Assembly (NCBI GenBank): GCA_951406725.2
Contig: OX597832.1
Location: 70,370,001-70,434,000 of the forward strand
Direction of reading: 5' to 3'
DNA: 64,000 bases
From: Octopus vulgaris
Lineage: Eukaryota
Below the pieces are notes generated by a model. It was not told the origin of the DNA, ran no database searches, and saw nothing but the letters and a program-made list of their open reading frames with translations. Shown here one piece after another: positions 1 through 64,000 of this stretch (within the stretch, counting starts at the first letter, position 1; each line of letters begins with the position of its first letter). A program made the position numbers and the translations under genes.

Positions 1-835
1 CACATTCTGTTTTGATCCATGCTAGGAGGAACAGTTCTATTATATCATAATTATTCCTGTCTACTGATTTCGTAATTGCATTACTTATCTCTTTCTTCGT
101 TATATGGGACTGCAACAGTTTATATGAGCAGAGAGAGAGAGAGAGAAACAAAGAAAAAGAGCGTGAAAGAACGAGAGACAGAAGGAATTATGGAATAGTG
201 ACGACGTGTGCAGAAGCAACCACATGGCTAGAATTATGAGTTAAAGTACTCTTAATGCTGTAAGAAGTGTGAAAATGTATACGTACGTTCACTGGAGAGG
301 TAACCGCCCCATGACTGTCTCGAGGGCCAACCAGCCTAAGCTTAGTTTCTTCAATATTGTAGGCATCGTCAGTGGTGACTGCTAGAGCGGCTCATGTTTG
401 GCTGATTCCGTCTGCCAGCATATATTTACCATAAACATTTATGGATGATTTTGTGAAATGCTAATGCGTATAATAAAATATTAATATAAACATCCAGACG
501 CAATGGGATGCCATAGAGGAAAAATAAAATCGTCACTAACGGTACCGAAGCACATACATTGCTAGAAATAAGAGTTAATATAAACTTGATGTTGTAGGAA
601 GAGCCCAAATGTAAACATATGCTGATATATTTTTGTATGTATGTCGGAGTGTGTGTGTGTGTGTGTGTGTGCTTCTGTGTGCGTGCGCGCGTAGTGTACA
701 TATGTATATAATTAAAGTTTAGATTGAAATCTTAAATTTTAAAATTGATACTGCGTTTTGGGTATGTCCTTAGTAGTATCACCGTTGTGACAGGTGAAGT
801 TTCCAGTACATTCAGTCTTCTATTATAATATATAT

Positions 836-1535
836 CTTTTTTATTCGTTTCAGCTGTGCGGCTACCATTATACTGGAGTACCACTCTGATTTTGCACTTT
901 GACATATAATTCTTCTTTGACTGATTTCTTCAGTTTGGTGCATGAGAGGGTTTCAAACAAGCTGCCGTCATCTGTACCTCATGCCAAGCTATTTGTTCAT
1001 ACGGGTTTGTGGAGAAGAGAGTGTCTGGCTCCTTTTAGAAGACATCCATGCCCATATTGTGTAGGTTTCTCAACTAGATAAGAGCTGTGTGCCTTTGAAC
1101 CCTAAGCTATTGGGGTACCTGGTCCTGAATGGAGTGGACAGTAAGTTTGGTAAAACATAACGCCGTCCAGTTTGGGCATTTGTATAAAACTCGATGCCGA
1201 AATTAGGTACCAGCTCTTCCAGAATTTTCTATATATAAATTATAACTTACCTATCGCGCCTTCGCTCCAAGGGGCGAAGTCGAAGTCTTTTTCGCCCCTC
1301 CTTGATGCTCATCTGCTGCACCGTTACCATCTTTTTAGCGTAGTAACGTTGGACCCCTGTTAGTCGGTCACTGCGTGCTGACCATAGCGGAGAGCAGTCG
1401 TCCGGGCGGACCAGAACAAGATCCTCCACAAGGTCTCTTGTCTTGAAGGACCTTAACATCCATCCTTCAAATTCACAGCATTTTGCTGCCAACTTGCTAA
1501 TGTGCGTATGAAATCATGCCTCGTTACACATACTG
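836..1535 (-). mobile_element. 3' fragment of a CR1/L2-group LINE (decayed RT C-terminal region and 3' tail)
   Basis: Minus-strand translation LRSFKTRD...LVRP.DDCSPLWS...GVQRYYAK...LRPLERRRDR matches the LVRP.LEY..P.WS / VQR / LERRR signature of the CR1-group RT C-terminus. It has frameshifts and ends in an A-rich tail near 836. Confidence 0.7.
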
Positions 1536-1541
1536 ATCCCC

Positions 1542-1631
<90 letters not shown>

Positions 1632-1640
1632 CATAGATAG
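1542..1640. repeat. (GATA)n microsatellite
   Basis: Direct reading of the sequence. Confidence 0.95.
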
Positions 1641-2092
1641 ATGTACGCCTATGTATATACATATGTTTATATATATATTGTACGTGTATATATAGATGTA
1701 TGCGATACATACATGCACATATGTATAGATATAGTTATATGAGTTACCTATATGTGTATATGTACGTGTGTACATAATGTAATGTAACGATGCGCATATA
1801 CACTCATATGGTCACACACCTAATTTCAGGTGATTATATATTATCCAATGTCTTGTATAATTTGGCTGTTATTTTTAACACATTGAACGACTGTCTGGAG
1901 AAACTCCGTCAACTGTGGATTATTTGATTTGCAAGAGATGGCATCTAATAATTATATTTCTCATTAGCACTCTGAGTTTCATAACTAATATTTTATGTTT
2001 AATTATTATTGTACATATAAACATATTTATGCGTATATTTGTATACATATATACATGATTATATATGAATATTTACACTTATATCTATACAT

Positions 2093-2128
<36 letters not shown>

Positions 2129-3040
2129 TGAATTTATATGAACGCCTACACACACACACACACAAGCACACATATATGCATATGCACGTTTACCTATTTA
2201 TGCGTGTAGGTGTAGGTGTCTATATATAGACACCTACATAGAAGCATACACGTGTTTTATGATAACTAGTGTGCTCAATTAATTTTCTTCCAATTAATCA
2301 GTAATATTTTCCAGCTAATTATGTCAAATATTCTTGCATGACTCAATCAAGAAGCTATTTAATTATTTACAAAGCAAGATGACAACTACTTTTTATCTTT
2401 ATTATTAGCTGTAGCATCTTAAAAAGTGTAATGATATATATGTGCATATTTATGTGTGTGTGTGTGTGTGTGTTAGTCTACGTCGTAAGCACATGTTGAC
2501 TATGCTGATTAATTAATTATTTGGTGCACTACAGAAGATCTCTTCGGGATACATTTGTTATACACATTACCCCTTTTTAAATACACAAACGAACCCCATT
2601 GTGAAAACTAGTTACTGTATAAGGTATATATCTCAGTGGTCATTGTTATGCAAATTAGGTAAATCAGTTTCGTACTTCCGTGGTTGTATTATTGCTCTAA
2701 TAAACGTAATACAAGATTAAAAACTAGTCTGGGTGATGACAATTTCTCTCTACGTAGAGGATCAAACTTAAGGAACGAGTGTTTTGTTTAATGTTCATAG
2801 CGAACCTAAATCTTAAATGTCGCCCGTAAAATCGTGGATTTAATCTAAAATTGTGGAAACTGAAACAATTTTATCGTTGTAGAATCTTTCTGCTCATTTA
2901 AGAAGCACTACACATGCTGTATATTTATACGGATTTACAAATAGCTGCGTTTATATATTTATGAACTTTTAAATGGATATACATTTGCACGATGAAGTAG
3001 CATTTGTACGAGTATACATATAAGCGTGTAAACACATGTG

Positions 3041-3077
<37 letters not shown>

Positions 3078-3110
3078 GCATTTGTATATATATATGTGTA
3101 TGTATATATG

Positions 3111-3142
<32 letters not shown>

Positions 3143-3145
<3 letters not shown>

Positions 3146-3780
3146 TACTGGTGAACGCCGGTTTCTAGGGTTACTCTGGGTTTCTTGCCATAAAGGGTAC
3201 CATTATGGCCTATCATCAGACCCTAAGATGGCCCCTTTAAAATATGGAGGGGGAAACGATATGGATATAAACAATAGGAATTAACTCCCTTCGGTGCTGG
3301 TCATCGGCTTTGGTTGTGTTGTCCACCTTCAGTCACGCCACCCGTCGGCTATGAGGGTTAAAGTTGGGTGAGGGGTTATCCCCTACTCTCATCAGCACTC
3401 AATTTCCATCTGTGGTGTAATTATCGCTAATACCGTTATTATCGCTATTATGCAGTTCCCAAAACGTTAACAGGAATCTCCTAAAATGCAAGCACGGCCC
3501 GAAAGTCTCCGTTCTGCAGTTCAGTATGGTCCCTGGTACGTACGAGCTTTTCAGAATTTCCATGCGTTCGGCTACGCATAGCTTGCAGCGTTTCGTTCCA
3601 TTAATGTACGGACCCGGACGGTACACACCTACCTTCCAAGCGCTGTTGTAAACAGCGAGTGCGGATTAGAACGTTAAAGCTTAGTGCGCATGCACAGCAG
3701 AGTTGAAGGTCAGTCTACGCCAAGGAGCTTTACACTGCATGCTTCAGCTTCGTTACCATGGCAACCGTCCGGATAGTCAT
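3143..3780 (-). mobile_element. Penelope-like element 3' fragment (GIY-YIG C-terminus plus 3' region with hammerhead)
   Basis: ORF 3399-3626: PYINGTKRCKLC..E..I...ILNCRTETFGPCLH..FLL resembles the PLE endonuclease C-terminus. A hammerhead motif lies downstream and the element ends at (TA)n. Confidence 0.7.
3168..3223 (-). ncRNA. Minimal type I hammerhead ribozyme motif
   Basis: Minus strand: GGGT-CTGATGA-tag-GCCATAA(loop)TTATGGC-aa-GAAAC-ccaga-GTA-ACCC. Helix I GGGT/ACCC and helix II GCCATAA/TTATGGC. An alternative pairing (TAGG/CCTA followed by GAAACCGG) also exists. Confidence 0.6.
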
Positions 3781-4039
3781 TGATTTGAACTTGTGTATAC
3801 ATGTGTATGTATGCGAGCGCGTGGAACGAGATCGAGCACTGTCGGATTTCTTTGAATTTCCTCAGATATACCATGTCTATTATTCTCCACCACGGATTTT
3901 ATTAGGTTCTGTGTGAAACATATTGTTGTAGTGACACAAAAACATATACAAAAGTAATAATACAATAGAAGTACCAACGACAGTAACCAAATAAATTTGA
4001 CCTTAATGATACTAACAATAATAAAATAGTACAGATTCG

Positions 4040-4195
4040 TTAACGTCCTGTGTTCAAATTCCGCCGAGGTCGACTTTGCCTTTCATCCTTTCGGGGTCGA
4101 TTAAATAAGTACCAGTTACGCACTTGGGTCGATATAATCGACTTAATCCGTTTGTCTGTCCTTGTTTGTCCTCTCTGTGTTTAGCCCCTTGTGGT
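4040..4195 (+). mobile_element. SINE family B copy, interrupted by the RTE LINE
   Basis: gttcaaattccgccgaggtcgactttgcctttcatcctttcggggtcg... is near-identical to the units at 7580-8480. It carries a B-box-like GTTCAAATTCC. Confidence 0.85.
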
Positions 4196-7100
4196 CAGTT
4201 CAGGTCCGATGTATGCAGCATCGGATCCGGCTACTGGTAAACTGTAAACCAGTACAACCTGTGTCAGTGGGGTAGAAAGGGGTCCTTAGCCGTAGTGAAG
4301 GCAATCTGTCTAGGGAGATAACCTTACAACAAATCACTCGGTCCGTAGCTTAGAAATACTGGGTTGACGTCCAACGGGAACAGCTTTGTTTCATGGAGGA
4401 GGAAAGATCTTCTTTTGTGCTTGGTTGTACAATGCTTTTCAATGTGTGTAGTAGCGGCGCGTGCACACATTATTAGCTATTTGAAAGGACTATAGAATGT
4501 ACAATTAACTGCACCAGGGTTCCTCTTCCCCAGGGAACCAGACTTAATGATGTACCTGTGGATGTAGGTCCAGCCCCTGCTTTACCGGGTCCTGTCTCTG
4601 ATCACGTTGCACCTCCAAGGGCATCCAATGACAGTGATGCCCTCAATCTTAACAGACGGGTATCACCTGATGGAGAAGAGTCAGCTCCCAACCAAACAAC
4701 ACCAAGCAAACATCTCATCAGCTGTAAAACTCATACAATATTCAACACTTTCAATGCCCGCACCCTCGATCCTCTCGGACGTTTAGAGGAACTTGGTGCA
4801 AATGCAGAATCACACAGCATTGATATAATAGCTGTCCAAGAACACCGATTCTACCACCCTGACGATATCCTCAAATACCATCAAGTTGGATCTTATCAAT
4901 TTGTAACCTCCTCAGCATCAAAGATTACTGTTAATTCAAAAGTTGGAGGTATCGGCTTTCTACTTTTATCAAAAGCTAGTGATACTCTCTTGAGTATAGA
5001 ATCAATCTCGCCCAGAATTATGGTGCTTGAGATAGATGGAAATCCGAAAACAACATCGGTATGTGTGTATAGCCCACATAATTCGTCTGTGGCAGATGAG
5101 AGTGAGGATTTTTATACAACTCTTCGTTCAACCATTGAGCAAGTATCTCTCCATAATTTTCTAGTTATAGCTGGTGATCTGAATGCTAAACTAGGACCCG
5201 ATGAGACCAAGTTTACTTTCAACTCTAAAACTAATCGGAACGGGGAAATGCTCAAAGACTTTTTACAGGAATTTAATCTTTACTCCTCCAATAATTATTT
5301 TATGAACCCAAAAGGACAACTTTGGACATTAGAGTATCCATCTGGTGACAGGGCACAAATTTTTCGAAAGAAGTGGCGCAATAGTGTCAAAGACTCGAGA
5401 TCCTACTCTTCCTTTAGATCTGAGTCTTAGTCTTCGCTCATCCAAAAAAGCTAAGCCTCATCCGATGAAAACGATCGACTGGAAGGAAGTCTCGTCTAAC
5501 CCCGATATGTCCAAGCAATTTACTATTGAGGTATATAAGAAATTTCAATCTTTGTCTACTTCTGAAATAGATGGTGAGAACTTTGAAGAAGTTTACGGTA
5601 GCCTCATCAAACCAACAGAGGAAGTTGCACTGGCTACTCTTCCCAAAAAGAAGAGTAGGGACCAGAGCAAACCATATAATTCTCCAAACGTCATCGAAGC
5701 CAGAAACCATCTAAAGTCTATATCACTAGCTTACCACCGTCCTCGATCCCAGTCACTGAAGATCCAACTCATAACTGCCAAGAAGAATCTTGATGATGTT
5801 TACTTGAACGCCGAGGTCGACTTTATCAACGGCAAAATTAGCAAACTATCCAAAGAGCACATTAGTAAAAAACACCATATTGCCTGGAAATCCATCAAAG
5901 ACCTATCAGGCAAAATTTCTGGGTCATCAATTAGAATCAAAGGGGGATCAGCTAAGAAGCGTTTAGAAAATTGGTCAACTCATTTTAAAAATCTTCTTGG
6001 AAAGAATGCCAAAATCCCTTATAACTCCACTCTTCCAAGTGTGCCTATATCAGATACACTGGACATCAACACCTCCCCTTTTACCATATTTGAACTAACA
6101 GCAGCCACAAAACAACTGAAAGCCTCGAAAGCATTTGGTCCCGACAACATCCCAGCTATAATTTGGAAGGATGATAGATTTCACGATAGATTTCAATCTT
6201 TGCAATCACAGTTTCCACTTTTATAGCTCCAAAGATTTCGCACCAATCTCAAATCATCCCAAAAAATGCGATTTATCCCTCGTCACCAACTACAGGTACA
6301 CCAACTAATGTCAATTGCTGCAAAATTGTACAACAAACTGATTCTAATCCGTCTCGTCCCTTTTGTTGAACCTTTGCTCCGAAAGAACCAAAATGGATTC
6401 AGACATGGACGCTCAACGTTGAGCCAAATACTATGCCTACACAGACTCATTGAAGAATCAAAAGCATTTAATCGCGATCTTGCAATGGTGTTTGTAGACT
6501 TTTCTAAAGCGCTCGACTCTGTAGATAGGTACAAGATTTTTGAAATCCTTAAGCTCTATGGGATTCCAGACAAAATCATCTCTGCCATCAAGGTCCTCTA
6601 CAAAGATATGTCTTCAACCATCTTAACCCCTGATGGGGAAACATCATCTTTCTCAATCAAAGCCGGAATACTGCAGGGAGACACACTCGCCCTATTTCTC
6701 TTCATCATTGTCGTTGACTATGTGTTACGTATGTCAGTTGATACCATCTCTGGCAAGGGCTTTGAAATAAAACCTAGAAGTTCCAGACACCCAGCTGAAC
6801 ACTTAACATACACTGACTTTGCTGACGACATCGCTCTTATCAGTGATTCTCTATCCAATGCCCAGTCCCTTTTACAATCTCTTGAACAAGCCTCAAATTG
6901 TGTAGGTCTTTACCTCAATGAGTTCAAGACTGAATATGTAAACAAGTGCCTGCCCAACAGTGATTTCATCATCTATACTCTCAACAATACGGTCTTAAAT
7001 ATGGTTTCTGATTACAAATATCTTGGGACATACATATCATCATCTGAAAAAGATTTTCTAACTAGAAAGGGTATGGCCTGGTCAGCCTGTAATGATATGC

Positions 7101-7575
7101 ATAAGATCTGGTCATCAAATCTAAGTAGAGATTTCAATCTTAAAATCTTCAAAGCCACAGACGAACCAATTCTAATATATGGCTCAGAAACCTGGACGTT
7201 ATCAAACAAGCTTGAGAGGCGGTTGGATGGAACTTACACTCGCCTCCTTATGAGAGCTCAAAGTCTCTCGTGGAAGCGTCATCCAACCAGAGTATAAATA
7301 TATGGGAAATTACCACCTGCAACATCTCTTGTGAAAGGTAGAAGAGTCCAGTTTGCTGGACATCGTTGTAGAGCTGAAAACGAGGTAATGTCTACTCTTC
7401 TCCTCTGAAAGCCATCTGCTCGCGATACCAGAGGGCGCACACTCTCCTACCCTGATGTAATCTCCAGGGATACAGGCATCCAGAAACATGACCTCCGTAA
7501 TGCTATAATGGACCGTGAAGTCTGGCGTAATATAGTAAATTCCATTGTCTCGACCACGGTCGAACGACGATGATG
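4196..7575 (+). mobile_element. Near full-length RTE-clade LINE (APE endonuclease + reverse transcriptase), frameshifted
   Basis: APE motifs TFNARTL, IAVQEHR, VYSPH and GDLNAK (4558-5430). RT motifs GPDNIP, QNGFR, FVDFSKA, GILQGDTLA, FADDIAL and YKYLG (5345-7297). Homology continues past a stop codon to about 7572 and ends in a short (GAY)n tail. GTGGT is present on both flanks. Confidence 0.92.
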
Positions 7576-8482
7576 GTGGTAGTAAAGAAGTAGGTATTTC
7601 GTCTACTGCTATGTTCTGAGTTCAAATTCCGCTGAGATTGACTTTGCCTTTCATCCTTTCGCGGTCGATTAAATAAGTATCAGTTACGCACTGGGGTCGA
7701 TATAATAAACTTAATCCGTTTGCCTGTCCTTGTTTGTCCCCTCTGTGTGTAGCCCCTTGTGGGAAGTAAAGAAATAGAAATAGGCATTTCGTCTGAAATA
7801 GAAATAGGTATTTCGAGTAGAAGGGATTGTTGTTATTATTTTTATTAAGGCGGCGAGCTGGCAGAAACGTTAGCACGCGGGCGAAATGTTTAGCGGTATT
7901 TCGACTGTCTTTACGTTCTGAGTTCAATTTCCGCCGAGGTCGACTTTGCCTGTCATCCTTTCGGGGTTGATTAAATAAGTACCAGTTACGCACTGGGGTC
8001 GATATAATCGACTTAATCCCTTGGTCTGTCCTTGTTTGTCCACTCTATGTTGAGCCCCTTGTGGGTAGTAAAGAAATAGGTATTTCATCTGCCTCTACGT
8101 TCTGAGTTCAAATTCTACCGAAGTCGACTTTGCCTTTCACCCTTTCGGGGTCGATTAAATAAGTACCGGTTACGCACTGAGGTCGATATAACCGACTGAA
8201 TCCGTTTGTCTGTCCTTGATTGTCCTTTCTGTGTATAGCCCCTTGTGCGTAGTAACGAAATAGGTATTTTAAGGCAGCGAGCTGACAGAAACGTTAGCAC
8301 GCCGGGCGAAATGCTTAGCGGTATTTCGTCTACCGCTACGTTCTGAGTTCAAATTCCGCCGAGGTCGACTTTGCCTTTCATCCTTTCGGAGTCGATAAAT
8401 TAAGTACCAGCTGCGTACTTTGGTCGATCTAATTGACTGCTCCCTCCACCAAAATTTCCGGCCTTCTGCCTAGAGTAGGAAA
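7576..8482 (+). mobile_element. Tandem array of about 4 SINE family B units
   Basis: Repeated ~185-240 bp units (ttctgagttcaaattccgccgaggtcgactttgcc...ccccttgtgggtagtaaagaaatagg). Heads ggcgagctggcagaaacgttagcacg lie at about 7850 and 8272. Confidence 0.85.
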
Positions 8483-9087
8483 AAAATTAGTAAAGAAACC
8501 AAATCTATTTAAATGACAGAGATAATAACATAAAATTGAAGGTGTCTTTTGCTAAGCAGCAGACCAAATTTGTCAATGGGAAAAAATAAAATGGAATAAA
8601 GGGATTGCTTGATTGTTATTCTTTCTTTTTACCACCCTACACGTCTCTTTTGAATTATCTATTAGCTTTATGCTTTCAGGCCGTTTGGCTTCAGGTGACC
8701 TCCATGAACTCCCCTAGCATAGAGGCTTAATTTCTGTCCCATATTTTACTTGTATTTGAATGTGAATTAAAATAGTCACGAAAATATGAAAATGCAGAGT
8801 AAAATTATGTGAAGACAAAAATCTAAAGAATTTAGGCTTTTTGCCAAAACAGTGTAGCTAAAATACGATAGAATAGATTTTAGTAGTGAGATTTTTTTAG
8901 TTGTCGATTTAATAAATCTACGTTGGCAATGAAGAATTGTTTAAGGAATAAAGTGATGTCCAGGGTGCAACAACAAACGTTGTGATTTGCTATTGAAGCC
9001 TCGTATTTTCCATCTTCCTGTTATATTACTCTTATGTTTAAACCTACACAAAAGTGCAATTCCACATGTTTATCCAGTCATACTGTA

Positions 9088-9528
9088 GAGTGGCATGTGG
9101 TAGCCGTTAACAGCATAGAATCTTTCAAATGCAAGTTACGAGGTTATGCCTCCCAACCACAGGAGTATGGGTTCAGTCCCATAGCTTGGCATCTTGGGAA
9201 AACATTTTGTGTTACAGTCTCGGGCCGATCAAAGTTTTGTGAGTGGATTTGGTTGAGAGAAGCTGAAAGAAGCCCGTTGTATACCTATCTATCTATCTAT
9301 CTATCTATCTAAATGTGTGTGTGTGTGTGTGTGTGTGTCTTTGTCTGTGTTTTCCCCCATTACCGCTTGACAACTGGTGTTGGTGTGTCTATGTCCTTGT
9401 AATTTAGCGGTTCAGCAAAAGAGACCAATGGGATAAGTATTGACATCTATTCATTCGACAATAATCCCAAAATGCGGTGCCCCAGGCATGGCCGCAGTCT
9501 AATGACTGTAACACTAAAAGATAAAGAT
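9088..9528 (+). mobile_element. SINE family A (tRNA-derived, CORE-like body, LINE-like tail), degenerate
   Basis: ggttcagtccc B-box, gagtggatttggt, internal microsatellite, ttgacaac.ggtgttggtgtgt and tail ggtgccccaggcatggccgcagtc.aatgactg. Same family as 58361-58775. Confidence 0.75.
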
Positions 9529-9575
9529 TATGCTCACACATATATGTATATATATATACATACACACAGATACAA

Positions 9576-9637
<62 letters not shown>

Positions 9638-9641
<4 letters not shown>

Positions 9642-11046
9642 GAATGGAGTTGAATGACGAATTAACAAAATTCCTTTATTTTCGACATATGTTTCGAAGG
9701 CTGCATATTCCTGATTGCGAAGGAATAAGGAGTATATTATGCCGCTTTCTCATCAGGAAAAGCAAGGAACTTATGTCAACATCAAGATGCACAAAAGACT
9801 TTTAGATGACTGCCCATAGCGATAATGAGTGTCTCTTTAAAAAATTCCTTTATAAGGAGTGACGTCAAAATGGTTGGATGTAGAAAATTCTAGAAGGTTC
9901 TGAAGGTTCAAGGGTTCAAACGAAGTAGGAGAAGAGCGGTATAAGAATAGGAAGGTGAAAGGGTGCAGTTCAAATGAATGGTGAATTTTCTTTTGTGAAT
10001 GAGTGTCTGTGTGTGTGACTGTATATAACTGCATTAATGTGTGTGTGTGTGTGTGTGTATGTGTGTGCGTGATTGTGTTTGTGGATGGGTGGATGTCAGA
10101 AAACAGACAGTGGTGAGGTGAACAGTTTATGTATGTTTGTTTGATTGTGCTTACTATAGATAGAGGGAAAGAGAGAGAGAAAGAGAGAGAAAGAGGAGGG
10201 CGACGTATAGAAACAAAGGTAACACATACCTCACTGGATTGGGTAGTAGTTCTTTGAAAGTATAAAAATAATTTTTTGACTATGGGGGTGAAATATATAA
10301 AAAAAGAGTTATTTTAATTAAAATTCAAGGGGCTAACTATATCAATCATTATTCATATGATTGAAAGGTGTGTTTTTGCCAGTGTATGCATCTGTAGGAC
10401 CTCTCGACGATTGTATTTATTAAAGGGACTTTGGCGAACAAAATATGAAAAAGTTCTGAATTACAGACGCCACAATGTTTTCTGCCCTTGTCAAACGGGA
10501 AGGACACCGACAATATGGACCATTCCAGTTTGAAAGTTGTATTGCTGTCCTTCAGACGCCAAACTAATTTACTTAGTCCCGTGCTGTGTTGTTTTCTCTT
10601 ATCTCTGAAAGTTGAATAATGGTTGGATATCCTTTGGGCTAATTTAGAAGAAGTTGCTCCGATGTAGAAGACGACATCGGTCCCCGAAGAAATTTTGCAC
10701 TGGTAAATTGTGCTTCTGATTTTGGAATTTTTGGATAGGAACTTTAATCTGATGGGGTTAACATCCGATACTAAGACAGAGTTTTTATTGTTATGATAGG
10801 TGTAAATATTGTTGCTAGCATTGACCACGATACTATTCATCTTATTATCATTACTATTAATTGTAATATCTTCGGCAATTTCTCTGACTATAGGAATGCT
10901 GGGACTGTTATCATCAATAATACAACTGTTATTAGAAATGTTATTATTATTACCACTAACACCACCACTGTTTATAATCCGGCTAATATTATTATCATTA
11001 TTACTATTGTTAACGCCAGTGCTGGTATGAATATCAGTACTGTTTA

Positions 11047-11081
<35 letters not shown>

Positions 11082-11679
11082 GTTAGGTTGGAATTGGTAA
11101 GGGCAGTGTCGCTACTCCTGGGTGATGAGTCCTTATTTATCAGCTTATTATTATGGGAGGCAATTATCTGCGATAGGTTTCTAGTGTTGGAAAACGCAAT
11201 CCTCACCTTATGCGAATTGATAGTAGAGAATTCCTGGGAAAGTTCCTAGCTACGGCTTCACGGAACTGTAAAGGGAGGTTAGACCTGATTTGTTTCCCGA
11301 AAGGAATAACAAACCAGATATAGTTTTTTGGGGACTTAGAATAGCTCAGATTGTTAACATTTACATTAAAGGGAGTATTTCTGTGTTGTAGAATTGGTGT
11401 TGGTTTTCGATTCCCTCCCCTGGTTCGTACATTATTTTTGTTAATTATATTAGTGTCGACGTTGTTAGGGCTGAAATCATTAATTACATTATTTCTATTG
11501 TTATTAGTTTTCTTATCCTGAGAGGCAAATATTAGTTTAGAATGGGCCGGGTCGATATATGATACCTTATCCCTATAACCGGCTTTTGACAGGGCGGTAT
11601 TATAAAATTCCACTTTTTGTTTTAAAATGTCGACATTCGCAGATAAATTTGATAGTCTTAAGGACATATTTTTAACTAG

Positions 11680-11682
<3 letters not shown>
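9638..11682 (-). mobile_element. 5'-truncated Penelope-like element: RT thumb, Asn-rich linker, GIY-YIG endonuclease and 3' region with hammerhead
   Basis: ORFs 11203-11682 (RLSNLSAN..FYNTALSKAGY..IWFVIPF) and 10349-11206 (IYQCKI..FYIGAT..RISNHYSTF..STGLSKLVW.LK..WSIL..CGVC..E). Frameshift near 11205. (TA)n on both sides. Confidence 0.85.
9679..9761 (-). ncRNA. Minimal type I hammerhead ribozyme, canonical core
   Basis: Minus strand: TTTTC-CTGATGA-GAAAGCGGCATA...TATGCAGCCTTC-GAAA-CATATG-TC-GAAAA. Helix III is palindromic (ACATATGT) and the cleavage triplet is GUC. Confidence 0.85.
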
Positions 11683-11752
<70 letters not shown>

Positions 11753-12242
11753 GTATATATATATATGTATTAATGTATGTATGTTTGTATGCATGTATGT
11801 ATGTATGTATTTATGTATGTATGTATGTATGTATGTATGTATGTATGTTTGTATGTATGTATGTATTGGTGGGTATTTATTTCTGGATTTTTGGGGGCAT
11901 TTGTAGTCATATATATATGTCTATGTGTCCAAATGCATAAGTATAAATACATATGAGATACAAAGATTGCTATAACAGTGGATGAAGGCATCTGCATGCT
12001 TAGGTTTTATTTTCGCATACAATAAAATGTGTACACGTGTGTTTACTTACTTTTGCGCATCCATATGTATGTGGTATAAATATGATTGATAATTCGAAAA
12101 TTTTTTCGGATTCATATTAAACTTCACTATATTCACAGGTGTATTTAATACTTATTTACGTAATATAGATAATTATAAAGCTGAGCAGAGATGTAAACGT
12201 GTACTTCCCACATTCCATTAGCAGTTATTTGTTAAGTTGTCT

Positions 12243-12354
<112 letters not shown>

Positions 12355-12877
12355 AATATTTATATTTACAATTGTTTCTATACACTATATTTCGGATATT
12401 GCCTTTGTTATTTATTTTATATAATAGTCACAGATATGCCTCTGTAAGCCATTATATATCAACAATGAAGTAATAATATTTAAGGATATATTTAACTTCC
12501 TGAAACTAACCTGGAATTATTTCCAACATTATTTACTATATCACACCAGTTCAATAGATCCAATACAATTAAACATCTAGCTATTTGCGTTTAACAAACA
12601 CACACACAGAATTGCATACATATGTGTGCGCGCGTTCGTGCGTGTGTGTGTGTGCGTGTGTGTGTGCGTGTGTGTGTGTGTGTATGTACACACATATATA
12701 CAAAAAAATTTACAATAAACATATACAAGACTTTCTCAGGTTTGTAACATTGTTTCTGTTATCTGCATTCCGAAGATGAAGCTTTGTAATCTGTGTCAGA
12801 AACCAGGTCTTTCTTCACAGGAATAATTTAATTAAAAACAGAAAATAACGTGCATCCATAAATTATTTGCAGAAATC

Positions 12878-13082
12878 AAGGTGGCGGCCCGTGAGAAGCG
12901 TTGCTGCATAGAGCAGAATCCTTTACGGCATTTCGTCTTGTTTTATGTATTGAGTTCAAATTACTCAGAGATTGTCTCTTTCGGGGTCGATAAAATGATA
13001 TACCAGTCGAACGCTAGGGTCGGTGCAATCGACTAACCCACTCACCTTTATTTCAGGCCTCGTGTCTAGTGCAGTAAGAATT
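12878..13082 (+). mobile_element. SINE family B copy, degenerate
   Basis: cggcatttcgtc...ttgagttcaaattactcagag...tttcggggtcgataaaa...taccagtcg. Confidence 0.65.
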
Positions 13083-13761
13083 ATTAGCATAGATTTTAGC
13101 ATGCAGTATTCTAAGTTGTGTCATTTGAGAAATTTATAAACTGAATTGCAATGTTTTTGTCCATTTAAAACTGAAATCATATTTTCTACGGCTCCCCTTC
13201 GTGCTTAATAAAACCTATAAGAAAACCTCGTGTTCACGAACAACACAGTGACATACACTTACGATCTCACACACACACACACACACATATATACATCACA
13301 TACACACACACACACACACACATCTTCTATGAACGTGTGTGTCTGTGTCTGTATGTGCACAAACCATGTGTGTACAACAAAAGAATTAAACCTAAATACC
13401 TTTGGCTATAGAGGGCAAAGCTTATTAAATCCCAGATGTTTGAACCACTTAGCATGAGGAATTGACGATTCTGAACAGCGATTCATTTCTCGCTTCAGTT
13501 CATTTGCTTTTGTATGCTTTATTCCGAAACTAGTTTTATATATTTGTTGACTTCATAAGTCTTTAAGAACTTCGAGAAGGTGAAATACGACTTGTTGGAG
13601 ATGGTGAATCTCGAAGAAAAAACAGCTGTAATTGCAAATTCTTTTACACACACACACACACACACATTAAGGCTGTGCTCCAGCATGGCCACAGTCATGA
13701 GTGAAACAAGTAAAAGAGTAAAAGAACATGCATATATACGTATGTATGTACGTATGTATGC

Positions 13762-13794
<33 letters not shown>

Positions 13795-14049
13795 TGTATG
13801 TATGTATGTATGTATGTATGTATGTATGTATGCATTACTAAATGTAAGGGAAATAAACTTTAGTTATCGGTCAAATGTAAAAAGGCGACACGGAGTGTAT
13901 TCAGTCAATAAAAAAAAGTTTAATGAAAAATTATGTATTTAAAATGAGCTTTTGTATCAACAGTTTCTGTGTGCGTGCGTGCGTACGTGTGCGTGTGTTT
14001 GGGCATGCACGTGTATATGTATATGTGTATATAATATGTTGGTGTGAAT

Positions 14050-14197
14050 CAGATGCTGGCAAACTGCGGCCCGCGTGACTTTCTGAATAGTACTCCTAAA
14101 ATTTCACAAAGAAGCAATGCATTTTAGTCGTGAATCTCGCCTGATGATGACCCATGTCCTGTGCGGCCCGCTTCTCGAAAATCCTTGACCATACCTG
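14050..14197. mobile_element. hAT-type MITE relic
   Basis: cagatgctggcaaactgcggcccgcg ... gtgcggcccgc...ttgaccatacctg. The CAG...CTG termini and subterminal GCGGCCCGC motifs are typical of hAT (Charlie/Tip100-like) MITEs. Confidence 0.45.
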
Positions 14198-16315
14198 CTC
14201 TATATGACTGTGCTTTATATTTACAATTTCAGTGCATATATTCCTCCGAAGCAAGCTTTTATTCACGATCGAATCGATGACTGTCTCAAACTCAAATCTC
14301 CGTGCAATGGCGTACTACAAACAAAGAAAACAATAACGTGCAACCTTCTGGGAGTTATGAATTAATTAATTATTTAATTGCTATAATATGGCTAAGAGGC
14401 TCCCACGGTAAAAGTATTTTCTCTATACTCCAGTGGAGGACAGGAATAAATGCGCGGGCTACCGATGTTTATTTCGAATTGTTGTAGGCGGGAAGCTTTG
14501 CGTGAATGTATTGTTCAACAGACAGAACATTAAATTAACGGTAGTCGTCTCTGTAATTCAATGTGGATTTAATAAAGGATGCACAATTTATTTTTACCCC
14601 CAACAAACTTGTAGTAGTAATGTGTGAAACAGAAGAGGGCTTTGTATGCGACCACCTTTGATGTCTAGAAGGCATTCGATACAGTAATCGTGTCAGGTCT
14701 CTGGCATGTAAATTCATTCGTATTATGGGTTCCCAACACATCTGAAAAATTAAATATGTTTACGAGAGTCTCTGCTTCAAACTATGTTGCATCGCCAGGC
14801 GTATCCTTATTGAAAGGGAGGAGTTAGCAGTAGCAAATAATATACCTTTCTGGGCGTTCCAATCAATCATGAAGGTAGGTCGGGTCGAGAGAAATTCTAA
14901 ATTTGGAGCTTGATCAAGGCAAGGCTACATCAGCATTCGGAAGATTGTGAGCTGACTATAGAACAAGATACACGAACCTGTCCAAATGAAGTGCAATCTA
15001 CGTTGCCAATCAGTTACAGTAGGCTCATAGTAGAGGTGAGTCAGAGATCATAGATGTCATTGATCATAGCACAGCCACTACATGTGTTTCATAACCGTTC
15101 AGAGAGAAGAATATAAATATTTGAAAGGTATTCCGAATGAAATAGTTTAGGAAAAGATTAATTCGTTTACAAGACAGATATTTGCTTATTATTGATAAAT
15201 AAATCATTGAGTTAATGGTGACAGTGGACAACGATGTTGTCTACAACAGAGTAATGTCTTATTTTGACAATTCTATTCTTATTCCACAACATTTAAACAG
15301 TGTCTTGACACAACTTAAACGAGAAACTTGACACAACTTAAACGAGAGGCTTCCTGTTTTACAATAGATATTATACATTGCTACGTTGTCAGAAAATATT
15401 AATGACAATAACGTAGATTACTAGAATAGTCCATTTTGAACCAAGAACAGTTATCTTGGCTTTTAATTTAAAACGTATTTTTATGTAATCCACGAACAAG
15501 AAATAACATATCTGATGCACAAAATGACTATGTTTTAATTTAAAATACCTGTGACAACTGATGGAAAATCTGCGGAATCAACAGAGAAGATGCAATCCAA
15601 AGCTGTCATTACAATACTGTTTGTTTATGAAGTTCCAGGTAGAGGCCAGAATGTTATCCAATACAATTCTGGAAAAAGATGCTGAAGTTTGTAATGTAGG
15701 TGGGAAAACACACTCATCATAACGAGGAATATTAATGCAATGTTTTTGCCAAATTTTCTGTTAAGTGTGGTCAAACAGACTTCGGATAAGGATCCAGTAG
15801 AGAAGAGAGAAAGAGTGTATCTCAGTGGCTATGACTGTTACACAGACGTTAACATAATGTGTAATATGATGCTGAAGGTGAAAGAGGATTCAAAAAGAAA
15901 ATAATATGATCGAAGTTATAATAAATCTGCAGATATTACAGCTTCACTATAAATTTATGCATTTAATCATTTTGGTTAATGGTAATAAAATTATTACGAC
16001 ATCATCTTGGAAATCTGGGATTCTCTTAAGAAATTACAATTAATATCAATGGAATTACAGACATATGTAAAACATTGCAGAAATTAAGTGTATGTGTGTA
16101 TCTGCATGTTGTGTGTGCGTGTGTGTGTCTCTCTGTATGTACGGATGCCTCGGAGTGCGTGCGTCCGTATATATATATATATTTCTAGTAATACATCTAA
16201 TTACCTTCTGGACATGCACTTTCTTTTTTATATAGGTCTGTTTTAAATTTTTTCACTGATAGTGCCTTTCTCTATATAGGCACAAATGTAATTCTTTCCT
16301 AAATTCATATTCGAG

Positions 16316-16395
16316 GCTCCGATGAAGCTATTAAAGTGTTAATCAGACACTACACTATGAGTCCACGGCAACTTATAGCAGAAACAGCTGTAAGC
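16316..16395 (+). ncRNA. Minimal type I hammerhead motif, CCGAUGA core
   Basis: GCT-CCGATGA-a-GCTAT...ATAGC-a-GAAA-CAGCTG-TA-AGC. Palindromic helix III and GUA triplet. Lies between (TA)n tracts. Confidence 0.7.
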
Positions 16396-16424
16396 TAATG
16401 AAGTCCACTTTATATATGTATATG

Positions 16425-16493
<69 letters not shown>

Positions 16494-17848
16494 GTATATA
16501 TATATGTATATGTCTCTCTATCTATATCTATATGTGCGTGTGTGTATATACATCATACTTGCCTACATACATACATACATACATACATACATACATACAT
16601 ACATACATACATAATTCAACTGGATAACCTTTTCGAAAAAGTGGAGGGCATCAAGGATATATTAGACGAGCCCATGAATGCTGTCAACTTCGAGCACTCT
16701 ACTCATTCAAAAAAGCACAATATCCACACAACCAGAGCTGAATATTACCACTAGACCGCTGTGCATAAGATATTGGGAGACTGTCTGTTCTAACTTGTTG
16801 ATTGAGATATTAGAAATATTATAACAAGCGGAAAAACTGGAGAAGTGTAAAGAAGTATAAATTTGTTGAGAGCAGATATTAATCGACAGAGACAGAAAGA
16901 AACGGTAAAGAGATACAGGAAGTTGACTTTAGAGAAGCTGAAATAACAGGAAGTTTTTTACAATATACCATACGTGTGGATTCTTAAGGTATTACAATTA
17001 GACAAAGCTATACAGCCATCGGCAAAGCTATACATTCATCAATTCCTAAGCAGATTGAGTGTATTACTTTTAGATAAACTTATCGAAGTTGCCATCCTAA
17101 CTTATCATAGAGCCTTTCTGCAGAGTTACTGCTTATCTGTATCGCTGTTTGTTGTCATGATGATTTCTGTTTCGCCTAGTTACAAGATAAAGTGTTCATA
17201 CGGCAAGAGGCATAAATTAAAAGTGACGTCGGTTTCTCTCACTCCACGATTAATGGAAAGTCCTACTTGCAACAATAACATAAAATATAATGTTATATGG
17301 TAAAGTTGATATTTATTACTTTCATTAAAATAAAAGTATTTAAAAAACATTTTGGTAACTAAAAGATGCTTCTATCGCATCCTCTACTACAGCCCTCCCA
17401 CCCTTTACTCTAGTACCCACACTATCTAAGGGGTCGGTACACCCTACTTTGAGAAACATTGCTTTAAACAATCTTGGAGTATGAAAGCCCTAACGAATTC
17501 ATCGGATACAAAATAGAAAACCTCACCTGATACCAAATAAGTCTGGCATAGCCAAAGCTGAAGACATTAAACTCATGAATACTTACTATGAAAGAATATC
17601 GTCGAGACACTAACTTCTCATAAGGCAAGATGTAAGTGAAATAGAAGATATGTACGGTGGGGGAGAGAAACCATGAACCAACTGCTTGGCGAATACCAAG
17701 ATCCAGCCCGTTCTGCTATTGCATCCCATTCTCTTATAATAGTTTCCCTTCTGTTATTAACAATGGTATTTTTATTTCCACGTGATACCTAAGAAGTTAC
17801 TTTGCAAAGTTAAACTACGTATATAATTATTATATAAACTGATGGATA

Positions 17849-17895
<47 letters not shown>

Positions 17896-18292
17896 TCATA
17901 CATACTTACGTGTATATATATATAGATAGATAGATATACATACATATATGTGCGTGTATGTATTTATACTTCCGTGTGTGTATGTATGTATGTATGTATG
18001 TATGTATGTATGTATGCGTGTGAGTGTGTTTGTTTTTATATCTATGTATACACACGCGCACTTACACACACACACACACACTCACACACACATCGCGCAT
18101 CTCAAAGTTGTGCCCTCACTGCTCTGTTTCTTCACCAGGCTAACAATATTGCTTCGATTATTAACGAACTCCGCCTAACAATGATGAGCCTAAAATAACT
18201 GCTGGGAATTTACTACAATAAAGATAAATGTAAAGACCATTACACGCGCGCGCACGCACACACACACACACATACATGTACACACATATATG

Positions 18293-18449
18293 ACAGGCTT
18301 CTTACAGTTTCCGTTTGGCAAATGCACTCAAAAGGCTTTGGTCAACCCGAAGCTTTAGTTGAAGAACACTTACCGAATGTGCCACGCTGTGGGACTGAAC
18401 CTAGAACTATGTGGTTGGGAAGCAAACGTGTTACCATACGGCCACGCCT
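18293..18449 (-). mobile_element. SINE family A, 5' part
   Basis: Reverse complement reads aggcgtggccgtatggtaa...ggttcagtcccacagcgtggcac...aaactgtaagaagcctgt. Confidence 0.8.
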
Positions 18450-19185
18450 CGGCCAATAGACTTATAACTAAAAATTTTGCAATTTGTTTGTTTATGATGT
18501 AATTTTTTTATTTTTCGGTGGCCTTTGGAGTGAATGAAGCTTATAAATAATAGCGTATAGAATATTAGGTTTAAAAAATGAAAGAAAGAAACGAAAAATC
18601 CGCCGTAGATGTAAAAATAGTATCGGTTGCTGCCCGTAGAACTCGAATCCACGATTTCAGTGAATTTGATGGGCGTTCAAGCTATTATAACAAATTAATA
18701 TTTTTGAATTTTTTCTGTCCTCTTTAGAAGTTGTGTTATTACCAGAGAGAATTGTAAAGTATTTATGTTACAAGAAATTTCGAGAAAAATTATGTTAAGC
18801 TTAAAAAAAAAAAAAATGGATGGAGAAAATTCCAAGTGTTGCATTCGCATAATGGTTAGCAAGTATGTCCTCCTTACAGAAGATATAGGTTCGTTTCCAG
18901 TAGGTAAAACTTAAACCATCTTCCATCCGTGAAGGTCTTTTTAACTCGTTATGCTACACGTTAATATCTATTGCGTCCTCTACTTCGAATTTATCGGTAA
19001 AAAATAATACAAAATTAAGAGGAATGACCACTAAAGTGGACACCCTATATGCTAAACATAGACGTCTAATTTTAGCATATTCCTCTTAATTTTGTATGTA
19101 ACACAATTTTTAATCTTCGGATTTTTTAAATATGCTAAGCCACTGGTTTTAATTGATTAACATCAATTTCTACCCTTATTATGTA

Positions 19186-19269
<84 letters not shown>

Positions 19270-19423
19270 TATCGATGGGTGAATGAATTATCCTATGTTT
19301 ACCGTTAACATGGAAAATTCAATGAACGGTTACCAGGGTAGCAAATTCACGTCAGAAACTCGGTTGAAGCGACTTATCCAAAGGTAGAAACTCCGGGTTA
19401 ATGTGGAGTAATTTGTGTGTTAC

Positions 19424-19512
19424 AGATGAATGAATAAATAAATGGAGTTGAAAGAAGATGTTAATAAAATTTTATTAACATCTTCGTTCAACTCCATTTG
19501 TTTATTTATTCA

Positions 19513-19515
<3 letters not shown>
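19424..19515. repeat. ~92 bp near-perfect palindrome
   Basis: agatgaatgaataaataaatggagttgaaagaagatgttaataaaa|ttttattaacatcttcgttcaactccatttgtttatttattcatct. Confidence 0.9.
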
Positions 19516-19578
<63 letters not shown>

Positions 19579-19587
19579 CATATATAC

Positions 19588-19632
<45 letters not shown>

Positions 19633-19639
19633 TATATAT

Positions 19640-20004
19640 AGGTGCAGGCGTGGCTGTGTGGTAAGTAGCTTGCTTACCAACCACATGGTGTCAATCCCAC
19701 TGTGTGGCACCTTGGGCAAGTGTCTTCTACTATAGCCTCGGACCGACCAAAGCCTTGTCAGTGGATTTGGTAGATGGAAACTGAAGGAAGACCGTCGAAT
19801 ATGATTATGTGTGTGTCTGCGTTTGTACCCCTAATATCGCTTGACAGCAGATGTTGGTGTGTTTACAACCCCGAAACTTAGCACTTCGGCAAAAGGGACC
19901 GATAGAATAAGTGCTAGGCTTACAAAGAATAATTCCTAGGGTCGATTTGTTCGGCTAGAAGTGCTGCTCCAGCATGCCCGCAGTCAAATGACTAAAGCAA
20001 CAAC
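19640..20004 (+). mobile_element. SINE family A, near complete
   Basis: aggtgcaggcgtggctgtgtggtaagtagcttgc...ccttgggcaagtgtcttctactatagcc...gtgctgctccagcatgcccgcagtcaaatgact. Confidence 0.85.
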
Positions 20005-20019
20005 TAATATATATATATG

Positions 20020-20077
<58 letters not shown>

Positions 20078-20909
20078 CACACATATATCGAGCTTCTTCC
20101 AGTTTCCGTCTACCGAAACAGGACCGAACACGGAACCATGAAGTTAAGAATCAAGTTTCTTACCACATAGCCACGCTTGCGTCTGTTTAGATTCTGAGTT
20201 CCAATCTCGCTGTTGTCCATTTCCCCCTCCATCCTACCCTTGTCGAGGCTATAAAGTACCAACCCTTTTCTGATGTCGGTGATATAGAGTACCAGTCAAC
20301 TACCGACGTCCATCTAACTGATTTCACTCGTCCTGAAATTCCAACCTTCAACAGGATCAGCTGTCCATTTTTTTTTTTTAATTCCTTTCTCACCTCCACT
20401 CCTTCCCTCTGTTACTTTCTGTCACGTTAAGAACACCAACCCCTTTTCGTTTCCTGTATCCCTCTCTCTTTCTCTCTCTCTCTCTTTGCCTATCTATCTT
20501 TCTTTCCTTCTCTCTTAACCAGGTGACGCATTTTGTTCGTTTCGTGAGGCTTCAGTTCAGGTAGCTGGAAATGTTACAAGCCTATGCCTACACACAGTCT
20601 CACACACACCTATCCACCCCACACACACAGGCACGCACACACGCACACTCACACACACACACATTTATATATCAATAGATAGGTCGTGTGAGAAGGTAAT
20701 ATTGTTGGAGGGGGCATCAGTAAAGTGTGTTAGTAATAAAGACAGAATGCAAAATACTCCTGAAGAAGGGGTGGAGGAGGAGGGAAAGCAACTGTTGCTC
20801 CCAGTGTGTATAGCTTAGTTAGCCTATAACGCAGGGTATATATACATAAATATATATATATACAGAGAGAGAGAGAGATACGCATACACATACATACACA
20901 CAGACATAT

Positions 20910-20982
<73 letters not shown>

Positions 20983-21739
20983 GTGATAGATATAGATATA
21001 TATACACACACATATATATTTATATACATATACATGCATACACACGCGAGCGCAAACGCATTCACACACACATATCGTAAGATGAAAGATTTGGCTGCTA
21101 TCTCTAGCAGGTTGAGGCTGAGAGACCACAGAACGCATTCCCCGTTTTCACGTACAGGTCTTAGCGTTTACTGCTCAACAATCTGACTCTAAAACGAAAG
21201 AATCCGAGTTCAAGTTCCGATGTAGTTGTGGTGGTGGTTTTGGACCGTGTTATTGTATAGGAATTAGTAGCAATGCTGATGCTGTTCCTATTTTTGTTGA
21301 TCGAATAGGCACATGATCAAAGGTAATCCAATTATGGCGATCGCACCCGTTTTGTAACCGTAATGGGGAACTACATTACCTAACATGCCCCTTATTGAGA
21401 CATTAAGGTGTTTCTGAGGAACAGTTGGTTGCTTATTCTAGCAGATCGAACCTTTAGATAATGGCCCTCTCGTCGGCCTGCTGCTACTGCTGTTTGTACT
21501 GTTATTATTATGTTCTCGGACAATAATATTGGGGTAAACCTACGATGAAATGCAATCCAGCCATGTCACTCCCGTCTGCTCAGTCTCCTCTCAGACGATA
21601 TTGTTTGATGTGTCCTTTAAAATGTAGCAGGATGTGCTTTGAGGGAGGTTTGGTTACGGTTTCTAGCAAATTGAATAAACACGTATGTGTGATGGAGGCG
21701 GTAACCTTCAATGTTAGTAAATATGGTGGCTAGTAGTGT

Positions 21740-22068
21740 TTTTAGCAGTAGCCGCAGTAGTAGTAGTAGTTTTAGTGGTTATCTGTGTTGACAGTAGCAG
21801 CTGCAGTGGTAGTAGCGGCTCATCGTGTTGGGAGCGCTGTCAGCAGGCGCGGTTGCAGTAGACAACTAAATTGCTTGGAAGTGTTAGCAGTAGCTGCAGT
21901 GTTGGTAGCAGTACCGGCTGTAGTGGCTACGGAGGTTAACCATTGTCTTCATAGCAGCGGTGGAAGTAACTGTAGCAGTAAGCAGTACAAGTAGTGGCGG
22001 TTGAAGTAGCTGCAGTGGTTAACAGAGCTGGTAGCAGTGGTAGTTGTTTCGGAAACTGTGACAAGCGC

Positions 22069-22134
<66 letters not shown>

Positions 22135-22144
22135 GGTGGTGGTG

Positions 22145-22216
<72 letters not shown>

Positions 22217-22483
22217 ATAGCACAGTTGCTGTAAAGAGGGAAGTAGCAGCAGAATCAGTAGTAGTGTTGATAGAATTAGTGGCGGTAATGGCGAAGGATA
22301 TTGTTGTGACGCCGGTAGCGTTGTGGTGGTGGTGGTGGTGGTGGTGAGGATGACTGTGCCGTTATTCCTGCCGTTAGTGTTGCTGTTATTGGTAATGACT
22401 GTCATGGTGGTGGTGGTGGTGGTGGTGGTGAGATCGCGATAATAGCAATGGTATTTGTTGGTGTGGGTGGGGTGGGGACACAG

Positions 22484-22512
<29 letters not shown>
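21740..22512. repeat. (AGT)n/(GGT)n/(GAT)n trinucleotide low-complexity tract
   Basis: Direct reading. The poly-S/V/G/H ORFs here are repeat artefacts. Confidence 0.9.
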
Positions 22513-22515
<3 letters not shown>

Positions 22516-23389
22516 GCCTCGCTGGTGATGCTCACCGACATTTCGTTCGTCTCCATGTCTGTGTTCAAATGCTGCCGGGGTCGACTTGGGGATCGATAAA
22601 ATTAAGGATCAGTTGAGTATGGCGGGCTGATGTTATGGAGTTGCTCCCCACCTTCTCGTGAAACTGCCGGCTTTGGGCCAAGATTTGAAACCCATTGTTG
22701 TTGTTGTTGTTTATATCTGTGTCTCTCCTGATCTAACAGATCGAAAGAAAAAGAAAGGAAGAGGAAGAGAGAAAATGAATGAAAACAGTGAAGCAATAAA
22801 AGACAGAGAGAGATGGATTTAAATGTAAATAAGATTCGGTAACTTTTTGTGAGGAATGGATTTGTTGGATCGAAAGTTATTGCGAGGGCTGCGGGGGGCG
22901 GTGAGTTCGTACAGGAAACCTGTTTGTGTACTTGCAAAAGGGTGCTCTTTACTAAACGTACCCAAGAACATCAGGTGATGCTACACCGGATCAACGATTA
23001 CATTAATACCCAAATAACTGAAAGAGGGATTTCAAGTTAGAACGTAAAGAAGAATTACTTGGAGGGATTCTGTCCAAGGTTCTAATGTTCGTTTCCTACT
23101 TAGTTTTTTCCAATTTTTTTTTTTCATGAATTGGTTTTTAGTAATTTTTTTATAAATTCGAAAAAGCGGTGGAGTTGCAGTATCGTTAGTGTTGGTCGAA
23201 ATGTTTGATGAGTTTCTGTGGCCATTCTGATTTCAAATCCACCCCCACCAATCTCCACCTTTCGACATCGATAATATGAAATACCAAGTAAATGCTGAGA
23301 GTGAGTGAGGGGATCGCTTTAATCAACTAATGTCTTCCTCTTTTAGAAACAGAAATGACTTCATTCTTTCTTTAATGTTTCATTGCCCT

Positions 23390-23438
<49 letters not shown>

Positions 23439-25247
23439 TCGCTCCCTCTCTATATTTCTCATTATTTTCTTTCTGCCCTCACTTTTTTTCCTGAACTCTT
23501 ATTCCTATTCTTTCTCATTCAAGCTTTTTTTTCAATCTTTATTCTTTTTCTTTCTTCCTTCTTTTGTTTCTTGTTCTCGTTTCAGTTTGCAATATATTTA
23601 GACGTAAACAGAACATTTACTTCATTCCTTTATTCTTTCACTAATTTCTTCTTTTATTCCATTTACATTTTCATTATAAATAAACTTATCCTTCCGTTAA
23701 TTATTGTCTTCAATTTCCTTCCTTTTTTTCTCATTTATTTTGTTTCAGGTTTTTCTTTTTCGTTTTTGCGTCGTTCAAATTTGTAATTTTTCCTGTTTTC
23801 TCATTCCTATTATTTTTACTATTTTCATTTTAAAATCATTCATTCATATATTTATTCTCTCAATTAACCATTCGTTGACTCATTCATTTATACTTCTTTT
23901 CATCATTCTTTGAGTAATTCTTTGTCATTCTTAAATTGCCAACAAGGCACAGATGTCGTCTGTTGAGGATGTGACGGTAAGAAATTGCATTTCAAAGGAT
24001 TTTGAGGATTCTAAGCCGAACACTCTCTAAGCTTACATATGAGCGATGGCAGCAATGGTTTGTGTATATCTAGTGTGATTGTATATCTTAAATTGCTTTG
24101 ATTGGTAGAAAAAGGGGGTTATGTCTATGACCTTCAAAGTCCCTCCAAGACCAAGGATGCCATTCATGTTATTTTTAGAGTTACAAGTCGACAGCTGCAA
24201 TAAAAAAAAAATATGTGCAAAGACATAGTTCTGGAACGGATGGACAGAACTGGGCACCGAACTTGTAATGCAAACGTCTCGGAGAGGTTTCTATCTACAA
24301 TATGAAAGTAAGAAGGAAGTCTTGAAAGGATCAAGAGTGCTTAGCTGAAGGGGTCGAAAGTTAATCAGTTCTAAAGTGCAGACATAATTTTAATTATAGA
24401 AGAAATGGCACGGAGAGAGAGAAGGGGGGGAGGAACAGTATGTCTGTTGGTTAGAAGCTGGAGTTCCTCAGTGATTTAATGCCAATAAATCGGGTGGATT
24501 TTCGTTGGATAGTGTGTAGTGTGTTGAACAGATGCTCTAACTGATCTCACCACGAAGCATAGTACTTTATTTAGCGATCCTGAATGGATAAAATGTAAAA
24601 CTACCCTGAGCTAGATTCGAACTCAGAACACAAAAGAGTTTTAATAAATATATTTCGTCTGATTCTTTCACGATTTTGCCAATTTACCGACCATCACTGA
24701 TGAACGATGAAGTTTGGATGAATGAGAAAAAGAATCTCAGAGAAAATATTAGTGTGATTAAAACTGAATGATGGAGAATGATAGAAATTGAATTGATTAA
24801 TGAATAAAGAAAGGAAAAACCGAAAGAAGGAATAAAGATATGGGTAGATAAAGTTATGAATGAATAAGTTAATAATTTAATATCTGAACGAGTTAATGAA
24901 CGAATTAATGAATAACAGAATGGATGAACAAATGAGAAAATGAAAGAATAGATCGATAAATGGATGAATGAGCGAATAAACAAATTTTTGGAGGAAAGGA
25001 ATGAGGGAATGAAACAATAGCTGTATAAATGGTTGAATAAATAAAATAAAAATCAATTCATTAATAAATGAATGAGTAAATGATTTTGTGAGGAAATTAA
25101 TTAGTGAATGAATGTAATGAGGAAAAGGTGATTTAAGGAAGAGATTGTGAAATTGATGGCAAAAGATAAATGAATTAGAGAATCAATAAAACTCTAAAGA
25201 ACGAAAATCCTTCCAATTCAGAACTTTAGGTCTCTGGAATCCCTTAC

Positions 25248-25320
<73 letters not shown>

Positions 25321-26267
25321 TCTCTCTCTTTATCTCTTTCTCACTCAATTTTTCCTGCTGCCATCGATTTGTAACTGTTCAAAAATAAGAGTATCCGCAT
25401 CAGTCGAACTTGGAGAGTTCGCAAAAGCCATTGACAAATCGTATTGCTTTCGAAGGAGACATTCTTTCTTCTTTCACCAATAAAGAGATATAATCCCCAT
25501 AGATTTAGAAAAAATGTCATTACACCTCACTCAGACTTAAACCCCAGCGGTGCACAGACATAATCGTGAACGAGCTTTTCCCCTATCATTGAGGACATCA
25601 TCTTGAACAGACCAAACCAGTTCGTCTCTCCCTGACGGTTAAAGGATGGAGGAAAGGAGTTTACTGAAACAATGATAAAAAGTAATAAAAATATGAAGGA
25701 ATTAACGAATGATTAACTGAATGAATAAATAAATGGATGAGTGTAAAATAAAAAGAGTAAAACTAAAAAAAAAAAAACTGACTGAGAAGATTTGACAAAA
25801 TTATGGTAAAAAAAAATTATTTCGAATAATCATTTCTGACAAAACGAAGTAAAATTTCTTCAACTAGGAGAGACTGAAGTCATCTTAGGTAGTTTCCACT
25901 GTTAGCAAACGCTTCTATTGTGCGGATCTCTCTGAATCAGAGGAACTGCAAGTCTAGGATAACTGGTTAAATAGGTCAACAAGACAGTCTACAACGCTAA
26001 ACTCTAGAAGCTTCATTGGGCTCCTTTTGTATGTTTTTTGAGAGGCCATTACTTTCCTATTGACTTTTTTTGTATTCGTATCCATGGCTGATAGTCAAGA
26101 TGTTTATTCACTCGCTACATACCAGCACGAGATTCTAGGGTGCTGTCGCTAGTTCAGTGTGCAACAGCCTATGAATTCGAAAGTAACGAGTATTGGTTTT
26201 CATATGACTAACTAATGACGCATCACTTCTCGATGTCACCGAAATATAGCAGTGATAAGATGGTTGA

Positions 26268-26354
<87 letters not shown>

Positions 26355-26431
26355 TGCAGCGTGGAAGGTGTTTATAAGCCATTTAAGAAACACACAAAAG
26401 CCGTTCGATTCACTTCAACATTTAAGTTTAA

Positions 26432-26481
26432 TTTGTCAAAATATTTTCGTCGCTAAAATCCGCGACCTGTTCACTGACAAA
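26432..26481 (-). ncRNA. Hammerhead-like motif with GUGAACA (G3:C8) core, copy 1
   Basis: Minus strand TTTGTCA-GTGAACA-g-GTCGC-ggatttta-GCGAC-GAAA-ATAT-TT-TGACAAA, sense to the upstream GIY-YIG ORF. Confidence 0.6.
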
Positions 26482-27983
26482 GTCCGTGCTGCATCTAAGA
26501 AAGTAACAGTTAGTTCGTCATATATATGTACGTATGTATGTGTGTATGTATGCATACATGTGTGTATGTATGTACGTATGCATGTACGTACATACGCCTG
26601 TGTATGCATGTATGTATGTATGTATGTATGTGTGTGTATATGCACGCACATACACTCTATAAAACATAAAGCTATAAACCTGTAGCGATGGATGGATGTA
26701 GAGTGACCACTCATCACAAAGCTATCAAATTTCAACTTCCTACGGCCGAAGCTAGAAAGTGATTTATGACGCTTACTCCCAAAACTATACCCTAAAATCT
26801 ATTATCAGATTTTTTATCTCTATATCACAGAACTATTGTTTTACTATTGTGCGTATGTATGTATGTATGTGCGTATGTATGTATGTATGTATGTATGTAT
26901 GTATGTATGTATGTATGTATGTATGTGTGTATGTATGTGTGTATGTACATACGTACGCATGTGCGTATGTATGTATACGCGCTCGTGTGCATGTGCCCAT
27001 GTATGTGTGTGCGTACATGTACGTGCGTATGTACGTGTGTATGCCCATACGTAGGTATGTATGTATGTTTGTATTCTTGTGCTACGTATGTATGTGAGTG
27101 TCTAGGAGAATGGTCAGATGTGTTTGTGAGAGTGTGTACATGTGTATGTGTATGTGAACGTATGTCCGTGTACTGGCATGTGTCCGTCCAAGTTGTGTAC
27201 ATGACTGTTACTTTGCTGAAGGTTGTATACATATTTACATATATGTTTGTATAGACGCACACACACATATATATGTGTGTGTGGGTGTGTGTTTGTTCCT
27301 CTCATCATCGTCTAACCGTGAATGGATACAACGCCTAGGTGCAACTGTTCGTATCAAACAACGTCTGCTCATACCGTTGTATATAACTGCACATACGCGT
27401 TGCAACCCGTATGTAAGGACTACAGGTAAAAGGGAGAGAGAGAGAGAGGGGTGGTTATAGAATAGTCCTTCTGAATGGGATCTGGATGTTATTCCATTCG
27501 GACTTTCGGTTGAGAGTAGGTTTGTATTCTTGTATACAAACAGCTTCTGTGACCTGTCTCAACATTGCATCGGTGGGGTGTGTTGATAGGATGTTCAACT
27601 TAAGCTCCCCTAAGGATCCCTTGTGGCAGTCTACAGCATGTTGGTAGAAGATGGAGTTTGGCTTCCTTTCAATGTAGTTGTCCAGGTGTTCTTTGAACCT
27701 ATCATTGATGCTTCTAGAGGTCTCACCTATGTATGACTCTGGGTTATGTTTTATAGAGTGTATGTGCGTGCATATACACACACATACATATATACATACA
27801 TACATACATACATACATACATACATACATACATACATACATACATACATACATACATGCATACACAGGCGTATGTGCGTACATGCATACGTACATACATA
27901 CACACATGTATGCATACATACACACATACATACGTACATATATATGACGAACTAACTGTTACTTTCTTAGATGCAGCACGGAC

Positions 27984-28033
27984 TTTGTCAGTGAACAGGT
28001 CGCGGATTTTAGCGACGAAAATATTTTGACAAA
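27984..28033 (+). ncRNA. Hammerhead-like motif with GUGAACA (G3:C8) core, copy 2
   Basis: Same sequence as copy 1, located in the inverted pLTR. Confidence 0.6.
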
Positions 28034-28171
28034 TTAAACTTAAATGTTGTAGTGAATCGAACGGCTTTTGTGTGTTTCTTAAATGGCTTATAAACACCTT
28101 CCACGCTGCAATTGTTTTCGTTTCAGCACACGATCTCAGATCAAATTACTTGCTATGCGAGTACATCTCCG

Positions 28172-28217
<46 letters not shown>

Positions 28218-28347
28218 CCGGTGACATCGAGAAGTGATGCGTCATTAGTTAGTCATATGAAAACCAATACTCGTTACTTTCGAATTCATGGGCTGTTGCA
28301 CACTGAACTAGCGACAACACCCCAGAATCTTACGCTGGTGTGTAACG

Positions 28348-29385
28348 TCCAGTCTCACTCACATACTATCAAAATATTTGAGAGAGTGTTGAGCTCAAGA
28401 ATAACAGCCTTCCTAGAGCAAAATCATCTTCTAAATTGCAACCAGCATGGCTTTCGTGGTTGGAGGGAATGTGTAACACAGCTCCTCCACCACTTTGATG
28501 ACATCTTAAATGCACAAGTGAGGACTCCAAAGCTGGTGTCATATACCTTGATTTCAGTAAGGCCTTTGATTGAGTCGATCACTATATACTGTTAAGGAAA
28601 ATAACCAGCGCTGGAGTCGGTGGAAAGCTATTTCAATGGATTTAGTATTTCCTAACAAATAGGACCCAACATGTTGTGGTTGATGGCATCCACTCAAGAC
28701 GAGCAAATGTATATCAGCGGAGTCCCGCAGGGTACTGTGTTCGATCATTAAAATATTTGCAGATGACTATAAGCTTCAGAAAGTCATTAAGGGAGCAAAT
28801 GATCGAACGATGCTTCAATCGAACCTATGTGCCCTAACACAGTGGGCACAAAGAAGCAATAAGCAGTTACAGTAAAAAAAATTTGAGCTCATCCACTTTA
28901 GAAAGGAGGGCACACTCAAACAACCATATACACTATCGTCGGTAGACCTACTTGAACAGTCGGATAATATCAGAGACTCAGGTATAATTGTCGACAGCAA
29001 CTTTCGCTGGAGTGTGCACATAAAAAAATCGATATTGCCCGCAGAATGTGCTCATGAATTCTCAGAACTTTTCAATCTAGGAGTCATGAAACAATCATCC
29101 TTCTCTTCACATTTGCTAGCCCCCCATCTCGAATACTGTTGCCCATTGTGGCCCCCTACAAAAAAAGACATAATCAGAGTCGAAGCGCCACAAAATCAAT
29201 CACTAAAAAAATAAATGGCATTATGGGACTTGATTATTGGGCTCGACTTAAATAGTTGCAACGTCGTCGTGAGCGATACAGTATTTGTACCAAGTGGAAA
29301 ATATTCCACCAATATTATCCAAATGATATTGACATTATGCTTACAATTCACCCACGAATATGCACTTCCAAGTCTTTCAAGTGCA
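28348..29385 (+). mobile_element. CR1-group LINE RT fragment, internally deleted
   Basis: RPVSL..HTIKIFER...NQHGFR..CVTQLL, then in other frames DFSKAF, SGVPQGTV, IFADD, HLEYCCPLW and LQRRRERY. Confidence 0.8.
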
Positions 29386-29400
29386 TATATACATACATAG

Positions 29401-29451
<51 letters not shown>

Positions 29452-29452
<1 letters not shown>

Positions 29453-29900
29453 CTATTATATAAAATCCGTTCTGTCTGTCTATGTGTGTGCCTTCTAGAA
29501 TCTCGGGCATCCTCCATCCGATTGCGCTCAAATTTGATATGTAGATACCGACGATATCAGGATGTGTATAAATCTTGAAAAATTACAAAAATCGATTCCA
29601 GGTGAGAATGCGATCGATAAAGCCGTGGGTACGTGCATTTGTACGCGCAAGTACATCAGCTGCTGCGATCGATACTACGCGTACGCGAGAAAAATGTATG
29701 TGCAGTTTGCGCAAAAATATCATCATACTTTTCCATCTAGATTTACCTCCAGCTAACCCATTTCCATGCATCGTTTTTTTCCTGCTTTTCTTCCGTCAAC
29801 CTGTACATAACTGCACCTTCCATTTTTTGTTGTTTTTGTACTGCTTAAAGGCACGTTTATTTCCTGCCAAGCTTACTGTTTAAACCATGTTTGTGTTCTC
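29452..29900 (+). mobile_element. Probable non-autonomous Helitron 5' portion
   Basis: Begins A^TCTATTATATAAAA...ctgtctgtct...ccgattgcgctcaaattt, a typical Helitron 5' end. No 3' hairpin was found, so the end coordinate is approximate. Confidence 0.4.
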
Positions 29901-30538
29901 TCAGTCAACAGCCTTATCATTACTGGTACTTTAAACTCTTCGGTTGCATATATGTGTGAATAAAATCGTTTTCTTTGGAATAGAAAAAAGTCTATCTTTA
30001 TTTCTTTTTTTTGCTGGTGTCTCAAATTTAGGTTAAATCAGTGTTTCTCAAAAGGGAGGCCTATGGGACGGTCGGACAAGTTATGTAGAGAAAATTTGGT
30101 TTAAATGTTTGACAACTCAGCACCGTCCATTGGACGGGGGGGGGGGGACATTTTGCTCGTATATATCTATACTCACATGCGGGCGCATATATAATGTAAT
30201 GAGGAAGGTAGGGTAAAATCCCAGCTGTTCCTCTTGAAGTACTTCTGCTTATTCCATTATTATAATCCAGTATGCAGTCCCTGTGGGTGTTGAATAGAAG
30301 CGAGGGACATCTTACAGTTGAAATTTCGGGAAATATTGTTAGCAGCGTTGTTGTACAACAAACAGGAATTTCGAAGATTTTTGGGTATTATCTATTCTGT
30401 CTAATGAATTTCTAACATGAAACTTCGTACATGTCTATCTAACACATTACTCTATCATTCGTTTAGCAAATGAAACCTATGAAATGGTAGATAAATAATA
30501 CCCATAAATGTTACAAATTTCTGTTTTGTTATATATGA

Positions 30539-30597
<59 letters not shown>

Positions 30598-30598
<1 letters not shown>

Positions 30599-32398
30599 TA
30601 GCTTAAGGTGACCCGCTCTACGCGCGGGTAAAAGTATAGTTGTTACTTTCTGTTGCTTCCTTTCGGCACGTAAGAATCACCATCCGAACGTGGCCGATGG
30701 GAGCCTTGACTGGCTTCTGTGCCGGTGGTACGTAAAAAGCACCAACCGATCGTGGCCGCTCCCAGCCGCCACCCCCTGGCACCTGTGCCGGTGGCATGAA
30801 AAAAAACACCCACTACACTCACGGAGTGGTGTGGTTGGCGTTTGAAGGGCATCCAGCTGTAGAAGCACTGCCAGATCAGACTGGAGCCTGGTGCAGCCTC
30901 CTGGCTTCACAGAACCCGGTCAAACCGTCCAACCCGTGCTAGCACGGAAAACGGACGTTAAATGATGATGATGATGATGATGATTATCCCTCTTTGTTTC
31001 TCTCTCTTTTCTCTCTCACTTTCCCACTCTCTTACTCTTCCTTTCTCTCGGACTCTCCCTCGCTTTCTCTTACTCTCTATCTTTCTCTATCTATCTATCT
31101 ATCTCCCATTTATAAACAACAAAAGATCTTGAGTAAGTTGAGAAAGACATATATTTTCAAAGATCACTCATAAATATCAGGCAATGACAACGGAAAGGTC
31201 TGATTCAAGGCAGACAACAAAACACTAACATTTAAGAGGGAAAGACGAACTTGCGAGCTGAATAAAAATAATAAAATATTGGAAACCAAAGTTTGAAGGG
31301 ATAGAATCTGAGGATAGTAAAGTCACCATGACTGGCATTTCTTAACGACGGACAGCAATGTAGTGGCAGTTTAACGGCTGGCGTAAAAGTTTGAACTTGA
31401 TGTAAAAGAAAATTCCTAAACACCAAGTTTTGAAGTGATTCTTTCTCACGACAGTAGATTCCCCATGGCAAGCATTCAAAACTTCTTCATCATGGACGGC
31501 AACACATTGAGCATTAAAAGGCTGGCGCAAATTTTTTAGCTTGATGTAACAGAGAATTCCTAAACACCCGCTCCTGTAAATTTTAATCCCCTTCCAGCTC
31601 CATTTAGACCCCTTTTCACTATTAGGCAAATCAAACAGTGAAAAACATAAACCAAAACATAAAAATAAAAATATAACATACAAAATGTATAAAATATAAA
31701 ATTTAAAAATTCAAATTATTTAAATTTAAAATTAAAATTATTAATTAATATTTATAATTTTCTTTAAAATATATATAACTATCAAAAAGTATTAAAAAGT
31801 TTAATATACATAAATACAGATATATACACTTTGTATATATACATTATATATACATATTTATATATAGAACACAAACAAACACAAACATATATATAAATTA
31901 ACCCAATAAATATCTCATTAATAATATTTGTTCTCATGATTGTGTGGTGGTGGTTGTGGTGGCGATGATAATTCTCTCTATGAATGCAGACAGACGTAGA
32001 GAGAGAGAGTGTGAAAGCGCTGTCGAAGGTGGGGAGGAGGAGATATAGGACGCTGTGAAACGACGTTATAAAGAGAAAGTGAAGGGAAGGGATGTAGACG
32101 CTGTGAAACGACGTTATAGATAGACGGTGAAAGGAAGGGAGGAAAGAGAGTGAGTGATGGAGTAAGACAGATACATAAAAGAATGAAAGTAGACTTGTCA
32201 AATTACGTTTTTGGTCCTAGCAACGACACCTTTTAAGATAGGGATTTCTAACCTAGACCACTGGCATCCTCACCTCATTTTACATGTCCCTGTAAATTAT
32301 GGAGTCAATCCGACGAGATCTAGTGGCCTTTAACCCGTTCTCAATGCCAAAACTAGACAAACAAGCAAACTTTTCGCATTTCAGAATTATAATATAGA
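30598..32398 (-). mobile_element. Non-autonomous Helitron, same family as 36493-37761
   Basis: Minus-strand 5' end TCTATATTATAATTCTGAAATGCGAAAAG and 3' end ACCCGCGCGTAGAGCGGGT-caccttaag-CTAG (hairpin + CTAG). Contains a ~146 bp internal duplication (31277-31568). Confidence 0.8.
30675..30984 (+). mobile_element. SINE fragment with (GAT)n tail, nested in the Helitron
   Basis: ggttggcgtttgaagggcatccagctgtagaa central domain and 3' end ccaacccgtgctagcacggaaaacggacgttaaa(tga)n. Helitron sequence resumes on both sides (compare 39600-39660). Confidence 0.7.
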
Positions 32399-32535
32399 TA
32401 TATATATATATATTATATATTGGTAAAAACGGTAAGATAACAAAAGAAAGAAAGAGACCTCAATATTATGTAAATAGAGGAAATTTATCTTTAAATTTAT
32501 ATGTTACCCTTATTCAAAACATATTAATTTACAGA

Positions 32536-32592
<57 letters not shown>

Positions 32593-32594
<2 letters not shown>

Positions 32595-33600
32595 AAACAA
32601 CGAAGCCTTCAACATCATCACCCAAAACCTTCCCATCCTCACAGCAGACAAAACAATGAGCGAAATTTTAAGCTCATAATAAATTATAAAAAGCAAAAAG
32701 CAGCCGAAGTCACTGAAAAGAATACTAACCAGCGCTAGATTTTACCCACTAACTACTGAGCTAAATGTGACAAAATGTGGACGTTCTAACTGTGGAACAT
32801 GCCCTCACCTTCTGGATTGAATTCCAATTCAAACAAGATCAAATCAAATTTCACCTGCGCCTCGACAAATGTAATCTATGTCATGACATGCATAGGATGT
32901 TGTAAACTCTATATTGGACAATCAGGAATTTCTCAACGTCAAAGAATCACCATTCACAAAGAGCAAATCCGTCACCCACGATACAGACAGTTAAAGGTGA
33001 GTGAACACATAGAAAGATGTGCCAGGAATCTTAATCCCAATTTCCAAATATTTCCCTTTTACCAATGCTTACAGAACACCACAATGCAACAAAGTTTGAA
33101 TAAAGAGGCATTTTTCATCAACAAATTTCTTCCCCAACTGAATATGAACACACAACTCAATACAAAACACCACTAACTCCTCAAATTAAACCACTAAACC
33201 CTATACACGTCCTACATCACCCACATCTCTAATTCCAGAACTACTTACCTCCCTTACAAATAATCCAGAACTACTTACCTCCATTACAAATAATCTTTTT
33301 TCCCAAGAACTATTAGACCTGATACCGTATATTAACCGGTGTTGTTCAAACGATGAATAGCCTACGCGTAAACCAATTGGTTCGTTTCATTCTCTTACTA
33401 TATTATTATTATCATCTTATAATCATCTCATAATAATGAACTTTATGACTCGTATTACTACCTCAGTCAATCTAAATGTATATATTTGTCACTACCTATC
33501 ATAAATAGCCTTTTTCTATCTGCAATATGCACTTTCGTTGATTTTTCATATTTTACCCTTACAATTCTACGTGTATTTTCTATTTTCTTTTCGTAACATA
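32593..33600 (+). mobile_element. Penelope-like element 3' fragment (Neptune-like Cys linker + GIY-YIG)
   Basis: KQPKSLKRIL, KCGRSNCGTC, then NFTCASTNVIYVMTCIGCCKLYIGQS..RITIHK..VSEHIERC..E.FFINKF.P.LN (32799-33176). Flanked by (TA)n. Confidence 0.85.
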
Positions 33601-33649
33601 TTTCTACTATATATATATACATACATACATACATACATACATACATACA

Positions 33650-33681
<32 letters not shown>

Positions 33682-33689
33682 CATACATA

Positions 33690-33747
<58 letters not shown>

Positions 33748-33748
<1 letters not shown>

Positions 33749-33962
33749 TGGAGATGTACTCGCATAGCAAGTGATTTGATCTGAGATCGTGTGCTGAAAC
33801 GAAAACAATTGCACGGATGCAGCACGGATTTTTGTCAGTGAACAGGTCGCCGATTTTAGCGACGAAAATATTTTGACAAATTAAACTTAAATGTTGAAGT
33901 GAATCGAACGGCTTTTGTGTGTTACTTAAATGGCTTACAAACACCTTCCACGCTGCAATTGT
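33748..33962 (+). mobile_element. Solo pLTR fragment of the 26.1-28.3 kb PLE family, including a third GUGAACA hammerhead-like copy (33831-33880)
   Basis: Near-identical to 27970-28112, preceded by an inverted copy of 28107-28170. Embedded in (TA)n. Confidence 0.8.
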
Positions 33963-33965
33963 ATA

Positions 33966-34394
33966 TATATTCTGAAATGCAAAAAGTTTGTTTGTCTGGT
34001 TTTGACATTGAGAACGGGTTAAAGGAAACTAGATCCCGTCGGATTGACTCCAAAATTTACAGATACATGTAAAATGAGGTGAGGATGCGAGTGGGCTAGG
34101 TTAGAAGTCCCCATCTTAAAAGGTGTCGTTGCTAGAGCCAAAAACGCACACTTTGACAAGTCTACTCTCATTCTTTTATGTGTCTGTCTTTCTCCATCTC
34201 TCACTCTCTTTCCTCTCTTCCTTTCACATTCTCTCTATAACGTCGTTTCACAGCGTCTATTATCTTTCCCCCGCCGCCATCGCATTCTGTTATCTGCCTG
34301 TCTTCCTCCATCTCTCTTTCTTTCCTCCCTTCCTTTCACTTCCTTTCGTTTGATATCGTCTGATAGCTTTCCTTCGCCGCCTTCGCAAGCGCTG

Positions 34395-34425
<31 letters not shown>

Positions 34426-36490
34426 ACGTCTGTCTACATTCATAAAGATAATTATCATCGCCACCACTACCACCACCTCCACCACACAATCATGAGAATC
34501 TTTCTCTTAAAACAAATCATCTTTAGGTTTCAAAATATTTCATTTTTCAGGCCTCTCTTTCATATATCACCTTTTCTTCCTCGATCTCTCTCTTTTCCCC
34601 CTTCCTTCACGTTCTCTCTCTATAAGGACATTTGACACCTCCGCCGTCTCTCTTTCTTCTCCAACGCGTCGCTCAATGTATTTCTGTTTGTATCTATAAA
34701 GACGAAACGTGACAGCCGCAAAAGTTTAAATATTCTCACCACAGGTCTTTCAGAAAGGTGAATTATTATCTCCCACCACCACCGCACAATTATAACAGAT
34801 ATTATTTATCAGAAGATATGTTATTATTTTGCGACACATTACAAGAATAATGGGTGGAGCTACATTTCTCATGGCAGGAGATTTTCGACAAACTCTTCCT
34901 GTTGTCCGAAGAGGCACTCGAGCCGATGAGGTTAATGCATGTATAAAGCATTCTTATGTGTGGCACAGTGTAATCAGTCGTCATCTTGAAACTAACATGA
35001 GAGTCCACCTACGAAGTGATGTGGAGTCTGAGGCTTTCGCAAAACAGCTATTAGATCTTGGTGATGGAGTTTTGCCTTTGGTTGATGATGAGCATATTCG
35101 GTTGCCTTTTGGGATTTCGTTCCAAATGTAGAAGACCTTATAAGAGCCGTTTTACCTGACGTCGAAACCAACTTCCAGGATCTCGATTGGCTAAGGACGA
35201 GAGCTATTCTATCGCCTCATAATACAACAGCTGATGCTACTAATAAACAACTGCTTGATATGATTCCTGGTGAGGAAGTTTCTTTCATGTCCATCGATAC
35301 AAATAAAGATGAGAATGATGCACTCAACAAGCTAACACCTCCGGGGCTTCCACCTCATCATTTGTGTTTGAATGCTGGTGCTCCAATCATGGTGCTCAGA
35401 AACATGGAAACGCCTGAAATATGCAATGGAACCCAAATGGTTATAAGGAGGATTCAGAGTCATATTATAACTGCTGAAATTTTGAGTGGACCATTCGTAG
35501 GAAGAATGAAGATGATACATAAAATGATGTTCCCATTCAGTTTAAACGCTTTCAATTTCCGAAGAAACTATGTTTCACGATGACAATCAACAAGTCTCAG
35601 GGACAATCACTGGACATTGTAGGAGTTAATCTGTCACAACCGGTCTTCAGTCATGGTCAATTGTACGTAGCCTGTTCTCGTGTTGGAAATCCGCATAACT
35701 TCTTCATTCTTGGCAATCATGAGCGCACAAGGAACGTGGTTTATCAGGAGGCTCTGACAAAACAAGATTGATTGTAAGTCATGAGATTTTCCTTGAGTTT
35801 TTCTTCTGCACGTCTTGTTTATCTCTTCATTCTTGAAAATAAAGACATTAAAACGAACATGGTTCATAAAGAAGATTGGGTTAAGATGTTTGCAAACATT
35901 TGATCCAACTCATTCGTCTCTTTATTCCTCATTTTCCGATTCCTTCTACGTCTCCATTGAACGGCTTTGTCAAGTTATTGTTTCTTCGCCAACATAAGAC
36001 ATTCATAAAGTGAATGAGTTGTTAGTTACATTTTATACACTGTTCCATTGTTTAGGTGGTGTCGAAAGGACTGGCATGTGTCACCAAATAACCTCTGTCA
36101 GTCAAACTCCCAACTCATGCGTTCACGTTGCGATACTCTTTCTACAAAGATGAGCTGGGTGTGAATTCTAATTTCATACGCTATTGCAGATGTGAATTTA
36201 CATTCTGCCTTTTTTGGTTTAAACTATCTTCCTGCAGGTTAAAAAAAATTTGTTTTTTAGAGTCCTCGACAATATTCGCCACCGAAATTCCATTTTTCAA
36301 TTTTATGATTATACCTAAAGTGCTCTAATCGAATTTGAACTGTCTTCCCATTGACGGGCGTTTGTCTTTTGTTTTTTAGAAAAAAACGCATTGCCTCTTT
36401 CGTTTTAAAACAATAAAACTATGCTACATTAATAAATTGGTCCAACAACCAAAACATCACCCACGCGTAGAGCGGGTCACCTTAAGCTAC
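33966..36490 (+). mobile_element. Helitron derivative carrying a PIF1-like helicase C-terminal relic
   Basis: The 5' end matches the family. Relic motifs GDFRQTLPV, LETNMRV, PGLPPH.L.L..GAPIMVLRN, CNGT, MTINKSQGQSL, FSHGQLYVACSRV and TRNVVY (34829-35771). 3' end acccacgcgtagagcgggt-caccttaag-CTAC. Confidence 0.88.
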
Positions 36491-36492
36491 TC

Positions 36493-37440
36493 TCTATATT
36501 ATAATTCTGAAATGCGAAAAGTTTGTTTGTTTGGTTTTGGCACTGAGAACGGGTTAAAAGCCACTAGATCCCGTCGGATTGACTCCAACATTTACAGGGA
36601 CATGAAAAATGAGGTGAGGATGCCAGTGGGCTAGGTCAGAAGTCCCCATCTTAAAAGGTGTCGTTGCTAGGGCCAACAACGCATACTTTGACAAGTCTAC
36701 TTTCATTCTTTTATGTGTCTGTCTTTCTCCGTCACTCCCTCTCTTTCCTCTCTTCCCTTCACTTTCTATCTATAACGTCGTTTCACAGCGTCCACCTCCC
36801 TTCCCTTCACGTTCTCTCTATAACGTTATAGAGAGAAAGTCAAAGGAAGGGAGAAAGTAATAATGAGTGAATGAGAATAAAGACGAACGATTTAAAAAGC
36901 GTAAAAATGTTTTCTTTCTCAACTTACTCAACATCATTTGTTGTTTATAAATGGGAGAGAGATAGATAGAGAAAGATAGAGAGTAAGAGAAAGCGAGGGA
37001 AAGTCTACTATCTTTCCCCCGCCGCCTTCACCAGCGCTGTCACTCTCTCTCTCTCTATGTCTGTCTGCATTCATAGAGAGAATTATCATCGCCACCACCA
37101 CCACACAATCATGAGAACAAATATTATGAATGAGATATTTATTGGGTTAATTTATATATGTGTGTGTGTGTTCTATATTTAACTATGTATATATAATGTA
37201 TATATACAAAGTGTATATATCTGTATTTATGTACATTAAACTTTTTAATACTTTTTGATAGTTATATATATATTTTTTAAAATTATAAATATAAATTAAT
37301 AATTTGAATTTCAAATTTAAATAATTTGAATTTTTAAATTTTATATTTTATATATTTTGCATATTATATTTTTATTTTTATGTTTGGGTTTACGTTTTTC
37401 AATGTTTGATTTGCCTAATAGTGGTTTTATCTCTAATTTA

Positions 37441-37479
<39 letters not shown>

Positions 37480-37503
37480 GTATACATTTGTATATATAAT
37501 GCG

Positions 37504-37585
<82 letters not shown>

Positions 37586-38260
37586 GTGTGCATTATGCGG
37601 TCGGTTGTGCTGCAAATATGCACACCTATGTTAAAAGTGCTGCCGAGTTTGCATGACAACTATTTTTTTCCTCAAATAAAAGGCGTAAAAAACAGAAAGG
37701 AAGCAACAGAAAGTATTAACTACACTCTTACCCGCGCATAGAGCGGGTCACCTTAAGCTAGTCTATATTATAATTCTTAAATGCAATAAGTTTGATTGTC
37801 TGGTTTTGGCATTGGAACGGGTTAAAGGGTACTAGATCCCGTTGGATTCGCTCCGAAATTTACAGGAACTGTGGTTACTAGGTCAAAAACCCCACACTTT
37901 AACAAGTCTTTTTTTTCGTTACTTCAGTATCTTATCTGCCTGTCTTCCTCCAGCTCTCTCTGATTCCTCTCTTCCCATCACTTTCTCTCTATAACGACGT
38001 TTGACAGATACTACTACCTTTCCCTGTCGCCTTCGCCAGGGCTGTCACTCTTTCCCTCACCGCCTCCCTCCCTCTCTCTCTCTGTACGTCTATCTGCATT
38101 CATAGAGAGTTTTATTATCGCCACCACCACCACTCAATCATGAAAACAAATACTATGAATCAGATATTTATTTTATATAATTTATATATGTGTTTGTGTC
38201 TGTATCTATATATAAATATGTATATATAATGTATATATATACAAAGTGTATATATCTGTG

Positions 38261-38314
<54 letters not shown>

Positions 38315-38391
38315 GTATACATTTGTATATATAATGCGTACACACACACATGTATATAATGCGTCTATATGTACATATATATATTTAATGC

Positions 38392-38423
<32 letters not shown>

Positions 38424-39696
38424 GTATATATATATTATGTGTGCATTATGTAATCGGTTAAGCTGAAAATATGTACACCTATGTTAAAAGTGCTGGCGTG
38501 TTTGCATGGCAACTATTTTTTTCCTCAAATGAAAGGCGTAGCTTCTAGGACAAAATGCCTCATATTTTAAAATGTGGTCCGATTACACCCGAATGGAATC
38601 GGCTTATATTAACCAAATAAGTAAAATAATGAAAAACTATGCCATTTTAATCTCAAGTAAGGTCGGGTATCTCTGTAGGTCTACTACATATTTGTGAAAA
38701 GGGCAGACGTTATCTCACAAGCAGTTATACATGCAAAAGTGTTAGTAAATATGGTAGGACTCAGTTGAAAATTTGCAAACCTATATTAAAAATCCTGGCG
38801 AGTTTGCATGGCAACTTTGAGTTTGCTCAATTGAAAGGTGTGGCCTCTAGGGCAAAATTCTTCATCTTTAAAGTGTAGCCCGCGTAGACCCGAATGAAAT
38901 CGAGTTATAATACCGAAACAAATAAAACAATGATAAACTATTTTAATCTCGAGCAAGTCCGGGTTTCTCTGCTATCTATATATATAAAAGAGGCTTTGGG
39001 TCAAAATTGTGTGCACGTTTTGCTACGTCAGAGGTTGGCGGCCACACCAGTGGTCAGATCGAGCTGAAAATTTACACAGGCATAGATGACGTGATGAGGC
39101 AGAGTTGAGTAGATTAACACTCACCATCTGGAAAGATGCGGTTGCTATGGTGAGAAGATTCAAGGGGACTCTAAGCCCCTCCAGATTGGCGCGATTGGCA
39201 TCTAATCCTATCTATAAAATGAAGAAGGCGAACGTTGATACAAGTTGGATTTTTATGTAAAAAGGGGTCTAAATGGGGCTGGAAGGGGATTCAAATTTAC
39301 AGGAGGGGGTAACTTGAGGGGGGAAATTGATTGGGAGACGTTTTGTGGCGCTACAGTGGTTGCTTTGCTGTGAAAACTGGGATGTTATTGATTTTGGGGG
39401 GACACTTGGTGGTCTAGATCGGACACCTTTTGCCCGATTTCAATCAAATTTTCAACATGGTAAAGTGGAAGCGGATTTGTAATTTAAACGCAGAAATCTA
39501 ATTTTTTTTATAAATGGCAGAGAGATAGTTACAGAAAGATAAAGAGTAAGAGAAGGCGAGGGAAAGTCCGAAAGGAAGAGTAAGAGAGTGAGAAAATGAG
39601 AAAGGATAAAGAAACAAAGAGGGAGAATGTGGCGATAAGAAACAGAAAGTAACAACCGGAACCTCACCTGCGCGTAGAGCGGGTCACGTTAAGCTA
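36493..39696 (+). mobile_element. Head-to-tail chain of non-autonomous Helitrons
   Basis: TC-initiated starts at about 36493, 37762, 38680 and 38976. Hairpin + CTAG-like ends at 37761, about 38678, 38975 and 39696. Confidence 0.75.
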
Positions 39697-40058
39697 GTAT
39701 ATATATATATAATTAAGAAAGAGAGAAGACAAATGCTAAGATCGATGTATATATTCTTTCAACCCATATTAATGAAATTCTCCAAGGTATACAATATACA
39801 TACATTGTTGCATTCATCTATATGATATATAAAAATTTCTAAGAATTTATAAATATATACATATACACGAAAATTTATAAATATAAATATATAGAAATAT
39901 AAGTCCATAAACCTACCTGCGAAGTCCGAATGTTCGAATTTGAATCAATGAAGAGGAAAGTAAAAAGCGGATGTAAAATGATTCATAAGGAATCGAAAAC
40001 ATAATATAAAATCTTACGGCCGTTTCGAAATATATATATATATATATACATATATATA

Positions 40059-40095
<37 letters not shown>

Positions 40096-40163
40096 ATATA
40101 TATATATATATATGTATGTATACATATATGCTTTATTTAAAAGCAGCAGAAATTTAACAAAAG

Positions 40164-40201
40164 CTGTTACTCAGAGTATCACGTTCCCGTTCGTCGGACA
40201 G
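40164..40201 (-). ncRNA. Minimal hammerhead-like motif (CCGACGA core, GAUA in place of GAAA)
   Basis: Minus strand CTGT-CCGACGA-ACG-ggaa-CGT-GATAC-tctga-GTA-ACAG. Confidence 0.5.
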
Positions 40202-40409
40202 TTTTTCTGTCTTTTTTCTTTTCACCTGTTATAAAATTGAAACTTAATGACTGATAATATGATTCCATCAACGTGTGGACGTTGGTTGTCCTCGTCCATA
40301 CTTTACTGTCCAGAAACAAGGAGAAACATTACACACACAAACATACGCACATGCAAAAGAGAAATGAACATATAAACATATATACGTATACACATATATG
40401 TTTATATAC

Positions 40410-40451
<42 letters not shown>

Positions 40452-40608
40452 ATAAATTAATAAATTAGTGGTTATTTATAATTGTTAAATTTCTAAATTT
40501 ATATAAATTATTTTACGTATTGGCTTAAGTCTTTCTTTGTTTGATTTGCATAATAGTGGTTTTGTCTCTAATTTAATATAATATATATATATACGTATAA
40601 ATATGTAC

Positions 40609-40662
<54 letters not shown>

Positions 40663-41518
40663 ATTTATATATATATATACACACATACATATATATATAC
40701 ACATGTATATAATATATATATATAGATAAATATTATATATATATATTTGTGTATATATATATATACATATGCATATGTATACATATATATATATAATATA
40801 TTATATATGGATATATATATATATGCGTATGCATGTATATATGTGTATGTATTTAATATGTACCTTTCCCTTTCACATTAAATATAATAAGGAATGCATC
40901 CATTACGTGAACTTTCCCAGTTAAAACAGCTCAAAATATGAAGAAATTGATGGAAATATCCCAATTTGGATAAAGCAGTAGGGCGACAACTAAGTTACAC
41001 TGATATAGTGGTGAAGAAGAAGATAGAAGAAAAAGTGATTGAGAAAAAGTTGAAGAGAAGGATATAGAAAGTGAGATAGTAAGCAAGGGTAAACCTTTAG
41101 TACCGTGCATCTCTTCTAGGCTGAACTATTGTATATACATGTGTGTGTGTGTGTAACAAAACAGTTTGATTCAAATTTGTTGTTACATTTGAGTTTCAAG
41201 CATGATGCTAGTCGTCAGCCATTTTGAATTTGTATGACAGAAGTTGATTGTTAGCAACGTAAGCAGGGCTGCGAGTGGTCGAGGAAGGCTATGCTGCTTG
41301 CCCGAGGGCGTTTATACATCCATATCTGTTAACGGTTATTTTCAATACTTTACTCGCTGGATTAAGTGTTTGTTTCACTTTTTGTCTTCTGCAATTTAAT
41401 TTTTGGATCTTCTATATATATGAAGAATTTACCTCCGTCTGGCTGTTTTTCTCTCTACAAAACAAACTGAAAGTTGCATTATTGAACAGTCATTTTAACA
41501 AAATTTTTTTATTTATTT

Positions 41519-41626
41519 ATCACCCGATGAGATACGTCTGCACTCCAGATACTCTTGAACCAGTTTTTTTTTTGTGTGTCTCACAAGAGGAGTCGATGCT
41601 AGATGTGTCGAAACAATTGTTCTGAT
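41519..41626 (+). ncRNA. Minimal hammerhead motif, CCGAUGA core
   Basis: ATCAc-CCGATGA-GATACGTCT...AGATGTGTC-GAAA-CAATTG-TT-cTGAT, with palindromic helix III. Confidence 0.65.
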
Positions 41627-41670
41627 TAATGATATATTCTCGCATATTCCATCTTCTGTCTTTCCTTTGT

Positions 41671-41702
<32 letters not shown>

Positions 41703-41777
41703 GAGAGAGAGAGAGGGAGAGAGAGAGAGAGAGAAAGACAGAAAAATATTTATATCTTTATATGTTAATTTGTGGGG

Positions 41778-41848
41778 CTCCCGCTAATGAGGAATTCGCC
41801 AAACAAATTGTTTTATTTGTTAATTGAAGTTCGAAATCTAGGTCGGAG
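41778..41848 (+). ncRNA. Decayed minimal hammerhead motif
   Basis: CTCC-cg-CTAATGA-GGAATTC...GAAGTTC-GAAA-TCTAGG-TC-GGAG. The G5 position is mutated, so it is probably inactive. Confidence 0.5.
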
Positions 41849-42009
41849 AGATAAATATTGTAATTATTTTTTATTCCCTTCTAAATTACTCTTAACCGTG
41901 GTTTGGACTTTGATTTTTCCTCCTAGCATGTAACTTGTCCTGTTAGAGTCACTTCTTTTGTGTTTAAATGTACGCTACATATATATTTATATATATATAT
42001 ATATCATGT

Positions 42010-42046
<37 letters not shown>

Positions 42047-42063
42047 TCTGTGTGTGTGCGTGA

Positions 42064-42094
<31 letters not shown>

Positions 42095-42159
42095 GTTGTG
42101 TGTGCATAGTAGTAATGGAAACAAAGAGATGAGTACTGAAAGAACAAGTGTTATGTAAT

Positions 42160-42456
42160 GAACTTCATTTGCTTACAGCTATAAAATCTGGTGAACTCAT
42201 AGTTCTGTATCAGGATAACATTCTATAGCTTCATCAGAGCCTTGAACATGAAGTAGACTTTTTCTACCATTAGGACAGAATTTTGCGTAGCAGTCAGCAT
42301 ATACTTTCTCACTCATAACGCCTCTATGTTCTGAAAATGTAACTTTCCCAAATGGAGTGCACGTCATCTGCGAGGATCCGATGAGACCATAGGATGTTAT
42401 CCTGGTACTCAAGTAAGAGTTCACCAGAATCCTGTAGCAGAAACATCTATAAGCTA
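42160..42456. repeat. Divergently oriented pair of decayed hammerhead-bearing repeats, related to 16316-16395
   Basis: Minus 42171-42240: gctCTGATGAagctatagaatgttatcctg...ttcaccag...gctgtaagc. Plus 42375-42454: CCGATGA...ataggatgttatcctgg...ttcaccag...gcaGAAAcatctaTAagc. Confidence 0.6.
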
Positions 42457-42734
42457 TTGTCATTAAATAATATTTGATTTTACCGCTGTCATCTCTGTTT
42501 CTGTTACCACTTCATACTCATCTAGCATTGTATTCTGGGTGATATGTATATTAAGTTCTGCACCAGGTTATTAATCTCGCTATGCATAACCGAGATATTA
42601 ATACACACACGCACACAAACATTTATATATATGCTTTCGGTGCGAATGATTTTTTTATTACAATGCCGTGATTTACAATCATGTAAATAACAATAATGGT
42701 ATCTTTATATAAGCTTAAAGCTTATATAAAAATA

Positions 42735-42771
<37 letters not shown>

Positions 42772-42775
<4 letters not shown>

Positions 42776-43641
42776 TAAACGTTAAAAAAACACAAACTGG
42801 GACAAGAACGTGAAACATTTTGAAGACGACAAAAAAACACACAGACTTTCGAAGCTCTCAGTCATCAGTTAAGAACCAGATCATCTTCGCAATTTCGGCT
42901 GATTAATCTTGAGATTGCTCCAATCTGGGCAGCCCGCCAAGGGAAATCTAAGCCAATCGCATTAGATTCCTTGGAAGAAAACCTCGAAAGTATACAACAC
43001 GGTGACGGAAAAACAGACGATGTTACTCGAAAAAAAATTCAAAAATACGTAAAAACAATAAAGATAGCACGGATAAAAATACAAATTAACGTAAAAACAA
43101 TCATAACAAAACCAGGACGTCAGGACAAGCGTCTTTCGACAGGACGAGTTGAGTATAGGCTGGCTGTGGAACAAGTGCCTGAAGGCAAACGGAGCACAAA
43201 CACATACGTGTGGTCACGCCAACTACTTGATGCGAAAGGCAGTAGTAGCTAGCTGGTCACGTGAGCACAAAAAGGAGAAAGGGACAGATGAAGAGAGAAG
43301 CAGGAGAGGGAAAGGGTCAGGTCAAGTGGGGTATAAGGTCTGAGAGGCAGAGAAATGTGGGAGAGGAGGGACGGAGGAAGAGAGAAAGAAAGAAGGGGAA
43401 CAAGGGAGGAGAAGAAAAGAGGGAAAGAGACAGAACAAGGGGAGTGAAAAGGGTGAAGGCAGAGAAAAGTAGGAGAGGGGGGAAAAGAGACAGTGTAGTC
43501 GAGTCGTACCAATGTTAGAGAGTAATATACTTACAGTATAGGGTTAAAAGGTAGGATACGTAGCCGCCATCTAATATAGGTAAACGTTAAAAAAACACAA
43601 ACTGGGACAAGAACGTGAAACATTTTGAAGACGACAAAAAA

Positions 43642-43650
<9 letters not shown>
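42772..43650 (-). mobile_element. ORF-less element with ~70 bp terminal direct repeats in (TA)n (non-autonomous PLE/retrozyme-like)
   Basis: ataggtaaacgttaaaaaaacacaaactgggacaagaacgtgaaacattttgaagacgacaaaaaaacacac occurs at about 42771-42842 and 43576-43647. A partial CTGATGA...GAAA lies on the minus strand at 42845-42868. Confidence 0.6.
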
Positions 43651-43680
<30 letters not shown>

Positions 43681-43776
43681 TATGTATATATATATATATA
43701 TATGTGTGTACATACATACATACATACATACATACATACATACATACATACATACATACATACATACATACATACA

Positions 43777-44300
43777 TGGTGGCTTCCCCCTCGTTATCGA
43801 GTATGGCCATTGCACGAAGCATAATCAATGTTGTTATCGTGCAATGCCTGTGCAAGAAGATTTTTTTAAAGTGAGGAAAGGCTGTGCACTGAGTCAATCC
43901 CACTCACTAAGCAACAGCAGCCATAATCCGAAAAGAAGAACAAGTCAACATCATCGGTAACCACTGAGCCGCAGGTTTTATGTCGGAGTTATCCCAGTTA
44001 CCCGAGTTGCCTTCTCCTAGAAGGATGCCCTAACAAAGGTTTAACCGCGCGATCGAGTATTCAGTCCGATTATTTCTATGTCCCTGCGCATGATACAGCC
44101 TTAAGACATTTATTGGATGGCCGTTGACTCTCGAGAGTTCCTCCGCCCTTTGACGAGTTTTGTTTTTCATCCCGCAGGGTTTCCAATAATCATCCTCCTC
44201 ACCAAGCAAGCTTGGTGGGGATGCCGGTTTATTCGCCGACAACCTGACCATGCAACAGGTTGTAATGAGTTACATGTTACCAGTAGCACTCGAGAGTGAC
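43777..44300 (-). mobile_element. Probable RTE-type LINE 5' UTR fragment
   Basis: Minus strand ggcatccttctaggagaaggcaactc resembles RTE 5' UTR motifs and the ggcaatctgtctagggaga segment of the LINE at 4196. Confidence 0.35.
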
Positions 44301-45764
44301 TTGACATACATACATACATACGTACATACATACATACATACATATATAAATCTAAAGTATACACCTGGTAGTATGCCGATTAAAGTACGTTCAGTGTCTA
44401 TGGCTGATGTCATCCACCGTATTGATATAAATGCCATTTAACGTACTACATCAGGAATTCTTCAGCGTTCGTCGAGTACGTAACAAATGAGAGAAACAGA
44501 AAATGAAATTCATGAAACGTTCGTCACGAATTCCATGTTCCGTTTCTCTCATTTGTCATATATATGTGTATATGTAACATAAATATGTACAAATATATAT
44601 ATATATACATATATGCTTGAGTGGGCTGATGTGTGTGTTTGTATATACACTTTTGTAATTTATTGCTTAGCAAATCAACAAGAACTTTTGCACACATACA
44701 TATATACTTACATACACACATACATACATACATACATACATACATACATACATACATACATACATACATACATACATACATACATACAAGCATATATGTA
44801 CATACATTTATATTTTCATATATATATTGTAGGGACGATGTGCTACTGGGGATTGTCGTAATTCTTGAGATCTCCTGCTTCTCCCAATGTTCACTGGTTG
44901 GAAATCTTAACGCGTCACAAACCAATCTTGTCAACCATTCATGCTCTTCCCTTAAATATTCTGCTACAATCATCGCTGATAAGTGACCCACTGCTTGAAT
45001 TCTGACGATTCTTGATTTGCCCCTGAAAAGATGCTTCAATGTGTTCTTGTGGTCTTCATCCAACTTATTTTCAGTTTACCTTGCTAGCATCCTCTTCTGA
45101 ATAGCGTGCCGATCAGAGGAGAAAGACTTAACAGCCAGACAAGGAAAAGCCCAGAAACATCTGAGCATAATGTCTTTTTGACTGGGATAATGTGGTACTT
45201 GGCTGAGAATCAACTGCTAACCGAGTCCTACATTCCTTAGACGCAGGTTCACAAGCAAACATTTGCGAACCTGGCAGAAGACATGTATTCACGTAGAGAT
45301 TACCTGTGACTGAAGATTTTGCCCTGACGCCCAATAGTCAAATCTAGGTGCTCGATTATTTATAAGCGAAACAGTTGCAAGCTAATGAAGGTGATTGGAT
45401 ATCTCCTGTTAGCTTATCATATATATATGTTTGTGTGTTTGTGTGTGTGTGCATTTATGTGTATGCGCGCTTGTGTGAGTATCTGAATGTAGAAAAGTAT
45501 GTATGTATGTAAGTATATATGTATGTGTGCAAAACGTCCTGTTGATTTACTAAGCAATAAATTACAAAAGTGTATTTGCAAACACACGCATCAGCCCACT
45601 CATGTGTGTGTGTGTATGTTTTTATACATGTTCATGCAAAATACACACATACCACAAGCTCACATACATGCATGTCTTTTATCTATTCATTTTTCTCTAT
45701 GCATCTACATATTTATTCATATATGTACAAATACATATGCATTCATGCATATATGTGTATGAAC

Positions 45765-45857
<93 letters not shown>

Positions 45858-46012
45858 CATATTCATACATACATATATATTATATATACATACTGACATA
45901 TACATTGATATGTGCATGCATATATATGTATGTATCTATATACACATATATGTATATATAATTGAAAAACTTTGGCGTCAACGAGGTGTATGGTTGGACA
46001 TTTATCTTCAAT

Positions 46013-46050
46013 CACTAGAATTGTTTCTACACAAAGTAGTTCTTCAGGTG
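46013..46050 (-). ncRNA. Minimal hammerhead motif, CUGAAGA core
   Basis: Minus strand CAC-CTGAAGA-ac-TAC-tttgt-GTA-GAAA-CAATTC-TA-GTG. The helices are short. Confidence 0.5.
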
Positions 46051-46837
46051 TGCAGGTACTTAATTATGCAGTCGTTTCCCTGGATTATGGGATCTCGTTG
46101 TGTTTCTTCGGGCGATATATAAGTCTGTAAGTTCAAATTCTCAGCTTCAAGACATCCTTTGTCTATGCCGTGGAGTTAGAAGTAGTCACTGAGTTTATCA
46201 AATGTGTGTCGTTGGTGGTGAAGGGCCGTTGGAAAATTGCTTTGGATGTGAAAAGGTAGTGCGTTGGTGATTCTGCAACTGTTAAAGTGGTTGCCGTTTT
46301 AAAAGGATTGCTATCTTATTTCTTTGTACTGCTGGTTTGTTCTTCATGGTTGGTTACTAATGCGATTGTCCTTCGCTAGCCTTTAAGAATACGCCCACAC
46401 ATATACATACATGGTCGTCCACATATAGATCCAAATACATACTTCCGCTTGGACATATACACACACGCACACACACATACATACATATATACACTCACAC
46501 ACACACATAAAGACGGATATGTACACGCACTCACATACATATATACAAATAAACACATACATACTCACACACAACTACACACACATATACACGTAGATAC
46601 ATCAATCCATGCAAACTAAACACGAGGACAGGCACGCATACGTATATAGAGAAATACAACCAATTATCTGTTCACACATGACAGAAGCCCGAACGGAAAC
46701 CTGGAAGTTTGATATTACTACTGGATAGCACAGGGTGACATCTGAAGGTGGACGAGCTTTATACTGCACTCTTCTACGTTCTTCACAGATTATACCGTAA
46801 CTATGTATGTATGTATATATATATATATATATATATT

Positions 46838-46969
<132 letters not shown>

Positions 46970-49794
46970 TGTTTCTTTATTAGCCACACAGGGCTGCACA
47001 CAGACGGGACAAATTACAAGGTAGACCTTTTCTTTTGGGTTTTCGATCAACAGGGATCGTAAAATGAAAGAAAGAGGGAAAAAAATGGGGTGGGGATAAA
47101 AGGAAGAAGAAAAAATCGATCAATAGGGATCGTTATCACAGAAATATCAATATAACGTGTAAAGAGGACAGGTGAGGTTTACTCGTGGAAAGAAAAGCCT
47201 ACGGAAAAGACCACGTTAACCCCGGTCAATGAAGTCACATGTTATATTTTTTTACAAATAAGCAACTCTCTGAAATTATCATGGTCAAGGTGGCTTCGTC
47301 ATTCATACGTGCCATCCTTGCTACACTCACCCATCTTTTTTTAAAACATTCACGAGACAAAACTTGCCTCTCTACTCTCACTTTCCTCTTCAAGTGATAC
47401 TTGAAGAAGTTGATGAGAGATTGACCAGAGAGGAAAGTGTTTGTCTCTAATCCTTTCAGGCGCGTCCACCAGATACATTCTTTCGCCATAGCCACAAGTA
47501 TGATAAAAATAGCTCTTCCTTCCTGTTTGAAGGAAGGAGGCGTGACGATATTAACGATAGACTCGGCTGATAAACCCACACGTCCCACACGTGACAGCAG
47601 TCGTTCGATATAAGCCCACAGGTCGGAGATTGCTGGATACTGCACGATTGCGTGCAGAACGGTTTCGTCGCTCTGCCCGCATCTCGGGCAGGTCGGACCC
47701 GTGTTTCTCGAGCCATGCCTATAGAGCTTATCCCGAACGGGTAGCGCTTCTCGGTAGCACTGCCTGGCCAGGGATCTCTGCAAGTTGTCCATAGGTCCCA
47801 GCCCGAAAGTCGTCTCAAACAGGCGGGTCAGGTATTCCTCGTCGACGCCCAGGTTCGCCCAAAGATCGTCGTCGTACCTCCCCTCCACTAATGCCCTATA
47901 GAATGCTTGGGTTGTGTTGAAGTTACTCATGGTCGACCCGGGACGGCATATTTGCTTGCGAGCAAAGCGACACTCGCGGTGCCATTCGCCCTTCGTCGGC
48001 CTCTTTTTGATCCACGACTGCAGTTCTGTCATGGGGACGAGCTGCAGGAACGCGTGCCTCACAAACGGCGACCACACCTGTTCACGTCGTCTCCATAGAG
48101 CCGGAGATGTCGCAGTCTCAGCGCGTGTCTGCACATCATCAACCACGGCATGCCCAGCCCTCCTTTTAACGAGTGTTGACAGCAAATGGATCGCCTGACC
48201 ATCGGGACGCATCCTTTCCACAAGAAGCGGAAGAGAATGCGTTCTAGTTTGGTGATGGTAGGGTCGGGACAAGGTATGACGGTCAGGCGATAGTAGATGA
48301 TAGACGCTATGTACGTGTTTGCCACCTCCGCCCGACCTTTTAGGGACAGTTTCCTCTCGACCCATTGCCGGGCGAGAGTGACCACCCTACTCGTTATCTC
48401 GTTCCAGTTCTTCTCCATTTGGAGGTCCGGACCGAACCAGACCCCGAACAACTCAACCGGGCCGTCCGTCCAGCGTCCCACGACGGTGGACATCATGGGC
48501 TTGCTTCTCCAGGTGCCGAGCCGCAAGCCCACTGACTTTTCCCGGTTGATTTTTCGCTCCTGTCACCGCTTCGTAGTCTTTCAGTGTCTCGCCGACCAGC
48601 TCAATGTGCTCGTGACTTGATACTATGATGGTGACGTCGTCTGCGTATGCAGACACGCTCGTCCCGCATCCCAATTGTCGCGGGATGCCCCTCAGAGTCG
48701 CCAGCTTCCGCAGTAGTGGCTCGGGAGTCAATACGTATAGAAGCGACGAGAGGGGGCATCCCTGACGAACCGAACGTATGATGTCGAAGGGCCTCGATAG
48801 ATGTCCATTTACGCGAATTACCGAACTGATGCCTGTGTACAAAGCAGCTATCCAGCCTCAGAAGACGGGTCGGAAACCAGCCGCTCTCAGGACTGCCTCC
48901 AAGTATCGATGGTCAACCCTATCGAAAGCTTTCGATTGATCCAAATTGATCAGGGCCCCACCCATGCCAGGTTCCTTAACTACTCTATGATGTAGCGCAT
49001 CAGATGGAGGTTGTCATGGATGCTCCGGCCCGGCACGGCGCACGTTTGCGCCTTGACCAGTTTCTCGATGACAAGCGCCAACCTCTTGGCTAGCACCTTG
49101 GTTAAAATTTTCAGGTCTGCATTAAGCAGAGTGATTGGCCTAAAGTTATCTATAATATCCCCCTTTCTTCAGCAGCGTTACGGCTCCTCGACTCACAAAA
49201 CCGGGTTTGCTCCCGTTTTGCTGCCAGTTGCAGTATACCGCTGCCAAGACGTCTCCAAACAAGTCTGGCATACAATTGTAAAACTCGTAGGGCAGACCAT
49301 CCAAACCCGGCGTTTTGTCTCTCGAGCATTCTGCCATTGCGTCCCGCACATCCGCCTCCGTGATGGCACCTTCGCAGCACTCTTCCTCTCTTGCCGAGAG
49401 TTGTGGCAGGCTGAGCAGGTAGGCACTGAAGTCCACCCTGCGTTCACGCTCGCCACTGGTCCCGTACAGTCGGGCAAAGTGCCGCTGAAATGCCTCGCAC
49501 ATCTTGCTGGGCTTGAGCAATTCGCGCCCTTGTTCGTCTACCAGAGACCGAATGGTGGCTTTATGCCCTGCTGCGCCTCCACCACTCGGGCCTCTCTCAC
49601 GGCTCCAACACCTTCCATCCTTAGAGCACGCATCCTATCCCTGACAGCATACCCTTCGTATTTGGCGTTGAAGTGTTGGTCGAAGGCCAACCTCACCGCT
49701 AAAACGTCGGATGTGATGCTGCTTCTTATTGCCTCTTCTAAATTCTTAACTAACTCACCCTCTACTCTATTTCTATCTACGACTAGTGCCTTGC

Positions 49795-49796
<2 letters not shown>
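46970..49796 (-). mobile_element. 5'-truncated L1/Tx1-clade LINE (RT + C-terminal zinc knuckle), frameshifted
   Basis: KTPGLDGLPYEFY, SKAFDRVDH, SVRQGCPLS, AYADDVT, RKLSLKGRA, GGLGMP and CPRCGQSDETVLH. 3' end ctgtgtggctAATAAAgaaac. (GATA)n on both sides. Confidence 0.9.
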
Positions 49797-49877
<81 letters not shown>

Positions 49878-49959
49878 TATAGATAGATATGCATTTATAT
49901 ATAAATATATATGTACATACACACACTCACACACACACACACACACGTGTGTGTGTATA

Positions 49960-50114
49960 CAAGGCACAGACGTTGTTGTTTGGTAAAAAGCTTGCTTGCT
50001 AACCACATAGTTCCGAGTTCAGTGGCACCTTGAGCAAGCGTCTTCTACTATAGCCTCAGGCCGACCAAAGACATGTAAGTGCATTTGGTTGACGGAAACT
50101 GAAAGAAGCCTGTC

Positions 50115-50168
<54 letters not shown>

Positions 50169-50440
50169 TTGGGGGTGCGTGTGTGTATGTGTGTGTGTGT
50201 GTCTGTGTCTGTGTCTGTTTATGTGTGTGTGTGTGTTTTTCCCCAAACATCGCTTGACACTTGATGTTGGTGTGTTTACGCCCCCATAATCTAGTGGTTC
50301 GGCAAAAAGTAAACTATAGAATAAGAAAAAGGCTTACAAAGAATAAATCCTGTGGTCGGTTTCTTCTTCGGCTAAAAGAACCCCCAGAAGGCGGTGCTCG
50401 AGCACCGACGCAGCCAAATGACTGAAACAAATAAAAGAAA
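49960..50440 (+). mobile_element. SINE family A
   Basis: tggtaaaaagcttgcttgctaaccacat...gcaagcgtcttctactatagcc...ggcggtgctcgagcaccgacgcagccaaatgactgaaacaaataaaag. Confidence 0.8.
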
Positions 50441-50444
50441 ACGG

Positions 50445-51333
50445 ACGTGATGGAGCTCAAAAGAAACCGGAATTCTGTAATATTACTTCATTCTTTTATT
50501 TTTACCTGTTTACACATTTATCACCTTTAAATTATTCTCCATTTGGAGCAAAGTATCGGTCCACACGTGTTTCCCACTCTTCGGAATAGTCCTGGAACTT
50601 TTGCGAAATGATGCTTTTTAACGCTTCCGTCGTTTTCTTCTTCATCCATTTCACATCAGCAAGTTCGTTTCCTTTAAGGACATCTTCATTCGGAGTAACC
50701 AAAAAAGTAGCAGGGGCGGGGGGAAGATCGGGGGGATAGGGAGGGTGGGTAAGTGGGATCATGCGAGGCACAAATTTTGCAGCATCTCTTTTCATTCACA
50801 AACCTTCGCTAAGAATTCATTGGCAAGCGCTCCAGGACACACCAGTCATATCAACAAGTTCGTCAACTTTTCGGCAACCGTCCTCTTAGAAAAGTTCATG
50901 TATTTTCGTGATGTTTTCATTTGTTAGGTAGCTTGACGATCGCCCTGAAAGACGGTGGTCTTCAAACAAAAGCGACCGTTCCTAAAGGGTGGAAAACCAC
51001 TCGTAAACTTGAGTTTTGCTCATGGCAGCGTATTTGTAAGCTGATTGAAGCATGACAACTGTTTCCGCCAGCGTTTTGCTGTGCAAAAAACAGAATTTCA
51101 CGGAGGCTTGCTGGTCCTTCGTTTTGTCCATCGCAAAAATCGACAAACAGGGGAGAAGTACTGCAAAATAAAGACACATCACATGGCATTACGACGTCAC
51201 ATGCTGACACCTGAACAGCAGACTGATGCCTGAGGGTAGCATCAAGTGACCTCTAGCGGCTGAAGTTTGAAATACAACGGGAGAACGTTTACCACAGAGA
51301 ACGTTTCCGGTTACTTTTGGCTATCCTCTCATG
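50445..51333 (-). mobile_element. Internally deleted mariner (Tc1/mariner) relic
   Basis: N-terminal HTH segment Q.ASVKFCF...ETVVMLQSAY..AMSKTQVYEWF and C-terminal HPPYPPDL.P..LKG..W..R...GE. Imperfect terminal inverted repeats caaaagaaaccggaa / ttccggttacttttg. Confidence 0.85.
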
Positions 51334-51363
51334 CATATGTGCGTGTGTCTGTGTATGTGTGTG

Positions 51364-51527
51364 TAGGCGCAAGCGTGGCTGTGTGGTAAGAAACGTGCTT
51401 CCTTACCAAACGCTCCCGGGCTCACTCCCACTGTGCGGTACCTTGGGTATGTATCTTTTACTATAGCCATAGACCAACCAAAACCTTGTGAGTGGATTTG
51501 GTACACAGAAACGTAAAGAAGCCCTAC
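51364..51527 (+). mobile_element. SINE family A, 5' part
   Basis: taggcgcaagcgtggctgtgtggtaag...ccttgtgagtggatttggta. Confidence 0.8.
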
Positions 51528-51529
51528 AT

Positions 51530-51577
<48 letters not shown>

Positions 51578-52534
51578 CTCTCATGATAAAAGGCATATTT
51601 TCCCTGCCTGTTCCCATGTTCTTTTTTAATACAATTCTACAATATAGAATTTCTTCAATTGGAATTTACCTATGATTTTTCGAAGTAGATTCGATTGGGT
51701 CATGGCATATCAAGTTTTTCAATTTGACCCCCAATTAAGCAAAAATTCGAGAAAACTCAATATTTTACGATTTGCCTCTCTCATTTCAAGTGGTTTACTC
51801 CTGCTAATACCACCACACATTCTCCTACTTTCGCTTTGCAAGTGTGAAACTATTAAAGTAAAAGTATTATATAACAGGGATGAGCCATTAATAGTGGTCA
51901 TCCTTTTTGCTAGAGGAAGATCCGCTATGGTCTTATATGCTACACCACTCGTTTTCAATTCATATTAATCAAATTAATATTCAATTTTTCATACTTATTA
52001 TGTGTGAGTGTGTGTGTATTAGCAATTCGTATAAAATTGCATCAATGACTTCAACTTGAATAAGTGGTTTCACATAAATGGGGATAAATTAAAAAGGTTT
52101 GTTGTTATTATTATTACTGTTTGACTATTGTAATCACGTTCCTCGTCAGGGAAACGTTGTTGTGTTGCATTTGTTAAATAATTGTAAACCGTAACCCTCC
52201 CCCTTTCGGAGAAGGGGCTTTGGTTATTGTTTAAAAATTGAATTGTGTCCCTGTTTGGGAAAATTGACAATATTTTCACCGTCTTTACGGAAGCATTTTT
52301 GTTAAAATGCCTTCGATAGAAGAAAGTCCAAAAATGAATTTCGCTGCAGCCGTACACTTCTATACAAGAGGGAGGACAAGATCCAATTGATCTAAATTAC
52401 AAGAGGCGGGCCTACAATTCCAGTCTGTTATATATTTTGAGTATTGTTATCACTAGCGATATCAAGATATAACTTTGTATTTTGTATTTTATGTGTAGAT
52501 GTATATATATAGATGTACATGTAATATGTACACA

Positions 52535-52657
52535 TATATATACATGCATAATATATATATATGCATAATATATACATGCATAATATATACATGCATATAT
52601 ACATATATACATATATACATGCATAATATACATGCATAATATATACATGCATAATAT
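52535..52657. repeat. ~15-17 bp minisatellite (TATACATGCATAATA)n
   Basis: Direct reading of the sequence. Confidence 0.75.
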
Positions 52658-52698
52658 ATCTACCCATACACACATACGCACACACACACACACATACA

Positions 52699-52835
52699 TA
52701 GGGGCAGGTGTGGCTGTGTGGTAACAAACTACGTTCCAAACACATGGTCCTGGGTTCAGTCCCACTGTGTGGTGACTTGGCATGTGTCTTCTGCTGTAGC
52801 TTCAGACCAACAAAAGCCTTCTCAGTGGATTTTGT
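52699..52835 (+). mobile_element. SINE family A, 5' part
   Basis: ggggcaggtgtggctgtgtggtaac...gggttcagtcccactgtgtgg. Confidence 0.8.
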
Positions 52836-52919
52836 ACATATATACAGGCATACATACATATATATACATGCATACGTACATATTCGGCATAAACACTCTA
52901 CCACTACAACTAATAACTG

Positions 52920-54630
52920 TTGGGAACACTTTCAAACCTGCCTTGCATTCGAACCGGAATCTCAAAAACATTGTTCCCTTCAGCACCAAGCTCAACTGCT
53001 CTATCCTGACATGGAAGGTATCAGCAATGAAATCTATAACAAAACACTCATTGACGTTGAAGACAGAATTGCTAAACTGGGTGGAAATGAATTGTCGACG
53101 TATGGCCTGCCACAGGGTCAAATAGCCTTTCCACTGCTGTCATTCGTGAAACAACTTACGACACTCAAGCGCTTTCAAAGTACATTGTTGAAAATGAGCC
53201 TAAATTACTTCCGGACCAGCTGCAGGCCTACAGAACTATTCTTAACAGTATACGCCAACGCGAGGGACGAATATTCTTCCTCGATGCTCCTGGTGGGACA
53301 GGAAAAACATTTATTACAAAGCTTCTCCTTGCAGAAGTTACGTAGCATCAGGACATTGCAGTAGCTGTAGCCTCCTCGGGCATTGCAGCTACTTTGTTAC
53401 CTGGTGGCAAGACAGCACACTCAACTTTTAAACTCCCTCTCAATTTAGCAGCATCCGAAATGCCTTCATGCAACATCAACAAAAGCTCAGATCAGGGACA
53501 AATACTTAAAATGTGTCACCTAGTTGTCTGGAATGAGTGCACTATGGCTCACAAGGGAGCTTTGGAAGCATTAGATAGAGCCCTGAAAGACATCCGAGAC
53601 TGTCAGGCTCCAATCGGAGGTTTAACGCTTCTGTTGTCAGGTGATTTCAGGCAAACTCTTCCTGTCATTCCGAAAGGCACTAGAGCTGATGAAGTTCAAG
53701 CATGCCTAAAGTCCTCTACCCTGTGGCATCATGTTACAATCTTTAGTCTCACCACTAACATGAGAGCTCAGCTACACGACGACAAAATGTCCACAAAGTT
53801 TGCACATGACATTATGACACTTGGTGAAGACAAGATGCCTCTCGATGCTGCAGGACAAATGGAAGTGTGGTCATTTTCCTCTGTTGTTAATTCTGTAGAT
53901 GACCTCAAAAACAAAGTCTTTCCCAACTTAACACAAAACTACCAAAATCACAATTGGCTGTGTGAAAGAGCAATATTAGCTCCAAAAAACGTCGCTGTTA
54001 ACAAAATTAATCAACAGCTAATGCATTCTCTTCCGGGCACTATACACACTTACAAGTCTGTTGATACAATTCCAGATATAAACGAAGTTGTGAACTATCC
54101 TCCTGAATTTCTCAATTCACTGGAGCCTCCTGGACTACCTCCACACATATTACCACTTAAAGTTGGAACTCCTGTAATGCTACTCCGCAATCTGGAACCA
54201 CCAATACTTTGCAATGGAACACGACTGGTGATAAAGAAAATGATGTCACACGTTATCGAGGCGATCATTCTTTCTGGATGTGGAAAAGTTGATGACGTCT
54301 TTATTCCAAGATTTCCTCTTACTCCATCAGGAGGAGAAATTCCATTACATTCAGAAGACTGCAATTCCCCCTTCGTGTCAGCTTTGCCATGTCCATTAAT
54401 AAATCTCAGGGTCAAACCCTCTCTGTAGCTGGTCTTCTCTTGGAAGAGCCCTGCTTCTCGCATAGGCAACTGTATGTTGGCTGCTCAAGAGTAGGAACCA
54501 AAAGAAACCTTTTTGTATATGCTCCACAAGGAAAAACGAGGAACATTGTTTACAACGAGGTGTTATAATCTCAACAGCCAGGAGGTATATACATAATCCC
54601 CTTTTTTTTAACAAACTTCATGTACTTTCA
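52920..54630 (+). mobile_element. Helitron RepHel PIF1-like helicase relic (frameshifted)
   Basis: Walker A FLDAPGGTGKTF (~53275), AVASSGIAATLLPGGKTAHSTFKLP, WNECTM, GDFRQTLPV, RAILAPKN, EFLNSL.PPGLPPH, LCNGTRL, AMSINKSQGQTL, FSH.QLYV..SRV and TRNIVY. Confidence 0.92.
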
Positions 54631-54679
54631 TGTATTTATATTAATATACATATATTTGTGTGTGTGTGTGTGTGTGTAT

Positions 54680-54710
<31 letters not shown>

Positions 54711-54717
<7 letters not shown>

Positions 54718-54775
54718 CAGAAAAGTCTAATTCTTCTATTGAATCTAACCGGGCAACGCCGGGTATCTCTACTAG
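54711..54775 (+). mobile_element. Helitron 3' terminus
   Basis: ACCGGGCAACGCCGGGT-atctcta-CTAG^T: hairpin followed by CTAG. Confidence 0.65.
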
Positions 54776-54789
54776 TATATATATATATA

Positions 54790-56282
54790 TTTACTTCCTG
54801 TCCCAGGTAGACATATTCCCTCACCTCCTCTATTTCATCACTGCCGATCACCATTCGACCTGTTGGTACATTGTCTGACCGCATGAACTTTATTTTCATG
54901 CGGTTCATCTTGAGACCTACTGCAGAACTTTTGATGTCGAGCTCCGTCAGCATGGTCTGAAGCTGATCCATGTATTCAGCGATGAGTACGATGTCGTCAG
55001 CGAAACGGAGGTGAGTGAGGAGCTCGCCATTGATGTTGACACCACATTGCCAGTCGATGCCCCTGATGATCTGTTCGAGACATGCAGTGAAAAGTTTTGG
55101 GGAGATTGTATCCCCTTGCTTCACTCCCTTCTCAACCGGCACTCGTATGGGTGATGGCAGTAGAGCTATGTCGGTGGTGCATCCGGAATTTGCCTCTCTG
55201 AACAGCTGCACATATTGCGCTTCGATTCCTTGCCTCTGCATCGAGTTCAGCACTGCTTTGGTTTCGACGCTATCGAAGGCCTTCTCATAATCTATAAACG
55301 CAACGCAAAGAGGCAGCTTGTACTCATTTGCTCGCTCAAGCAGTTGCGTTAGAGTAAATATATGGTCCATTGTGCTGTAGTTCTCCCGGAAACCTGCTTG
55401 TTCCCTCGGTAGTTGTTCGTCGAGACGACGTGACAACCTGTTCAGAATTATCTTTGTGAACAGCTTGTACACGTGAGACAGCAGGCATATGGGTCGGTAG
55501 TTTTTAGATCTTCTCTGTCGCCCTTCTTATACAGCAGGATGGTATTTGAATCTTTCCACTGCGAGGGAATTCTTCCCTCGTCTAGATAGTGCGTAAATCG
55601 CTCAGCGAGGATTTTCCAGAGCTACTCTCTGCCTGACTTTAGCACCTCCGATGTTATACCGTCTTTCCCTGGAGCCTTTCCGTTTTTCATCGAGCCGATG
55701 GCTCTTTCAACCTCACTGATAAGGATATCAAAAAGGAGATCTCACGGAGAGTAAGGGCTGGATGGAAGGCGTTCAATGGCATAAGGGATGTGCCCAAGGG
55801 AAGGTTGGACACGACCACCCGCTCCAACCTCATTAACAGTGCAGTTCTGCCTGCAATGTTATATGGTAGTGAAACATGGGCTACTACAAAGAGAGAAAAT
55901 CAAAGACTGGTAACGGCTCAAAGAGCCATGGAAAGGTCAATGCTTGGTATCTCGTTGAGAGAGCACATAAGTAGCAAGCTGAGAGAGCACATAAGTTCGG
56001 CGTGAGAGATGTCATCGCAGAGTATACACGCAGCAAGTATAGATGGGCTGGACACGTCGCCCGGCTCACCGATAATCGGTGGACGCACGCAATTGTCGAG
56101 TTGTACCCGCGTGAGCGGAAAAGACCACCCGGAAGACCTCCACGACGGTGGAGTTACGATTTCAGGAGGACGATTGGGATCACGTGGATGAGAAAGGCGC
56201 GATCCAGAGAGGAGTGGACAGCGTGCTGTGACCAGCGGTGTCAAATGGACGCCTGACGGACTGGTCGGTCAAGGTGATCAGG

Positions 56283-56288
<6 letters not shown>
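54790..56288. mobile_element. RTE (BovB-like) LINE copy with an inverted 5' segment
   Basis: Minus 54790-55726: KAPGKDGI, EQAGFR, FIDYEKAFDSV, GVKQGDTISPKLF, LRFADDIVL, YVYLGQ. Plus 55723-56288: DIKKEISRRVRAGWKAF, LYGSETW, WAGHVAR, RPPGRPPRRW, ending in the 9-bp repeated tail caaggtgat-cagggtgat. Lies in (TA)n. Confidence 0.9.
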
Positions 56289-56367
<79 letters not shown>

Positions 56368-56385
56368 ACATATATATAGATATAG

Positions 56386-56417
<32 letters not shown>

Positions 56418-56549
56418 CTATATATATATATAGATATGGGTCGAATGGCCTATTGAGGCCGTTCCTCAATTGTTGTTGAAAGTATATATATATATATATA
56501 TATATATTGTGTGTGTGTGTGTATATATATGTATATATATGTATATATG

Positions 56550-56597
<48 letters not shown>

Positions 56598-56612
56598 TAC
56601 ATACATATATAC

Positions 56613-56685
<73 letters not shown>

Positions 56686-56695
56686 TATATATACT

Positions 56696-57475
56696 TTCAA
56701 CAACAATTGAGGAACGGCCTCAATAGGCCATTCGACCCACTAGAAAGAGCAGCCAGGACTCAAACCGCCAGGAATAGGGTAAATGTTTTTAATTTTCCTT
56801 TAATTTCTGAATTACTACTACTTGGCGGTTTGAGTCCTGGCTGCTCTTTCTAGTGGGTCGAATGGCCTATTGAGGCCGTTCCTCAATTGTTGTTGAATTT
56901 ATATATACAGTCTCTGACTATTTTCTCTTTTTCACTAGACCGCTGGTGGCGAAAACATTTCTATTTAATTTTTTGCTACCCTATATTGATTAATTGATGA
57001 TTTTCTGACTAATTCTGAAATTGAATCAGCAGTTAATATTAGCTGCTGATAAGTTTGGCGCGATTACGGTGGGTTTGAAAATTTTAGGGCAGATATTCCC
57101 GGGGCATAGAAACTGCCTCCTCGTGTATATCTGTCTCTCCTGGCTTCTTTACCGATGAGACGTAGCCTTTGGTAGATTGACTTAAGTTTAATTTAATTTA
57201 ATTAGGCTGGTTTGCCATTAAAAACGTCGAAACAATGCATTGTCTAAAGATGAATAGGGTAAATGTTTTTTTAATTTTCCTTTAATTTCTGAATTACTAC
57301 TACTTGGCGGTTTGAGTCCTGGCTGCTCTTTCTCGTGGGTCGAATGGCCTATTGAGGCCGTTCCTCAATTGTTGTTGAATTTATATATATAGTCTCTGAC
57401 TATTTTCTCTTTCTTAGTAGACCGCTGGTGGCGAAAAATTTTCTATTGAATTTTTTGCTACCCTATATTGATTAA
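56696..57475 (+). mobile_element. ORF-less PLE-like/retrozyme-like element with direct repeats and an inverted 5' piece
   Basis: Direct repeats at 56772-56993 and 57252-57475. 56696-56770 is the reverse complement of 56823-56897. An additional short copy lies at 56438-56480. (TA)n flanks. Confidence 0.75.
57146..57250 (+). ncRNA. Type I hammerhead ribozyme motif, CCGAUGA core
   Basis: TCTTTA-CCGATGA-GACGT...ACGTC-GAAA-CAATGCATTG-TC-TAAAGA. Helix I is a perfect 6 bp, helix II is 5 bp, helix III is a 12-nt palindrome, and the triplet is GUC. Confidence 0.85.
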
Positions 57476-57607
57476 ATATATATATATATATAAATAAGAA
57501 TAAAAAATGGAGTCAACGCAGGTTTAAACAAGTATTTTGCTGCCCTGGTAACTATTCATTCATTTATCCGTGTTAATTGTTAACAAGGTAAAATACACTC
57601 ATCTATT

Positions 57608-57638
<31 letters not shown>

Positions 57639-57957
57639 GTATTTGTGTATGTGTTTATGTATATATATGTTTATGTGTGTGTCTTTGTATCTATGTTTGT
57701 GCCCCACAATATTGCTTGACAACCGATGTTGGTGTGTTCACGTCCCCGTAACTTTGCTGTACGTCTAAAGGCTGATAGAATAAGTAAAAGGCTTACGAAG
57801 TCTTGGGGTCGATTTCTTTCCAGTAAAACCCTTTCAGGCGGTGCTCAAGCATTGCCGCAGTCAAATAACTGAAACAAGAAAATAGTAAAACAGTATGTGT
57901 ATGTGTGTGTGTGTGCATGCACGCACACACACATACACACGAAGACATATATGTAGA

Positions 57958-58002
<45 letters not shown>

Positions 58003-58185
58003 GTATGTATGTAGTTACGTATGTATACATGTATGTGTGTATGTATATATATAATTTAGAGAAAAAAACCCTCTATTAAACAATCCAATAATGAAAGATG
58101 TTATTCACACCATATAGAAAACATATACTATAAAAAACGTAATCTAAAAATCAATAAAGTACAATAAATAGTATATATATATATA

Positions 58186-58358
58186 ACCAATGGCCCAGTG
58201 GTTAGGGCAGCGGACTCGCGGTCGTAGGATCGCGGTTTCGATTCCCAGACCAGGCGTTGTGAGTGTTTATTGAGCGAAAACATCTAAAAGCTCCACGAGT
58301 CTCCGGCAGGGATGGTGGTGATCCCTGCTGTACTCTTTCACCAGAACTTTCTCTCACT
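58186..58358 (+). mobile_element. tRNA(Arg)-like-headed SINE (family C)
   Basis: A-box TGGCCCAGTGG, anticodon-like gacTCGcggtc and B-box GTTTCGATTCC, followed by a non-tRNA body. The acceptor stem is not intact, so it is not a tRNA gene. Confidence 0.7.
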
Positions 58359-58360
58359 CA

Positions 58361-58775
58361 TAGGCGCAGGAGTGGCTGTGTGGTAAGTAGCTTGCTAACC
58401 AACCACATGGTTGCGTGTTCAGTCCCACTGCGTGGCATCTAGGGCAAGTGTCTTCTGCTATAGCCCCGGGCCGACCATTGCATTGTGAGTGGAATTGGTA
58501 GACGGAAACTGAAAGAAGCCTGTCGTATATATGTATATATATATGTATGTGTGTGTGTTTGTGTGTCTGTGTTTGTCCCCCTACCATTGCTTGACAACCA
58601 ATGCTGGTGTGTTTACGTTCCCGTCACTTAGCGGTTCGGCAAAAGAGACCGATAGAATAAGTACTGGGCTTACAAAGAATAAGTCCTGGGGTCGATTTGC
58701 TCGACTAAAGGTGGTGCTCCAGCATGGCCGCAGTCACATGACTGAAACATGTAAAAGAGTAAAGAGTAAAGAGTA
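58361..58775 (+). mobile_element. SINE family A, best-preserved full copy
   Basis: taggcgcaggagtggctgtgtggtaagtagcttgc...gttcagtccc...gggcaagtgtcttc...ggtggtgctccagcatggccgcagtcacatgactgaaac with a (taaagag)n tail. Confidence 0.88.
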
Positions 58776-59038
58776 ATATATATATATATATGCATAGTAA
58801 GTGATATCAAGAAGTTTCCGGACTAATTATGTGTAATAGAAAATAACTTCTTTACACGCACTCATATATGTAGATGCATATATATATATACATATATATG
58901 TATACGTATGTATGTATGTATACATGTATGTATTCATGTATGTATACAAATATGTGTATATATATATATATATCGGAAGGTTTGGAGATGATGTACAGGT
59001 ATTATATATTAGAAAAAATGAGATATATATATATATAC

Positions 59039-59112
<74 letters not shown>

Positions 59113-59117
59113 TTATA

Positions 59118-59519
59118 TTCTTTTATTTCTTTCAGTCATTTGGCTATGGCCATGCTGGAGCACCACCTTTAGTCGAACAAATTGACTCCCCAGACTTATT
59201 ATTTGTAAGCCTAGTACTTATTCTATCGGATGTGTTTGCCGAACCGCTAAGTTACTGGTATATAAGCACACCAACATCGTTTGTCAAGGGATGATGTGGG
59301 GACAAACACAGATACACAAACATATACGTATATATACACTCACCCACACACATATACATACGACGGGCTTCTTTCAGCTTCCGTCTACTGAATTCACTCA
59401 CAAGGCTTTGATCGGCCCAAGATTAGAGTAGAAGACATTTGTCCAAGATGCAACGCTGTGAGATTGAACCCAGAGTCATGTTGTTGATAAGCAAGCTCCT
59501 TACCACTCAACCACTCCTA
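59118..59519 (-). mobile_element. SINE family A, full copy
   Basis: Reverse-complement match to 58361-58775 (tttcagtcatttggctatggccatgctggagcaccacc...ttaccactcaaccactcct). Confidence 0.8.
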
Positions 59520-59780
59520 TCGTTTATGTCTTACCTATTTCAGTCGTTAGACTGCGACCATCCTTGGGCACCGACTTGAAGTGTTTTGGGGAAAACGAAG
59601 CACCCACCATCACCACAACCACCATCAACACCACCGCCACCACTCCTACTTGCTTTTTTTTTTGTTTTTAAAGTTTGGCTGTTATCATATCGGTCTGCTT
59701 CACCGAACGCTAAGTTACGTGACATAAACAAACCAACACAGGTTTTCAAGAGGTATTGGGGTATATATACACATACACTC

Positions 59781-59836
<56 letters not shown>

Positions 59837-59983
59837 CGAGCTACATTCAGTTTCCATTTACCACACCCGTTTCATAGTGGAAACCTGAGGGAGATGTTAC
59901 GCAAGGAACCTGGAATCATGGAGTTGGAAGCAAAGTTTTTGCCACCCAGCATCTCCTGTGTGTATGTATGTACGTCTGTCTGC

Positions 59984-60098
<115 letters not shown>

Positions 60099-60194
60099 AA
60101 TATATATATATACACGCACAACACACATACACATTGAGAGAGAGAGTGAGTAAGTGCCAGAGAAATACTGAAAAGGATGAATAAACAAGGTTAT

Positions 60195-60244
<50 letters not shown>

Positions 60245-60526
60245 TGATGGATTGTGAGAAGAAAGTAGCAGGAGAATATAATATTAGGAGTTGTAGTAGC
60301 AGATTTAGTAGGAGGTTGGCAACAGAAATAGTAGCAGTAGTAGGAAGGTGTTGAGTGAGAGTAGCAGTAGCAGGTGTGGTGGAAAGGAAGGAGGAGGAGG
60401 AGAAGGAGACTGGACGTTAATAACAGGTGAGGAAACAATAGGAATAATGGGGGGGTAGCGTGTGCGCACGCGCGCGTGAGACAGATAGCATGGGATAGCG
60501 TGTATATATATCTATATATATGTGTG

Positions 60527-60590
<64 letters not shown>

Positions 60591-60798
60591 AGTGTGTATG
60601 AGAGAGTGGTGGGGAGTGATAGGATAAATAAGAGAATGACGGAGGGATTTTGTGCAATTGTGTGCATGTGTGTTTGTGTGTGTTTGTGTGAGCGCTGCTC
60701 TATGCACCTTGTGTTTGCAAGGGAGAATGCGAATGGAAGAGGAAGTATGTGGCTTGAAAAGTAGAGAGTGCGTTTGACTAATTGCATGTTTGGGAATG

Positions 60799-60870
<72 letters not shown>

Positions 60871-61285
60871 GTAGAAAAGGCGGCAGATGGAAAAAGAAGG
60901 CGGGAGAGGATAGGGAGGACGAGAAAGAGTGATGATAAAAGAGAGGAGAGATAAGAGGCAGTTGAGAAGATAATGTTAGAATGAGTGGGATGGAGGGGAG
61001 AAGAATAGATTTTGAGGAGGGTGGGATGGGGGGAGGGGAAAAAGTTAGAGATGAAGTCTGAGGAAGAAATCGAAATACATAGGGAGAGAGAATGAGAGAA
61101 GATGAGGCGGATGAATAGACATGCAGAGAGGAATAAGGGAGATGGAGGGAGAGAAGGAGAGAAGGAGAGAGACTGAGGAAGAGAGAGATGAACTCAAATA
61201 AGAGATGAAGTTTGAGAAAAAGAAAGGGAAAACAATAGAAATAAAGGATACAGATGTGGATCGTTCGCTCGCTCGCTCGCTCAAT

Positions 61286-61478
<193 letters not shown>

Positions 61479-61758
61479 AAGGCAAAGAGAGAGAGAGAAA
61501 GAAAGAGGAGGAAGAGAAGAAAGGCGAGAGAAAGAGATGTAGAGATAGAATAAGATAGAGATACTTAGAGAGAGGAAGGGGTTGAAAGTAGAGACCTGGC
61601 AGAGGAGAAGGAGCAGTTTAAGTTGTACTGGAGATGAAAAGTAACAGAGAGAAGCTGTCCAGATAAAGAGAGGGAGATAGAGTGAGCTGGAGGCTGGTTA
61701 GAGGAAGAGAGAGAACGCAGTTAGAGATTCGGATACAGAGAGAGAGAAAATAATACAC

Positions 61759-61789
<31 letters not shown>

Positions 61790-61990
61790 CAAGGTGGTAA
61801 CCTGACAGCGCCGTTACTGCAGCGGACAAAATGTTCAGCAGCAATTCTTCCGGTCCTTTATGCTAAGAGTTCAAATTCTGTTGAGGTTCACTTTACTCCC
61901 ATCCAGCAAATAAATACCACTTGAGCAATGGAATCTATGAAATCCTACCCACCACAATTTCAAGCCTTCTGCCTCTGGGAGAATTGTAGA
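61790..61990 (+). mobile_element. SINE family B, degenerate
   Basis: gagttcaaattctgttgaggttcactttactcccatcc...taaatacca. Confidence 0.55.
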
Positions 61991-62065
61991 TATGCATACA
62001 CACACTGACGTGCGCGGGCGCGCGGGTGCGTAATATAAATGCATGTGTATATATACGTGTACATG

Positions 62066-62117
<52 letters not shown>

Positions 62118-62244
62118 TATGTATGTATGTATATATGTAACAAAATAAGCAGCAAGGTTATCCAGAGGTAATACATTACGATCGTTTCATGCAACTCCAT
62201 TTAATTGAACAAAGCAAACATTACATCAATTTACAATATAGAGC

Positions 62245-62323
<79 letters not shown>

Positions 62324-62327
<4 letters not shown>

Positions 62328-62861
62328 TTACAAATATTCTTGTCTGTGGAGACTTATTTTTGTAGTAAAAGGAAATAGTAGTCTTTTGGTTGCTATTTCT
62401 AATATTTTCGGTATGTGGTTTAAGCAAATTGTTGCAAAAAACTCTTATTATTATAATTATATAAATCTTACCGAATATGGTCATTTTCCATACCGAAATA
62501 CTACTAGGTGAAATTTTTTAATTTTATTAAATTAATTATATTTCACCCTATATCTGTAATAACTATATAGACATATATATATAAGCAGAGGCGCGGGCTT
62601 CGAAATGTGGTAAGAAGCTTGTTTTCCAACCACATGGTTCCGTGTTCAGTCCCTCTGCGTAGCAACTTAGGCAAGTGTCTTCTACTATAGTACTATAGCC
62701 TCGGGCCGACCAAAGCTTTGTGAGTGGATTTGGTAGACGGAAACGACATATATATATATATATATATATAATTTAATAATGAGGGTGATAAATTGAATAT
62801 TAATTTAATTAACATCAGTTTAAAACCATTAGTCTAGCATATAGAAAAATCTGAAAATGCA

Positions 62862-62902
<41 letters not shown>

Positions 62903-63309
62903 TAAAGGGTGAAATATAATTACTTTAACAAAATCAATAAATTTCACCTAGTAGTATTTTCGGTATGGAAAGGACCATATTCGGTATAAATTTATATAAT
63001 TATAATAAAGGGTTTTTGTGCAACAAGTTGCTTAAACCACATACCGAAAATATTAGAAATAGTAGTCAAAGGGCTACTATTACTATTACTGCAAAAATAA
63101 GTCCCCGCAAAAAACAGCCCTTGTAACTCATATATGGTAGACTGTGTGGTTCGTTGTTTTCCTTCCTTTTTTTACCATATATGAGTTACAAGGGCTGTTG
63201 TTTGCGGAGACTTACTTTTGTAGTAATTGTAATAGTAGCCCTTTGACTGCTATTTCTAATATTTTCGGTATGTGGTTTAAGCAACTTGTTGCACAAAAAC
63301 CCTTTATTA

Positions 63310-63318
<9 letters not shown>
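62324..63318. repeat. Three copies of a ~145-240 bp AT-rich module forming a long hairpin, with a nested SINE A (62585-62745)
   Basis: Copies at 62324-62556 (+), 62899-63139 (-) and 63173-63318 (+). Arms 62994-63139 and 63173-63318 form an inverted repeat with a ~33 bp loop. Confidence 0.8.
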
Positions 63319-63359
<41 letters not shown>

Positions 63360-63630
63360 TGTGTGTGTGTGAGTGTGTGCGCGCATGTGTATGTATATGT
63401 TTGTGTGTCTGCGTTTGTCCCCCACTTTTGCTTGACAAACGATGTTGATGTGTTTATGACCCTGTAACATAACGGTTCAGCAAGACAACCGATGGAAATT
63501 AGTACTAGACTTACAAAGAATAAGAACCTAGGGTCTGTTTGTCGACTAAAAAGGCGGTACTAGCATGGCCGCAGTCAATTGACTGAAACAAATAAAAGAA
63601 TAAAAGTATATGTATATGTATATATATGTG

Positions 63631-63684
<54 letters not shown>

Positions 63685-63738
63685 TATCTATCTATCTATC
63701 TATATATATATATATAGTGATCAAGAAAGTGAATAAGA

Positions 63739-63935
63739 ATGAAATTTCTGTGTGCACAGTTTGTGACAGACCATGCCTTTCATTTGCTGGGCTCAAATCC
63801 CATTTGTGGACCCATGAAACGAACCTGCACCAACAATTCTGCCGACGTGTCTGTGCATAACTTTCTATGCCATGTATGCCGTAAGGTCTACAAATCCAAC
63901 GGAAGCCTCAAAAGACATTTGAAGATCCACAAAGA
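63739..63935 (+). pseudogene. Two out-of-frame C2H2 zinc-finger motifs, probably a LINE (RTE) C-terminus relic
   Basis: CTVCDRPCLSFAGLKSHLWTH and CHVCRKVYKSNGSLKRHLKIH occur in different frames. There is no TGEKP linker, and the segment starts right after (TA)n. Confidence 0.5.
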
Positions 63936-64000
63936 TCAAATCTTGACTGCAGCTCTTCTGGTTGTCTTTTCAAAACATTGTTTGGTTTAAAAAGACCACA

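What the first reader, a model, noticed from the sequence alone, without database searches (positions are those of the whole stretch)
56438..57475. ORF-less 480-bp-period element combining a ribozyme, direct repeats, an inverted 5' copy and an intron-like segment
Seen: ~220 bp direct repeats (56772-56993 and 57252-57475) with a well-formed hammerhead (57146-57250) immediately upstream of the second repeat. The first repeat starts about 7 nt downstream of the equivalent GUC cleavage site, and a 75-bp inverted copy (56696-56770) is joined to it. Each repeat contains GG|GTAAAT ... CTGAC-polypyrimidine-TAG|AC (56779-56938; 57259-57420), which looks like a donor, branch point and acceptor. Known: PLEs make partial-tandem and inverted pLTR insertions and can retain introns. 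Inference: this is a minimal non-autonomous element whose RNA 5' end is set by self-cleavage of a multimeric or circular RNA and which keeps an unspliced intron.
Basis: partly seen in the sequence, partly recalled or inferred. Interest (0 to 1): 0.72.

Follow-up and report, generated by a model that had tools for sequence, protein, structure and literature searches.

The report
Two-armed hammerhead retrozyme, unspliced intron mimic
This is one copy of a common non-coding jumping repeat with a predicted self-cutting RNA motif (a known class, retrozymes), likely pasted in by Penelope-type transposon enzymes; its intron-like stretch was never found spliced out and overlaps one of the two fixed points where copying likely starts.

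Summary
The element is one insertion of a multi-copy family of ORF-less 474-492-bp units (599 exact junction matches genome-wide). Each unit carries a type I hammerhead with covarying stems; the window copy has a U4C core. Copies sit in (TA)n and end at two fixed 3' sites: A, inside the intron-like stretch, and B, about 95 nt further on. Of 100 two-armed insertions, 89 pair A with B and none pair A-A or B-B. A coding Hydra-type Penelope element in this genome follows the same rule (27 of 34), but no coding partner shares sequence with the unit. 5' ends are only 2-3-fold enriched at the cleavage site, so cleavage sets a minority of boundaries. The splice-like motifs are conserved, yet there are 0 spliced genomic copies and no splice joint in 7 putative RNA contig sets; the acceptor and branch-like motifs lie in conserved predicted helices. 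Verdict: a new member of the metazoan non-LTR retrozymes with the known Penelope footprint. This scan has already reported the two-start, two-arm footprint for other repeats of this genome. Use as an intron is unsupported.

The parts
56772..57475 (+). Direct arm of the insertion: 704 nt, about 1.5 units of the 480-nt monomer, 5' end 7 nt after the position equivalent to the cleavage site, 3' end at fixed site B followed by (TA)n
   Evidence: B-end junctions
56696..56770 (-). Inverted arm (75 nt), identical to 56823-56897, 3' end at fixed site A, joined head to head to the direct arm through one extra G at 56771
   Evidence: sequence
56772..56993 (+). First copy of the terminal redundancy (pLTR-like direct repeat 1)
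   Evidence: 95.5% to repeat 2
57252..57475 (+). Second copy of the terminal redundancy (direct repeat 2)
57146..57250 (+). Type I hammerhead motif: U4C core, long stem II insert, palindromic 4-bp stem III; predicted cleavage after 57244
   Evidence: 6 of 15 pairs change on both sides; 28 cells, 0 of 500 shuffles as high
56779..56938 (+). Intron-like GT-AG segment, copy 1; contains site A; acceptor and branch-like motif lie in conserved predicted helices; never found removed
57259..57420 (+). Intron-like GT-AG segment, copy 2
56896..56907 (+). Site A: AU-rich, predicted unpaired (0.87) stretch where 118 of 268 resolved arm ends fall; inferred reverse-transcription start
57465..57475 (+). Site B (equivalent 56984-56994 in copy 1): end of 132 of 268 resolved arm ends (sample partly picked by this end); inferred second start
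56437..56487 (+). Echo fragment: exact inverted duplicate of the A-arm end and its junction, across the (TA)n tract
56488..56693 (.). (TA)n microsatellite target left of the insertion (a short TA run also follows 57475)

Best explanation
The segment is one insertion of a multi-copy, non-coding 474-492-bp tandem repeat with a covarying hammerhead motif (a non-LTR retrozyme), likely copied into a (TA)n tract by the enzymes of a Penelope-like element that prime on both cut DNA strands at two fixed sites of one RNA. Shown here: the family, tandem arrays, (TA)n targets, the two fixed 3' ends, the A+B pairing, and a modest excess of 5' ends at the cleavage site. Inferred: (1) arrays are transcribed and partly self-cleave (about 0.7); (2) a Penelope RT/GIY-YIG complex nicks both strands of (TA)n and primes once at A and once at B on the same RNA (about 0.7); (3) A is usually primed first, leaving only B free, which would explain why A-A and B-B pairs are missing and single arms are mostly A (about 0.5); (4) more-than-unit arms come from a circle or an uncleaved multimer (circle about 0.55); (5) the intron-like stretch is kept because it is the folded domain that carries site A, and it is not normally spliced (about 0.65).
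For: Copy number: 1887 first-look candidates and 599 exact junction matches, 0 in the reversed control. Arrays of period 474-492. Hammerhead stems covary across 21 distinct copies. In 156 independent loci, resolved 3' ends are 118 A, 132 B and 18 other. The 100 head-to-head pairs are 89 A+B, 0 A+A, 0 B+B, 9 B+other and 2 cut by the locus edge. In the 74 loci not picked by their B end: 34 A+B and 3 B+other (p=6e-11 against 50:50), with single arms 26 A, 8 B, 1 other. The two arms are nearly always of one subfamily: median distance 1.6% against 11.6% for random pairs; 49 of 72 are under 3% against 14% of random pairs. An intact 899-aa Hydra-type Penelope element (RWL, DKT, YRDD motifs) shows the same rule: 27 A+B, 1 A+A, 2 B+other, 4 edge of 34. 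A second young coding family also has two fixed ends, at +37 and about +107. Two internal start sites behind the Penelope 'tail' were shown in vitro (PMC11167929), and inverted 5' copies, one-sided tails and (TA)n targets are known Penelope marks (PMC8557442, PMC3846280). The acceptor lies in a continuous paired strand and the branch-like motif in a hairpin, with 94% of cells paired in 29 distinct copies.
Against: No coding partner was identified: the unit has no significant similarity to either Hydra-type family tested (p=0.16; p=0.26-0.63). The tail (about 95 nt) is longer than the published 30-40 nt. The U4C core (28 of 74 distinct hammerheads) is reported to lower activity in vitro (PMC3088659), and 8 of 9 Xenopus retrozyme dimers did not cleave (bioRxiv 2026.07.22.740005). 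Only 9 locus-private variants are shared by both arms against 104 unshared, and arms are no closer to each other than to the nearest other locus (30 closer, 3 equal, of 72), so one source locus is not separated from one RNA molecule. Covariation in the 5' domain is weak (3 of 36 pairs change on both sides). The donor (0.56 unpaired) and the pyrimidine tract (0.80 unpaired) are conserved without a clear helix, which leaves room for a splicing-related constraint.
Confidence: 0.85

Rival explanations
1. The GT-AG segment is a real spliceosomal intron inherited from the 5' UTR of an ancestral Penelope element. It is spliced in some transcripts, but spliced RNA loses site A and the folded recognition domain and so is never retrotransposed.
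For: Donor GT is kept in 155 of 161 and acceptor AG in 163 of 170 distinct copies, including sister subfamilies at 78% identity. Donor GGTAAA, TGA of the branch motif and the acceptor G are invariant in 29 copies. The motif set is rare in shuffles (0.65%, post hoc). 5'-UTR introns in the terminal repeat are known in Penelope and Chlamys-3, where the intron spans the repeat boundary (PMC8557442).
Against: There are 0 spliced copies, although site B would survive splicing. No joint appears in 7 putative RNA contig sets, and several contigs cross the donor unspliced. 35% of all columns are invariant, so invariance alone is weak. After self-cleavage the upstream exon would be 14 nt and uncapped. 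No conserved reading frame follows the acceptor. The second Hydra-type family shows no pyrimidine-tract/AG motif in its 5' region.
Confidence: 0.2
2. The copies are terminal-repeat fragments of a long coding Penelope element with random 5' truncation, not an independent non-autonomous family.
For: The footprint is identical to that of coding Penelope elements. Vertebrate retrozymes often match Penelope terminal repeats (24 of 57 Xenopus families homologous to transposons, nearly all Penelope-like; bioRxiv 2026.07.22.740005). Only part of the family was inspected (176 loci).
Against: Pure head-to-tail arrays of the unit exist with no ORF. None of 62 free 5' flanks and none of 18 non-A/B 3' flanks leads into shared foreign sequence. 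Coding elements found beside copies (L061, L254) are separate insertions with different terminal repeats.
Confidence: 0.05
3. Arrays and inverted arms arise mainly at the DNA level (unequal crossover, fold-back in self-complementary (TA)n) after monomer insertions, so the structure says little about the RNA template.
For: The echo fragment 56437-56487 is an exact copy of an arm end with its junction, which shows that such DNA-level copying happens. Li et al. favour local amplification for vertebrate arrays.
Against: Fold-back would duplicate the same end (A+A or B+B), which was seen in 0 of 100 head-to-head pairs. Arrays are dispersed, young (units under 1% apart in several) and end exactly at A or B.
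Confidence: 0.08

Closest known systems
Metazoan non-LTR retrozymes (Cervera and de la Pena 2020, PMC7229834; Li, Clavereau and Pollet 2026, bioRxiv 10.64898/2026.07.22.740005)
   Same: Non-coding tandem units, each with a type I hammerhead; dispersed monomers and multimers; co-occurrence with Penelope-like elements, the proposed mobilisers.
   Different: Unit of 474-492 nt (published circles about 170-400 nt; consensus range 51-972). U4C core in part of the family. Two fixed 3' ends, head-to-head arms and an intron-like stretch are not described in the passages I read. Cleavage and circles are untested here.
EN+ Penelope-like elements, especially the Hydra clade (Craig et al. 2021, PMC8557442; Arkhipova et al. 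2013, PMC3846280)
   Same: Partial tandems, inverted 5'-truncated copy, tail at only one end, hammerhead in the terminal repeat, (TA)n targets.
   Different: No RT or GIY-YIG frame; tail about 95 nt instead of 30-40; no sequence similarity to the two coding Hydra-type families examined.
PAc (Anolis Poseidon) internal initiation in vitro (Frangieh et al. 2024, PMC11167929)
   Same: Two internal start sites define the tail; both DNA strands are cut and extended; uncleaved RNA can be the template.
   Different: In vitro both strands used either site, whereas here two-armed insertions use one of each. Here site A resembles the TA target; the PAc start did not resemble its target. PAc RNA-seq showed no ends at the ribozyme site, whereas here genomic 5' ends are modestly enriched there.
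5'-UTR introns of D. virilis Penelope and Chlamys-3_cRei; non-autonomous Chlamys such as MRC1 (as described in PMC8557442, PMC4209133)
   Same: Intron-like segment within the terminal repeat; in Chlamys-3 the repeat boundary lies inside the intron; non-autonomous head-to-tail multimers.
   Different: Those introns are shown to be spliced and precede an ORF. Here there is no ORF and no spliced form, and the hammerhead lies upstream of the segment, whereas in Penelope it abuts the intron's 3' end.

Membership tests
Metazoan non-LTR retrozyme | Short non-coding unit in tandem and dispersed copies | tested here: met
   No frame of 50 codons; arrays of period 474-492, about 7 units in L099 and L240
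Metazoan non-LTR retrozyme | Type I hammerhead in each unit | tested here: met
   Three stems with covariation in 21 distinct copies; cores CUGAUGA 37, CCGAUGA 26, other 6, unreadable 5 of 74; no Rfam hit
Metazoan non-LTR retrozyme | [quoted passage not shown] | tested here: met
   Met by the family (e.g. L061, L099, L240); the window copy itself has only one hammerhead
Metazoan non-LTR retrozyme | Self-cleavage of the RNA | not testable with these tools
   Indirect only: 5' ends enriched 1.8-3.2-fold at the site
Metazoan non-LTR retrozyme | Expressed as monomeric circular RNA | tested here: inconclusive
   Contigs of runs guessed to be RNA cover the unit and bridge the unit junction, but the same junction exists in DNA; contigs only
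EN+ Penelope-like element (autonomous) | Single ORF with telomerase-like RT and GIY-YIG endonuclease | tested here: not met
   No ORF in the unit; no shared or coding flank
EN+ Penelope-like insertion footprint | Partial tandem, inverted 5' copy, tail at one end, (TA)n target | tested here: met
Non-autonomous derivative of a coding Penelope element | Sequence homology to the terminal repeat of a coding family | tested here: inconclusive
   Not found for two Hydra-type families; other families among over 16,000 first-look candidates were not examined
Spliceosomal intron | GT donor, branch motif, pyrimidine tract, AG acceptor | tested here: met
   (donor has A, not G, at +5)
Spliceosomal intron | Removed from the RNA | tested here: inconclusive
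   No joint in 7 putative RNA contig sets plus one unlabelled set, and 0 spliced retrocopies; contigs drop rare forms

The most novel reading that the evidence does not exclude
The segment is a genuine Penelope-derived intron that contains the first of the two reverse-transcription start sites, so splicing destroys the template. That would give a simple reason why Penelope-like elements keep their 5' introns, visible here in a 480-nt non-coding RNA that a dimeric enzyme copies from both DNA strands in the fixed order A then B.
Probability: 0.2. Interest if true: 0.62.

Novelty: new member of a known kind. Interest (0 to 1): 0.36.

Why it matters
The class is known and each architectural mark is published for Penelope-like elements, so the element itself is ordinary. 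Its value is as a small test substrate. The strict one-A, one-B rule (89 to 0) and its repeat in a coding Hydra-type element constrain how the Penelope enzyme uses its two start sites, which the in vitro study did not resolve. The position of site A inside an intron-like stretch turns the open question of why Penelope elements retain introns (called unknown in PMC8557442) into a minigene experiment.

Tried and rejected
Rfam at gathering score and at E<=10: no hammerhead, only microsatellite-driven and other weak hits below gathering score. Spliced-junction patterns: one search was too narrow, one search missed the subfamily whose second exon begins with G, and one search covers both; all gave 0. 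Run search: no RNA holder listed on record, which is no evidence on expression. The idea that the donor is held by a 7-bp long-range helix with the sequence before site B: 97.5% paired but no covariation, and it competes with a stronger local hairpin; not adopted. Coding elements next to copies (L061, L254) were checked as partners and are separate insertions. A short motif shared by the unit and both Hydra-type terminal repeats is not significant. Pfam does not recognise the Hydra-type proteins; clade assignment rests on motifs described in PMC8557442. The test of one RNA molecule against one source locus was not decisive. Paper searches for an octopus Penelope hammerhead element, or a retrozyme with intron or twin priming, listed nothing specific (listings only). 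Sequence look-ups in earlier scan findings were blank. Overlapping loci of one insertion were dropped before counting (156 independent loci kept); the output was cut in the middle.

Full report
1. Observation. Every coordinate holds. The direct repeats 56772-56993 and 57252-57475 align at 95.5% and are 480 nt apart. The reverse complement of 56696-56770 is identical to 56823-56897. A type I hammerhead occupies 57146-57250, with predicted cleavage after the GUC at 57244, 7 nt before repeat 2. Its core is CCGAUGA (U4C), a variant that lowers activity in vitro but can work in vivo (PMC3088659, passages). Rfam does not detect it. The GT-AG segments are 160 and 162 nt, and no frame reaches 50 codons. 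A further piece, 56437-56487, is an exact inverted duplicate of the inverted arm's end. The whole lies in (TA)n at the end of a LINE fragment.

2. It is one copy of a large family. The window lies in a 2.8-Gb, 227-contig assembly. Earlier scan notes call it octopus or cephalopod; I did not check this. The 704-nt query gave 1887 first-look candidates, and the cleavage-to-donor junction matches exactly 599 times, with 0 in the reversed control. A motif at the acceptor matches 2566 times, because sister subfamilies of 483-492 nt share it (78% identical to the window unit). Arrays reach about 7 units (L099, L240). All three hammerhead stems are maintained: in 21 distinct copies, 6 of 15 pairs change on both sides, and none of 500 shuffles reaches the observed 28 cells (the tool warns that relatedness inflates this). 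Of 74 distinct hammerheads, 37 have CUGAUGA, 26 CCGAUGA, 6 other variants and 5 were unreadable.

3. Two fixed 3' ends, one per arm. I mapped 156 independent loci: 74 picked by similarity or by the junction, the rest by the B end. Arm 3' ends fall at site A (unit positions about 118-140; 118 ends), site B (about 223; 132 ends) or elsewhere (18), and 2 were cut by the locus edge. A and B ends run into (TA)n. Of 100 head-to-head pairs, 89 are A+B, 9 B+other and 2 unresolved; none is A+A or B+B. In the 74 loci not picked by B the count is 34 A+B and 3 B+other (p=6e-11 against 50:50), and single arms are 26 A, 8 B, 1 other. The window copy fits: the inverted arm ends at A and the direct arm at B. 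The two arms nearly always come from one subfamily (median 1.6% apart against 11.6% for random pairs), but they are no closer than the nearest other locus, and only 9 private variants are shared against 104 unshared. One molecule is therefore not proven.

4. This is the Penelope footprint. Partial tandems, an inverted 5' copy, a 30-40-nt tail at only one end and (TA)n targets are described for Penelope-like elements (PMC8557442: passages and sections 10, 11, 15; PMC3846280: passages). The tail reflects two internal start sites of reverse transcription (PMC11167929, parts 1-2 of 4). This genome holds at least two young coding families with the Hydra-clade motifs named in that paper. One has an 899-aa frame with RWL and DKT and a period of 3624; the other has a 727-aa frame with RWK, DKT and CxCx5C. 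The first has ends about 60 and 220 nt after its own ribozyme, and its 34 two-armed copies are 27 A+B, 1 A+A, 2 B+other and 4 unresolved. The second has ends at +37 and about +107. Neither shares significant sequence with the unit, so the mobiliser is not identified. The unit is not the end of a coding element: none of 62 free 5' flanks (61 distinct) is shared, and coding elements beside copies are separate insertions.

5. Does cleavage set the 5' end? Partly. Among 151 arms from loci picked by the B end, stops in the 40 nt from 5 before to 34 after the cleavage site are 31 of 270 at risk (0.115). That compares with 56 of 819 in the 100 nt downstream (p=0.02) and 20 of 513 in the 100 nt upstream (p=1e-4). 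Only 24 of 95 arms that reach the first site stop near it; 45 of 151 exceed one unit and 14 exceed two. Most templates therefore extend through the site, as a circle or an uncleaved multimer would, and a minority look like cleaved linear RNA. Stalling at local structure could add to the excess.

6. Is it an intron? The motifs are real and conserved: GT in 155 of 161 and AG in 163 of 170 distinct copies, and a post hoc pattern occurs in 0.65% of shuffles. But nothing shows use. Spliced junctions number 0 in the genome against 599 and 2566 unspliced matches. Seven contig sets guessed to be RNA and one unlabelled set show no joint, and several contigs cross the donor, one crossing both sites; contigs can lose rare forms. 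The alignment fold of 29 distinct copies places the acceptor in the middle of a 14-nt paired strand and the branch-like motif in the 3' side of a hairpin whose loop varies (94% of cells paired, though only 3 of 36 pairs change on both sides). The donor and the pyrimidine tract are less well explained by structure. Site A lies inside the segment, in a predicted unpaired AU-rich stretch that resembles the target, so a spliced RNA could not give A-primed or two-armed copies. In Chlamys-3 the terminal-repeat boundary also lies inside a proven intron. I put the chance that the segment is a used intron at about 0.2.

7. Mechanism. Shown: the anatomy and counts above. Inferred: multimeric transcripts are partly cleaved and probably circularised, as for other retrozymes (PMC7229834, passages and Discussion). 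A Penelope enzyme nicks both strands of (TA)n. One end primes at A; with A now in an RNA-DNA hybrid, only B remains free for the other end. Synthesis proceeds with displacement, and the two cDNAs are joined head to head. Priming first at B would cover A and give single B arms. This order fits the missing A+A and B+B pairs and the excess of single A arms (26 to 8, p=0.003), but it is untested.

8. Comparison and novelty. By unit type, ribozyme and arrays it is a non-LTR retrozyme; cleavage and circles could not be tested. That such repeats are non-autonomous Penelope derivatives is argued in bioRxiv 10.64898/2026.07.22.740005 (parts 1-3 of 5 read; supplements not seen and may list related families). 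Hammerheads in Penelope terminal repeats and a circular-template model are in PMC4209133 (passages). Searches listed no paper on this family or on a strict one-of-each rule. I saw only listings for most hits, and the original tail papers were not available. I reached the A+B rule, before reading earlier scan notes; those notes report the same footprint for 359-505-nt repeats of this genome, some probably sister subfamilies (not verified). They are not independent evidence.

9. Verdict. Observation confirmed; interpretation partly supported. New member of a known kind. Interest 0.36; if the intron is real and gates reverse transcription (probability 0.2), about 0.62.

Noticed in passing
window 56437-56487; also L184, L189: Same-end fragments facing an arm tail to tail across the (TA)n tract. 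In the window the fragment copies the arm end with its non-templated junction letters, suggesting fold-back copying in the microsatellite.
   Followed up: partly
L221 (G000:C1:119513500-119523400, minus strand): Young tandem Hydra-type Penelope element with an intact 899-aa frame, period 3624, its own hammerhead and an unusually long tail of about 160 nt; several short arms begin at its cleavage site.
   Followed up: yes
L254 1-2095 and L259-L318: Second, nearly invariant Hydra-type family (727-aa frame, many copies 99-100% identical) with a long 3' UTR, a compact hammerhead and ends at +37 and about +107.
   Followed up: partly
window 9645-11769, minus strand: 5'-truncated Hydra-type Penelope element with an Asn-rich stretch and a hammerhead motif near 9680-9760, in (TA)n.
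   Followed up: partly
window 54639-56285: LINE fragment (RVT_1, E 7e-34) whose 5' part is inverted relative to its 3' part; the retrozyme sits in the TA tract at its 3' end. Calling it RTE-type is recalled, not tested.
   Followed up: no
window 27458-27958, minus strand: GIY-YIG fragment (Pfam E 7e-4, below cut-off) of another Penelope-like family.
   Followed up: no
contigs of runs X1, X3-X7 laid on 57140-57475: One divergent variant resembling L028 recurs in putative RNA contigs but has zero depth at several of its positions in X10, and in X4 and X6 it runs into a TA flank, suggesting a copy read through in a host transcript.
   Followed up: no
window 35092-35580 and 53346-54425: Frames that look like PIF1/Helitron helicase fragments (recalled resemblance, not scanned).
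   Followed up: no
L061 4790 and L066 3286: Internal same-strand jumps within an arm (unit position 335 joined to 198) and arm junctions at a short palindromic motif near position 186, suggesting template switching.
   Followed up: no
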